The notes under the pieces: model-generated | What the model saw: only the letters and a program-made list of their open reading frames with translations | Database searches by the model: none | Told to the model about the DNA's origin: nothing | NCBI GenBank assembly: GCA_010015805.1 | Contig: ML978133.1 | Location: 1-64,000, forward strand | Source of the DNA: Rhizodiscina lignyota | Lineage: Eukaryota | Reading direction: 5' to 3' | Length of the DNA: 64,000 nucleotides | Translations under genes and position numbers: made by a program | In this document: positions 1 to 64,000 of the stretch, in pieces | Layout of the letters: each line of letters opens with the position of its first letter | Numbering within the stretch: position 1 is the stretch's first letter

Positions 1-2589
1 GGAGACAGGATGTCTCGTATATTGTGAAGAGGCCTTTTCTCTGGCCCTCGATGTCAACTTCATTGCATCCATCTACAGTTCAATACTGCCCGTGCAAGCT
101 GCTCTCTTATTTGAACAGCACCACCAGAAACTCTGCCGCAAGCGTTACTCCCCTGCAATTCGGATTTGACATCCAAGATATCAAGCGATCGGACTGACAA
201 CTTCCCCGTTTCAGACCATCGCCATCTACCAGCTTGACAAAGCAGTCGCATCGCCGGAATACAATCCGACCCTCCCTGCCGAATTTAACGCCCTTGGGCA
301 GGGTTTGAGTGATACTCCGAGCTAGTTCACCGTGTTGACTCCGGTAGGTATCGAATTTATGACAAATGCGACGCAGAGAGTATGGGCTGGCTATGATCGT
401 CGCATCGAGTTGGCCGTGGATATTGGCGTTGGACTGGGCGTGCCGCTGTTGGTAAGGTTGACAGCGGGCTTGACGTGGTGTTGCGCTAGGCGAGGTATTG
501 GATGGCGGAGGATCCTGAGGAAACTATGGTTTTGCAAGTAAGCGAGCCGTTCATATTACTACAGTGAGGCTGTGAGGGAGTTATGAGACCTATGGAAGAG
601 GCCACAAGTGTGAGATGCGGTGACACTGGGAGTTCCAGTTCTGATTCAGTATGATACCAGAGAAATGCAGAGAGAGCTGAAGAGGATATGATGAATTCGA
701 AATCAAACGTTTCGTTGAACTTTTGATATTCGAATGACATCCTGTTTCCACTTATCCGCGGAATATCGGAAGAAACGAATCGGGAAGACACCAAATACAT
801 GGGTCTATTGAATATCTCTTTTGGAACTTGGAATCATGCTCTATAATCGTCTCAGTCGTGGAAGAAGTTCACATCATGATGCTTCTGATGTTATGGTCAT
901 GCCTTGTGATCTTGGATGACACCGTCACGATGCCTGAGCCGGAAGAACGGCACAGAAATGTCGAGTTTAAATGCAATTATAGTTGAAGATAACTACAATA
1001 GAGATCAGAAGACTTTAAATGAAACTCTGGGGTCGATGTTTTTCCTGTGAGCTTCTGGGACTGAATTTGGCACCGTTGAGGTCAAATGACAGACCCCAAG
1101 AGCCCGTGCAACGGCCGCGACGGCCGCAACAACCGGAAGGGAAAATTCCCCTCGTGAAAGTGGAAACAGTCCTATCAGAAGCAGAAAAAGAAGGCTGACG
1201 GCTTGAAATTCACTTTGAAAAGCCTGAGACGAAGACATTGCCGACTTTGACGCTCGTGCTCTTTTCTGTTGAGCCATCGGACTGTATTTATGACAGCCCC
1301 GACTAGGCGAGATGTCTCTGATGGATGCAGCCAAGCATAGAGATCGTATCTTTTGCAAGAGAGAATTGGGCAAGTGTTCCGTCAAATTTCATAGATCATA
1401 CCGGTAGTGATGAACTATTTCCCGGCGAAGAGAGAATTCCACCAGTGGTGGATTTAACTTACGGTGCATGGTTGATAACACCCATACTCCTTAACTCCAC
1501 TGCCCAAGAGCGGTATATGATCAGTCAGCCAGCAGTAATATGCCATGCCTTTGTCATCCCTGCTTCACCCATCTCTACCCGCACTGGTGGGGTGAAGAGT
1601 CGTTGGAGAGGTGCGGAACCTAACCTTTCTGGCATTGGTCTGTCGAATTGTGCTGAAGGAACGTTGTTTTCGCAAGTCAATTTCAGGGATGTCCCTCAGA
1701 TCAAGCATGCAATATTGCCTGAGGAACGACCAGGCTATCACCGCCAGACCGCCGAAGCTTGTCGGAAGCACAAGCGCATCCATCGGGCGGACCGTATGAA
1801 AAGGCGTCGCATCGCTCCCATAGTCCTTCTCTTTCATTTCGTCCGCCGTCTTTCTCTCTTCGGGCCTCTGGTGGAAGCGATTGAAAATCCACAACTTTAA
1901 GATCTGACAGGGACACCATCTGACTCGACACAGCCTTACGGAACCTGCGAACGAGCGGCAGATCGCCCACGCGACCGAGTCAGGGTTCCTTGAGCACGAG
2001 AGGGAATCCGAGGCTCGAATAATCCTGCACGCGCCACAACGTCATCACTCGTGAAGGATTTGAGCAGAGAATAGACGACATTCGCAAGAACAGCTGGAGG
2101 CCAGCATTCTGGGAGCGTCGAACAGAGTCAATTGAGTTCCGGCCGAACAGATTATAAAGGGACTAGTTGCCGCGGAATTTTCAGTGCAACAAGAAGCCGC
2201 AGCACTAAAAATTAAGTAAACAACCCCGTGTACGGACACTCCGAGGCTCGCTCTTCCCTGCTAGTCGTAACGCCGAACGTAGCCTTGACGCCATCTTGCC
2301 GACCTCCCGTCGGCGCGAGCAAGAGCGAAGCTTTCGCTATCTCCATCCCAACGAGAAAGATTTGCAAAGGATCTGGTGACGTAGGGATTCGCTCCACAAT
2401 TTTCTTCATCGATATTATACGCGTCGTCTGCCACCACTGTCGTGCCTCAATTCCGTCTCGCCTGTGGCACCACTCTCTCCAGCTTTACAACCACTGCTAT
2501 AATAGCGCTCTAAATACCAACATCGACTAATAAACATCCACATCCGCTCTCTACACGCCACTATATAAGAGCATACACCAACCGCCAGC

Positions 2590-4511
2590 ATGGACGACGC
2601 AGACAAATTCATGGCGGACGTGGAGCGCGATGCCTCACCAAAACGCGGCCCACCAGGTGTCGAGAGACCAGAACCCCTCGAGCAAGTCGAGTCGCGCGCA
2701 TCCTCAGCCTCCTCATCTTCCTTCGAATCGATCCGCGGCCAAAGAGTACAAAGAGAGCGGCTACCCTCGCAAACAATGTCGCGCGCCGCGACCCAACAAG
2801 ACAATATCTCCGGCCTCGAGCGCAATGCCACAGTCATGTCGCGTATCGAGACGCAACGCACACAGCACTCCCAAACCGTGGGTATGAGCATCAAGAGCCG
2901 GAAGAGCACAAAGCCGTTGCCGACAATGGGAAATGAGAAGCCATACCCTCCACCATTGCCAGAGCGAGAAGAGTACGTGGTCGAGTTCGATGGCGAGAAC
3001 GATCCGCTTCACGCTCAGAATTGGCCTATGAGAAAGAAGCTGGCGGTTGCTGCGATGCTGGGTTTCACAACGTTCGTAGCGGCGTTTGGCAGCAGTATTT
3101 TCTCGAGCGCGATCGGGGTGGTGAGTGTAAAATTTGGCGTTTCGGCGGAGGTGGGCACTCTTGGAGTATCGTTGTACGTCCTGGGTTTCGCGACAGGTCA
3201 GTATTGGATCCACTGTTGCATGGTAAATACAGAAGCTGATGTCCTACAGGTCCTATTCTTTGGGCTCCATTCTCCGAACTTTACGGCCGCCGATTACCCC
3301 TTCTTATCTCCACGTTTGGTTTTGGCGTCTTCTCGATCGGCGTGGCGGTTGGTAAAGATCTCCAAACCGTGCTCATCTGCCGCTTCTGGGCCGGTTTCTT
3401 CGGCGCCTGCCCGCTCGCTGTCGTTGCAGCCGTCTTCTCAGATATGTTCAACGCTCGAGTCCGTGGCTTGGCAATCACCGTCTTCTCTATCATGGTTTTC
3501 TCCGGTCCGCTCATGGCACCCTTCATTGGCGGCTTCATCACCACCAGCTACCTCGGCTGGCGCTGGACTGAGTACCTCGTCGCAATCATTGGCTTCTTCT
3601 GCTTCATCGTGAACCTCTTCTTCCTTGAAGAGACATATCCGCCCGTCATCCTCGTCTCAAAGGCTGCTGAACTCCGCCGCAGGACCAAGAACTGGGGCAT
3701 TCACGCTAAACAGGAGGAAATCGAAATCGATCTCCGCGAGCTCCTCGAGAAGAACTTCAGCCGTCCGCTGCGTATGCTTGTCACCGAGCCCATCGTTTTG
3801 CTCATCTCCATCTACATGGCATTCGTGTACGGACTGCTGTACCTCTTCCTCACCGCATATCCGATCGTCTTCCAACGGATCCACGGCATGAACCCGGGAG
3901 TCGGCGGTCTTCCCTTCTTCGGCATGATTACGGGCGAATTGCTAGCCGGCGTGATGATCGCGATCCGCCAACCAGGCTATCAGAAGAAACTCGCCGCCAA
4001 CAACGGCGTCCCGATTCCCGAGTGGCGTCTCCCCGAAGTCATTGCCGGTGGCGTTGCCTTCTCCGCCGGTTTGTTCTGGTTCGCGTGGACGGGCTGGAAA
4101 GAATCCATCCACTGGATCGTGCCCACTCTGTCTGGCCTGCTCACCGGCTTCGGCATCATGTCCATCTTCCTGCAGTCCCTCAACTACCTCGTCGACGCGT
4201 ATCTCTTCTTCGCCGCGTCTGCAATCGCAGCAAACACCTTCCTCCGATCGCTGTGTGGTGCTATCTTCCCGCTCTTCGCGACATACATGTTCGATGGCAT
4301 GGGCGTCCAGTGGGCGGGCACGCTGCTTGGCTGTGTCGCTGGCATCCTGGTCCCCGTACCAATATGGTTTTACCTTCGCGGTGGCAAGATCAGGGAGAAG
4401 AGTCAATTTGCGCCCACCTTTGGTCCGAAGCAGCCGTTGCAGGTGGAGAGCAATGGCGAGGCAGACGCCAATGGGCTAACGGGAGAGAAGAAGGGCGATA
4501 TGAATGTATAA
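2590..4511 (+). CDS. MFS transporter, DHA1 (drug:H+ antiporter) family; 2 exons, intron 3197-3249
   Basis: ORFs 2590-3612 and 3342-4511 join through a GTCAGT...GCTGAT...CAG intron, restoring GFATGPILWAPFSELYGRR. Also has DHA1-typical VEFDGENDPLHAQNWP, WRW and EETY motifs and many hydrophobic helices. Confidence 0.93.
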
Positions 4512-4949
4512 TGAAAAGAACTGAAGGAACGAAAGCGGGTGTATTAATGTTTATAATGATGGCAAGGTGGTGTTAAGGTTCTGATGTGCATTGCTATTGG
4601 ATTATTGGTGCTGATGTGGACGTGTAAGCAATTCCGTCAGCACAGATCAATGAGATTCTCACAAGCGAGCGTTTGGCTGTTTGGACTTTTGAACAGTTGA
4701 GAAAGGATATTTGATGCTCGCATTTACGATTATCATCTTGAGAAGATTGTATTACTGCGAATTGAAAGACGTGCGGTCGCAAATCAGCCTGCTTCAGGGT
4801 TGAGTGGCACCGCATCGTCATTTCCTGAGAAATTCAGAGATTTGCTATTCACGGAACTCAATGCTTTCTGTGACATTTCATTGGAGCTAAAGGTTACAAT
4901 ATAATGTGTAAAATGCAGAAATCAATCCATTTACAAGAAAACGAATGCC

Positions 4950-6752
4950 CTACGCGGACTTCTTCAGCGTCGTCCGCCAAGCAGGCAGGTCAACCGTCTC
5001 AGCCTTTCCATCGCAATCGACATGGAAGACCAAGTAGTGCGTCGCAATGCCGCCATATTGCTGGGCATCCACACCTATCCAGTCCCCGTCCACAAATGTG
5101 GAGAAGAGGCCACTGACCGCTTTGTTTCCGCTTGGCGGGTCGGCAGTATTGACCAACCTGAACGCCATCTTGCCAGTTTCGGGAGCTTGAATCGAAGGGA
5201 CAGCTCGGAGAGAGAGGAACGATGAAAAAATACCATCTGGTGCAATAAGGTCGGTGCCGTTGCTTATCCAAGACGTTATCGCCAGGCCTGGTGCAGCACC
5301 CTCCGTCTTGTTTACAGTCAGAGTCAACGAGGAGTTCAGCCCTTCCACGGTGGAAGTGTACTCTCCCGCGTAGTTGCTCCCAACTTCAGCCATAGCCTGC
5401 TCTGTGATAGCGGGGAGGATGGAGTCTGTGACGGTGTCCGCAATCGTTGTGATGATGTCCAAGATACCCGTGTAGGTACTGGCACCAAGGATGCTGAAAC
5501 CGGCGTCATAGTCTGGCAACAGGACGAACCAACTGCTGTAAGCGCCCGACTGGCCAGACTTAGTGTAGAGATCGGTAACTACACCATTGGGGTGCACGTA
5601 GCGCATGATCTCCCAAGGTCGCCCCACAGAGTAGTGTATGTCTGCTGTGTGCGAAAAGGGCTTCAGCCACCTGCGCGTCTGGGCGTCCGACATGAGTTTC
5701 GAGTCGAGGATTCCGAGTCCCAGCTTTGCAAGGTCCGAAGTCGTTGATAGCAGTCCTCCAGTGGCAACATTGATCCCGGCATCAATGTCGAAATTTGTAT
5801 AGTCGCCCGGAATTACGGAGCGATACCACAACGATTCAGGAGGGGTAGACGAATTGGAGGATGACATGCCAAGGGGACCGAAGATGCTCTCCTGGTACAG
5901 TTGGGTCATATTTTTGCCAGTGAGGTGGGATATGGCAAGGCCGAGTGAGGCAAAGCCGTTGTCTGAATATCCTGGGCTTGTAAATGGCAAGAAGCTTGGA
6001 TGTCGGTCCTCGAGGCCCGCGATCCACTGAGATTCCCCACAAGTGGGTACTAAACATGGTGGAAACGCCAGTGGATCATTTGTAGGTACGGGTGGAAACC
6101 CTTCCTCAATGAGGTCTGGGACAGCCTGCTTGTCACCACCCAAGACCAGCTCGATTTCAGCTGTTGCTAGAAGGTCGCTCTCAGGCCAGGCGTCGCGTGG
6201 AACTCCTCCAATTTGAGCCGAGAGAGCGAGGGGGGTGATCTTATCCCATTCAACTGTGTATACAGGGTCCTTCTCTCCCGGGTTCTTCTTGGAATAGTCG
6301 CGAAGCGCAGGGACGATGTCAGAAAGAGGGCGACTCCAATCCGTCTCGTTCAAATTCAGGAGGCCTGCCAGGACGGTGAAGACCTTTGTGACGCTAGCAA
6401 TGCGGTAAATGCTGTCTGAATCTACCTTGTGGGTGCCGTTTGCTGCATTCGCGACCTCGGGAGACGTGTAGTGGAATTGAAGGTCCGTGGCAGCTGGATC
6501 GTGTAGCGAGAACATGCCAACTGAAAAAGTCACGTTCCACATTGAAGAGATGCCATCTGAAACAGTCGTGCTTTTGTTGCCACTATCGATGTATTTCTGA
6601 AGCACTGCGGTGGTATTCTTCCATGCCGCAGGAATCAGGCTTTTCTTGCTGGTGAGGTCGTGGGGTGCAGGGTAGCTTGGTCCTGTGAAGTCGGCAAGGA
6701 CAGATGCGAGGGTTAATGGGACAAGAAAGAGAGTATGAAGTGAAAGTCGCAT
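4950..6752 (-). CDS. Secreted beta-lactamase/transpeptidase-fold serine hydrolase (alkaline D-peptidase-like)
   Basis: Signal-peptide-like start MRLSLHTLFLVPLTLASVLA at ATG 6752. SxxK (RIASVTK), Y-S-D in place of YxN, IFGPLGM, and KSG triad (YTKSG). Confidence 0.88.
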   Translation of the reverse strand: MRLSLHTLFLVPLTLASVLADFTGPSYPAPHDLTSKKSLIPAAWKNTTAVLQKYIDSGNKSTTVSDGISSMWNVTFSVGMFSLHDPAATDLQFHYTSPEVANAANGTHKVDSDSIYRIASVTKVFTVLAGLLNLNETDWSRPLSDIVPALRDYSKKNPGEKDPVYTVEWDKITPLALSAQIGGVPRDAWPESDLLATAEIELVLGGDKQAVPDLIEEGFPPVPTNDPLAFPPCLVPTCGESQWIAGLEDRHPSFLPFTSPGYSDNGFASLGLAISHLTGKNMTQLYQESIFGPLGMSSSNSSTPPESLWYRSVIPGDYTNFDIDAGINVATGGLLSTTSDLAKLGLGILDSKLMSDAQTRRWLKPFSHTADIHYSVGRPWEIMRYVHPNGVVTDLYTKSGQSGAYSSWFVLLPDYDAGFSILGASTYTGILDIITTIADTVTDSILPAITEQAMAEVGSNYAGEYTSTVEGLNSSLTLTVNKTEGAAPGLAITSWISNGTDLIAPDGIFSSFLSLRAVPSIQAPETGKMAFRLVNTADPPSGNKAVSGLFSTFVDGDWIGVDAQQYGGIATHYLVFHVDCDGKAETVDLPAWRTTLKKSA

Positions 6753-7889
6753 CTTGGAGACTTTGAGATTGATGTGTATGAGGAAGATTATGAAGCTCAA
6801 TGTCTTCCACTATACCCAAGTGCTGGACATGCTCTCATTTATGTACCTACTTTACATTAACTGCAGAGCCTCCACGAACTTGGAGGGGAAAATCGAGCGC
6901 TGTGCGGCGAATGACGAAATGGCTGTGCGCTGCAACCCACTTGACGCCAGGAATCCGCCTTGAAGCACCATCGCGCTGTGCTGTGCACAGCTTGAGGAAG
7001 TCTTGACGGAGCAAAACGAAGCGCTGTATGATGAAAGCGAGGTCAAAACGTGGCTTAGTGTGTGCTCGCGCTAACCCTGATTTGGTCGTATGAAGCGCTC
7101 CGTATTTTGACGGCTTGGCCACCCCCCTGCGAAATGGATTGTCGTTTCGTTCCTACGCTCGTATTTTGATCCTCTTGTCTGCAATGTCCACAGCCACAGA
7201 TCGTTAAATGACGATGAAGGCAGTAGGCACTGAAAGATCTTCAGCCCTATATCAAGAGTCTCTCCGCTACGGACGAAAGCCATTGTCGACAAGGCACTCC
7301 GCACAGCTCATTAACTACCTAATTGGAAAGATCATCATCAAGTTCCTGGGTATGCAGTTAATCCGAGAAGAGTTAAGCCCGCGTGCTTGTATTCGTGGAG
7401 CTTCTAATAATACTCATTCAGTACTGTGTTGACTTGCCAGCGGCGAGAACGATCCTTAAGCTTCTCCAGCCTTATCTTTTATTCAATTTTGATGGCGATT
7501 CGACGGAAATGTACCAGAATACTCCTCCATCCACACTTTTGAGTCCAGAATGCGGTAGCGTGAACCTTCATGGTCGAGCTTCGAGCGTGGTTCGTTTGCG
7601 TCCATTGTGAAAAGGGCCTCCGGAGCCAGGCTTCGATTGTCTCGTTCTGTTTTCTTCACATCCTCAAACTGCAGTACTTTGAAGGCTCACACAGCATTTG
7701 AATATGTCATATTAATGTAGGTACTACACAAGTACCTCTGCAAACACGTTCCAGTATCATCCATTGCGGATACCAGTAAGCAAATCCTGTGGGAAAGAAG
7801 TTAGCAGGTCCCCTGGCCACTCCCCTTTCCATGGAGCTTGTGAAGAATTGAATAAAGAGCTTGAGCGTACATACCTTTCTCGTCTCCTT

Positions 7890-8306
7890 TCACTTTTCGG
7901 TCACTTGCTTGCCCGGGTACTTATCGCATTGAGTCTTGAGGTGATGAAGCAATCGCCACTGAGGGAACATCCTTCCTTTGCCAAAGTACTTTCCCCAGAC
8001 GGGTGGAGGATCCGGGAGGTGAGTGCGGCACTTGGGACAAATCTTGCGTGCATTGTCGACAAGTTTCTCGTGTACTTCCACACACCGCTTCTCATGCTGG
8101 CGAGGCTTCGTCCAGGTTCCGAACTCTCCGCATCCAACACAAAGCTGTACCAAGTGGCCCTGCAGATGGTTGAATCCAGAATAATCGGACTTGAGAGTTT
8201 CGGTGCAGCACGGGCAGGTTGCTGTAGGGAAATAGTAAGCAGGCTTGCTGGTCTTCTTCGCCTTCGTCTTTCCGCCTCCACCTTCCTTGTCTTTGCTCGC
8301 GTCCAT
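7890..8306 (-). CDS. Small orphan zinc-finger-like protein (one C2H2 and two C2HC-like motifs)
   Basis: From ATG 8306: Lys-rich N-terminus, CPCC-x12-H-x3-H, CVGC-x11-H-x3-C, CPKC...HHLKTQC. Start and any upstream exon are uncertain. Confidence 0.45.
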   Translation of the reverse strand: MDASKDKEGGGGKTKAKKTSKPAYYFPTATCPCCTETLKSDYSGFNHLQGHLVQLCVGCGEFGTWTKPRQHEKRCVEVHEKLVDNARKICPKCRTHLPDPPPVWGKYFGKGRMFPQWRLLHHLKTQCDKYPGKQVTEK

Positions 8307-8429
8307 CTCGAAATGCAGCACCTCAGGAGGAAGGTGGTGTTTTCCTGGAGTGCATTGTTTGAAAGAGAAATCTACACGGGAGAAAAAAAAGCTATAAACA
8401 TTGTGCGGTGCTGACGTCTGTGGCGTTGG

Positions 8430-8460
8430 CTAACACTACCTAACACTACCTAACACTTCC
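8430..8460. repeat. 10-bp tandem repeat (CTAACACTAC), about 3 copies
   Basis: taacactacc taacactacc taacacttcc seen directly. Confidence 0.85.
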
Positions 8461-8742
8461 ATCACTGCTCGTAATTTCCCATATTCACGTGCCCTGGGTG
8501 TGTGCTTGGTCAATGCTGCAAGCACTTCACTTGCCTCCCTACAGCATGGTTTCACTTGCTCGTTGCTCATAGTTACGGCCAACCTCGCACCGCACTCGCG
8601 GATGCCCTCACGCGGAAATGCCTCAACGTGCATAGCGAGCTGGTGGAGGAGCCGGTCGTCTCAGCAGCACACTCAGTTTACTCTTCATAATCGCGAGGGT
8701 AACAAACTTATCATCCACCGCGCGACCTGTAACGCTGAATGG

Positions 8743-9118
8743 CGAGTAGCTCTTATACTTCAAAGTAAGTGAGACTATCTCTGAAAGTTTAGGCCTACGT
8801 TCTTTGGGGTGTATATCAAAGAAACAGAGACTACCTCTGAAGGTTTAGTTCTGCGTTCTTTGGAGTGTATACGATAAAACCAACAGCGTTGGAAACTTCA
8901 ATGTTTTATTAACCATCGAGGCTATACGCTATAGCGGCTGGGCAAGCTGAAATATCCTAGGACGAGTAGCTCTTATAGCTCAAGGCTAGTGAGTGCATAT
9001 GTAAAATGGCAGTCCTACGTGCTTTAGAGTATATATAACTTATGACAAACTGATAGAAAACTTCAACACTTCATTAATTAGAGAGGCTCCACCTCATAGT
9101 TATTCAGAGACTTGAAAC
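8743..9118. repeat. Degenerate tandem duplication (about 163-bp unit; first copy has an internal 57-bp duplication)
   Basis: cgagtagctcttata at 8743 and 8963. gagacta(t/c)ctctgaa(a/g)gtttag at 8771 and 8828. The aaacttcaa...ttaa...gaggct...tgaaa blocks recur in both units. Confidence 0.75.
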
Positions 9119-9624
9119 TTGTGGTAAACCATTTCATCATCCTCGAGAACGCCCGTGTCACCAGTTGTCATCTTCAAGTATGGGGGAGGAGGGTCCTACG
9201 CGGTGCTCGGGTCTGGGTACTTCTTTTCCATTTTGACTTGATGTCGAGTGACTCGCTGGCACGCTGGTCCTGGACTCGCAAGTTGAGATGATTCGCTTCC
9301 ACTGCTGCTAAGTGGTGAAGATTCATGATGATATAGCCCTCAAACTAATGTAAGAAGAGGAAAAAGATTTGGGATGAAGGCCAACCGTGAAGTTGTTGTG
9401 AGATGGAAGGTTGTTGCTTGCAGGGAAGCAGTTTATATGCGCGGACCATTCCGAAGCCTCCAAGGTGAGTCTAATCAGCCGGATAAAAGAAAAGTTATTC
9501 ACGGGAGAGAAATGGCAAGTGGATAAATATATTTCATTGATTGCCGTGTTTGTTCTCGCGCTTGTACAACTCCTGAGCCCAGCCCAGCCACCACCGCCCA
9601 CCGCCATCTCCAGCACTCAGTTGT

Positions 9625-9963
9625 TCAACAGGTCGATATTTCGGCGGTGACTCTACTGAGCGATTTCATGTGTGTGATGGCAGGCTGGATGTTCCGGGGG
9701 AAGCGAACCTGGCTCGCCGACCGGTACAGAATGATGGGGACGTAGAGCTTTGTGATGAAGTGCACTGGTAGTGCAGTTATGCATGGCGCCACATGCCGAA
9801 GAGCGTTGGAGAATGGGAGGTCAAGTTCGTTCCTCTCGTAGAGCGTGGCCATGGCTTCGTCGTAGATTTGCGTGCACGCGCGAAGATGGCAAAAGCCGTG
9901 ACTCGGCAAAGGAGAGAACTGAAATGCTGCTGCCTCCAGCGGTTTTAGCTTAGAAGTGAGCAA
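9625..9963 (-). pseudogene. Probable decayed member of the F-box-like family seen at 23665 and 28294
   Basis: LRACTQIYDEAMATLYERN matches LSSCRQVYKEGLDVLYGQT and LATCKQVYNEGTAALYKLT of the two intact paralogs. No ATG start, an upstream RFLAIP is out of frame, and the ORF stops early. Confidence 0.4.
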
Positions 9964-10185
9964 GACAGTGGATGTATGCTCTTATTGAGGAAAGTTTGGA
10001 AGCTCGAGCAACGAGTAAATCGCACACATTCTTCAGTGTGCCAGTCCAGGGCAATGGAATTGCCAGAAATCGCTAGGTAGTCCTGTCAAGCATATCAAAT
10101 AACGCCATCGCTATGCATACCATGTCCAAGTCCCGTAAATATGCACTCCATCGAATGCTGTCCATCGGCCATCAATATCACTTCA

Positions 10186-11940
10186 TCATTTTGCCGCGCC
10201 GTTCTCAAGCTTCTGCTTCTTCACTGGCAGACTTGGCACCTTGAAACCTGCCTCATCCACCTTTCCGCCGCCATTCTGCTGTGGCATGGTACTGGGGCCG
10301 CCCCCAACCTGAGTGAATGTTCCGCTCTTAAACCACCTGTCCTCCTCTGCCTTCCTCTTCCTGCCCATCTCCGCCCTCACCTTCGGATCCACGAGCTCAA
10401 GCCCCTGTACCGGCGTGAAACTGATACTACTCTGCGTACCGGCAGCTCCAGCTTCCCCACTGCCAACACCGTGTGTTCTCAATCCATGCTTGGCAAGCAC
10501 TGAGCCAGTTCCTGGCCCTTGTCCAAAGCCACGAAGAGAAGAGGCCGCTCCACCGACGGGCGTCGCGCCGCCCCATCCCGGATTCTTCTTCGAGAGCTTA
10601 GCCTTGGTGCGCTGATCGACCTGCAACGCACGAATATTGCCCTCGTTCTGCTGGCCGATCATGCCGAGGCCCTTGGTTCCCTCGCCGGTGCCGTAGCCCA
10701 CTTCCGCCTCCTCTTTACCAAACGCCATCCTATTTTGCGCTTTGCGGAGATCCGTCATGGCGTATGCTTCCTTCGCTTTTCTGACTCGCCTTCCGCCACG
10801 CTTTCGAGACGGCTTGTCATCAGGAGCTGGAAGAGCACGTGGTCCCTTGTTCGGCGGAGGCTCGGTCAACTTGTCCAGTCTGTCGAGGCATTGTTGTTTC
10901 AGCTGCTCGCCTATTGCGCCGCCGGTATCATTTCCGCCGTAGTCGACTCGAGCAGCGAGTACTATCTTCGCAGACACGATGCGCATGGCTTGCTGCTTCA
11001 AGTCGCTGGGGATGCCTCTGATGATTGGAGAATTGTAGAGATAGCCTTGATGTCTGACGGGGCCGACGTTCGTTGCGAATGCACCGTGGGTTTCACGCGT
11101 GCTGCCTAACGCTGCAATGTTTGATGAAGGGGTCTTTGCGAGACCCATAAGGCCGCCTGCGACATTGAGCAGTTGAGCAGCAGTGAGAGAGCCGATCAGA
11201 ATGGTGAGATTGGGCGCGAAGATGTTCATGCGAGACTGGACATAGTCTGTAAGGATGTGCTTTGCCCGGTCAAGGTCCAGCGATTGCTGGCACGCCTTTC
11301 GTATAAGCGAGAGTTCTGAATCTGATAGAGATGCGCCCTTGGAAGTTGTCGCTTCGACCGTGACGACCATAAGAGTTGGCCCATCAAGGACAGTATTGAG
11401 GGGTGCTTGTACGATGTTGTCGGCGGAGGCGGACAGCGATTTCACATTGTCCATAGGGCCATTGCCAATGATTGCAACAGTTTTCGCATATTGTAGTGGA
11501 TTTTTGACGAGTGTCTCCAACTCGGGGAACCGCGTGGAGTAGTGATCGCGTATGAACTTGTGCAGCTGCACAATCTCGTTATCGATTTGCGTGGAGAGGG
11601 AGTTCGACTTGGTCAGGAGGGTGTATTCGGGGTCCTCTTCGATGCGGCCCATGGACACGGGTACGGCAGCGGCGTTCTGGAACTTCTCTATTTGCTCCAG
11701 TATCGGCTTGAGGGTCGCATTGAGACCTGTCGATGGTATTGTGCCTTTTGGGAGAGCCTCCATTGCAGCTTTTTCTTCTTCATCTTCATCCTCATCTTGC
11801 ATGCCTGTGTCCTCGTCCGCTTGCTCTCCCTCCAGCTCTGCATCGCCGCCTTCTTCGTTTGCGCCATCTTCTACCTCTTCCTCCAACTCCTCATCGGAGG
11901 CTTCGAGATCGGCGAGAAGCTCGTCTGCGACTGTCGCCAT
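10186..11940 (-). CDS. PRP31: U4/U6.U5 tri-snRNP protein Prp31 (Nop domain); intronless
   Basis: MATVADELLADL start, HKFIRDHYSTRFPELETL, YVQSRMNIFAPNL, RKRGGRRVRKAKE, TDLRKAQNRMAFGKEE, FTPVQGLEL. Confidence 0.96.
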   Translation of the reverse strand: MATVADELLADLEASDEELEEEVEDGANEEGGDAELEGEQADEDTGMQDEDEDEEEKAAMEALPKGTIPSTGLNATLKPILEQIEKFQNAAAVPVSMGRIEEDPEYTLLTKSNSLSTQIDNEIVQLHKFIRDHYSTRFPELETLVKNPLQYAKTVAIIGNGPMDNVKSLSASADNIVQAPLNTVLDGPTLMVVTVEATTSKGASLSDSELSLIRKACQQSLDLDRAKHILTDYVQSRMNIFAPNLTILIGSLTAAQLLNVAGGLMGLAKTPSSNIAALGSTRETHGAFATNVGPVRHQGYLYNSPIIRGIPSDLKQQAMRIVSAKIVLAARVDYGGNDTGGAIGEQLKQQCLDRLDKLTEPPPNKGPRALPAPDDKPSRKRGGRRVRKAKEAYAMTDLRKAQNRMAFGKEEAEVGYGTGEGTKGLGMIGQQNEGNIRALQVDQRTKAKLSKKNPGWGGATPVGGAASSLRGFGQGPGTGSVLAKHGLRTHGVGSGEAGAAGTQSSISFTPVQGLELVDPKVRAEMGRKRKAEEDRWFKSGTFTQVGGGPSTMPQQNGGGKVDEAGFKVPSLPVKKQKLENGAAK

Positions 11941-12204
11941 GTTAGAAAGCAACGAATGCGATTGTGGAACAAGTATACGTGAGGCTTGAAAAGCTGCTCT
12001 GCGGTCGCGAACTTTCTCACGCGCCACAGCTTGACAGGCGCCGGCTAATATTCGGCATGAGGCTGAACGCGTGAGAAGCTTTGGCCAAGCGCCACCTCCG
12101 CGACTTTTTCAAACCTCTATACAACCTCAACTTCACCATAGCCTCCCACTTACTCCACCCTTCCCTTCTCCCAGCTGCTGGATTGCAGCACCATCCCACT
12201 CACC

Positions 12205-14232
12205 ATGGAGTCCTCATCACGCGGCCCTCCAAGGGTCAAGAACAAGCAGGCCTCCGAAATCCAAATCTCCGCCGAGCAGCTTCTCCGCGAGGCCGTCGAC
12301 AGGCAGGAGACCGCCGTGCAGGCGCCCACTCAGCGCTTTGCGGACCTCGAAGAACTGCACGAGTACCAGGGCCGCAAGCGCAAGGAGTTCGAAGATTATG
12401 TCCGCCGCAACAGGATTAACATGAACAACTGGATGCGCTATGCCGCATGGGAGCTGGAGCAGAAGGAGTTCCGGCGCGCGCGCAGCATCTTTGAGCGCGC
12501 GCTGGATGTGGACCCCACGAGCGTGGTGCTGTGGATCAGGTACATCGAGGCGGAGATGAAGACGAGGAACATCAACCATGCGAGGAACCTGCTGGATCGC
12601 GCGGTGACGATCCTGCCGCGCATAGACAAGCTGTGGTACAAGTATGTGTACATGGAAGAGATGCTGGGGAACGTCCCCGGCACGAGGCAGGTTTTTGAGA
12701 GGTGGATGAGCTGGGAGCCTGACGAAAATGCTTGGAGTGCGTACATCAAGATGGAGATACGGTACAGGGAGTTCGACCGGGCGAGAGCGATATTCGAGCG
12801 CTTTACAGTGGTGCATCCGGAGCCAAAGAACTGGATCAAGTGGTCGCGATTCGAAGAAGAGAATGGGACAGCCGACACGGTTAGGGACGTCTTCGGCCTG
12901 GCCGTCGAGACATTGGGCGACGACTTCATGGACGAAAAGCTGTTCATGGCTTACGCGCGCTTCGAGTCGAAGCTCAAGGAGTACGAACGTGCAAGAGCGA
13001 TATACAAGTACGCTTTGGACCGAATGCCACGTTCCCAGTCCATGAACCTGCACAAGGCATATACGACATTTGAGAAGCAATTCGGCGACTCGACCGGCGT
13101 GGAAGACGTGGTCCTCGCCAAACGAAGAGTGCAGTACGAAGAACTTGTCAAGGAGAACCCCAAGAATTACGACGCATGGTTTGACTATGCCCGTTTGGAA
13201 GAGACGTCCAGGGATATGGGGCGAATCCAAGATGTATACGAGCGTGCCATTGCTCAAATACCACCGAGCCAAGAGAAGCGGCATTGGAGACGGTACATCT
13301 ACCTCTGGATATTCTACGCCCTCTGGGCAGAAATGGATAATAACGACGTCGAACGAGCACGGCAGATTTACCAGGAGTGCTTGAAGCTGATACCACACAA
13401 GAAATTCACATTCGCAAAAGTCTGGCTTCTGAAAGCACAGTTTGAAGTGCGGCAGTTACAGATCCAGACCGCGAGGAAGACTCTGGGTCAAGCAATCGGC
13501 ATGTGTCCCAAGGATAAGCTGTTCAAGGGTTATATCGAAATAGAGAAGTCCCTCTTTGAATTCTCGCGGTGCCGGACGTTGTATGAGAAGCTGATTGAGT
13601 TCAACCCTTCGAACTGCCAAGCATGGATTGACTTTTCAGTCCTCGAAACCAGCCTGGCGGACATTGATCGCGCAAGAGCAGTCTTTGCCCTGGCGGTTGA
13701 GCAGGAGCAGCTCGACATGCCGGAGCTGCTCTGGAAAGCCTACATCGACTTTGAAGAGAGCGAAGGGGAGTACGACAACGCGCGTGCGCTCTATGAGCGT
13801 CTCCTGGAGAAGACAGACCACCCCAAAGTCTGGATTTCATACGCCCACTTCGAAATCAATATCCCCGACCCAGACGCGCCGGAAGACGAGACAGAAGAAG
13901 ACGCGCCGATCAGCAACGAGACCAAGGTACGCGCAAGGTCGATCTTCGAGCGCGCGTACAACATATTCAAGGAGAAGGATCTGAGCGAGGAGCGCGTGGC
14001 GCTGCTGAATGCGTGGAAGAGCTTCGAGCAGATGTACGGCAGCGAGGAGGAGCAGGACAAGGTGGAGAAGATGATGCCGAGGCGCCGTAGGAGGAAGAGA
14101 GTGGCGGACGACGGGCAGGAGGAGGAGTACTTCGATTACGTGTTCCCCGCGGACGACCAGAGGGAGGCGGGGCTGTCGAAGTTGTTGGCTATGGCGCAGA
14201 AATGGAAAGAGGGTCAGAATGGAGATGCGTAG
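12205..14232 (+). CDS. CLF1: Pre-mRNA splicing factor Clf1/Syf3 (crooked neck, HAT repeats); intronless
   Basis: [28 protein letters not shown], repeated RARxIFERAL HAT repeats, [11 protein letters not shown]-terminal [12 protein letters not shown]...LLAMAQKWK. Confidence 0.97.
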
Positions 14233-15151
14233 TTTTATATGGGATGGAAGGGTTTTGTGAGAGCAGTTGGGGAGTTGGAAAGCATGGAGGGGCGATGTTT
14301 GGACGTTCTTCAATACCCACGATTAGCTGCTGTGATTAGAGACTTTACACCTGCTGAGGTTCCGACATTGTATGTGGCTGTATGAATAGCCTCGCGAGTC
14401 CCCTTTCCCAGTCGGGCAACAATGATCTTGGAGCGTCAGTGGCTCTAAATCCTCGTGTTCTCTCAACAGTAGCAAAATCCTTAAGATTATACCCCGTGTA
14501 ATTGATGCCGTTCATCCCCGCAAGGGGAGAGCATGACCTCCAAGCTGAAGCGTCTTCAACGCGACATACCCACGCCGCCACCTCCAGCTCCTCCACACGC
14601 CACGACCCAATGGCGTTGGGACTCGCTTACGCAGTGTGGGGAATTGTCCAGAGCCGCGCAGGAGGCCAAGGGATGAATAAGACAGTCTTTACTTCAGACC
14701 ATCATCAGTGTTGGCGGGAACGGAGAGCTGGCCGAGCGAATGTAGGAAAAGGCGGTTCTGCGGATTCGTACGACGGAGGTGGTCGGCCCATCGTCGGAGT
14801 AGGCGACGAGATAAGAAACGACGATTCCTCAGTTCCTCCTCGGGAATTTCTGAGATTAGAGATTTGGTTCTTCTTGTTAAAAGGTTGGGTGCTTCTCAAT
14901 ATTAAATATTTCGTTTCTTAACCAGAGGCTTTTTTGAGACTTGCCTGGTCGCAGGGGTGCACCAATTGATCGCGCGCAAAGCGACTTAAGCCGATTGGAG
15001 TAAGGAGGAGGCCCACAATAGTCTTGGATTTCATTATCAAAGGAATTCGAGAGCGAATTGGGTCAGTAGAAGCCTGTGTGGTTTGGATCCAATTTATTTA
15101 AGAGCACGGCTTTGGCAGACAGTGTAGAGATTATCGAATCTATTTTCAACG

Positions 15152-16557
15152 ATGGGCAGCATGGGAAAGCCAAAAGCGCTGCTGCTGGGGATCATCGACC
15201 AGTGAGTCAGAGCGAATGTTCAGAAGTAGAGAGTGTATTTCTAAGGTCCTACTAGTGCGCAAGAATCATGGAATAAGCTGTCTGAGACCGCAGAGCTCAT
15301 GACACCGAATGCCCGCAGCCGAGAGGAGTTTATTGAGGAGTGTAAGAGCGGGAGATTCGATGGAGTCGTGGCGGCATACAGGACATTTGCCAGCTTCGCG
15401 ATCACGGGGCAGATTGACAAGGACTTGGTGCCGCATTTCCCTGAGTCGTTGAAATTCATATGCAACAATGGTATGTTGTTGGATTCTCTTAGTAGCTCCT
15501 GATCTCTCGTGGGCCCCCGACAGATGTCGTGCAAACGCTTTCCAGCAGCTTTTGAGAGCTGTCTCTATGGGGCTGCCTTCACTAGAGTTGGTCGAAAGCT
15601 TTAGCGGTTTATGAGTCGATACCCACGATACCGACGTGGACTTAACGATCACTTACTCCCTGCAGGCGCCGGTTACGATCAGGTCGACATTCCCGCCTGC
15701 AGCAGTCGTGGGATTCTCGTTTCCAACGTCCCCAAGATGGTCGACGATGCGACTGCCGACACGAACATGTTCTTAATCCTCGGTGCGCTGCGCGCCTTCA
15801 ACGTCAGCATGATCAACCTCCGCAACGGATCTTGGCGAGGCCATCCACCGCCGCCTCTCGGCCACGATCCTCAAGGTAAAGTCCTCGGTATCTTAGGAAT
15901 GGGGGGTATTGGGAGGAATCTGAAGAAGAAGGCCGAAGCGTTCGACATGAAGGTGATCTACTACAACAGGAAGAAGCTGAGCGACGAGCTGTCTGGCGGA
16001 GCGGAGTACGTGAGCTTCGACGAGCTGCTCGCGAGGAGTGATGTGCTGAGCTTGAACTTGCCACTGAATGTGAGTTAGTCCTTGCATTTCGCTTGAGAGC
16101 GCCTGGAGCGCCTATCACACGGGATTGACGGGGTGAAACCGGCAGCCCCACACGCGGCATACCATCTCGACGAAGGAGTTTGAGAAGATGAAGATGGGCG
16201 TCGTGATCGTCAACACCGCTCGCGGCGCTGTGATGGACGAGGACGCGCTTGTCAAAGCGCTGGATAGTGGTAAGGTGTGGTCGGCGGGGCTTGACGTGTA
16301 TGAGGAGGAGCCCAAGATACATCCGGGTCTGGTAGCGAACCCGCATGTCTGCCTGCTGCCACACATGGGCACTTGGACCGTCGAGGTGCGTGGGGCTCAT
16401 ACAAAAGTTAAAAGTATTAAACGGGACAAAATCCCGGGCTAACGATGACTCGCAGACTCAAACGAAGATGGAGGAGTGGAACATAGGGAATGTTAGAGCA
16501 GCGCTGGAGAAAGGGAAGCTGAATAATGTGGTACCCGAACAGGCCGAGATGGTTTGA
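15152..16557 (+). CDS. D-isomer-specific 2-hydroxyacid dehydrogenase (glyoxylate reductase/D-mandelate dehydrogenase-like); 5 exons, introns 15202-15255, 15471-15665, 16070-16145, 16386-16455
   Basis: Spliced product has NGAGYDQVD, VLGILGMGGIG (NAD binding), VNTARG, AGLDVYEEEP and LLPHMG. All four introns are GT-AG and the frame is preserved. Confidence 0.92.
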
Positions 16558-17428
16558 ACTTTGGACATTGCGATGAATGGGAGAATTTCATTGGAGAGTT
16601 TCAATAGACTTGAAGATTGGTAGGGCTGCAGTCAGGTTTCCGGGGTACTGTGATAGCTCCGAGACAGCTGCTGCCGGGCCGCAACCGCCATATAACGGGA
16701 TGTAGCTATAGAGATAGACTTATGGCCATGGATTGATAGACCCTGGACGAGCTGGATGAAAGAGACTTTGTGACAGACCTATAGTGTGTTACAGAAAGGC
16801 TGCGGTTTGGCAGATGGTGCTGCCATCTGCGGAGACTTTCGTGCAACACCACGCGATGGGAAGTCTGACATGTAAGATAGCCAGCCATGAATATGATATG
16901 CAGTGGAGCAGTTTGCTATGACACAAGGGTGCGTGGCTCCTCAACGGGTTCCTGCAGATCAACGGCCATGCAGGACTCCGGCGAACGAGTGCCTTGGCGA
17001 TCAGCACTATTCGTTATATGTAATTCTCAAGCGTGACGATCGCACGCGTGATACGTGCAGATGAAGATTCGGATTTCGAACGTACGTTCAGCTGTCGGCA
17101 AATTTCGTCGTAAGTACCGACGCCACCACGTAAATGGTACTGACTCGGCTTGCATGCGGAGGCCCGGGGTTCGGCCACTGATCGAAGCTTGCACGTCCTG
17201 CATTTAGCCGCCAGCGCGAATGGCATGCAGAGCGTGTGTAACAAGTGGTTGCAACGCGGAAAGTAGCCCTTTGAGACGAAGGGTGAATTACTCAGGTCCA
17301 CGACACTGTCGAGTCGACAATCAAACTTCCTGCAGGTGGGCGGGTGCACACGCGAAAACGCAGTGGACAGCCGCCAGCTGCAGGGTTCGTGACGAATCCG
17401 ATAGTGCGAGAAACAATATAGCTAGGAG

Positions 17429-17463
17429 GCATCCAATGTAGCATCCAATGTAGCATCCAATGT
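17429..17463. repeat. 12-bp tandem repeat GCATCCAATGTA, 3 copies, each containing CCAAT
   Basis: gcatccaatgta gcatccaatgta gcatccaatgt seen directly. Confidence 0.85.
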
Positions 17464-19289
17464 CGAGCGCAATCATTAGCATCTCGATGCGAGGGAGACG
17501 TGAGAAAAGCAATAAGACGAGAGATGAGACCGGGAAAGGGCGTCGGCATATATGGACGTTCAGTCAAAACAGCGCGCCTCTCCTGGCAGCGCGATGCGAA
17601 GAAAAGCATCTGCCCTGGCTCTGCAGTCTGCACGCCTCGAAGGATGCACAAAAGCTACGCGGCGGTACGGGAGTCCCTGCAAATGTTTCATCATCCAGTA
17701 GAACTTGGACCGAAATGGCGGAGCGTTGCACCAACAGCACTAGGGTGCCTTGAGAAGATAGAGCCAGCGCTTGCTCCATGGGTCGGGGCGGACTGCATTT
17801 ATACTGAGAGCTGCAGCTGAAAAACAACGAAGAGCGCGAGCGAGGGTGGCATTGTGCTGCTGATCGTCTGGAAAGAGAAGTGCGCGCCGAGGTGGATGGA
17901 ACGGCAGGCGGCGGATCTGATCCGTTCGTGCTATCGTCTTATGTCTTCTACTTTGTAAGTGAGCGTCTGGCCCAGCAAGCGGTGAAGTGGTGCTGTGCTG
18001 GCAGCGAATTCAAGCTGGCAGCAGAGCTCGGCGGCATCCCTGCTGCGATCGCGAGTATCGAGCTCAAAACGGCCTCCCTGTCGCCGTTTAAGCGAAGCCG
18101 TCAACCCCAGGACGGAAGGGAGTTATTTCTGGGACGTGCTGGCAGAATTATACTCGCTTGCAGCGCCTCTTCCCCAGCCTCTGCTGCTAGTGTACAGGTG
18201 CGCTCCCTGCCGTCTCCTTGCACGCGTCCCAGAGATCTTACGCTCTCGAAACCGGAATCCCCGCTCGTGACCGTTGACGTCTTGCGGTTCATGTGCCTCA
18301 ACAACGATGCATATGCCCCTCAAATAGCCGGAGGATGCATCTCTGCGGCCAGCCGGGGCATCGTGTCGCAAGGAGGCGACTACCGAGCGGCTGCAGATGG
18401 AAATTTGGCAAAAGCTTCATGGCGATCAGTCAATAGGCCACTATACGATAGAGTGAATCAAAGCACGTCGAGATGGCCTCCGCCAGCCAGGAATCAATTC
18501 CGGTTCGCCCAAAGCGACCACTCGCTGCTCGATTGGGCGACCGGAAGACGGCGCGCGGGACAGGGCAGGGGAGGGCGCGATGCTGTTATGTCCCGCCGCG
18601 CACCGCGATCATTATTGTGTTTATTGACAATTGAATAGCTAGAGATTGTAATTACTGACGTCCCTCGGTTTCAATACGCCGCGCGCAGCCGCGTGCATTC
18701 CACCACGCAGCGCCCCCTGCAAAGCTGCGTTCCTGTGTCGACAGAGAGTGACGGTGGAGGGCAGGCAGCCGAGGGGGCGAGGCGGCTGTCAAGGGCGCGT
18801 ATCGGCGGGCAGCAAGGTGAAGCTGCGCAGCAGGAGGCGAGCAAGGAAGTGGAGGATCGCATTCAGATCCATTATCAAGGGCTCTCCGCTCTTGGCGTCT
18901 AGATTCTGCGCGCAGCTCCACCTCGCGCGCTGCGTTGGGCCAGCGTTGCGTCGCAGCGGCGAGCACTGCTTGCGCATCTGCAGGGAAGCGTCTCGCTTCA
19001 AGGATACGCCTCGTTCCCGAAAAGCCGCCCGCAGGCGTGCACACCTAGCTTTGCGTCTTTTGTCCGCCGTCACCTGAATCGAACGGCCATCCGAACGCGT
19101 GCGGCGCAGAAACGTGGGCCAGAGATCGGACTTTATACTCTGAACACACTGACACCACGCCCCCCGGCGCCAATTCCTGGAGCCGCTGCTCGTCTAATCA
19201 CCGGCCATCGCACGCTGCACTCTCCATGCGCCCCAGCATCGCCGTCTGCTAAAAGGCGCTGGCTCGGTCGCTTGCTGCTCGCCTCCCTC

Positions 19290-21378
19290 ATGACCACGAA
19301 TAATGCGCCGCAAACACGGCACCAGCAAACCTCCTACCCTTCGCCGCACTCCTACCCTTCACCGTCGATGCAACCCACCTACACCTACCCTCCGCCGTCC
19401 GGCCAAGCACAACCCGAGCCGTATCGCGCCTCGCCTACTGCCTCCAATGTCTCGCTGCCCTCGCTCAATCTCCCTCCAATTCGTGCCATCGATGCTCAAT
19501 CGCAGCCGCCGCCGCAACAACAACACCATCCACCACAGCAGTCAGCACCGCCAGCCCACACCCAGAGCGGCTCCCCATTGCCGCCGCCGCCAGCAACAAT
19601 GAGCGGCTACTATCCCCAGCAGGCCCATGGAATGCAAAATCTCGTCCAGCCCATGGGCATCACCTCGTCGCCGCAGCCATTGGGCATGCGCTATCCGTTG
19701 CCCGCGCAGGGCCAAGACCAGAGGATAATGTCTGGCGGGAGGCACAAGAAGGAGATCAAGCGGAGGACCAAGACGGGCTGCCTGACGTGTCGCAAGCGCA
19801 GGATAAAGGTACGCGACTCCAATTTCGCATCTCCAGCAGTCGTTTGGCGTTGCGCGCAGATCTCCCATGCGGATGATGTTGATGCAGTCCTTGGTTGCCT
19901 CGACTTTCCCTCCGAGGCTCGTTTAACGAAGCGAGCGCCAGAAGCGATCCTTCGCTTCCAAACCTCAACTTAACCGCATTTATTTCCCACAACGCCAATT
20001 TTAAGCGTGTCAGCGTGCTAACTACCACCTATTCTTGTAGTGCGACGAAGCCCATCCGACGTGCCGCAATTGTCAAAAGTCTAAACGCGAGTGTCTTGGG
20101 TACGATCCAATCTTTAAACCCCAAGCTAGTCCAGCAAATTTACAACCCGCTCCAAGCGCCTCACCAACCGGAACTCCCTCGTCCAACATTCCTCTTCCAT
20201 CCGCACCAGCATATCCAAACGTACCACAAGGTTACAACCCTCCGACCGCCCCCGGCTACGCGCAGGCCCCAGCGCAGCAACAGCCCGGTGCTGCATCAAG
20301 CTCCTACGACTTTGGGCCGGCCATAGATCCTGCATTGGCCGCTGCGGAGATGCAGCACGCGCAGTCACATCTTGAATTGGCAAGTTCACACAGAGCGCCT
20401 CCTCAAACCACGCGATCACAGCCCGGAACAGATGGACGTAAGTGAAGTGCCAATTCTAAACCAGACTGCAAGTACGATGCATCTTCTAAAATTGTAGGTA
20501 TAGGACCAAGAGTTCGGTTAGATGACTTGCATACCATTTCCGGTGTGGCGCCGCCTTCCCCGGTACCACGAACAGCGCCGCCATCCGAAGCCGCCATTGA
20601 GGAGGTGAAACTACTCTATCATCGAGATTATGCGCCGGGTCTGGATAAGTTCCTCGAGACGACTTGGTACTCTCAAAGAAGCTGGCCCAAGCTGATCCAC
20701 GACGGGCCGTTGTTCGACCTATTCATCCAAATGCTGGATCGCTTCAGAGCAGTGAAGAGCGACGATTATCGAGGCGCGCAACTAATACGGAGCTTAGAGA
20801 CGAAGGTGGTGTGGAGGCTCCTCTGCATGCCACGCTCACCTCATGCAGCAGCGAATGGCGTTACAGGGGCGCCTTCGCCTGAAGAAGCACTCCAGCTCCT
20901 GGAAGCACAAAAGCGACTCGATGCGTTCGAGGCGCTCCTCACACACACCACACTCGACCGTAACCCGCTTCTTGACGTCCATTATCAAGAATCTCTCCAA
21001 ACCCTGAAGTATTGGGAGGTCGAGTTCTGGCGGCTGCTCGGCCAAATCGTATCCCGGATGCCGACGCCAGCTTCCAACTCAGAAGCGCCGGTGCCACAGC
21101 TATCACTCGACGACATGATGCAGGCGTGCCGCAATATCTTGAGCATGCTTGAGAACAGAGACGTGCTATATTCCATGCTGGTGTGCAGGGTCTTCGGCTC
21201 ACGCTTACCAGGCTGGCCGGACATAAAAGAAGTGTTTAATACGGACCAGGAGGATCCGAGACTGAAGGTCTTTATCGGCAAAAAGTTTTTAGAGGAGGAA
21301 GCGGGCGGGAAAGGTACGAACCAGGTCGTGCAGCGCATGTGCGACATGGCCGTCAGGAGCTGGACCCTCGGGCGATGA
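19290..21378 (+). CDS. Zn(II)2Cys6 transcription factor (tentatively McrA-like); introns 19809-20040 and 20438-20497 or 20503
   Basis: Splicing gives KKEIKRRTKTGCLTCRKRRIK|CDEAHPTCRNCQKSKRECLGYDP, a complete six-Cys cluster. Pro/Gln-rich N-terminus. C-terminal domain YAPGLDKFLET...GTNQVVQRMCDMA. The McrA resemblance is from memory only. Confidence 0.88.
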
Positions 21379-22450
21379 AATGACTTTTCTGCTTCCTTTT
21401 TTTATGTCCCTTCCTGCTCCGCCTTTTCCAAACGGCTGCGATTTTTTTGTTTTATGCAAAGAATGGCGCGTGTGCTCTTATGTACGATGGGAAAAGGAAA
21501 GAGATGTGAAACACGAACCTTGCTGCTTTCGCGCAAGGGACACAACTACGGCCTGCCTTTTTCTTTTTTCTTCTTCTACGCTTCTTTTCCCGCTCTTCAG
21601 CGTCGGCATGGGGTGGGAGTTGATATTATATTTTCCTGCGCACTGGCATCTGGAGGGGCATTTTCACGAGAGCGCGCTGTATCAGTAGTCTAAGATTCTC
21701 ACGGGCCGGGGTGACGTGATCCAAGCTTCCTTGCTTTAATTAGGAAGCAGAACTGAATACCATAATGCATAGTCAAGTCAAAAGAAACGTCCTGTCTGCA
21801 TTAAGCTTCTGCTCTGGTCGAGCGGAAGTGGTTAGGAGAAGCTCGGCAAAGTGTGGCAGCTCCTCGCGCCAGTAATTCCGATCGACATAACTACCTAATC
21901 GAGTACCTTTAAAGGCGTCGCTGTACGCCACATCTGGTAAGCTTGTCCACGCGCGGAAATCTTCTTCGGAACCTTTCCATAGTAGAGCCTCATGCGTGCT
22001 TCCAGTTTCAGCCTAATAAGTCTTCTTCATTCCGCTCAGCTTCTGAATCTGTTTCGGCGGCTCGTCATGCCGCAGATGACGGCGTCTCTTTTACTCCCGC
22101 CTCCACACAACGCCTCCAGGCAGAGTAGCGACGGATATCATATCAATTGCTTAGAATTTGTCATGCTGCCCATTTTCTTGCGATCTTTCTGGCTCCGAGC
22201 GCGCCCTGCTACAACTTACAAGCCTGAGCAAGTAGAATCCTTCAGCCGCTGAGAGGCCAGTTCCGTAGCCCATCCAGCGGACAAGCGAGTTTAGCGATGA
22301 TGCTCAAAACATCACTGTTTCCTCTTTCGAGTATTCCTTTCCTTATTTGCGCAGTATAAGTCGCTGTCGAATGTTGCAGCAGTTTTTCTCTCCAGTCTTC
22401 AAAGCTTCTAGAACCACGTCTACTTATTCTCGACAAAATCGATTGCAAGG

Positions 22451-23237
22451 ATGCCGACGACGAAGGACGTCGGGACGAAGTCAGCCAGCAATGACAAGAT
22501 TGGGGGGATCCCCACGATACATTATTTGAATTTCCTGTCACGGGGGAGAGGGCAGGTTGTGCGGCTGCTTTTCGAGGTACGTTCAAGGGCAGTTTTGATG
22601 CCTCTTGAAGGCGCAACTTAGCTACCCTGCCGACACACTCGACTTCAATCAAGCTCATACACTCCTCCAGGACGCCGGCATAGCATACGTGGACGTGCGT
22701 TACGACAGCGATGAGCACTACAACCAGTCCAAACAAAGCATCATCAAGAAGATGAACCCCACTGCCACGATGCCGGTCGTCGAGCTCAACGGCAGGGTGC
22801 TCACGCAGTCGTACCCCATGCTCCGCCACTTTGCCCGCCAGCTGAACGCCTACGACGGCGCCACCGACGACGAGAGGTACTGGGCCGACCTGGTCTGCGA
22901 CATCGCGAGCGACTGGCGCACGCTGTTCGTGCAGGCGTTCTTCAGCAAGGAGAAGGACGAGTACGTGCGGCACTGCGAAGGGTACAGGAAAGACGTCCTG
23001 CAGGCGCTGGAGAGGCATTTGAGCGGTAATGAGTTCAGTCGGGACGGGGCGTTTTTGTTGGGGGAGAGGGTTACGTATGCGGATTTCGTGCTGTATCAGA
23101 TACTGCATGATGAAGGCTTGACGAAAGATGGGAGGAAGGGGTTGGAAGAGTATCCGAGATTGAGGAAGTTGGTCGATGCGATGGAGGAGAGGGAGAATGT
23201 GAAGAAGTTCTTGCAGAGTGATAGGTATTTAGGTTGA
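22451..23237 (+). CDS. Glutathione S-transferase; intron 22577-22670
   Basis: Exon 1 TIHYLNFLSRGRGQVVRLLFE joins DAGIAY. Has MPVVELNGRVLTQS (cis-Pro and QS motifs) and FLLGERVTYADF. Confidence 0.9.
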
Positions 23238-23664
23238 ATGGAATTCTGGATCGCGCATCATCCTTCCCAGGCCGACTCGAGCTAGTTCGACGGTTCCGGA
23301 ATGAGGTACCACGTCGACTTTTAGATCCTGGCAGAGCTTTTCAGCAATGGAATCTTGAAGAGATGGTCGATGGTGAGTGGTCTGAGCTGCGGGTGACGGG
23401 AGGAGCCATTATCGCAAGCACTCGCATCCAGTGATCAGTTTGGTGCAACTCGACATCCATGACCTTACTAGGCATCATCGTCTGCAGCTTTCCGCATTTC
23501 GTTGTCTATCAGACTTCCCCGCTTCTGTCCTCGTTCATTTAATCCCTCAATGCAGTCAGTCGCTTCAAAGCTCAAATACGCTCTAAGCCCCCAAAACTTT
23601 GCCTGCAAGTTGCAGCCTGTCCAGCATTGGTGCTCATCTCTTCTTTGTAAAAGTTCTCCGGTAC

Positions 23665-24651
23665 ATGAGCAAGATGTCCGAGTGTGGTCGTCGTCTCCGC
23701 TCAGGCCGGTGAGGCTGGAGTGCTTCCTTGGTGATGAAATATGAACTGCTGACGCGGATTCAGATCCTACGAAAGTCAGCCAAAGCGATGGACTTTTCGA
23801 ATGTCAAAGGAAAAGCAAGTCGCCTGTACTACACAAAAACCCAACAGGCTAACGGTCAGGGTACATCTAGGAAGGCCGCCAGCTTCAGACGCTTCGATTT
23901 CCTCGGCCTGCCTGCGGAAATCCGTCTCTGCATATACGGGCTCATATTCCATGTGGAGAATCAAATATGGACTTTCGGTATTATGGCCTCTGGTTTCTTT
24001 GCTCCCGGCCGATGGCACCACAGGCGGTTAGTCTGGCATAAAGTAAACTTCCTGTCATCTTGTAGACAGGTGTACAAGGAGGGCCTCGATGTCCTGTATG
24101 GACAGACTACATTTGTTTGGATTTGTGACACATCCGAGGTGATTGGCAGCAAGAGCATATCATCAGCCCATTGGGGAAGGGTTATTCAGGGACCAAAGCT
24201 TGAGCTGATCAAGAGAGTCTGCGTTCTGATCCAAATCAACCAAAGGTCAAAGGTCCAACTTCCCGACGGATCTTTTTGGGCGCCCAATATGTCGTTGGCG
24301 ATGGGCAAAGCGCTATCATTACGTAAACTCGAGATTGGACTCATTCGGAGGAAAGCCATCAATGGTACGATCATGCTACAGAATGGCTTGCCTGAGCAGA
24401 TTCCACAGAATGGTTTGTCTGAGCAGATGCTAAGGGGGCTTGACTATGACAACATAAATCCGCCAGAAGGTGAAGCCTTTGTGGATTGGCTGGATGAGTT
24501 ATTGGCCATGGTACCCGCGCACGTAGAAATAACGTGCGCAGAGAGTTCTCATTGGAGTCACAAGAGGTATAAAGCAGGGTCTATCGTTACGGACACGGAA
24601 CAGTTTCGAGGGCTGCTAAAAGAGCGACTGGAACTCCTGTCAAGGGGTTAG
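23665..24651 (+). CDS. F-box-like hypothetical protein (FLxLPAEIR family); introns 23709-23763 (GT-AG) and 23815-23870 (GC-AG)
   Basis: FDFLGLPAEIRLCIY and FLSSCRQVYKEGLDVLY motifs. The spliced N-terminus aligns with the paralog at 28294-29166. Confidence 0.7.
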
Positions 24652-26313
24652 ATTGTGTAGAATTTACGTACTTGAATCCGATCATCTGGAGAAGAGCTTA
24701 AGCAAACTCCATGGTTACTGATTTCTCGGTCAGGCGTTAGAGGCCTCTTGTTATCTAATTCGAAAGCGTCGTTTCGAAAGGAATTGTGGACGGTCTGATT
24801 CTCGCACCTGGATGAACCGGGCACGATGGCGAGGACATCGTGCGTAGTCTGATGTTCCTCTAGTTAGTGCCTTCGCTTTGTAGAGTTGCCAGGATCTAGG
24901 TATTAACGCTGAGAGTTGTTGCCGTAGCACTGGAGTATCGGACATTTTGCGGTCAATAATGCAAAGGCAAGACAAGGCAATCTGCTTGAGTCGTTCGTTC
25001 TGAGTCGTTCATTCGCTGCGATGTTGGAAATGTGTCTTCCGTGTTCCTGACATGACAGTTAAAGTAGCGCTGCTTTCATAACAGAAGCATCTTCGTTCCT
25101 TTCGGGAAACTTGGTTCGAGTATCTGGTGCAATTTCGCAGGACTGTCCTCGTTGCTTGGCACACTAGGATACAGCGGTCGCCCTGCAACAATATTTTAAC
25201 CGGAATACATTCCAATCAAGTGGACGTTTCTTCAATGCTCGTACCTGCCATATCAGAGGATCCCTCTGTTAGTGATGTATATATTGTATAGGTTGAGTCT
25301 CGGTGAAACGTTACATAGTATAGCGGCAAGGCTCCATGCTGCCGTAGAATTCGTTGCGTAAAGTCTGGCAAAGGAAAACAAGTGAATCGGCTTGAAGGTG
25401 GCTCTAAACTGGCTGCGAGGAAGTGGTTTGAGGCATGAAGAACTTGCTCTTTCATTCAATTGGATAATTAGCAATTGGGCGAGTCTAGAGAATCTCCAAT
25501 AGCAATTCTAATATCTTCTCGTCAAGCCATACAAGAAGTAGAATTGGATCGTCACTTCTAAAGGTTTGGAGCAATCGGTAACGAGAAAGGTACGTATATC
25601 GGTTCATCGTCATCATTTGACGTACGTTCTGACGTTGCCGTTTCGTTCTTAGTGAAGACGGGACGGGAGGCGCTTATCCTGGTCACGTGCCTCAGGCCAA
25701 GCGCCGCCCGCGCAGCTGGAAGACATCACCGCCCGGACGACTAGCCTCCTATTCAAGCACAAACAAGTGAAGCTGTTGCAGCCACCCCACAAGGTACCTT
25801 CCCATTCACAGAGCCTCACTTCCGGATTATGAGCATTGCATTGCATTGCCATGCTACGCCATTGACCACCCTGGACTGTGGACCCACTACGCTTACCGCG
25901 TGTTGATTCCAATCCAAATCCGACCTGCATTTCTCGAGAGCATCGACGCCATCATCATCCTGGAGACGAGGCAAAACCCTCAGAACAAGGCCACCACGCC
26001 CCCGGCCGAATCGCAATCGCAGTCCCCGCCACCCTTCTCCTCTCTCTTCCCACCCACCTCCTCCACCGACTGCGATCCGAGCAAGCTCTTCGTCACCGGC
26101 GGGCCCTCTGAAGCCCTTCCTGCATTTGCGCCTCTCCCTCCGCCTGCGCACGAGTCTTCTTCTGCTGCTGCTGCGGCTACCGTCGCGGAGACTAAGGCTG
26201 CGCTACCCCGAGACACAAAGGAAGGCGCCTCAAGTAGCAAAGACCTAGACGACGGAGAACCTCCGCCACCATACAGTGAAGGATCAATCCCTCTCGAGTC
26301 GTTTACCTACGTC

Positions 26314-27610
26314 ATGGCGACAGCCGGAGGTCCTGCGAGTATTATCACGCAGGTGCAACAGGGTGGCGGTCCGGCACTGGCAACACTGGGAGGTGAGAAA
26401 CTAGGTTGATATTTCGGTACATGAGCTTGAGCTGACATGCTTGTCCCGACAGCTGGTTCTGACGAGAACATCACACTTGAGTTGAGGTGCGTAGTAGTAG
26501 AAGAAGTATGCGAAACACAGTTATATGGCTAATAGTGGTTACAGAGGGACTCGATTCACCTTATCCCGCGATGAACTCCTCACTCTCCCCGAGTTTGTTC
26601 TCCTCTCGCTCTTTCCAAATGGACTCCTTCCAGACGGCCACATGAACTCATACCACGATGGAGATGTTTATCCAGTAGACGTTAGTAGCCCCTCAAAGGC
26701 CGCATCGCAAGAAAACCGTCCTCCAGCTGTGCAATATAAGCAACTTGCTGGAAATACGGTGGAAGCGTCGCGGCAAATCCTCTCTAATCCTGAGCTGTAC
26801 TTGTCTGACATGTATTATTACTCCGAACAGTACGATCCGCATTCGTTGCAATACATGTTGGACTTTTTCCGACATGTCGCCCAAACGATTCCGACATCTC
26901 CTCCTTCGCCCACTCAGGCCGCACAAGATGGCCAGCAAGCCACTGAGGCCGTGCCAATTGAGCCCATGGCTGGCTCTGCGCGCGACATGCTTCAAGACAG
27001 AGCCGGTATCATTGTGTTGAGAGAAGACTTGGACTTTTATGCGATCCCGCCACGGAAAGAAATCGACGCTACGGAGATGATTGAGGTTAAGCGCGCAGCT
27101 GGCAAGGCTTTGCTGCAGCAAGATGGAATCTTCAGTGGGTTGAGAAAGAGCGAGGAGCCAGGAACGACGGAACAGCATCTGATTGAGATGCTCACTGCAG
27201 GGTATCTTGATTTCCTTAAGCTGCCAGTTTTGCTAAAACTGTAACTAATTATTTGACCTCTAGTGGATTCAATCACGATGACCGATGGGGCCACCGGGCA
27301 TCCGAGCCCAACAAGGCCGTCATCTGTTCCATTGCATTGGCCAGACTACGAACGGACATCAAGGGCAACGACCTCGCTAATAGCAATGCCGTCGGAATGG
27401 CGCAGAAGCTCCTGCTTTTCTGGCGGAAGCCTGCCAGGCGATGCTGGTGGGAGGGGGTCGAACTTGAGGATGTTGAAGGCGTGGAAGGCAAACTGAAAGT
27501 CTGGATAAGGAGAGTCTGGACTCTTGAAATGGTGAGCTTGGAGAATCCCATGTCTGCTAAGATCACGCACAGCTAACGAAGTTATGCAGAGTGTCATCGG
27601 ATTGCGTTAG
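26314..27610 (+). CDS. WHI2: Whi2-like growth/stress regulator (BTB-like); introns 26393-26452, 26487-26544, 26681-26830, 27202-27263, 27532-27589; possible non-AUG extension upstream
   Basis: ASIITQVQQGG, LRGTRFTLSRDELLTLPEFVLLSLFPNG, IIVLREDLDFY, EQHLIEMLTAGGF, KLLLFWRKPARRCWW, LKVWIRRVWTLEMSVIGLR. Confidence 0.92.
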
Positions 27611-28293
27611 CGACGGGCTCTGATTGGATTCAGCCTTGCGGATTGTCTCGTGTTCTTATGCCCAGTGTTTCGTCGTTGAAAAGCGTGGGAATTTTTTATC
27701 AAATTACGGGGATACCTCACATTGCACGGCTGGAGGACTGTCGCGGGCTTTTCTTGTGTCCACTTCGTTCATATGCAAGGCATGATTGGTGAAGACGGAG
27801 TTTGGGTAAAGTACATAATGTATTGAGCAAGCTCAGATAGCACCTTAGAGCGGACTGGTCCGCGACTGCTGCTCGAAATGCAAAGCTACATAATACCTCA
27901 GGAATAATTTAGACATCGGTCGCTTGAAAGTTTTAGCCAGGTTTTTCATCACTCTCGATGTGTTAAACTTTGACTCCGTCCTACCTTCTAAGAAAGTAAA
28001 CGTCGCCCCGAACTCGCCAAATCAACTCAGACTGGACTCTGTGCCACGCATGACCTGTCTTTTCGTTTACAACCCGACTGTGCATCTTTGGAGCCGTCTC
28101 CCCATTTCCTGTTTCCTCCTTCGAGACCTCTGCTACCCTGTTGGATCCCGGCCGACGGTGGTCTTCGAGCTCCGACAAATTGTTAGACAAGATTGCAGCC
28201 GGCATGCCATACTTTAGCATTCCTTCGTTCAACTCTTGGTCTGCTGTGTATATCATGCATTGCTTTGTGTGCGAAATGATGTGTTGGTCTGGA

Positions 28294-29166
28294 TTAGATG
28301 CCGACCGCTTGCACTTGGCCCTGTTGGCCTTCCTTCTCCTCCACCGCTTCCGTCGTCTCGCCATCTCCAGCGTGTCGCAGGTGCTCGAGCTCCGATAGTA
28401 TCTTTGTAAGGATCTCCCCCTTCAGGATAAGGCCCAGTATGAGACCCCTCTTCCACTTGTCCGAATTATGAGCAACGATTGCTATCGAAAGCGGAATGGC
28501 TCGGATGAGACTGCTGATGGCATTCATGAAAGTAGGATAGTTCTTCCAGGGTCTGCTCTCTGCGTTCCACTCCCTAAAATCGGGGCTTTGGGAATAATTG
28601 CGCACGAGAATTGAGATCGTTCTCAGGCAGGGAAACTGGTGTAGTTCGGACCACTTGGAGAAGCTTGCGCAATGAAACGTCTTGATAGCTTCCTCGGAGT
28701 CCCATTTGATGTCAAGAGTAAGTTGGAGGTGGGTTATCAGATCAAGTTTGAGCGTTTTCATTGAATGGAGTATGCCCTGAGCCATTGTGCAAATGTCGGT
28801 TCCAATCGAGCAGTTGAAGCGCGTCAGTTTGTATAGAGCGGCGGTCCCCTCGTTGTACACCTGCTTGCATGTTGCTAGGAAAAAGAATGGGGTTTGGTGA
28901 TAGCTGGCATATTTGATGCGGCCGCCTCCCCAGAGCCAACATAAGACATAGGCATCGAATAGCAGCTCGTAAATCTGAAGTCGGATCTCCGCGGGGAGAG
29001 CGAGGAATTCGACCGGCCTGAAGAGAGTTTTCTTCTGTAACCTTTTCATGCCGTCGGTGTACTTCTTCGGGTAAATCCTGCAGCGAACGTTAATTGCTAA
29101 TAACTACAGGCCACAAGGTACAACTACTTACATTCCTGAGCGCAACTGCCGACCACTTGGAGCCAT
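28294..29166 (-). CDS. F-box-like hypothetical protein (FLxLPAEIR family); intron 29131-29078
   Basis: MAPSGRQLRSGM|IYPKK...VEFLALPAEIRLQIY and FLATCKQVYNEGTAALY. GTAAGT...TTAAC...CAG intron. Confidence 0.72.
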
Positions 29167-29716
29167 GATACGCAACTCCAGATTGTGTCTAGTACGCTTA
29201 GAGGTAAACTCGGCACTTGAGATGATGTCTTGAGCCTGTACAGTGCGGAGACCCCGCTTCTGAGGAGAGGAGTGTCAATGAGAATGTGAAAGGAGGATCA
29301 AGTTTTGAACTGCGCGGCGAGACATTGAGGGGTGGCGATCCTGAAAACGCGCCAGGTCCTAATTTGTGGTAGAAGAAAGGAAATGAGCAAGTGCTGGAGG
29401 CTATTAATGAAGTCCTTTGCAAGATAGAACTTTCCGGTGCACGTGTTGGTAATGGCGCGACGGCATTCTGTTTCGGAAGGCGCGACTGGGTGGTGATAGT
29501 TTACCTGTACTGGACGATGGATACTTGCATCTGAATCGTGGATTGCCGAAGGATTAAAACCCTATGGTAATTCCGAATAAACCAGACCTTAGCGCAAAAC
29601 TGGTTCTCTATGATTCAGACACCAATGATTGCTATTCTTTCCTTGACGATATCTTTCCCGATTCCCGAAATCAAGACCTCTGAACCAAATGGCCGGCCAT
29701 CATTGATTCTGCTCAA

Positions 29717-30453
29717 TCATGCCCGCCTTATTTCCCATTTAATATCCTTAATGCTGACCTCCTCGCCAGCCTTTTCATCATAATCGAACCACTCGCCGTC
29801 GGAGAGGTCGACGCCAGTGAACTTCGTCCCAGACTCGGTTCCAGTAGCTAGCCATTCTCCCTTGGAAAAGCTCAGTCCAGCTCATTGACAGCAGTGTGCG
29901 TAAACTTACATCGGCTCTGAACTCAACAAATTCTAGACCTCGGCAGTCAAAGACCAAGATGTTCTTTGCTTTGGCAGGCGAGGCCTGCTCATATGCTTTT
30001 GGAGCTTCTGTTATATTCGCCGAATGCTCTCTCTATTGTAATGACGATCAGTGATCAGGTCCATTGTCGGGAAATCGTTTTGTTATGAATTGGAGGCGGA
30101 CCTTACAGTTCTTGCACCTCCATACGAAGTTGGCCTCGCCTCTGCTGCCGCTGAGCTCGTTCGTCTCCTGTGAAGAGTTCAGAAAGAAACATTACGAAAC
30201 GAGTAGGTGACAGTGAGATGTTGTTAGGAGATTGAGGGCATACATGACGGCTCACAGTCACCCAATTTGGATGTATTTCGCGACATGAAGTACATTGGAC
30301 TTTGAAAGTATAGAGATATGGATTCTCAGCGGTGTCATCTGGTCGCAGGTCCGTGACCCTAAAAACCAGTCAGACTGTCAGGCACGAAACGAATTTCCTG
30401 TACACATTGATCGACTACCCATCGAGCTCAGCAGTTAGAGCTAAAGCCAACAT
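29717..30453 (-). CDS. DUF866 / CXXC zinc-binding protein (C1orf123/CZIB family); exons 30453-30419, 30358-30244, 30167-30102, 30032-29910, 29860-29717
   Basis: Manual splicing gives MLALALTAELDGVTDLRPDDTAENPYLYTFKVQCTSCREIHPNWVTVSRHETNELSGSRGEANFVWRCKNCKREHSA...FDCRGLEFVEFRADGEW...DGEWFDYDEKAGEEVSIKDIKWEIRRA. Absent from the ORF track. Confidence 0.92.
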
Positions 30454-30795
30454 TCTGGCAATTTATGAAATTTCGAAAGAGAACAGAGATATACACGTTC
30501 GAAATCGAACGATGGTTGGTAACTATCCAGAATGAAACGCTAAGCCGGATTAGGCAAGGTGATCTCGATGCATCGCGCTGAAGCTCAACCTCAGGTGATG
30601 GATTTCACAACTCAATTCGCTAGATTGATACCCTCGACAGCTCCCAATCCAGAGCCTAAGGCAATCCCTCGATCAAATTGACAATTGCGGGCCTCTTGAG
30701 CGCTCCGGACTGTCCGCGCTGCAATTGTTCCACCTGAAGCTTTCCTCCATCGCATCCGAGTACCTCCATACCCAGAGAAGCATGACCCGATAGCA

Positions 30796-33171
30796 ATGCA
30801 GACGGTCTGGTCGCGCGTTGCGCAGGCCAAGTGTACTTGCAAATGTCCATCTTGCGTCTTCAGAAGGGCCGCCGATGCCCGTCGTAGCGTCGCAACCACT
30901 CGACGACTATTCCTCAAGCCGCTCCAATCCGCTACGTTCACGTATTCCGCCATATTCGCAGGAGCCTGCGTTATCGACTCGAGCATAAAAGACAGGCGGA
31001 GAAATGAATTGGATACTGCACTTGCGAATGCGAGGAAAGAACTGGAAGAGGTCGAAGCGCGCACAGTGAAGGATCAGGAGCAGAGAGACGATAAAAAGAG
31101 GAGGCTACCGGCTGCAGAAGAAGTATTGTCCATTGCTCCAAGAGCTGAAGACCAAAGGATTGTTGCTGTTACTGCTTGGTCGGAGGAATTATTACCCTGG
31201 ACACCGTCACCATCAAACGATGGATTACAACGGGGCAGCATTATATCCCAGATATTGGACGGGCGGGCCTCGAATGCAATTGAGGGTGAAAGGTTGCGTG
31301 CTGAAGAAAGCGTAGATGAGATTACAGGAGACGCTTCGGATGAAGAAGTGGGTACCGATTCTGCCTCACAAGAGCAACTTAGTTCAACTCAGGCTCAATG
31401 GGATGACGAGCGCGGGAGCATCCCATGGGAAAACATTGCACGTTATGACGTCGAAGGAGAAGATAAACCCAGGTGGCCGAAGAATCTCGGTCCAAAAATC
31501 GATACACAATACCTGCCACCACAGTCGCTCTGGGCACCGAAGCAGAGCAAGCAGGCTGCTGCTGAAACGCCATGGGCCAGTCCAAGGAAAGTTCGTACAA
31601 CAGAGATTGTAACGGAATGGCTGGCCTTGGAGCTCTTCCGACAGGCTGACATCTACTATGGAGGCAGACCTGTGGAAGGCCTACCAAGTTCCATCCGGGC
31701 TTTAACACAAATCGACCCTTCACAACTACAGCGCACCTGTGAACAGTTTTTCGAGGCTATCTGGAATCTCAACAAGCAACCGAAAACTAAGTGGAATTCA
31801 TATTATTCGATCCTGCAATCCAAGCCCTTCTGGCAAGACCTTCCGGTCCGAGTCAAATTCGAAATGGATGATACTGAAAGCTTTGTTGAAGGCCGAAAAC
31901 GACTCAATGCGGCGCTATTCAACATTTTTATATCTTCCGCACGAAATGAATTGTCCAATGCGGAGCTCGTAGCGAACGTCTCCCATGAACTTCTCACTAC
32001 TACTTCGCCTCCGGATTACCAGACCTTCAACATTCTGCTTGTTGGCTTCACCAAGAGCGGTAATCACGAAGCTGTTGCAAAAGTCCTTACTGCGCAGGAG
32101 CAAGCACACAACAGACCGAATGAAACAACTTGCGTCGCCATTCTGAATCACCTAACGGCACGTAATGACATTGCGGGTTTCACCAAGTTTGTGGACAAAA
32201 TGCGCGGACATCATAACGGCATCATGCTCGCTCGTCCAGACATAACGGTCACTGAAAGTAACGCCAAGAGATTGCTTGTTAGCCCGCACTCTGAGCAGCG
32301 AAAGGTGATACAGAAAGTTCACCCGACTCCAATGGTATACAAGGCTATCTTGGAGGGCGTGCTTAAATTCGGTGGCTTTCACGTGGCGGTGAATGTGTGC
32401 AACGAAATGAATGCTGATGGATGGGGCCTGGACAGAGGTACACTTGGAGTGCTTCTCCGAGCTTGCACCCGAAAAAGGGACTGGGACAATGGCTTCAAAC
32501 TATGGCAACGGATGTTGAGCTTGGACTCAGCTTCCCGGAGTAGGAATAAGGAGGAGGCTATGAACTGCGCCGAGATGCTGACTCTCTGTCTGCTATGCGA
32601 CAAGCAGTCTCACTTTAAGTCAGTCTTCGGAGAAGCGGTCCACCTGGGGTACAACGGACAGGTCTTGAAAGAGATGGTGAAGAACTCGCCCCTTATTCGG
32701 CGGCGGAGGATCGGTATGATTCAGCTCGACAACCTCGCAGGGCTCCCGCGGGGACGCGTCGAACAAGACAAGCAGAGTCAGCCGCGAGATTTTTCCATTA
32801 AGTTTGTCCGACAACCGCGAGACCGCGCTGTGGCACAACGGAAGCAACCTCAGCTTGCCATGACAGATCGAGATGGTGCAATGGACCAGCCAGACCCCAT
32901 TTCAACTAATGCTTCCGTTCAGAGTCCGCAGCAAAATAAAGAATTTGAGCAGTCACCTCTTGAGCTGAGAGATTGGGACTCAACACGACTGCTTGAGCTT
33001 GAGGTTTCTAGTTCATCTGCTTCCGTAAATGAATCTCCACAAGGGTCTGGTCTGGGTGACAACGAAGACGATTGGGGAATAGCATCGTATTCTCAAGTCC
33101 TTTTGCACCGGGGAAGTGAATCACCGGAAGCACTAAAGAGGCCACCGAAGATGAAGGCCGCGGCGGTGTGA
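30796..33171 (+). CDS. Pentatricopeptide-repeat (PPR)-like protein, probably mitochondrial
   Basis: PPR-like repeats PDYQTFNILLVGFTKSG, PNETTCVAILNHL, PTPMVYKAILEG, LDRGTLGVLLRAC. Basic N-terminus with CTCKCPSC. Confidence 0.75.
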   Translation: MQTVWSRVAQAKCTCKCPSCVFRRAADARRSVATTRRLFLKPLQSATFTYSAIFAGACVIDSSIKDRRRNELDTALANARKELEEVEARTVKDQEQRDDKKRRLPAAEEVLSIAPRAEDQRIVAVTAWSEELLPWTPSPSNDGLQRGSIISQILDGRASNAIEGERLRAEESVDEITGDASDEEVGTDSASQEQLSSTQAQWDDERGSIPWENIARYDVEGEDKPRWPKNLGPKIDTQYLPPQSLWAPKQSKQAAAETPWASPRKVRTTEIVTEWLALELFRQADIYYGGRPVEGLPSSIRALTQIDPSQLQRTCEQFFEAIWNLNKQPKTKWNSYYSILQSKPFWQDLPVRVKFEMDDTESFVEGRKRLNAALFNIFISSARNELSNAELVANVSHELLTTTSPPDYQTFNILLVGFTKSGNHEAVAKVLTAQEQAHNRPNETTCVAILNHLTARNDIAGFTKFVDKMRGHHNGIMLARPDITVTESNAKRLLVSPHSEQRKVIQKVHPTPMVYKAILEGVLKFGGFHVAVNVCNEMNADGWGLDRGTLGVLLRACTRKRDWDNGFKLWQRMLSLDSASRSRNKEEAMNCAEMLTLCLLCDKQSHFKSVFGEAVHLGYNGQVLKEMVKNSPLIRRRRIGMIQLDNLAGLPRGRVEQDKQSQPRDFSIKFVRQPRDRAVAQRKQPQLAMTDRDGAMDQPDPISTNASVQSPQQNKEFEQSPLELRDWDSTRLLELEVSSSSASVNESPQGSGLGDNEDDWGIASYSQVLLHRGSESPEALKRPPKMKAAAV

Positions 33172-33468
33172 TACTGGAGGCGGATGTCCGCTTGGAGAGA
33201 ATTGTAAATATTATGTACCGCTAAGATGATAATGAACCGTCAAATCTTGCAGATAAACAATGCACCCATATTGAGTTCATGTCCTTTACCAATGCTGCAT
33301 CTTCGACACTTTGCTCAGCTGGTCAATTCTAAGCGACCCAGACCAGCTCGAGAGTATGTTGTTGGAAGCTCAGTATGATATACCTTAGTCAGTATTTATT
33401 AAACTACGCGGCCTTAATGAATATAGTTGTAGCGATGCTCAATATTTTATTGTCGAGAGACCAGAGGA

Positions 33469-34440
33469 TTATAACTTCAATTCCAGCAAGCCCAACTTCC
33501 AGCCCACTGCGAACATAAGGAGAGCAATGAGGAAACCGAAGATCAAAGCGTCCCATTGTCCCATAACAACCCTGCTCGTGCGTGCCCTGGCATGTTCCAC
33601 CACCAACCACTGTCCTCGGTCTCTGCGTGCACTTTTCAATCCAGGGCACCCGTCCAGACTCCGCCAATTGTTATTTTCACGATACTTCTCCAGCCCATTC
33701 TTCGCCGCCATCTTGGTTGACCAAGCTGGCATTGTGGGTCGGTCGTCCCACGCTCTACCAGGCACACCGTGCTTCTCTTGCTGTCTTATGGAGTTGTTGT
33801 TCGCCGGCAACCCATAAATTGTGTCGGACTCATCCTCGCTCTGTTCACTCTTTGATTTTGGGAATACAGGGACTCCAAAACCACAGCTCGTTTGTACCTT
33901 GAATACGTCCAGTACAATGACCGCGCGTATCCCTTTCATGCTCATCTGCATCGGTTGTGCTTCCTCGTCTTCGCCTGGCTCGCCGCTATCACTCTCTAGC
34001 AACGCTTTGTCCATTTTCATTCCCGAATCGATCATCCGTTCCACCCACGCGTTGAAATCTTTATCGGCTTTCTCGACCACCCTGCCACGACAGAACAGCC
34101 GCAAGATGCGCGGTGCAGCACCAAAGGAGCAGAACATTATCGTCACGCGACCGTTTTCATAGATGTGGGAGATTGTTTCGCAGCCGGAACCCGTGGCATC
34201 AAGATAAGCGATCTGGTTTTGATTGAGTACGGCAAGGGTAGATTCGGGATGGCCTGTACAGATCTGAATGTCAGTCTGGATCGTTTCGTACCAACGACTG
34301 AGAGGCTAGGTGCATGTCATACCTTTCGGAGAGACATTGATATGCTTGCCTGCTAGAGGAGCGGAGGCGGTAAACCAGACTGATTGCTTGAGCATCCATT
34401 CTTGGATGTCGTCTGGTATTGAGGGATAGAATTTGACCAT
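33469..34440 (-). CDS. Pyridoxamine 5'-phosphate oxidase-like FMN-binding protein; intron 34322-34254
   Basis: MVKFYPSI...WFTASAPLAGKHINVSPKG|HP...YLDATGSGCETISHIYENGRVTIMFCSFGAAPRILRLF, VQTSCGFGVP, SLDGCPG, C-terminal hydrophobic helix. Confidence 0.88.
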
Positions 34441-35332
34441 TCCGGCAGCGGACCTTATCCTCTCGATGTTCTTTTCCTTAAGAAATTTGTTATCAAAGGT
34501 CAGTTTCTCTATCGGTGGCCGAGAGATTGCAGCAGTCGCTGGTACACATCAGACGAGATTTTGGTACAACTAATGAACAACGGAAAGAGAGCAAATTATG
34601 AAGGAGAGAAAAGGAAAGTTAGTCCCTGCTACTTCTCCTTCTACTAGGCTTCACAGCTATCGCACACGCGGAAAGTACGATCGGAATGCATGCAAACAGC
34701 GGAATAATTGGCAGCTTCGGGCGACTAGCCTCAACGAGACATCTGCTCTCACGAGTCTTCGTTTCCTCCGCAACTGCAGTATTCTGCTCTTCCAGCGGAG
34801 ATATTCGAACGAGGCGAAGCTTTTCTGAGGCAATGCCAATGTCCATGTACTTCAGTACTCGTAAATCTGTTCGAGCATCTGAAAAGAGATCAATGTTGTA
34901 TGCCTGCTGATTAAGCATCGTCCCACAGAACTGGATAAGGTTTAGGGCGTGGCTGTGGCATGTTCGGCCGAATCGCCGAGCAGTGGCTTCTCCCAACCCT
35001 TTCCTGTCACCTCTTGAAGTCTGAAAGTCTCTAGAGATCCTTTTTCGTCCGCGGAACGAATGGCCGTCGCTTCCTGAAATCTCTTCATGGAGCGTAACGG
35101 ACTTTTCTTCACTCCGGATATGGCCCGGAGACCCTCAATATGAGTGATGTCTCCAGTGAAGGGCATGAAGCCAAAACCGTATAAATGAAGGTAGTGAAGA
35201 AGTACCTCAACTTTGCATATTTCAGTCTCAATCGCCTCAGTCCCAATCGCCTCAGTCTCAATCTCTCGACTACTGCTTCCTCATACTTTCAGAAGTCTCA
35301 GACGCTTCTCATCTATTCCACTCTTACTTTCA

Positions 35333-36382
35333 ATGGCTCAAGAATCTATCATTGCCCCTTATGCGGAGGTCCATCGTCCTGAGAATCTTCGAGGGGCTGG
35401 AGATGGCCGGCCTACAGCTATTCAAATTATCGAGGATGAGCATCTGATCAACAAATGGAGCGACAAGACCGTCCTGATCACTGGTGGCTCTTCTGGAATC
35501 GGCGTCGAGACCGCAAGAGCGCTACATGCCACAGGAGCCCGAGTTTTCATCACAACGCGCGATAATGCCAAAGCGGAGAGTGTAGCGGCAGATATCCTGG
35601 CTAACAGCCCTTCGAAAGTGCCAATCGAGATCGTGTTCATGGAGTTGGGTTCTTTGGACTCGGTCAAAGCCGGCGTTGAAGATTTCCGGTCCCGTAGCGA
35701 TAAGCTCAACATCCTAATCAATAATGCCGGTATCATGGCTGCCCCGCATGGCCACACAAAAGATGGCTTTGAGCTCCAATTCGGCACCAATCATCTCTCT
35801 CACTTCCTCCTGACCAAGCTCCTCCTTCCCACCCTCATCGCCTCTTCAACGCCGGAGTTCGCATCCCGTATCGTCAATCTCAGTTCCAACGGCCACTTGT
35901 ACCACAACAAAGGCGGCCTTACACCTGAAGTATTCGCGGATCTTGACTTTAAGCAGACCCCTTACAACGAATGGGCTGCCTACGGTCGTTCCAAGACTGC
36001 GAATATCCTGCATGCCAACCGGCTGGAGCGACTATACGGTTCCTCTCCTGATCATCCGGTGCATGCCTTCAGTCTTCATCCCGGCGGTATCACGACTGCA
36101 CTATGGCGTCACCAAGGTGACATGGTCGCCACTCGGTTGCAAGGCTTCGCGTCTATTTGGAAGAGCCCCGAGCAAGGTGCTGCTACCAGTGTGTGGTGTG
36201 CAGTGGCAAAGGTATGGGAAGGGAAGGCGGGGCGCTATTGCGAGAATTGCCAGGAGAGTGTCCCAGTTCAAGAGAACCCAAAAATGGGAGATCCTGGATA
36301 CGGGCCTTGGGCGAAAGACCCAGTTGCAGAGCAGAAGCTATGGGAGATGAGCGAGGAGATGGTTGCGCCGTGGCTGAAATAG
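35333..36382 (+). CDS. Short-chain dehydrogenase/reductase (WWOX/retinol dehydrogenase-like)
   Basis: TGGSSGIG, NNAGIM, FGTNHLSHF, YGRSK catalytic motif, SLHPG, KSPEQGAATSVW. Confidence 0.92.
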   Translation: MAQESIIAPYAEVHRPENLRGAGDGRPTAIQIIEDEHLINKWSDKTVLITGGSSGIGVETARALHATGARVFITTRDNAKAESVAADILANSPSKVPIEIVFMELGSLDSVKAGVEDFRSRSDKLNILINNAGIMAAPHGHTKDGFELQFGTNHLSHFLLTKLLLPTLIASSTPEFASRIVNLSSNGHLYHNKGGLTPEVFADLDFKQTPYNEWAAYGRSKTANILHANRLERLYGSSPDHPVHAFSLHPGGITTALWRHQGDMVATRLQGFASIWKSPEQGAATSVWCAVAKVWEGKAGRYCENCQESVPVQENPKMGDPGYGPWAKDPVAEQKLWEMSEEMVAPWLK

Positions 36383-37212
36383 GCTATTGGACGTCTTGAG
36401 AGGATCACTCACTGCGAAGATACTGGCTAGAGTGCAAGACGCGGGCAATTGTGCAGCCACCACATGCGAGGCGGTCCGTGGAGGACTGGAGAGTGTCCAT
36501 CTGCTCTTGCATGATCGATGAACGAGAGGATCAATAGTCAATCGGATGTTTCCCGGACCCTCGTTCGATATCGTTCTCCGTAGTGAGGTTTTGAATATAG
36601 CAATAGAGTTCAAGTCCATGATGGACATGTTAAGTTCTTAACATGAAGATGTCTCACCTCGACTTCCCGAGGGAGTGCTGCGAGTTGTTAGAGCGTATCG
36701 TACCAGACTAAATGTCAGACAGTGAAATTGGCAGTCATAACTTGCTAACAACCAAGAAAATAACAGTACTTACTTCTGCATAGCGCATATGGCGGGTGAT
36801 CATGTGCAGCGTGACCGTTGAGCACCGTTAAACGCCTTGAGCTTAATGATGTGGAATCGAATGGATCTTGAGACGCTATTTCTCCTTTGATTAAGCTCGA
36901 TCAACCTTGAAAACTTTAAATCTGAGTTTAAGTTGACGTCGTAAATCACAAAATCTCTACGAATTCAATTTCCGAATACAGTAATTTCCCTACGGGAACG
37001 GTCAACCTGCTGTGCTTCTCTGCTGATGGGATTTTTATACCTTTCTTCGTATAGGTAGGTACGGTTTGTAAAAGGAACAAGCTCTATCTAGTTAGATAGT
37101 ACTCTTCCTTCGCATCCAAAGCGATACTTTTGTGTGTTTGTCGAGTTCTACAAGACGATGATGTACTCCAGCACGTCATAAATGTGTCGCTCATTGTCAA
37201 AAAGTCATCCAA

Positions 37213-37220
37213 TGACGTCA
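37213..37220. promoter_or_regulatory. CRE/ATF (Atf1-type bZIP) palindrome TGACGTCA
   Basis: Perfect TGACGTCA about 120 bp upstream of ATG 37342. Further ACGTCA at 37173 and TGACGTC at 36934. Function is inferred. Confidence 0.45.
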
Positions 37221-37341
37221 ACAGAGCTTGTCGACCAAATAAAAACGGTGCTTTCGAGTGCCAAATCTTTTCTCGTCTTCATTACTGAACAATAATTGAT
37301 ATCACGAAGTCTTGCACCCATCTCAAATTCCACAAATCAAC

Positions 37342-37922
37342 ATGTCGTCAAATAACGAGCAACAACCCGGTCTGGTCGGCAGCCACGCCCAATACGTGAA
37401 GGGCGCAGCCGTGGAAAGTTTTCCACGATAGGCCTATCGCTTTCCTGAAATCACCAGACCGCAGCATAACTCCCCAATTATTGATACGCCACTCTTCGGC
37501 TCTCTCGCAAGCCCCCACAGCACCATATCATAAATAGAGCCCTGTCTGTAATTTTTTTTTCCATCAAGATCATCGCAAGGTCCTTGTCAAAATACAACAC
37601 TCTCTAAAATGTGTTTCATCTTTTTTCTTGGCCATTACACAACGCCGCGTGTACATTCCGCAAAACATCATAGCCACCACATCACGCTCGGTAATCGCTT
37701 ACCTAACGTATCTGTCAGAATGCTATCGGGTCGGTAACCGGCAGCGAAGCGTGGGCGCAATCGGGTGAGCAGCAGAAGGCAGAGGCTGTATCGGCCATGA
37801 AGAGCGCCAACGAGAGCCGGGACCCTGCCAAGAGCGGGTTTGGCAGCGTGGAACAGACGGCCGGGACTCTCACAGGGTGCGAGGGCATGAAGGAAGAGGG
37901 CGCTGCAAGCAAACAGCAATGA
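37342..37922 (+). CDS. Small hydrophilic putative stress/conidiation protein (CsbD-like), 91 aa; intron 37414-37718 with non-canonical donor
   Basis: Exon 1 MSSNNEQQPGLVGSHAQYVKGAAV and exon 2 NAIGSVTGSEAWAQSGEQQKAEAVSAMKSANESRDPAKSGFGSVEQTAGTLTGCEGMKEEGAASKQQ*. CCTAAC branch point and CAG acceptor. Absent from the ORF track. Confidence 0.75.
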
Positions 37923-38490
37923 TTCAGCTTCCCGGCTGGTCGCGTGTCGTAGTTAGATTTCGGCATGTCCGAACGAACAACACGCGTGTTTCACGAACAG
38001 TTGCCAGCGAACATCCGCGGAAATAGACTTGAACGGTGCCCTAGAGAGCATTCACCTGTCGAAACAGCTATTTACAATGAAATATCTGCACAGCACGGAC
38101 ATAGCCGATCAATTCCATGGACGTATTCCGAATCAAGTAGGTATTTCGTTAGGCAGCTTGGCGAGAGGCTCGTCGCTAGCCCTTGAGGCTCTAAAATGCA
38201 GGGGCGGAAATATCGTATCGGTTAGGCCAGCCAACATCAATCTCAAGGCAATGCCAACCATTTTCCAGATTCCGCAACAACAAGTTGCGACAGATCCTGC
38301 AAATTATTAAACGGATGTTCCAAACAACCTTAAATTCGTCCAAGCGTGTGGCACAAACTCCAGGCTTTTGGTTGGTCGGACGGAGCAGCCGCTGACTAAA
38401 CCACCAATCACCAATTATACATAGTACATGGCACATTATGAGGTGTGAACAGGGATGCTCCGGCAATAACGCACAAGGAAACTAACCCCT

Positions 38491-40288
38491 CTACAGCTTC
38501 GACGCCGAATCTCGAGGCCGTTCGAGTGTCTTTGTGGCGTTCTTGAAGTTTTTGACCAGTTGCCGCACGGCAAGGTCAAGGAGTACATCCTCAGACCCCC
38601 CAGGCACCCTGGCCCCAAACACCTCCCTATTGATACCTATGGTATAACGAATCAGTAAATAGTCCATACAACCGAGGAGATGACCGCGACGACCTCGAGC
38701 TGAAATTCAATGACTACGGACATAACCGCGCCACGAGAGCGCATTATGCAATCGAAAGACACACGACATAAGCTTTGCCCAAAGCTTTTCGCATTTACGC
38801 GAAAGCGTAGCAGGGATAAGATTCCCAGGGGCCAATATCTGCGGTGCTTGCGATTGCGAGAGAAATGGAGTTTTGCAAAATGGACAGGAGGCCACTCACG
38901 TTCAGCAATCTCTCCCATCCCTGTCCTGGTGTAGCCGTTGCCCCCAAAAAGCAGCATTGCCACTTGCGCACACTCATTCAGCACAATGCCTGCCTGCGCT
39001 TTAGCGAGAGCGGTCAGGCCTCCAAGTTTGATGTCTGCCTCTGCTTTCGGCAAATTTGCCATTTGGTATACAAACTGCTCCACCCATGCTTGCTGCGTCT
39101 CGAGTAATGCGCCTGCCTTTGCGAGGCGATGCCTGACGACTGGCTGTTCGATCAGAGGCTTGGAGAAGGCCTCGCGCTTCATGACATATTCGAATGCTGC
39201 AGAGAGCGCGACGCGAGCCTGGCGAGTCACGCCGACGCTGATGGAGAGCCCTGTTTAATGCCGGTCCTGTTAATACAGCGTCTATGCTATGTACGCTCGC
39301 AAGAAAATGGGGTGAAACCTTACTCTCGTGGTTGAAGTTGGTCATAACGTATTTCATGCCCATGCCTTCTTCTCCAATTAAGTTCTCTATCGGCACCTTC
39401 ACGTCATCCAGCTCGATGTACGTAGTGCCAGCCGAGATCTGCCCAGCGACCTTGAGCCGCCTCATGCTCACGCCGGGATAGCCTTTCAGTGGCACCACGA
39501 TCATCGACAGACCTGACCCGCCAGGCCCGCCCGTCCTGACGGCCATAGAGGAGTAGTCGGACCATATCCCGTTCGTTATCCTGACAGCCGCGACATTAAC
39601 CTCTCGACGAATCGTCATATTGCGGCAAAGGTAGGGACATTTACCATTTCTTCGTGCCATTGATGATCCAGTACTTCCCACAGTCCGACTTGACAGCAGT
39701 GGTCTGGATCTGCGCAACATCACTGCCAGCCTCCGGTTCAGTAATCGCGATGCACGTCCTCTTCCTTCCCGTCAACAGCTCCGGCAGAAACCTCTCCTGC
39801 AACTGGGTGTTCCCAAACTTCACGATCGGCGGGACGCCGAAGCTTATGCCCGTCGTCAAGCTGCCCGGCGGCCCTGCCAGACCCGACCGCGACATCTCGT
39901 CTGAGTATATGCCCATGTGGATGTAGTCCCACTCCTCGACTTTCACTCCCAATATGTCGTGGATACCGAGGCGCTTGAGCCATTGGACGGGAAGCGGCGC
40001 GGGCAGAGATGGGATCAGCATGTTGGCTTTGGCGAATGTGTGCCAAACGTGCTCTGGCACTGTCTCCTCGCGCTCCCAGTCCATGGCATGCTTGTGGAGA
40101 TGCTCATCCAGGAAGGCTCGACACGCCTTCTGCCATCGCCGATGGGAGTCCTGGCAGTCTCGTTAGAATTAGCACTTATTGGGAAAGGTGCTTTAGGATC
40201 GAGGTACATTGTAGTAGGGCGACGGCAAGCCTTGGAGCCATGAAGGCTCAGAAAAGGGAATTTGAGGCTTGCTGTCTGACGTCGCCAT
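38491..40288 (-). CDS. Acyl-CoA dehydrogenase with C-terminal PTS1 (SKL); introns 40207-40151, 39644-39581, 39323-39251, 38899-38637
   Basis: CIAITEPEAGSDVA, INGTKKWITNG, MTNFNHERL, LFGGNGY, last exon RVPGGSEDVLLDLAVRQ...SASKL*. Confidence 0.92.
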
Positions 40289-40763
40289 TGCAGGGGAGGA
40301 TTAAAAATCGGAAAGTTGAATGTTATCTACAATCCATTCTGAAGCTATTGGCGACTTTTTGATCATGTCGATGTACCCCACAAAAGCTCTGTCGTCCCAA
40401 GCTCCTAAGACCGAGGATGCCGACAACGGTCGGAGCCGCGGTTGTGGAGATACTTCAATGCCCGTAGTTCCACGATGCCCGCAAAATTAGTAAGGTCTTC
40501 CCAAGCATGGCCAAGCATGCTTCTAAAAAGTGACACGGCAGCTCGTAGCGAAGCGAGCATTGCCTTCCTGGCATCGAATGCTTTTGAAATCAAATGATGC
40601 CGAAAAATGCCGATTCATTGGCTAATGTCGACGATGTGAGAAGGAACATCCTAGACTTCATGATGCTGCTAAAACTGTACATGATAGAGTCGTGACTTTC
40701 GTGCAAACAAACAGCTCAAAATATGAAAGGTGAGCCTAGTATTCTGCTTCAATGCTGTGGCCT

Positions 40764-42801
40764 TCAATGGCTTGTTCTCTCATCCGTCCATAGCTGCATG
40801 ACTTTGAGCAGCTTCATCATAGTATCCTGCAGTGCATACCTATGCTCGACCATCAAGACAATGATGCACCTCATACTCACTGCAAGTAAATAAGTCCTCT
40901 CTTGCTGGTTTTTGGCCGCAGCGCCTCCGATCATGGACATCCAGAGCAGCACTCCAGCCATATTATCCCAGCAGGTACTCAAGTCCGTCTGTTGGATAGC
41001 ATGAACGAGTTTTGTAATCGGCGCCTCGATGATGGTCCTGCGCTCCAGACAAGCGGCCGCTTCCATCAGCGATATCTTGTGTGAAGTTGCGGTCGCCCAC
41101 AGCACCGCCGAAATGCGGCAGGACTCGTATACCCAGTCTCCATCATGCTTTGTGTGGCTCATTTCATGAATCTGTGCGCGCACTTTATTGATCTGGTCAT
41201 CAATGTCCCTCTGCCTCTGCACGTTCTCAACATGCATCTGAAACGTGGGGTCGACAATATCGCAATTGCGCAAGTGCACAGCCTCAGCCGCCAGGTTGGT
41301 GAGCTCGCAAGCATCGCGTAGGATGCTGTGCGTCTGCTCCTTGCATTGCGAGGAGTCGAACATGAAGCCAAAGCCCGAGTCTGGAAAACAGAGCGGTGAT
41401 TGGGGTGCGCGCTGGGGAATTTGCAAGTCGTTAAACTTAGCCTCGATGTAATCGGCATAGAACGAATCAAGTCTCTGTCCGCGGGCTATGGCGGATAGAC
41501 AGAGAACGCTGAAATGTGCAGGTCAGCATGTTGGTCTGATGCATCTCGCCGATTACGTTTGACTGAATGGGTCAAGGGTCCAACCGGACAACACAAAATC
41601 GATGTCGATAAAACAGAAATGCCACTAATGCAATGAAAAAGGTAATAAAATCTCACACGGATTTTGCATTCGCCTCTCGCACTAACTTCGGAAAGAAGTA
41701 TGCGGCAAGCGGCATCGTGGCGAAAGAAATTCACTTACACAAGCATCGGCATCCTCAGTCCCAAGCACAGCTCATCCAGGCTCCCACGCAGATTCAGCAC
41801 GCTCTTTAGCCCTTCTTCGTGAACTACCGCCAAGGTGTTATCTCCAGTGACCGCTGCTCGCTCAATGAGAAATAACACCGCCATGATAGTCATGTCACTG
41901 ACTCTCGCCTGCGGGTCGCTGAAGCTTCGACCAAGTACTTCCATAGCTTCTGCATTCGCACCATCTGATGCAGCAATTGAGCCAAAGTTCTTGGGGTCGA
42001 GGCTGATCTCTGGTGTTGCGAGAGCCAGTGTGCCTAGGTAGTTCATCCGATCCTCGAAAGAATAGCTGACGATTCGGAACGCTGATCCGCTCTCGCGGAT
42101 GTTGCTGATGCCTATATTTCACATAAATACGTTGTTCGAGATCTTGGGGTTGATCAGCTGCACGTACAGTGATCTTTGAACACTTCTACAGTGAGAAGTG
42201 CCTCTTCCGACCGCTGATGGTCGTAGTATGGATCACCTGTCAACGGCATTGACTGCCAAGACGGAGATTGGGCGCGTAACGTTCGAATGTAGTTGACAAT
42301 CCGGGGGTCAACAGGATAGAACAAGTTTGAAGGTAAAGTGCCAGAGGCACTCCCGTCGAAGGGACTGCCCGATAAGCTCCCCGGAAGATCCTCGCATGGC
42401 TCTGTGAAGGCGCTAATATCGAGCGGTTGGCCAGCGTGCATTTCTCCTGTTGTGGTTGCTCGCCGTCGCGGCTTCGGATGGACGGTTCTTCGATAGATGG
42501 CCAGTGCCTCTGCAGAACTGATCATCTGTTCGGTCGCGGATCTCTCGAGCCTAGGCATGTCTTTAGGAAGAGAAGGGCTTCCCGTCCGGCTAGGCGTGGC
42601 GGACCGTCCTTTCTTCCGCACTCGAATCTCATCTGATGCTGCTCGTGCTGCTGTTGTTTGACGTTTTTCTGAGAGATGGTTGTGCATAACGTGCGAGCGA
42701 TTGTTCCTCATGGTGGAACGATCCCTGAACTGGTCGGGGTCATTGGCGACGACAAACCTCAGGTTTTGAGTCGGCGGCTGTGAACGTGGAGTATTAGCCA
42801 T
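40764..42801 (-). CDS. Fungal-specific transcription-factor-like protein without a Zn cluster; introns 42167-42112 and 41738-41509
   Basis: N-terminal FVVAND...NRSHVMHNH motif, middle HEEGLKSVLNLRGSL, C-terminal YESCRISA...WDNMAGVLLWMSMIG. Three ORFs join in frame through canonical introns. Confidence 0.7.
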
Positions 42802-44239
42802 AGTTGCTCCGCGTTTCTGCTTTCTGGTAAGCGGCCTGCTCTCGGTCGGACTCAATGGAAAAGAGAGTAAGGGCGGAGAGATAGTCGCGGTCGGGGATCC
42901 AGCAAGTGTAAGTGTGAAGGAAGAAGCCATTGGCCGCATGGGCGGTATGTTGTTAGTGCCGACGAATAGCGCTGTTCTATTGTTATGCAAATTCACACAG
43001 TTCGCAATACGCAATCAGGGCGAGGAGGCTTTGCAAGGCGCAGGTTTGGGAGGACCGTGATCGGTGATGCTGGGTAAGTCGCAGAGCAGGAAGGTGTATA
43101 TTTCATAGGGCTGAGCAGACAGGCTGGATGTATGCAGGCCCACTTGCGGCACAGACCATGGCTGCTACAGCAAAGATGGTCGAGTGGGTCCATGTTCTTG
43201 ATGTCTGATACATCCCTGAACGACCCAGCAAGCGGGCGGCAAGCAGTACGCAGTGCAACGCTCATCCTTTCGCACTTTCGCACATGGCAAGCACATATTG
43301 GCCCCCAAACCCGCCCTCTGGTCTACGCAAGTGCGGGATGCCTGTACGTCCGCTGCAGAGTAAACACGTTCCGTAGCCTCCGTGTGAAGCTGAGGGAGGG
43401 CAAAGACACGTTGGTTTTTGACTCGAGAGCACCAAACCTCATTTTGAGATAAATCCGCGTAAAAAAGGTCGTTGCGCGGACGGACGATTAGCGCAGGAGT
43501 ACGGGGTAGCTATGGCCGGGGTAGCTGTGTGGAAGGGCTACGGAAGATCTTAGCTTGTTGTTGGTGGAGGCGTGGTGCGGAATCAGTGACCGCTTCGAGC
43601 TGAACAAGGTGCCAAAAGTGCAGCTCTGGAGGACACGGAGGATGGGCGGACATGGCGGCGGCAACGCGTGATGATTAGTCGGCGACAACAGCCCCCTGGT
43701 CGCGCCGCAGCAATTCCTCACAAGCCTTACAGCCTTACAAACACGTGACGTGCTGACAGACCGCCATGTGCGCGGGACTCTCTTCGCGTACGGGGAGACA
43801 ACTCCTTCGCATGAAGGCTCCAGAATTACGCAGGCCGTGCTCCAGGAAACATTTCGGCGTGCCGGATAGATTTAAAAGCCATTCGCGTGCGTGCAGCGCC
43901 GATTCAAGCTTGTTAAGCGATCGTTCGCACCGAAAGTAAGCTCGTGCGGCTGACGTAAGGTACTCTAGTCTGGGCTTCAGGCCTTAGCCGAAATGTCTGG
44001 GGGCCAGGGCCACACAACTGGCTCATATTGAGCGGGTCGTTCTGAGGCAATAGGGTAGTATGCGAAATCCTAGACACGCTGGCTGTCGTATTTCGGGAAA
44101 AGAAATGGTCACCGAGGTCGCAAGAAATCGATTGACTCAATCTACGTCCCGGTCGTATGGATAAGACCCATGGTAACAGCGCGTTCGGCTTTCCCGATAC
44201 GTCGGGCCAGACATCGTCATTTTGGCGACTAGCAACCTC

Positions 44240-47200
44240 CTATCCTGTCGGCAAAGCTAAACGGTCACCGCCGCCTGATGCGGTGGGAGGGATCAGGTCG
44301 ACCACCTCTAGTGCGTCTCGCAGTGTCGCACCTGATGGATCTAATGCCATCAGAAACCGCGCGAGTTCTTTGCACAATTCCCAGTCCTGCTCTTCTTTTG
44401 CACGGCGGAGGAGACGAATAAGCTGCTCTGAACTCGAGCTCAGCTCTTCGAAAGTATGCAGAACCAACAAGTATCCACCCGCAGTTTTTAGCGATCCTTT
44501 GGCCAGGGACTCCTCGAAGAGTTCTTGTGGGGGCGGTAAATGCGCGAATAATGTCCTCCATGACCGCACCTCTGTCTTCCTGGTGCACTGCACGATTATG
44601 TCGAGATACTCCGGAAACGTTGATAAGAACGAAAGCACGTTCGGTAATAGCCTCTGCTCCGCCTCCGCCGCATCAACTTCCTCGTCCAACACATCATGCA
44701 GCAGGACTTCTAGGGCATGTGGGAAGTAGTCCAAAGTACGATAGCGGTGCGACAAGTGCAGTGCGGCCGGAGAGTTGTAGCGCGACAAGTGGTATTTAAG
44801 AAGTGCTGGTAGAAACAAGTGTGTCTGATGAAAAGTCAGCGGCTCATCCGACGGCCTCTAACGCCTTACGGAAATTGAAAAAGACTCACTCTGGTGACGA
44901 ATCGCAAGGTGGAGAAGTTGACATTTCGTCTCTGCAGTATCTCCGATTCTATGCCAAATAGGATTCCCTTGGCGAATACTGCTGACAGCGGATAGAAGTC
45001 AATCGGTATGTCAACACACGGAGGCAGCTCTCGACCAAAGTCCAGTGAGGCAGAGGCCAAGACATCCTGAACATCTGGCCAGACTTTCATCGCCGTGCCG
45101 TCGAAATACCATATTGAGTCTTTCAAGTCTTGTCCATTGTGACCGTTCATCAAATATCCGTTCTGCATTAGGGATGTGACATCAATCTGGCTGTCTCCCC
45201 GGTATTCTGAAGGCTGGTCGCGCATAAGAGCGTAGTGTTCGACGTTGTTGGCCAAGATTCGCATTTCGTATTTGAGTTCGCCCTGTTCTGACGTGGTAGG
45301 ATTCAACAGCACCAGCTTGCCATCAACCAGGAAAAGGACGGTGGCCATGCCGACATCTTGAGAAGGATCACCGTGCTCGAGCTGATCCTCAGGAAGAATC
45401 CAGCTAACGGCTCTGACACGCAGAGGAGCTCTGATGATACCATGTAGAGCGATTTGGCCAACTTGTATCAACCGCATGTGTTTGGCAGTGGTCGCAATCA
45501 TGTAGTGATACAAGATGTTCTCATACGTGTACACGAGAAGCGAGTCATCCCCTGACGGCGTAATGAGTACGATTGGTGCCCCTAGCTGGACAGCATGAAG
45601 CATTTTTCCATTATCGAGCGCCAGCTCACGCGAATACATACGGACCTGGTATGTGTTATTGATGTTGCTTTCGACAGCTGCGATGAGGATGTGCTGGTAC
45701 CAGCACATCCCTCCTCGGACCGTGAATTCGTCCTCCATTGTCGGATCGTCAAAAGTCTTCCATCTCCCAGACGTAACGCTGTAATGTGCAAGTCCTCGCC
45801 TTCCAGCGACAGCGACGTATCGCCCATCAGCAGACGTCACAGCGGTACGTATAGGCCATTGATGAAGGAGATATTGAGCTGGAACTTGCACTTGATACCA
45901 CAAGCCAGATTCCGCCGAAATTGCAGAAACATCAGGAACGTCGTAGCCGCGATACACCATGATGCCAGAGTTAGTCTGCAAAAGAGATCGCGTAACGTTG
46001 GCTGGAGAGAAGCAGCCAGCGACTGCGCTACGAGCCATATCCACCATCCAGAAATGAGGATCTGCATTGCTGGCAAGCACAAGCTGCGATCCCCCTCCAA
46101 GCCAGAAGCAGTCTCGAATCCCAAGGAACCAACGTTCATCGTTGTTTTCAGAGATAACCCGATTTGCGTTGAAGCTGCTGCCGGTGGGCTTGCCGTAGAC
46201 ACTCCACATCATCCACCCGTTACTGAAGCCGGCAAACATGCAGTAACCATCGGGTGAATAACTCAGGTAGGCCAATGTGCCAGGCGATGAGACAGTTGAG
46301 CTCACGGATAACTTATGGGACAGCGGGATGTGGCCAGCGTAATCGCGTGCATTGTAGATTAGAATGTCTCCGTTGGCACAGCCGATGGCGATCAAGGAGA
46401 AGCGTGCATTTATAGCAGCTTTTACGGCGTATGATCCTTCCATATCAGGAGTATGAAAGCAATAGCCTTGCCACGCCTTTTTTGGTGACTTGCCTTCGAT
46501 TGGACTTTTCACCGAGTGTCGCTGCACTGCGTATGCTTTACCGTCGCTCGTGATCCACGTTGAGAGATTCATTGGCCGGTCATGGATCATCTCAGTGATG
46601 GCGGAGTCCTTGTCGACCCAAGACATGCGGGTCAGAAGCTCGGTGCTGGTTTGGGAGCCGCTCTTATCGGGTGACCATAAGATCGACTGAACAGCGGCTG
46701 GCTTCTCTGTTGCGACGACGAGACCGTCATCCAAGGCCAGAGCTTTTGCGATGCCGGCATCAACCTTTATAACCATTCTGAAGCGCATGCTCACATTTGC
46801 GACTCCAGTTCCTTCTCCTGGCCCCAGGTTTGCAGCAGATCCAGCACCAACCTTCGCCGTGGCTGAGCTCCTCCTCCGAGCGATGCCGCCTGATTCGTAG
46901 AAGCTGCCCTGATATACTCTGCCCCCATGCTCCGTCGAGAGTGTATATGTGATGAGGAAACCGTTGCCAGTTTGTACGACAAATATCGCGGAGTCAGGAC
47001 GGATGAGGACGGTGACGTTGGCACCATAGTGCTTGATCGATTCGGGCGAGCGCGCGACGCGGGCCACGACAACTGTTGGCTTTTATAACTTCAGCAATGG
47101 TATTGGATGATTGAAAAGGCTTCATACCTTGGACTGCCACACTGTAAATGACGACGCCGTCCAGGTCACAAAGAAATGGCCGTTTCTGGTGATGCGCAAG

Positions 47201-47355
47201 CCCAGAATATTCTCGCCGCCAGTGGTATTCTCATCTCTTTCGCTGGGCCCATTGTGATCGCCCGACGTGACACCATCATTAGATATATCTCTTCCAACAT
47301 GTCTACCTTCGGTGACTTCCGAGTAGACCTTCGGGTTGCCAATTGGCCAATACAT
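44240..47355 (-). CDS. RIC1: Ric1 (Ypt6/Rab6 GEF subunit); introns 47127-47080 and 44889-44825
   Basis: MYWPIG start, AVAGRRGLAHYS...GRWKTF, DFYPLS, YFPHALEVLLHDVL, IIVQCTRKTE, TAGGYLLVL, WELCKELARFL. Confidence 0.93.
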
Positions 47356-48420
47356 GGCCACTCATCAAGGCTTGCAAAGCCGGCGTCGACGCGATTCCAT
47401 AGTCATTGGCCGTGTTCTGGTGACTGAAGAGAGTTCTGCATCCTCAAGGTGATCAAATGTCGCGAGTCTGCTCGGATTGGGAGGATGGGTTCCTAAAAGA
47501 ATATATCAGGTATGTCGATGTCATCAGGAATTCCGTAGTCAAGTGGCGGTATTTTCCGTGTGGGAGGCGCCGCATGACGATCGTTTTGGGGTACCGAGAA
47601 CTGATAGTAAGCCCCGGTCTCTTGGGTCGCATTGCACCCTAACTTAGGTGCGGAAACGTTGGAATCACACTGGGGCATTGATGCTCTTTAATACTTCGGC
47701 ATCTCTCGCATTTAAAAGGGCTTAAGAGCTCGGAAATAATATGGAATCAACAGGCGAGCTGGTTACCGAGTTCAGCATATATCAGCGAACCGGAGACGGT
47801 CCGCAATAAAACGCCTTCTGCCTCGTGGGCCTATTTCTGCATTGGGCAAATGGTAGAGTTCAATCACCACTCACCTTGAGTTCGGACGACGCTGCTCGGA
47901 AAAGTTCTTCACTGGCGCTGATTGGCGACTTCTCTAGGCCATAACATGCTTTCGATAGCTTCCAGAGCGTGGTATGTTACCCCATTCGGCTAATGGACGA
48001 GTATCACTTTGTAAAAGCGGGAAAAGCTTCAGGTATTATTTCCTGCGCCATCCAGAGGCTCGATACGTAAATGTAAAATGCCATCATTTCAAAGAACGGG
48101 ACGGCATTGTTTGCTACTACATGTCCCATTCAAGTTTCATACTCGAGGTGGAAAGGGACATCAAATATACCCAAACGTAGGTAGGTACAAAGAGACCAGG
48201 CGTCACAGCAACAAGATGTCATTCTACTACCACAAAATTTCTCTGATACTTCCGCTTTCGGCTAGAGCCTGCATCCATGAAGCTGAGTAGAAAGAAATAT
48301 TAACTTTAACTGGAACCGGATGCGTTCAGATCTCCGACTCCGATTTCTTATTTGTTGGGTCGCAAAAAGCGTGACACCTTCTTCCCTTTTCGTCCCATTT
48401 TGCGAGACACCACAATATTT

Positions 48421-50007
48421 TCACTCAGATCCGCTCAATTCGTACCCTCCGTATCCATCTCCGCCCAACGCCAAGTCTCCATGTCTGCTCCAACCTTCTT
48501 TCTTATTAAGCCAGTCGCCGCCTAGGAACTGCCTAATGCAAGTATCCATGGGCTTCCGCTGCGGAGATTCCAACGGCACGAGCTTGTAGAAATTCTCGTC
48601 AAGTCCGGTAGGCTCGCAATCGCAACGCCCTGCCGAGTGAGGAGGACAGTGGCTGGAATGCGAAAGTATGAGCAATCAGGCCTGCTAAGCGGAATAGGCT
48701 AGGGCAATACGAACCGATTGATATCATGCTGGTAGCCAATATCTCGGAAGAACCACACTTCTCGCTTTGGAGCAAACATAGCGACGCTTAGAGTGTGTAT
48801 GGGAGCATCGCCGAATCGTTCGTAATAAAAGCCGCCGCCTTTGTCCAACCAGTCGAAGTACTTTTCGTTGGCCTCCGACCGAAAGAATCTGAGATCTCCA
48901 ATCTCGAAATTTGAAAAGAACTGGCAGTTGTTATACTCACCGGAGTTGTGCGGATCCAAGAGCCAGTCAAGGTCTGCCTCTGGATGTACGAGCTCGGGAA
49001 ACTTATTGATGAATGCTCTTGTTCTGCTCCACAGTGAAGGAAAGCTTCTGGCATCATCCAATATGTTCATGTTGAAACCATACTTGATCTTGTTGTCCCT
49101 CATGAAACGGAATACATCATAGTCGATGTCGCAATAGAAGTGCACATCCGGCTCCACCCGCCAGTAGAAATCAAAATCGAGCAACCGGGGATGCTTGTAG
49201 AAGAACCCACTGTTCCAACGGCACATGTGGCGATAGCTCACTAGCCAGCCTTTACCCACGCCGATGGCTCCCAGGTATTCAAGAGAGTTCATGAATCGGC
49301 TTTCATCGATAAAGTCCGGGAGTGACCAGTGCTCGATAGGCAGGATCTCATAGTAGCATGGCGCAGATGTAGCGTTTGAGGTAGCACTCTGTCCGAATAT
49401 TGTCAGCTGCCCTCTCAATTGGCCCGCTCTTGGTGGACCGTACCTTAAACTCTTCAGAAAAAGGCTCATCGTTGAAGAATATCCAGGGATACTGGTACTT
49501 ATCGTTCCACCTGTACTCCAGTTGTCGAATACTCTGTAGGATCCCGTCAAGCTCCGAATTCCTAACCAAGCTGATGAGGGCTGCCTTCGGTCGACGTCGG
49601 GCTCCACTTGTTCCCCAGATCGAGCGCCTAACGTGCCATTTGTTATTGGAGTTCTCCTCAAGCCAGTGCACAGGATCAGGGAGATGCTTTTGCGGCTGTT
49701 CTGAAGACGATGTCGGCCGAATAACGGACGTTTGAACCGTTGCTGGAGCGGTGTTGTGGGATGAAAAAGGTGGGACGAGCCAGATAAGTAAGGAGAGCAA
49801 GAGAATGAGGACGACGGCAGCGTTCTTTCGGAGGAGAGGCACCCTCGATGGTGAGGAAGTGATTCGCGATGATGTCCATTTTTGTCTGAAGAGCGGTGGT
49901 GATCGTCCGGGTGAGGACCAGAAGGTTGTTGAGGAAAGGGAATCAGCTGAAGAGGGCGAGGAAGGCTTGTATGCTGGGAAAGTAAAACCTCGTTTAGTTC
50001 CTGCCAT
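48421..50007 (-). CDS. Alpha-1,2-mannosyltransferase, GT15 (Kre2/Ktr family); introns 49443-49389 and 48714-48653
   Basis: Type II membrane anchor, AALISLVRNSEL, YPWIFFNDEPF, SYRHMCRWNSGFF, YWRVEPDV, FFSNFEI, GGFYYERFGDAP. Confidence 0.93.
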
Positions 50008-50367
50008 CCTGATACATAGGACTTCAGTGATGAACAAGGGGAACTTTCAACTTAAAGTGTCATGCAACCTTGGATGTGAGGTCAGGTCAAGTTCGGCATG
50101 TTTGCAACTTCCTGTTGCAGTGCTCCTGCATCTGTAGTCTTTAGCCCCGCAACTGCACACTTAGATCATGATACAAACAAGATGAGCACAAAATTGCAAA
50201 GATGATTTGGAGAACTCGTCAATCATATCGAGCCATCCACGGATGCTATTTTATCTTACAAGTCGAGTTACCTGTTCAGAGAGCCCAGAGGTCTTCCTCA
50301 GTGGCCCTTACCGCCGGGTATGATATGCCGTGAAGCCGAACGCCATGCTTCAAAACACTAAGCAGGA

Positions 50368-53300
50368 TTACATGTCCTCGACCATGTTATCCGCTGGTTC
50401 CTCAGTAACGCCAAGTAGTCGAGCATACGGCACAGTGATGCGCTGTAGGTCGCGATGTTTACCTTTGTCAACAGTCAGTAACCGACGCAACCGTAGAGAA
50501 GAGGGATTCGACTTACCGAGAATCAGAACAACTTCCTTCAGCAACTCCTGCCTGTCCCATCCACATATCATCTCGCCCTTCGCATGCCATCCTTTGCCCT
50601 CAGCATCTTCCACGCCAACCTCCTTGCCCTCTTCGTCAAAGATGTCACCGAGGAGACTCCGTAGAAGCTCCTCAATCTTCCCCTTGTGGCCCTCCGCACC
50701 CAATCTCTTGGCGTACATCAGCAAGTAAACGCGGAACTCCCCTCTAGCCCCTAACGTCATTGCACCTGCGACCCTGTTCTCTAGATGCGCAATTGACACG
50801 CCTGCCTCGAAACCTTCGAAGCCCTCAGCAACTAACAGAGCCTTGATGAGTCGCTGGAGGAAGTATGCGCGTCCTCTGAGCAGCGTATGGTTCGTGGTAT
50901 TGCGCTCTAATAACGGAATGATGCCTGCCGAGATGTTCTCGATCGAAACCTCATCCACTCCATTTGCCGCCTCTTTCCCACCTTTCGTTGTTTTCACATT
51001 GTCGACAGAGCCGCCGTCGGCAGTATTCCAGTATTGGCTGCCGACCGCCCACCAAGGTTCTGAAATGCGTTGCCAGATGTACATCAACGGAGAATACGTA
51101 TATCCAGTACCGTCTGACATAGCTATAATCATCCTACCTTCTGTATTCAGACGAGCGAAGATGATTCCAGGCGAGGACGTAAGATGTGGGCCCTGAGAGT
51201 GCACAGCAGTGTCCAGAACCGGAGCCAGAGATACTGGAGGGTGAGGGGAAGACAGCGTCTTGATGTTCCAAACATAGCACTGACCGACGGCAGAGATACA
51301 GAGCAGCCACCATCCTCGGCAGTCCATGATAACCGGGGCAGCTTCGAGTACCAGGGCATTAAGAAGGCGTCGTCCGCCAGGCGTCCACACATAAATCGAG
51401 CCATCTTCACAAGCCGCGGCCCAGAAGTGTGGGTTACCGGTCAGAAGTAATACCGACCTGGGCAGATAATCCTGCCATAAGAACTGCCCTTGCTTTGTGC
51501 AATTGATTCTTGCGGGATCCCGGTCCTGTGGACGCCCAGTTCTTGCTGGACCGGACGCATTTCGTGCCTCAAGAATGACTCTCTCTTCTGTACGATCCGT
51601 CATGGGATCAGTAGTATCTTTAGGCGGTTCACTGCCATCGATCGTCCGCATGATGACATTTCGCACTAAAGGAACTGCCAACCGTATTTGGCTTACCGAC
51701 AGTGCTGGGTTGATAATGGCAGGCCGAAGAGCTGCCACCGCATCACTCTGGTCCTGAGGTTTCGATGCCAAACGTGGGGGAAGCAGACCATCGGGGCCAT
51801 TCATCACGATTGGCGCAGCTCCGTTCTGCACCGCAGCAGATAATCGCTTCTCGGTGCGTCGCTCCTCGTCACCTTCAATTTCAGCAAACTTGCGTTTGTT
51901 GCCGACCATGAGAGCCGTCAACCCACCCTTCGGGAACCCGTCGTATGGCTTGGATAAGTCGAGGGTGGAATGTGGTGTATCGCTCGGACCGCCGCGAGCC
52001 TGTGTTCCACCAGATACCAGCTGTGTTTGCGGAAGCGATGATTCAGCTAGACCAGAGGACGATGACACAAGCAGGGGCCGTATCCGCTTCTTTCCATCTT
52101 TCGTAATCTCCACTCTCTGCTTCAACTTGTCGACTCGTGGATCTGGTGGAGGTTGCTGAGGGACTGATGGCGCTTCCTGACCATTTGGTGCAGGAACTGG
52201 CTCTGGGATTGGTACAGTGCCATTGGAAATACCGTTGGCCTTTGGCGCTTCCTTAGCCCCATTGACTCCTGGTCCATGATCTCCCATCAATTCACCCATT
52301 CGTCCCTGCACGCCTTTCAGCTCACCCGCTTTACTGCTGTCTTCTAGGAGCAATGCATCCGTTCCTTCGATAATGCCGGCCTTCCTGCCAGCGCCATATC
52401 TTGACAGAGACTTCTCATTTTCTTGGATTGGTGCAGCATAACCCAACTCGCCAGGCTCAAACACTGCGGCTTGAATGGAGCCATCCAAGCTGCAGACGAA
52501 CAGCGTCTCACCATCAGGTGCCCAAGCAAGATCGGTAGCAGCCTTCGAGACGATGTCCTGCGCAATAACGAAGGGCCTCGCATAGCTTGTGTTCCAGACA
52601 CTAAGAGCCTTGTCTTGTCCAGCGCAGGCAATGACTGTCACAGATGGAATGTTCGCACCATGCGCCTCCATTTGCTCTTTGCTGACAGGTTCCCTGTAGA
52701 ACATTCTCGGAGAGAACGAGCAGACCTCTACCGGACCTTCGTGCCCAATCAGATTGATATTGCTGTCCCAACTGCCACGGTCTATAATTGCGACAGAGCT
52801 GACAGGTCCATTTGTCGCATTCGCCGCGCCAATGTGATTGCCATCCGGTGACCACGAACATCTTCGGAAGTATGTGGTGAGAGGAGAGGAGATGAAGGGT
52901 GTCTGGATCGACTGCTCAAGAACGAAATTGTTCAGTTGATCGTGCGCTGTCGCGTTCGGCGGGGGCGGGGTCCATCGGAAGATTTTGATTGTACGGTCAT
53001 CGCTCGCTGTGGCAAAATATTTGTTCGCAGGGTCGAATGTAATGCCTTTGACGTGACTTTGGTGTTGCGACAGCGTCTTCAGCTTCTCGAATGTGTGGCC
53101 TGACCAGACCACGACTTTCGAATCGAGGCCGACCGAGACCAGTATTGAGGAATCGTGCGACCACCCAAGGTCTTGCACATCGTTGTCGTGTCCAATTAGG
53201 CGGCGAATGACACGCCAATTTTCGACTGGAGGAGGCTCGTTCGTTCCTGAGCTATCATCAGCTTTGCTCACCCACACTGCGCCTAAGCCACATACCAAAA

Positions 53301-53777
53301 GTAGCGCCATGAGACGGAGGATTTGGATCTAACGAATAGACGCAAACAATCTTGTCATCTGCGCCAGACGCTAGATACTTGTTGTTGCCCGAGAACCGCA
53401 CCGCGTGGATTGTGCCTGAGTGGTTGCTAATAGCCGCCAACTGCTTTGGGCCCGTAAAGTTGGGTTCTTGAGATTTGAATAGAGCATCGATTGACCATAT
53501 TCGAACGTGTCCGTCTGTAAGAACTCTTAGTATCGCGTGATGGACTGAGTGTGGTGGCAGGACGATCTGAAACTCGTCTGGAATGTATTCGTACCTCCTC
53601 CTGCTGTTACAAGGCGCTTGCCATCCGGGGAAACGTGGCAGGAATAAACCTCATGATCCTTCAGCTCACCTGCAAAGCGGTCAGCGACTGTGCAAAAGAA
53701 GCGCGACGTTGCGCGCACGAGCGGAGTGGAATGTACAAACCTCCGTGAACTAGCCAGCTTGGCTTGACGATATGCAT
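50368..53777 (-). CDS. HIR1: Histone chaperone/transcriptional repressor Hir1 (HIRA; WD40, B motif, Hira domain); introns 53740-53670, 53594-53515, 53295-53247, 50516-50463
   Basis: MHIVKPSWLVHG start, GHDNDVQDLGWS, HVKGITFDPANKYFATASDDR, YFRRCSWSPDG, B motif ITKDGKKRIRP, SIAHLENR. Confidence 0.95.
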
Positions 53778-54063
53778 TTCCGCAAAGGGGCTTGGGCCTT
53801 GCTCGCATACTCGAAGAGAGCGAGTAAAAGGGACGCGATCGGATGACCAGGCGGAATATAGGCGGTGGTGGAGGTTTCTTTGATGGTGTTTCCAAAGTTC
53901 GCGAGTATTGTCGCAGGTGCAGCGCAGGCGCTTTGACGCGAAGCTTCCTAGCGGCCTTGGCGCATATCATTTTGTGGGACGTCGATCTGGAGGTCGAACA
54001 AACCCTATGCAAACTTCCGCTACCCTCGCAGATTTAAGAATTCCTTCATCAGAGCCTCCGAAA

Positions 54064-56342
54064 ATGACTCTTGAGGATTTCGAGAGAGAACTTGCGGCCA
54101 GTAAAGCTGCCGACGAGCGCAAGAATCGGGAGCGGAGTCGCGATCGTGAAGCACGTCATACAAAGGTACGGCATATTCCTCTATTTCAAGATATTTCCGA
54201 ATCAATGGGCACGAATACTAATTGATTTTGTTTGTAGCGTGAGAAGGACAGGCACCACAAGCATGATCACCACCATAGCTCGCGTCGCCATTCCTCCCAC
54301 GATCGCGACTACGACCGCGAATCCAATCACAGACACAAGCGTCGCCGGCATGATGACGACGAAGATCGCGAGCGGCGCAGAGAGGACAGACACTCTAAGC
54401 GAGACCCGGGAGAAGAGAGTCGCTCAAAGCGGATACGACCATCACGCACACAGCCTGAAGACGATGATGAAGAATATGTTGAGCCTGGAACAAGTGGACC
54501 TAGGGAAGATGAGGAGCTGGATGAACGACTCGCAGAGTCGGAGGAGCTTGATTTGAAGCGTGACGATTGGATGCAGGTACCATCGGCATTGGATGTTGAC
54601 TACGTTCAGCGTAACAAACCACCACCGAAGGCTGCGCATACCAAGTCAGCAAGAGACGAGTATGAGCTCAAGATACATGAGAAGGAACTCAATCACCAGC
54701 TCAGAGACGTCAAAGATGCGAATGATCCGTCGATCGCTGTTACTGATGAGCTGGCGCAGCATGAGGTCTCCTACGAATTTGGTGATTCAGGTTCACAATG
54801 GCGGATGACGAAGTTGAAGGCAGTCTATCGCCAGGCGGAAGAGACAGGAACCTCTGTAGAAGAAATTGCGCTTGAACGATATGGTGGTTTGCGAGAATTC
54901 GATGATGCAAGGGAGGAAGAGATAGAGCTCGATCGTCGAAAGACGTATGGCAAGGAATACGTCGGCAAAATCAAGCCTAGTGGAGAGCTCTTTCAGGAAA
55001 GGAAGATGGCAATGGGTATCCGACGACAATCGTCGAAGCACGAGTCGTCCGAGCAATCCCATCCGGTTGAACAAGGCCGCGTTTTCGAGGAGCAGCCTCC
55101 ACTGACAAAGACAATCGCCCTTGATCAGACGGCGCTGAACAAGTTGAAGGCGCAAATGATGAAGGCTAAGTTGAGAAAAGCATCAAATGCTGCTGATCTT
55201 GAGGCCGAGTACAATAATGCACTGGCTGCAGCTGCCAATCACAAGGAGCCGGAAGTAGTAGTTCTCAGTGCGATGGACAGCCGCATGCTCGCTGGCGGAC
55301 GGAAGGGTGAAGTCAATGCACTCCAAACTAAGCGCGGAAAAGAGAGAGGTCTGGTCGAAGAGAACGAAGATATGAGCGTTGAGGACATGGTGCGACAAGA
55401 ACGACGGACACGCGGACAAGCAGGTGGTTCTGGACTGGAAATGGCGGAGCGTATCGCTAAGGACGCAAAATTCGATGTAAGTTGCCTTGAGATGTTGTCG
55501 AGTACTGCAACTGACAATGTTAGAACGATTTGGATTACATGGACGAGAACGCCGAAAAGCTCTCCAAAAGAGTTGTCCAATCCGATATCAACCTCCGTAA
55601 CACAGCGATCGGCGATTTCCAGAAGATGAACCGTATCCTTGAGAACTGTCCTCTTTGCCACCACGAAGACAAGGGCACGCTCCCCATCGCTCCAATCGTC
55701 TCTCTTGCAACGAGAGTATATCTCACCCTTCCCACCGACCCGGAGATCAGCGAGGGTGGGGCTTGCATAGTTCCCATTCAACACCGTATCAATCTGCTTG
55801 AATGTGACGATGACGAATGGGAGGAGATTCGAAACTTCATGAAGTGCCTCATCCGCATGTACCACGATCAAGGGCGCGACGTCATATTCTACGAGAACGC
55901 AGCTACGCCTCACCGCAAGCGCCACGCTGCCATGGAAGTCGTACCCCTCCCATACAGCCTTGGTGAGACAGCGCCCGCATTCTTCCGAGAGGCGATTCTG
56001 TCTGCAGACGAAGAGTGGACGCAGCACAAGAAGCTCATTGACACGTTGAAGCGGTCCAAAGAGGGTCTGGGAAGGTCTGCGTTTCGCAAGACAATCGCGA
56101 AGGAAATGCCATACTTCCATGTCTGGTTTGAGCTTGATGGTGGAATGGGTCATATTGTCGAGGACGAAAGACGCTGGCCAAAGGGGGATCTGTTTGCCAG
56201 AGAGACACTCGGAGGTATGCTAGACGCTGAGCCGGACGTCATCAAAAGGCAGGGGAAATGGAACCGCAATGACCGCCGTGTAGATGGTTTCAAGAAGCGG
56301 TGGCGAAAGTTTGACTGGACAAGAGTCTTGACCGACGGATAA
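54064..56342 (+). CDS. CWF19: Cwf19 / CWF19L2 family spliceosome-associated protein (CwfJ C-terminal domains); introns 54166-54237 and 55477-55523
   Basis: KRDDWM, GDSGSQWRMTKLK, CPLC, IVPIQH, WEEIRNFMKCL, APAFFREAI, EEWTQHKKLIDT, MPYFHVWF, KFDWT. Confidence 0.92.
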
Positions 56343-57111
56343 ACTGGAGACTAGCTGCATTTGAGACCTTACACCCTCTACAAAGCTCGATGTGCTTTTA
56401 AATATCCTGTCCAGACTATTCACTTGCTGTTTCCGTCATTTCTCACATTTCTCACCATTCTCACCATTCTCGCTTAATATCTTCGGAACGTGGTACGATG
56501 CAATTTTAATCCATTCGAACATGACCAGGATCATCTTCAGCTGTTGGAGGACACCATATCGACACACGCGCGGGACTCGCACGACCTCCTCAATGCGGCC
56601 ATTCAAGATGTGTATGTCATGGTGCGGCATGAGGCGCCAATGTGGCTTCCTTGCGGGAAATGTGCTATGCCATTAGGCCCGGCAACATCAATTTTTGTTA
56701 GAGTGCATCAGCTGCAATACGCACACGTCAACTATTCCTGCTTCTTTCCTTGGAGCGGTTATGTGAGAAAGCCTGGTGTCATGTTCTGTATATACGATAA
56801 GGTTCGATATCCCACTCAACCTTTTCCAGCTTGACCTTGCCAGCCAATTGAGTCAGCTTGAAGTCGAGACTTGTCTAGCAGACTTGCTTGGCAGAGGAGT
56901 TGGCAAAGAGTTGGGTACACAATAAGCCTGCATTGTTCTTGCCGAATGGCTGAGTTCAATTGCAAGCTACGTTGTATGGCGCTTTCCTCGCTCGCTGCTC
57001 CGACGGGCGAGAAATAAACAAACGAACATTTCATCCATCCAGTCTCATGCGAACTTAAATCACATACCACATCGCCTCTGGTACAAGACATTTTCAATAG
57101 CATTCGTCAAT

Positions 57112-58341
57112 ATGCTTCCAGCCGTTGCACAAGTATTATGGCAGCTCACGCACAGCAACTACCTACGGGGCTTCAACGACACCACGATCGTGCTCGCTCG
57201 AGAGATCCTCACAATGCGAGACCTGCCACTCGAATATATCATGAAGTTCTCGATACTGATCGTCATGGCAATTAATGACCCAGACGAGTGGTATGATTCC
57301 GAAGTAAGCCAAGCCCCAAATCTTACGCAAATGACCTTCAAAACTCACACAAGGGCACAGAGTTACCGCCGGATGGCAGAGGACGCATGGAAAATCGCAC
57401 AACTGAATGAGATCGCCCAACGCACAACTGCTGAATTCAGGGCGCACCTTGAGCATTACAGCCGCGTTCTGGACCACCTATGGGATAGACACAGGCTGTG
57501 GACAGACCAGATCGATCCACTGGGGATGATTGAGGCCGAAGACCTCGGACCGAAAATCGTTGAGCCCTACGTCTTCCCACCCTTTCAGAACGCGAATGCC
57601 TTGGATTCCTCCTCGTCTTCCTCTTCATCCTCATCCTCCGATGACCCGGGTGATGGAGGAAATGGTAACGGAAACAATGGCGGGGACGATGAATGGATGA
57701 ACAGTCTCCTTAATCTTGACGACAACCCCGATAATGCTCCTGTTGTCGGTCCCCATACCAACGGCTGTCCTCATAGCCCAGATGGCGGCTGTAATAGCCT
57801 AGCCAATAGCTTGCATGGCGGCCCGCCTCCTAGCCCGTCTGGAAGCTTGCCCAATGGCTTGCCAAATGATAGGCCTATTAGTGGTCTGGTTCTTGGTCCG
57901 GTTCTTTATCCTGTTCTTTGTCCGGTTGGCGGTCCGGTTGGTGGTGCTCGTACCAATGGCGACGCTCATGGCCCAAATCGTTGGTGTGTTCGCCCAACCA
58001 CTAGCTTGTCTATCGGCCCGCCTCCTAGCCCGTCTAATGACGTGCCCGATGAGTTGTCTAATGGTTTGCGCGATGGTGGTCCTGTTGGCGGTCATCATAC
58101 CAATGATAGTGCTCATGGCTCATACAGTCGGTGTAATCGCCGAACCAATTCCTTGCCTAGCGGTGTGCGTCCTAGCCCGTCCGATGGTTTCGCCAATGGT
58201 TCGCACGATGGCATGCTTAGGAGCATACTTGCTAGCCCGCCAAATGGTCTGCTCAACGCCCTACCCAACGGCCTAACCAACGGCTCGCCTACCGTTCCCC
58301 CTCCTAGCCCGCCCAATGACTTACCTAATGGCTTGCATTGA
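57112..58341 (+). CDS. Hypothetical protein with a helical N-terminal half and a Pro/Asn/Gly-rich repetitive C-terminal half
   Basis: 409-aa open frame with ATG and internal repeats. No family recognised. Confidence 0.5.
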   Translation: MLPAVAQVLWQLTHSNYLRGFNDTTIVLAREILTMRDLPLEYIMKFSILIVMAINDPDEWYDSEVSQAPNLTQMTFKTHTRAQSYRRMAEDAWKIAQLNEIAQRTTAEFRAHLEHYSRVLDHLWDRHRLWTDQIDPLGMIEAEDLGPKIVEPYVFPPFQNANALDSSSSSSSSSSSDDPGDGGNGNGNNGGDDEWMNSLLNLDDNPDNAPVVGPHTNGCPHSPDGGCNSLANSLHGGPPPSPSGSLPNGLPNDRPISGLVLGPVLYPVLCPVGGPVGGARTNGDAHGPNRWCVRPTTSLSIGPPPSPSNDVPDELSNGLRDGGPVGGHHTNDSAHGSYSRCNRRTNSLPSGVRPSPSDGFANGSHDGMLRSILASPPNGLLNALPNGLTNGSPTVPPPSPPNDLPNGLH

Positions 58342-58525
58342 AGGCGTGGCTCGTGTGGCTTGGAGGAGTTTGTGATCGTTGAAGGCAAAAGGTTTGAGAG
58401 GATTCAGACAGAGAGAGACTGGAGGACGGAAGGTCGTAGAAAATATAGAATGAGCGGATGTGGGGAAGTCATTGCTTAAGAGATATCATTGTGGAGTCGA
58501 CTGTACACTGCATTGAAGCACTATA

Positions 58526-61012
58526 TCATCTTAAGCTTTTCCTCAATCTCGACCGAGTCATCGTCTTCTGCGTGCTCTGTGCTTTGGTCTCATTCTCGGC
58601 TTCCTCCATGCTTCTCTTCAGATCCGACTCCACGTCCCATCCGTCCAGAAAGCCACTGCAGTCATTTACAGCGGCATCAATATCCATATCCGCGTCACCG
58701 CCAATCCCAAAGTCTAGACTCATGGTTGATTTATCTACTCTTTGCGCATCCTGTGAGTAGTTGTTGACGATTTGGGGGCCATTTCTATGTTTGGCACCAA
58801 TGCCTTTGTTAAGGATGGTGTCGCGGTGCGTGGTTGAACCGGAGGCTATAATCGATGCTGCTTTGACAGTGGAAGCACTAGGCTTGACCGAAGGTCGATC
58901 CGCCTGAGAGGAGCGCAAAGCTGATGCCTGCCGAAGAGACTTTCGCGATTGTACACTGCTGGCATCTCTACTTCGTGTCGCCGCATTCCTGATCTCAGAG
59001 ATTGATGTCGTCTCATCCGCAGCACCGCTGTCAGGATCGCAAACGACAAGTGTGTCCGCATTGTCATGGGGAACGTTATCCGCAAAGCCCGCTCTCTTGC
59101 CATCTCGATTCGGTTGTGGCTTCTTTACAGTACTAAATGCCAATCCTTGCGCGGCATCGAGCAATTCTTGTGTACTGATAGGAGCTTCATCTCTCGGGGG
59201 TGTTCTGAATGCTCGAAACGGTGTGATAGGAGTCAACGAAGGAGCGTTATCATGAACTAGATCATCGCATTGTTCACTATCATTGCCGTTTGCCGTTGAA
59301 GTGACGTGTGTCGAACAGTTGATGGGCGAAATGTTTTCTTGGAACGCTCGCTGCGCCTCAAGAATCGCAGCCTGCGTGGAGAAGTCATCGTCATTGACGC
59401 GCTCGGCATCCGGGTCTTCCACTTCCACACCGAAGTTGCGCGAAGATATTGTTTCTGTATGTGCTTCATTTGACGTTGGTTGTTGTGCAAGGGAGGTAGT
59501 TGAGTTTCTGACAGCCTTCCGAAAGAGGGTTGTAGTATCTTTAATCGATCCATTGAGGTGATGAGCAATTTGCTTCTCAGTGATCGGATCTGCGATTCCC
59601 TCATCGCTCTTTGGAACTGCAGTGGCTGTGCCAAGTTTGGTTTCACTCAGGCCTTTATGCTGCACGGTTGGTGTTGACGCGAAAGACAACTTTCTTCGCT
59701 TTCTGTGCTGTGGCAGACTTTGAGATGGCTTCAGCAGAGCGTTCTTCTCCTCACCAGCACCAGCATTTGGTGGAGAATCCGTAGCTCTTCTATATGCGAA
59801 ACCTTGAGAAGAGGTCGAGTTCGGATAGAGCTTCACGTCTGTACTTCGCTTAAGCTGAGCTGATCGTTGCACTGGAGCTCGGAGGGAGTCCCCACAGCGT
59901 TCGGCAGAATGTAGATATTCCATTTGAAATGAGCTGTGGACATGCTCGTTATCCGAGTACGTTTGTGCATCTTTATTGGCCTCCGCTTTGAGTGGCTCTT
60001 GAGAAATAAGCTTTGACGTCATGGTCTTCTCTTCTGTAGATATATCGGGGCGCTTGTTAATCGGAGTGAAGCCTCCTTGATATTTGTTAGGGGAAAGCAT
60101 CTCTCCAGATGCAAGCCTGCCTTGAGATGACTGCCTAATGATTGCATTCACTGCAGGGACGTTGTTCGCTAGCACCTTCGATGTGTTTCCAGGCACCTTT
60201 GGTGATGGAAGTGTTTTTGGATCGGTCTGTGCTAAAGTCTCTTTGATGCTATGAGCTTCAAAGGCTTCCTCGTTATTCAGCGTAGTCGCGTGCAGCTTAA
60301 GAGAGGTTGCATCACTGCTGGTACGCAGTTTGGCTGGTGACTGTGGCTTGTTTGATAGAGTGGGCGGAGAGTCTTTCTCCTCCGAAGACTTCACTGCTAC
60401 GGACAATGGATCTCTCATCTTCTCCTTCTTTATTTTGACTTGGTCTCTCGTTCGCTGTGTCCGCTTCGACGGAGATTCTTCGCCGTGTACCAGCCGCTTC
60501 GAAGCCTGTTCTACTGATCGCTCCGGTGTCATTCCTTCGAAAATGCGACTCTTCGGCCCACCATTGCGCGTTTTGAGCCAGTGGTTCGTATACCCTTCAG
60601 CACCAATCGACGTTGATTCTCTATAACGCGCCTTTTCCGGAGACGTTGAGGAAACCTTTCCGTAACTCATATCCTTCAGCGACTGCGCACTATCAACAAT
60701 CTCCGGTTCCACTGCTCTCCTCTTCCTGTGACCTTGTGTCGTTCCATGGGCAGTCTCCTTTGTGCCTCCCCTTTTCCTCCATGGATTGTGCCATCTCTTG
60801 TCAAATGGTCCCATCAATGCTGCAGACTGTATGTACAGCGGCATATCCTTCAGGCATTGTCTCGCATGTTCTTCCACCCTCCTCCTCTTAGCAGCCCTTT
60901 CCGCTCCACCAAGCTCAACATCTGGATCTGGGACAAGAATCTCGTCGTTGCTCGGTGGTTCCAGATCTACTTCGATCTTTTGGTTTGCGCAGTAGTCCAG
61001 TATGCTCGGCAT
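58526..61012 (-). CDS. Large low-complexity hypothetical protein of a conserved fungal family (often auto-labelled 'protamine P1-like')
   Basis: About 828 aa from ATG 61012. KRRRVEEHARQCL...PLYIQSAALMGPFDKRWHNPW, FSTQAAILEAQRAF, ISTQEL, FSTVKK, FLDGWDVE blocks. Confidence 0.7.
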   Translation of the reverse strand: MPSILDYCANQKIEVDLEPPSNDEILVPDPDVELGGAERAAKRRRVEEHARQCLKDMPLYIQSAALMGPFDKRWHNPWRKRGGTKETAHGTTQGHRKRRAVEPEIVDSAQSLKDMSYGKVSSTSPEKARYRESTSIGAEGYTNHWLKTRNGGPKSRIFEGMTPERSVEQASKRLVHGEESPSKRTQRTRDQVKIKKEKMRDPLSVAVKSSEEKDSPPTLSNKPQSPAKLRTSSDATSLKLHATTLNNEEAFEAHSIKETLAQTDPKTLPSPKVPGNTSKVLANNVPAVNAIIRQSSQGRLASGEMLSPNKYQGGFTPINKRPDISTEEKTMTSKLISQEPLKAEANKDAQTYSDNEHVHSSFQMEYLHSAERCGDSLRAPVQRSAQLKRSTDVKLYPNSTSSQGFAYRRATDSPPNAGAGEEKNALLKPSQSLPQHRKRRKLSFASTPTVQHKGLSETKLGTATAVPKSDEGIADPITEKQIAHHLNGSIKDTTTLFRKAVRNSTTSLAQQPTSNEAHTETISSRNFGVEVEDPDAERVNDDDFSTQAAILEAQRAFQENISPINCSTHVTSTANGNDSEQCDDLVHDNAPSLTPITPFRAFRTPPRDEAPISTQELLDAAQGLAFSTVKKPQPNRDGKRAGFADNVPHDNADTLVVCDPDSGAADETTSISEIRNAATRSRDASSVQSRKSLRQASALRSSQADRPSVKPSASTVKAASIIASGSTTHRDTILNKGIGAKHRNGPQIVNNYSQDAQRVDKSTMSLDFGIGGDADMDIDAAVNDCSGFLDGWDVESDLKRSMEEAENETKAQSTQKTMTRSRLRKSLR

Positions 61013-61382
61013 ATTTAAGTGTCTCAACGATTGGTTCTGAGCAGGCGTCTTAATTGGTGTTTCGGCCCATCTCGTATGGGATGCCTGGCGCTCGCTTTCG
61101 ATGGCGGACGCCGCATGAGCGATCGTGCGTCGTATTGGCGGCTTCGTTGTGGTTGCAATGGGGCAAGGTCGAGAAAGTTAGTCGAATATACCCATAACGT
61201 ATATGGAGACACGTTTTTCAAATCGCCAGGGCCATGTTCGCGACTTTCTCGACGACATCCATCTACGATTTGGGTGGGTTTCAAGACGCTAGAGCCGAAC
61301 GCCACACTAGCGGTTGGCCGGGTGACGGCACACAACGAACCCTGATCGTTGCACAAGAGCCGCATGTGGACTTTGAAGATTC

Positions 61383-61394
61383 AAGACGCGTCTT
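61383..61394. promoter_or_regulatory. MCB-like element (ACGCGT) within the palindrome AAGACGCGTCTT in a divergent promoter
   Basis: Seen directly between the divergent ATGs at 61012 and 61586. An SCB-like CACGCGAAA lies near 61567. Function is inferred. Confidence 0.35.
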
Positions 61395-61585
61395 ATTGTT
61401 ATGAGTATGCCAACAGACCTTCAATTGAGAGCCGCGCTCGCTCGCCAGTCTCGGTCACGTCTATCTGTAGCCGACGACGACTTCTGCGCAGGATAGTCGA
61501 TATCAACATCAACACTAAACATCATATCACGCCAGCGCCGCACAATCGACGACACCTCCACGCGCACACGCGAAATCCCATCACA

Positions 61586-64000
61586 ATGAGTGTCGACTGG
61601 CTTGATAGCCTTTCAGAGGATTGGGTATCGGAACCGCGATCATCTTCGCCCTCGAATATCGCGGCTGGCAGGCGCTCACAGACACACGAAACAACGCGAA
61701 GTCGAATACCCCAGTACCGAACTTCCTCAGGCGCGTACCCATCGATGAAATCGGCGCAGAACCATGGCATGGGATCTACGCATATAAGGAGCGAGAGCGT
61801 GCTGGTGGAGCGGAGTGCAAGTCGCGGCAATATCCAATCTCCAGCAATCGCAGATTCTCAACAGAAGGATTCGGCACAAAGACGCGGACTCACGCAGCGC
61901 TCAATGTCTGAGTGTTCACAAAATTCAGTAGTGCGCCATGGTGGAACGGAGAGGAAAGCTACCAGCGTGTCGCCTGCAAAGGATCGCGGGAAGTACGAGA
62001 CACCCGAATGGAAGCGACGACTGGTGCAGGGAAATATTGGCTTGGATCGGGTCGACCTCTTCAGCCCCATGGGCCTGGAGAAGATGTTTCAGAAGCCACC
62101 TGGAGACACAATTGATAAGGGCAAGAAAGTCTCTAGGAAACAGTCGGTGCTCAAGAGCCTGGAAGAGATGCCGTCGAGTCCCCCGCTCTGGTTGGCGAAG
62201 CAGACAGGGGAGAACTCTGAACCATTTACGGATGGGACTGGACTTGATCCTGTGAGAGAGTCAGACGCTGAAGACTCTACAGATGGCAAAGGAATGCATT
62301 CATCCGAAGCAGGCAGAATACCATCGCAGGCACAGGACGACAGTCCGAAGCGCAAGACTAGCCAGCAGTCAGAAGTCTTGAGCGACGATTTCAGTCCCGT
62401 ATTCATCTCGAAACACAACGATGGTCACGGCAGGATCGAGTATGCTGCCCTGGACATGTCTAAATCGCAGCTTGAAGAGGAACTAAAGAAGCTCCATACT
62501 TCGACGCAGACAACCTCAGAGATGATACCACCAATACACACAACCGTTGCCGAAAACGACCAATCAACAGTGAGCGACACGCTTCCAACAGATCTCCCTG
62601 CTGGTACACCGGATGTCGTGCCCATTGGAGAGTACGTCAGTGTTAAACGCGGTGGACGCTCTGCTGATGGCTCTTTCCGTAGACGACCACTGAGCCCATC
62701 GCCATTAGCACGTCCACCAACTGCGCAGAATGATGAATCTTTCACGGTAGACTCAACGCAGCTTCGCAGCGATATCGGCAGTGATGCATATATCCCACCT
62801 CCTGCGCCTACTCCACCGGTTACTGCTACTCCGACTCGCCCACGGCAAGGAGACTACCTTAGTCCAACCAGAAATCAGTCCTCTCTTAGCCCACTGAAGC
62901 TGTTTGGAGCTCACGACACGTTTACTACAAACAGACTGCAGCGAAGGATGAGCCAGATGGAGTTGAATGACGAGCAAGGAGAAAATCAACATAAACTGTC
63001 TACGCAGAGAGAAGCGTCTGAAGAGCCGCCACATGTGACGGAACCCAATTCGCGAAAGACATCGAACACAAGCAACTTCGGTCAAGGAGAGCTAAACGAG
63101 TATCCATTTCCCACTGAAATCTCGGTGCTCTCCCCATCGTCCCGGCAGGAAGACGAGGGTCTTGTGCGCAGTCGCTCGCCCTCACCGTCGATGCACCCAC
63201 CTGGTGCCAGAGACCCGTTCAAGTTCCGCGTCGAATCCGGCTCCTCCGAAATGGAGGATACATTCAAAAATAAGCGTAAACATTCTAAGGCCTCTTCTCG
63301 AAGTTCTCTTTCTATAGCAAAGCGCAGTGTCGACAATACGCAGAAGTCTAGAAAGCCTTCGCAACTCAACATCATCACCAGCTTCAACGGATCCGACGAA
63401 CCTGCAGTGCCAAGTTTTGTTTCCGAAGGCAAGCGTCCTCCCACGACTCCGTTCAAGGACCCAACTCCAAAGCGTCGCCGTACACTCGTCTGCGCAGATG
63501 TCGAGGATAACATCACTGATCCACCAGGAGAATCAATCCGCGACAGTCATAACCGCATGCAATCAATTATCGGCCGCAAGCGCAAGGATGCGCGACATTC
63601 AAACACTTCTAATCTAGCCGATCCTGATGTCCTCGCGAGGCGACATATTTTGCGGCCACGGAATCCTACGCCGAGTCAACGGCGGCGGGAAGAGATAGAA
63701 CAAGAGGTTCTAGAAGTCACAGAGGCTTACTTGAACAGCTCTCCGCGACTGGAGGCGATCCGTGAACACCTTCAAGTGCCAGAAATCATTGAACCTGGCA
63801 GTGACCTAGATGCAGCGGAGCAAGAACAAGCAAGGGCTGTGGCCGAAGAGGTTGCTGCGTTCAGTGTAAGAATCGCCAGAGGCATGAAGGATGATGGGCG
63901 CAAGAGAAGTGTCACGACGCAAGACTTTTTGGATGAGGCCATGAAGATCATGGACTTCATCAGGACCAAGGGACGACCAACAAGTGGGCTTGGAAGCCTG
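61586..64000 (+). CDS. Septation-initiation-network scaffold Cdc11/Nud1/SepK-like protein, 5' part, truncated by the window end
   Basis: Apparent open frame from ATG 61586 to the window end (start and end are in the same frame; 805 codons). MSVDWLDSLSEDWVSEPR, TPEWKRRL, DLFSPMGLEKMF, SPLKLFG..DTFT, RKRSVTTQDFLDEAMKIM. The expected LRRs would lie beyond the window. Confidence 0.78.
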   Translation, partial: MSVDWLDSLSEDWVSEPRSSSPSNIAAGRRSQTHETTRSRIPQYRTSSGAYPSMKSAQNHGMGSTHIRSESVLVERSASRGNIQSPAIADSQQKDSAQRRGLTQRSMSECSQNSVVRHGGTERKATSVSPAKDRGKYETPEWKRRLVQGNIGLDRVDLFSPMGLEKMFQKPPGDTIDKGKKVSRKQSVLKSLEEMPSSPPLWLAKQTGENSEPFTDGTGLDPVRESDAEDSTDGKGMHSSEAGRIPSQAQDDSPKRKTSQQSEVLSDDFSPVFISKHNDGHGRIEYAALDMSKSQLEEELKKLHTSTQTTSEMIPPIHTTVAENDQSTVSDTLPTDLPAGTPDVVPIGEYVSVKRGGRSADGSFRRRPLSPSPLARPPTAQNDESFTVDSTQLRSDIGSDAYIPPPAPTPPVTATPTRPRQGDYLSPTRNQSSLSPLKLFGAHDTFTTNRLQRRMSQMELNDEQGENQHKLSTQREASEEPPHVTEPNSRKTSNTSNFGQGELNEYPFPTEISVLSPSSRQEDEGLVRSRSPSPSMHPPGARDPFKFRVESGSSEMEDTFKNKRKHSKASSRSSLSIAKRSVDNTQKSRKPSQLNIITSFNGSDEPAVPSFVSEGKRPPTTPFKDPTPKRRRTLVCADVEDNITDPPGESIRDSHNRMQSIIGRKRKDARHSNTSNLADPDVLARRHILRPRNPTPSQRRREEIEQEVLEVTEAYLNSSPRLEAIREHLQVPEIIEPGSDLDAAEQEQARAVAEEVAAFSVRIARGMKDDGRKRSVTTQDFLDEAMKIMDFIRTKGRPTSGLGSL

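Follow-up and report, generated by a model that had tools for sequence, protein, structure and literature searches.

The WHI2 locus of Rhizodiscina lignyota

We analyzed a 64,000-nt stretch of the Rhizodiscina lignyota genome (positions 1 to 64,000 of contig ML978133.1, assembly GCA_010015805.1; hereafter the window), which carries a WHI2 gene on the forward strand that is preceded by a long open tract devoid of ATG (Table 1). Sequence homology over the core places the gene in the Whi2 family, with homologues named "General stress response protein Whi2" or "WHI2-like protein P4H10.16c", and the spliced model shares 87.3% identity over 409 aligned residues with a transcript-derived relative (P0002). 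The predicted products are a short form of 302 aa from AUG 26314 and a long form of 420 aa from CTG 25960. No Pfam family was found in three single-exon pieces of WHI2; for the Neurospora crassa protein WHI-2 (NCU10518), the available text of PMC6987382 reports BTB/POZ domains by InterProScan.

Table 1. Features of the WHI2 locus (positions in the window).
Feature	Position	Strand	Details
uORF1	25829..25906	+	ATG in A(-3)/A(+4) context; 25 codons; stop TGA 25904-25906
TTG, second start candidate	25846..25848	+	G at -3, C at +4; extension of 156 codons if used
uORF2	25851..25865	+	ATG, 4 codons, stop TGA
Tandem near-cognate ATC-CTG	25957..25962	+	Best in-frame PWM scores within 25500-26320
CTG, proposed long-isoform start	25960-25962	+	Context atcatcCTGgag; A at -3, G at +4
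N-terminal extension of the putative long Whi2 isoform	25960..26313	+	118 codons, ATG-free in all frames; based on homology, dN/dS of relatives, third-position bias and ATG counts
PPPFSSLF motif	26026..26049	+	PPPFSSLY/F in the family, nearly invariant; P43-S48 invariant in alignment A1
AETKAALPRDTK block	26185..26220	+	Conserved in the family
PPPY (PPxY / PY motif)	26263..26274	+	13 codons before the AUG; within EPPPPYSEG
Invariant AUG, putative short-isoform start (Met of FTYVM)	26314..26316	+	G at -3, G at +4
WHI2 core gene	26314..27610	+	Stop TAG 27608-27610
WHI2 exons 1-3	(25960/26314)-26392, 26453-26486, 26545-26680	+	GT/AG borders, no internal stop
WHI2 exons 4-6	26831-27201, 27264-27531, 27590-27610	+	GT/AG borders, no internal stop

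An earlier note on this DNA had described the WHI2 frame as open far upstream of its first ATG, and reading the frame bears this out: after a TGA at 25768-25770, 181 sense codons (25771 onwards) lead to the first in-frame ATG at 26314. The only ATGs on the forward strand within 25300-26420 lie at 25336, 25435, 25829, 25851 and 26314, confirming that the 460 nt from 25854 to 26313 contain none in any of the three frames. By itself, the ATG-free tract of the window is weak evidence, as it is not significant by codon shuffle (zero ATG in 49% of the shuffles and in 3% of first-order Markov simulations). The absence of ATG becomes significant through comparative data, because the homologous tract of 53 distinct fungal loci (those with an upstream in-frame stop) holds 1.0 ATG/kb as compared to 16 and 21 ATG/kb in its flanks. 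This depletion across relatives was among the checks that the earlier note had proposed.

Comparative evidence for a coding extension

The tract ahead of the WHI2 start codon reads as coding sequence and not as leader. When proteins of 364-2000 aa were searched with a 207-residue query, 388 matched at E<=0.01, and among representatives 187 matched at E<=0.001 (163 of these at <=1e-10), mostly over residues 60-207 of the query. Members of Sordariales, Hypocreales and Helotiales are among the carriers of the extension. Coding constraint is visible in the relatives, where the median dN/dS of the homologous tract is 0.158 (146 locus pairs from the 53 loci) and mismatches in 14 pairs show a third-position excess (119/100/363 by codon position). 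The frame is also kept without AUG, with just two in-frame ATGs in 27,420 nt over the 53 loci (in L032 and L037, ca. 100 codons upstream of the start motif). The claim that the extension reads as protein, together with the expectations of a dN/dS below 1 and of an AUG-free frame across relatives, was therefore sound. From the window, one could have suspected an open frame that arose by chance in a 5' leader rich in GC and poor in ATG, since the two remaining frames are rather open as well (81 and 113 codons) and codon shuffles are often ATG-free. However, this explanation is refuted by protein conservation across fungal classes, by the low dN/dS and by the third-position bias, and we regard it as having practically no chance of being correct.

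Another explanation is that the long form begins at the AUG of an unrecognized upstream exon, so that its non-AUG appearance would be an artefact of gene models. A plausible intron indeed lies in the window (GTACGT...CTGAC...TAG, 25590-25652), and many public models start with a Met few residues ahead of the start motif. Against this stand three contigs resembling spliced mRNAs (L001, L006 and L009), which carry the extension, reach 216, 126 and 373 nt upstream of its TTG and contain no in-frame ATG there, while an in-frame stop is found 75, 120 and 45 nt upstream of this codon. Furthermore, transcript-derived ORFs read MSRTQ at the exact site where genomic models have LSRTQ, and the window ATGs at 25336 and 25435 open ORFs of just 3 and 10 codons. 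An upstream AUG exon therefore seems very unlikely to us. Some loci may nevertheless have AUG-started variants, because the PPxY motif of L041 is preceded, 9 codons upstream, by an in-frame ATG (in a short frame), and L032, L033 and L037 have one far upstream.

A conserved near-cognate codon as the probable start in the family

In relatives, the upstream edge of conservation coincides with a conserved near-cognate codon in a favorable context, and the extension most likely starts there at a UUG, CUG or GUG codon. The corresponding column of an unbiased MAFFT alignment holds TTG in 35 of 50 rows and GTG or CTG in some lineages, in agreement with the shared near-cognate codon that the earlier note had suggested looking for. 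After lineage-wise assignment, the presumed start codons of the 53 loci are TTG (42), GTG (7) and CTG (4) in a Kozak-like family context, CA(C/A)N. A C is found at -4 in 46 of these loci and a purine at -3 in 53 of 53, though the latter figure is partly circular because 20 of the 53 assignments were made by hand, picking a near-cognate codon. Other invariant leucine positions served as controls and read CTT, CTC, CTA or TTA; the KAAL leucine is TTG or CTG in 0 of 51 cases, and TTG accounts for 10% of the remaining Leu codons of the tract. In the three best-aligned of 14 related-locus pairs, the nearest frame-breaking indels are located upstream of the TTG, at distances of 16, 29 and 34 nt. A hairpin able to boost initiation was not found in the 60 nt after the start across the 53 loci (median z 0.15).

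The probable start codon in the window

The earlier note had allowed for an extension of up to 181 codons, and while the frame is open that far, the coding part probably spans ca. 118 codons and 156 at most. Conservation in the protein homology search begins around residue 60-80 of the 207-residue query, not all 181 codons are likely to be coding, and the IRPAFLESIDA segment probably lies upstream of the true start. The most likely start of the long isoform in the window is CTG 25960, which would account for the shorter estimate. Its surroundings (AIIILETRQ) fit the family motif A-h-T-L-S-x-T-R/Q, it lies within a few codons of the region to which the start is confined in the nearest relative (L021, in which the frame is closed 16 codons upstream), and both the uORF spacing and the ATG-free tract downstream of it agree with the family. 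The best PWM score in the window is low (-2.7, compared to a training range of -7.1 to 39). More generally, the alignments behind the start assignment in the window are weak, partly ambiguous and in mutual disagreement.

The runner-up is TTG 25846, which would give a spacing like that of relatives with a long N-terminus. It is disfavored by a low PWM score, the lack of a following LSxT(R/Q) motif and the presence of ATGs 17 nt upstream and 5 nt downstream. The near-cognate codons that the earlier note had singled out have no homologous counterpart and no comparative support as starts. The ATT at 25861 does lie in frame; the GTG is located at 25900-25902 and not at 25899. Lineage-wise comparison also ruled out a start at CTT 25819, where MAFFT had placed it, and the alignment of RPAF with RPPY that MAFFT produced in another block. 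A short intron that would link ATG 25829 with the WHI2 frame was discarded since the available spans are too short for introns, with splice sites judged by eye.

The same stretch bears on whether R. lignyota still makes the extension at all, as the AUG form might be its sole product and the open frame a recent relic. This would fit the first ca. 60 residues after the ancestral-looking TTG 25846, which are devoid of the family motifs DGSS and VTPL, and the ATGs at -17 and +5 of this codon. It is hard to reconcile with the region ca. 26010-26313, where identity to relatives is still 76%, all motifs and the PPxY are preserved and neither a stop nor a frameshift occurs, or with the optimal context and family-typical uORF spacing of CTG 25960. 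We thus rate the loss of the extension in this species as quite improbable.

Probable leaky scanning and two isoforms

Over the 23,115 nt between start and AUG, 4 ATGs occur, none of them in frame, as compared to 95 ± 8 expected from codon shuffles. In almost every locus the frame has no Met before the AUG that ends the tract, and this AUG sits in a favorable context, with G (40), C (11) or A (2) at -3 in the 53 loci and G at +4 in 51 of them. This depletion in all frames up to a well-placed invariant AUG points to leaky scanning and two isoforms, as had been proposed in the earlier note. The depletion of out-of-frame AUGs could also be selected merely to avoid wasteful or NMD-triggering initiation.

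An alternative that makes use of this latter point holds that only a long, non-AUG-started protein matters, that the Met of FTYVM is an ordinary internal residue and that the ATG-free tract prevents out-of-frame starts leading to waste or mRNA decay. The all-frame depletion of ATG would be expected here as well, and the Met sits within a conserved block, SPLESFTYVMAAAGG. However, ribosomes missing the weak start will use the first AUG, and this one has both the right frame and a good context. In addition, the accessible parts of the literature describe N. crassa WHI-2 as a protein of 297-298 aa (PMC6987382, PMC4184795), and an HA-tagged copy under its own promoter complemented the deletion and ran "very close" to the predicted 32.2 kDa (PMC4184795). 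These sizes argue that the AUG form is real and make a long form without a short counterpart unlikely. In the available text on this Western blot, only a band near 32 kDa is named (PMC4184795); the comparison that we made covers loci other than N. crassa.

Taken together, we consider it probable that the ATG-free frame encodes the N-terminal part of a long Whi2 isoform that starts at a near-cognate codon, and we infer both initiation at this codon and the production of two isoforms. The N-terminal part of long Whi2 would be translated from UUG in most of the family and from GUG or CUG in some lineages, with CUG 25960 as the presumed site in the window. Because near-cognate starts are inefficient, most scanning ribosomes would pass over this codon, cross a tract that is AUG-free in three frames and initiate at the invariant AUG 26314, giving rise to the short Whi2 of ca. 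302 aa that is known from the literature. The long form of ca. 420 aa would add a probably disordered segment with the PPPFSSLY/F motif, AETKAALP.DTK and an invariant PPxY.

Position of short uORFs upstream of the extension

Upstream AUGs in the family cluster at -87 to -150 relative to the start of the extension. For 30 of 49 loci the nearest one falls between -87 and -140, a local peak of 13-17 ATG/kb at -91 to -150 is flanked by troughs of 0-7 and 5-9 ATG/kb, and upstream AUGs are also found in the mRNA-like contigs. Both short uORFs of the window, which the earlier note had missed, match this apparently positionally conserved element. uORF1 is out of frame with WHI2 and begins 131 nt upstream of CTG 25960, at a position that fits the cluster, while uORF2 begins 109 nt upstream with its stop 94 nt before the CTG and is family-typical in both context (gcc ATG c; +4 C in 29 of 48) and length (family median 5.5 codons). 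Across the family loci, the uORF context is weak and no conservation of uORF peptides was found. A short weak-context uORF ca. 90-140 nt upstream of the start would form part of the conserved layout.

This layout resembles GCN4/cpc-1-type control, which works by uORFs and delayed reinitiation, in having a short uORF at an apparently conserved distance, with its stop ca. 90 nt before the start, after which WHI2 offers two putative alternative starts ca. 440 nt apart. It differs in that there is usually one weak-context uORF with a non-conserved peptide, and the likeness is one of sequence layout. As a speculation that we hold with considerable doubt, the uORF, the near-cognate codon, the ca. 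440-nt AUG-free tract and the AUG could together set the ratio of a PY-bearing long Whi2 to the short form, either by ternary-complex availability (Gcn2/CPC-3) or by start-codon stringency (eIF1/eIF5), with the long form routed to or recruiting an Rsp5/HulA-type ligase. If so, amino-acid sensing in translation would in turn adjust a protein whose own role is to hold TORC1 in check when amino acids are scarce.

The PPxY motif of the extension

The PPxY motif that the earlier note had pointed out in the extension is present as EPPPPYSEG and conserved. With an independent anchor, PPxY was found in 58 of 59 distinct segments, the single miss being a spurious anchor hit. It is also present in L024 and L041, and 11 of 53 extensions have a second [PL]PxY. 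PPxY motifs dock on the WW domains of Nedd4/Rsp5 ligases, as seen for adaptors such as ARTs, Bul1/2, Bsd2 and Ndfip. Such docking is treated in PMC8509885 and PMC2824488, as far as their available text goes. Similar to the motifs of these adaptors, the PPxY of the Whi2 extension, which is invariant (as PPPY or PPAY), lies in a segment that appears unstructured, and we propose it as a putative docking site for an Rsp5/HulA-type ligase. In the literature on Whi2, Rsp5 and PY motifs, we found no link between Whi2 and Rsp5 through a PY motif. An AlphaFold2 model of one relative's long form, built on a 17-row alignment, was too poor to use (mean pLDDT 44); ahead of residue 167 it is devoid of secondary structure, in weak agreement with a disordered extension.

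Comparison to known systems

In yeast, ALA1 (ACG), GRS1 (UUG) and HFA1 (AUU) are dual-isoform genes with an upstream non-AUG start. Like WHI2 in the proposed reading, they have an in-frame near-cognate codon upstream of the AUG and produce a longer isoform by leaky scanning. Their extensions are mitochondrial presequences of ca. 20-120 residues, whereas the WHI2 extension is conserved, proline/serine-rich and PPxY-bearing without presequence character.

A closer parallel in filamentous fungi is N. crassa cpc-1, which together with its Pezizomycotina homologues has conserved N-terminal extensions from near-cognate codons (Ivanov et al. 2017, mBio, PMC5487733; available text). Both genes show a long stop-free in-frame tract before the main AUG, amino-acid conservation of the extension, conserved near-cognate codons (for cpc-1 across Pezizomycotina and in A(-3) contexts), leader uORFs and a tie to the amino-acid response. 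As far as the accessible text of that study goes, cpc-1 differs in using several conserved near-cognates (ACG, AUU, CUG) and in having two uORFs that are well studied and optimal in context, while WHI2 has one main predicted start codon (UUG), a short weak-context uORF and a PY motif in the putative extension. The name whi-2 does not occur in this text of PMC5487733.

Whi2 of Saccharomyces cerevisiae is a partner of Psr1/2 and a suppressor of TORC1 at low amino acids, according to the available passages of PMC6987382, PMC4184795 and PMC8295519. The described protein corresponds to the core from AUG 26314 onwards (302 aa here). In the same passages, published fungal Whi2 starts at an AUG, and neither coding sequence upstream of it nor a non-AUG start nor a PY motif is mentioned. 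Similarly, no description of a long or non-AUG-started Whi2 was found in literature on Whi2 starts or extensions and on non-AUG initiation in Pezizomycotina.

Implications for Whi2 studies and gene annotation

In fungi, Whi2 is studied as a regulator of TORC1, MAP-kinase signaling, cell fusion and plant infection, and studies of filamentous fungi treat it, in the text available to us, as an AUG-started protein of ca. 300 residues. If the proposed reading is true, a long form with a putative ligase-docking motif would have persisted from the ancestor shared by Dothideomycetes, Eurotiomycetes, Lecanoromycetes, Leotiomycetes and Sordariomycetes. Constructs for tagging, complementation or two-hybrid assays made from the annotated ORF would then lack part of the protein, and a tag placed N-terminally at the AUG would disrupt the long form as well. 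Furthermore, non-AUG genes with good support are few in filamentous fungi, and WHI2 would join them with a clear UUG start that is deeply conserved.

The near-cognate start may also be behind many wrong public models of WHI2, which would be fused to a neighboring gene in these models by gene predictors that need an ATG. Among the 120 long matches listed, 70 comprise at least 700 aa, and we read these as chimeras with the upstream gene (ABC-F, alcohol dehydrogenase, G-patch and others). Labels that have spread to Whi2 proteins include "ABC transporter", "peroxin 20" and "dipeptidyl-peptidase III".

Coding nature and spread of the WHI2 extension

The exons of WHI2 in the window join at GT/AG borders without internal stops, and the spliced protein aligns over 409 residues with a transcript-derived relative (P0002) at 87.3% identity, with names such as "General stress response protein Whi2" or "WHI2-like protein P4H10.16c" found among its relatives. 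Counted from the ATG at 26314, the product comprises 302 aa. As the earlier note had claimed, the WHI2 frame is open upstream of this ATG for 181 codons, and contains a PPxY motif (Table), and no frame of the + strand has an ATG from 25854 to 26313; a GTG that it had placed at 25899 in fact starts at 25900. The only + strand ATGs within 25300-26420 are those at 25336, 25435, 25829, 25851, and 26314. When the 460-nt tract of the window was codon-shuffled, 49% of the shuffles also lacked an ATG, as did 3% of its first-order Markov simulations, and the ATG-free tract by itself is weak evidence.

Table. Features of the WHI2 locus in the window.
Feature	Position	Strand	Remarks
Upstream in-frame stop (TGA)	25768-25770	+
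TTG, runner-up start	25846	+	spacing as in relatives with long N-termini
CTG, proposed start	25960	+	atcatcCTGgag; -3 A, +4 G; ATC 25957 directly before; best in-frame PWM scores
PPPY core	26263-26274	+	within the extension
ATG of the short form	26314	+
WHI2 exons	(start)-26392, 26453-26486, 26545-26680, 26831-27201, 27264-27531, 27590-27610	+	stop TAG 27608-27610
WHI2 intron 3	26681-26830	+	150 nt, stop-free, in frame
Candidate intron	25590-25652		63 nt; GTACGT ... CTGAC ... TAG
Flanking open frame	23713-24651	+	Pfam DUF7730
Flanking open frame	28294-29103	-	Pfam DUF7730

With a 207-aa query made up of the translated tract and exon 1, searched against proteins of 364-2000 aa, we obtained 388 matches at E<=0.01; among cluster representatives, 187 matched at E<=0.001, including 163 at <=1e-10, and query residues 60-207 were the part mostly covered. 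Going by named matches, the tract occurs in Dothideomycetes, Eurotiomycetes, Lecanoromycetes, Leotiomycetes, and Sordariomycetes. Scanning metagenome contigs added 80 fungal loci, which carry taxon labels by likeness to named proteins only and are phylogenetically non-independent (40 left when thinned to <80% identity). A first pattern found the PY region in 68 of 81 sources (these loci and the window) and two more, L024 and L041, have it in a variant form, while the remaining 11 contigs start downstream of it or within exon 1, so that the tract lies outside their span. Of 59 distinct segments located by an independent anchor, 58 contain PPxY (PPPY 45, PPAY 13), the single miss being a spurious anchor match.

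Judged by its pattern of substitutions, the extension is coding. Its dN/dS has a median of 0.158 over 146 locus pairs (range 0.053-1.71, the maximum stemming from a near-identical pair), a median below 1, which aligning the upstream regions of relatives had been proposed to check. Mismatches by codon position were 119/100/363 in the first 300 nt past the start of 14 related pairs. One mRNA-like contig, L004, is one T longer than L002 and L051 in a T run of the extension, which shifts the frame and is probably an assembly or sequencing error.

Absence of an AUG start

Among 53 distinct loci with an upstream in-frame stop (window excluded), only 2 in-frame ATGs occur in the 27,420 nt from this stop to the conserved Met, both about 100 codons 5' of the start motif (L032, to which L033 is identical, and L037). 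A real exception is L041, with a short frame and an in-frame ATG 9 codons 5' of PPxY; its lineage may have a short AUG-started PY-bearing N-terminus in place of the long non-AUG one.

The alternative named in the earlier note, an upstream ATG exon spliced into this frame, can be judged on contigs L001, L006, and L009, which look mRNA-like (as does L004) because the whole protein is read without introns. They extend 216, 126, and 373 nt beyond the proposed start, respectively, with an in-frame stop 75, 120, and 45 nt 5' of it and no in-frame ATG upstream of it, which argues against a hidden AUG exon. Transcript ORF callers give "MSRTQ..." at the exact place where genomic models have "LSRTQ...", which we read as ORF callers starting on the Leu codon. 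Of 120 long matches listed, 70 have at least 700 aa (a share that is no rate, given that only proteins of 364-2000 aa were searched), and we take them to be chimeras with the gene next upstream, i.e., ABC-F in Pleosporales, alcohol dehydrogenase in Zymoseptoria and Hortaea, and G-patch, GMC oxidoreductase, or others in Sordariomycetes. Some Whi2-like proteins are named "Dipeptidyl-peptidase III", "Peroxin 20", "G patch domain-containing protein 1", or "ATP-binding cassette, regulator of translational elongation", apparently by transfer from chimeric gene models.

A conserved near-cognate codon as the probable start in relatives

The motif A-(I/V)-T-L-S-x-T-(R/Q) occurs 5' of PPPFSS in most lineages. 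The shared near-cognate codon that the earlier note had suggested looking for is found in its Leu column, which holds TTG in 35 of 50 rows of an unbiased MAFFT alignment (otherwise ACC 3, CTC 3, CTT 2, TTA 2, CTA 2, ATC 1, AAC 1, and ATA 1). Most non-TTG rows are misaligned lineages with their own near-cognate codon in good context, e.g., gccaaaTTGgat, ttcaacGTGgat, gacacgGTGgat, and gcagtcCTGgat, or gtcaaaCTG versus gtcaaaGTG in two related loci. Lineage-wise assignment over 53 distinct loci gave TTG 42, GTG 7, and CTG 4, a tally that is partly circular because 20 of the loci were assigned manually; at position -3, 44 loci have A and 9 have G, and 46 have C at -4. At three other conserved Leu positions used as control, CTT, CTC, CTA, and TTA are employed, with TTG or CTG in 0/51, 1/53, and 0/52 motif-pattern rows (Leu codons in 51, 40, and 45), and of 422 Leu codons elsewhere in the tract, 41 are TTG.

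The nearest frame-breaking indels upstream of TTG lie at 29 nt (L003/L014), 16 nt (L001/L005), and 34 nt (L034/L053) in the three best-aligned of 14 pairs, as placed in the aligner's upstream alignments; across all 14, such an indel occurs within 120 nt in nine, only beyond 100 nt in one, and not at all in four. Gaps downstream of TTG are multiples of three in close pairs, and both observations together indicate that the reading frame starts at TTG or a few codons off. No stable hairpin follows the start (median z 0.15).

In Leotiomycete-like loci (e.g., L006, L028, L065, L071, L073, and L076), ACG precedes TTG (atcACGTTGtca), a tandem near-cognate pair like the ATC-CTG of the window (25957-25962). 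A Hortaea werneckii model, P0078, has Met where related Hortaea or Capnodiales-type sequences have Val (GTG in L010, L043, and L057), which could reflect a start codon changed between GTG and ATG in one copy.

Choice of start codon in the window

In the window, translation of the extension would probably start at CTG 25960, including the ATC before it. These two codons have the top in-frame PWM scores within 25500-26320 (-2.5 and -2.7, low versus a training range of -7.1 to 39), and "AIIILETRQ" agrees with A-h-T-L-S-x-T-R/Q. The frame of the nearest relative, L021, closes 16 codons 5' of a TTG that aligns within a few codons of CTG 25960, so that this lineage must start there. The upstream ATGs at -131 and -109 relative to CTG 25960 match the uORF position of the family, and no ATG separates it from AUG 26314. 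TTG 25846 has the spacing in its favour, but lacks the motif, scores poorly by PWM, and has ATGs at -17 and +5, which makes it an unlikely start; another codon or multiple starts would be less likely still. A similar string, "IISRAQSPPP", also precedes the first PPxY in Hypocreales and Helotiales, and the start-region alignment is therefore not unique. The long form would have 420 aa from CTG 25960 or 458 aa from TTG 25846.

Probable leaky scanning and an upstream uORF

From the proposed start to the conserved AUG, a total of 23,115 nt in 53 loci, no ATG is in frame and 4 are out of frame, the latter against 95 +/- 8 expected by codon shuffle (minimum 69 in 1000 shuffles; 5 ATGs were counted in this run, for which the window start was set to TTG 25846), so that the AUG depletion anticipated in relatives is borne out. 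The comparison triplets CAT, GAT, AGT, and GTA ranged from 139 to 293 occurrences each in the same run, and the tract has 1.0 ATG per kb, compared with 16 and 21 in the 400 nt on each side. The conserved AUG encodes the invariant Met of FTYVM and has +4 G in 51/53 and -3 G in 40/53. A weak start, no AUG in the tract that follows, and then an in-frame AUG in good context make up the classic two-isoform layout.

The short form is real. Published work gives N. crassa WHI-2 a length of 297 or 298 aa (PMC6987382, PMC4184795) and describes an internally HA-tagged version, expressed from its own promoter, that complemented the deletion and migrated "very close" to 32.2 kDa (PMC4184795). The text on this blot mentions no larger band (PMC4184795). 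Leaky scanning would yield a long Whi2 besides the short one, as the earlier note had inferred.

Upstream of the proposed start, ATG density per kb is 0 at -30 to -1, 6-7 at -90 to -31, 13-17 at -150 to -91, 5-9 at -240 to -151, and 14-32 beyond. The nearest uATG falls within -87 to -140 in 30 of 49 loci (21 of 38 once thinned to <80% identity), and uATGs also occur in mRNA-like contigs. The uORF is short (median 5.5 codons), mostly in weak context (-3 T or C in 37/48), and ends about 90 nt 5' of the near-cognate start, with no peptide conservation among loci.

Putative role and related observations

The extension bears short invariant motifs, and an AF2 model of poor quality predicts no secondary structure for it. 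Nedd4/Rsp5 ligases are known to bind PPxY motifs through their WW domains, and the PPxY of the extension is a putative WW-domain ligand. A second [PL]PxY is present in 11 of 53 extensions; the extension in the window carries a single PPPY along with PPPF and LPAF.

Extensions with non-AUG starts are a known kind of feature (cpc-1, ALA1, GRS1, HFA1), and that of Whi2 appears to be a well-supported new addition to these genes. In the literature library searched, which omits about 1.7 million PubMed Central articles and most subscription papers, we found no description of a non-AUG start, N-terminal extension, or PY motif of Whi2, and whi-2 is unmentioned in the cpc-1 paper (PMC5487733).

Retention of intron 3 would add about 50 residues to WHI2; the homologous intron is read through in public models P0008, P0014, P0062, and P0069 and spliced out in transcript-derived ORFs. 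The well-formed candidate intron about 300 nt 5' of the proposed start sits within a 390-nt ATG-less stretch (25438-25828) and may be a WHI2 5'UTR intron. Finally, the oppositely oriented open frames that bracket WHI2 both match DUF7730 (E about 2e-7) with a common N-terminal "F..LPAEIRL.IY.L.F" string, and look like a diverged paralogue pair.
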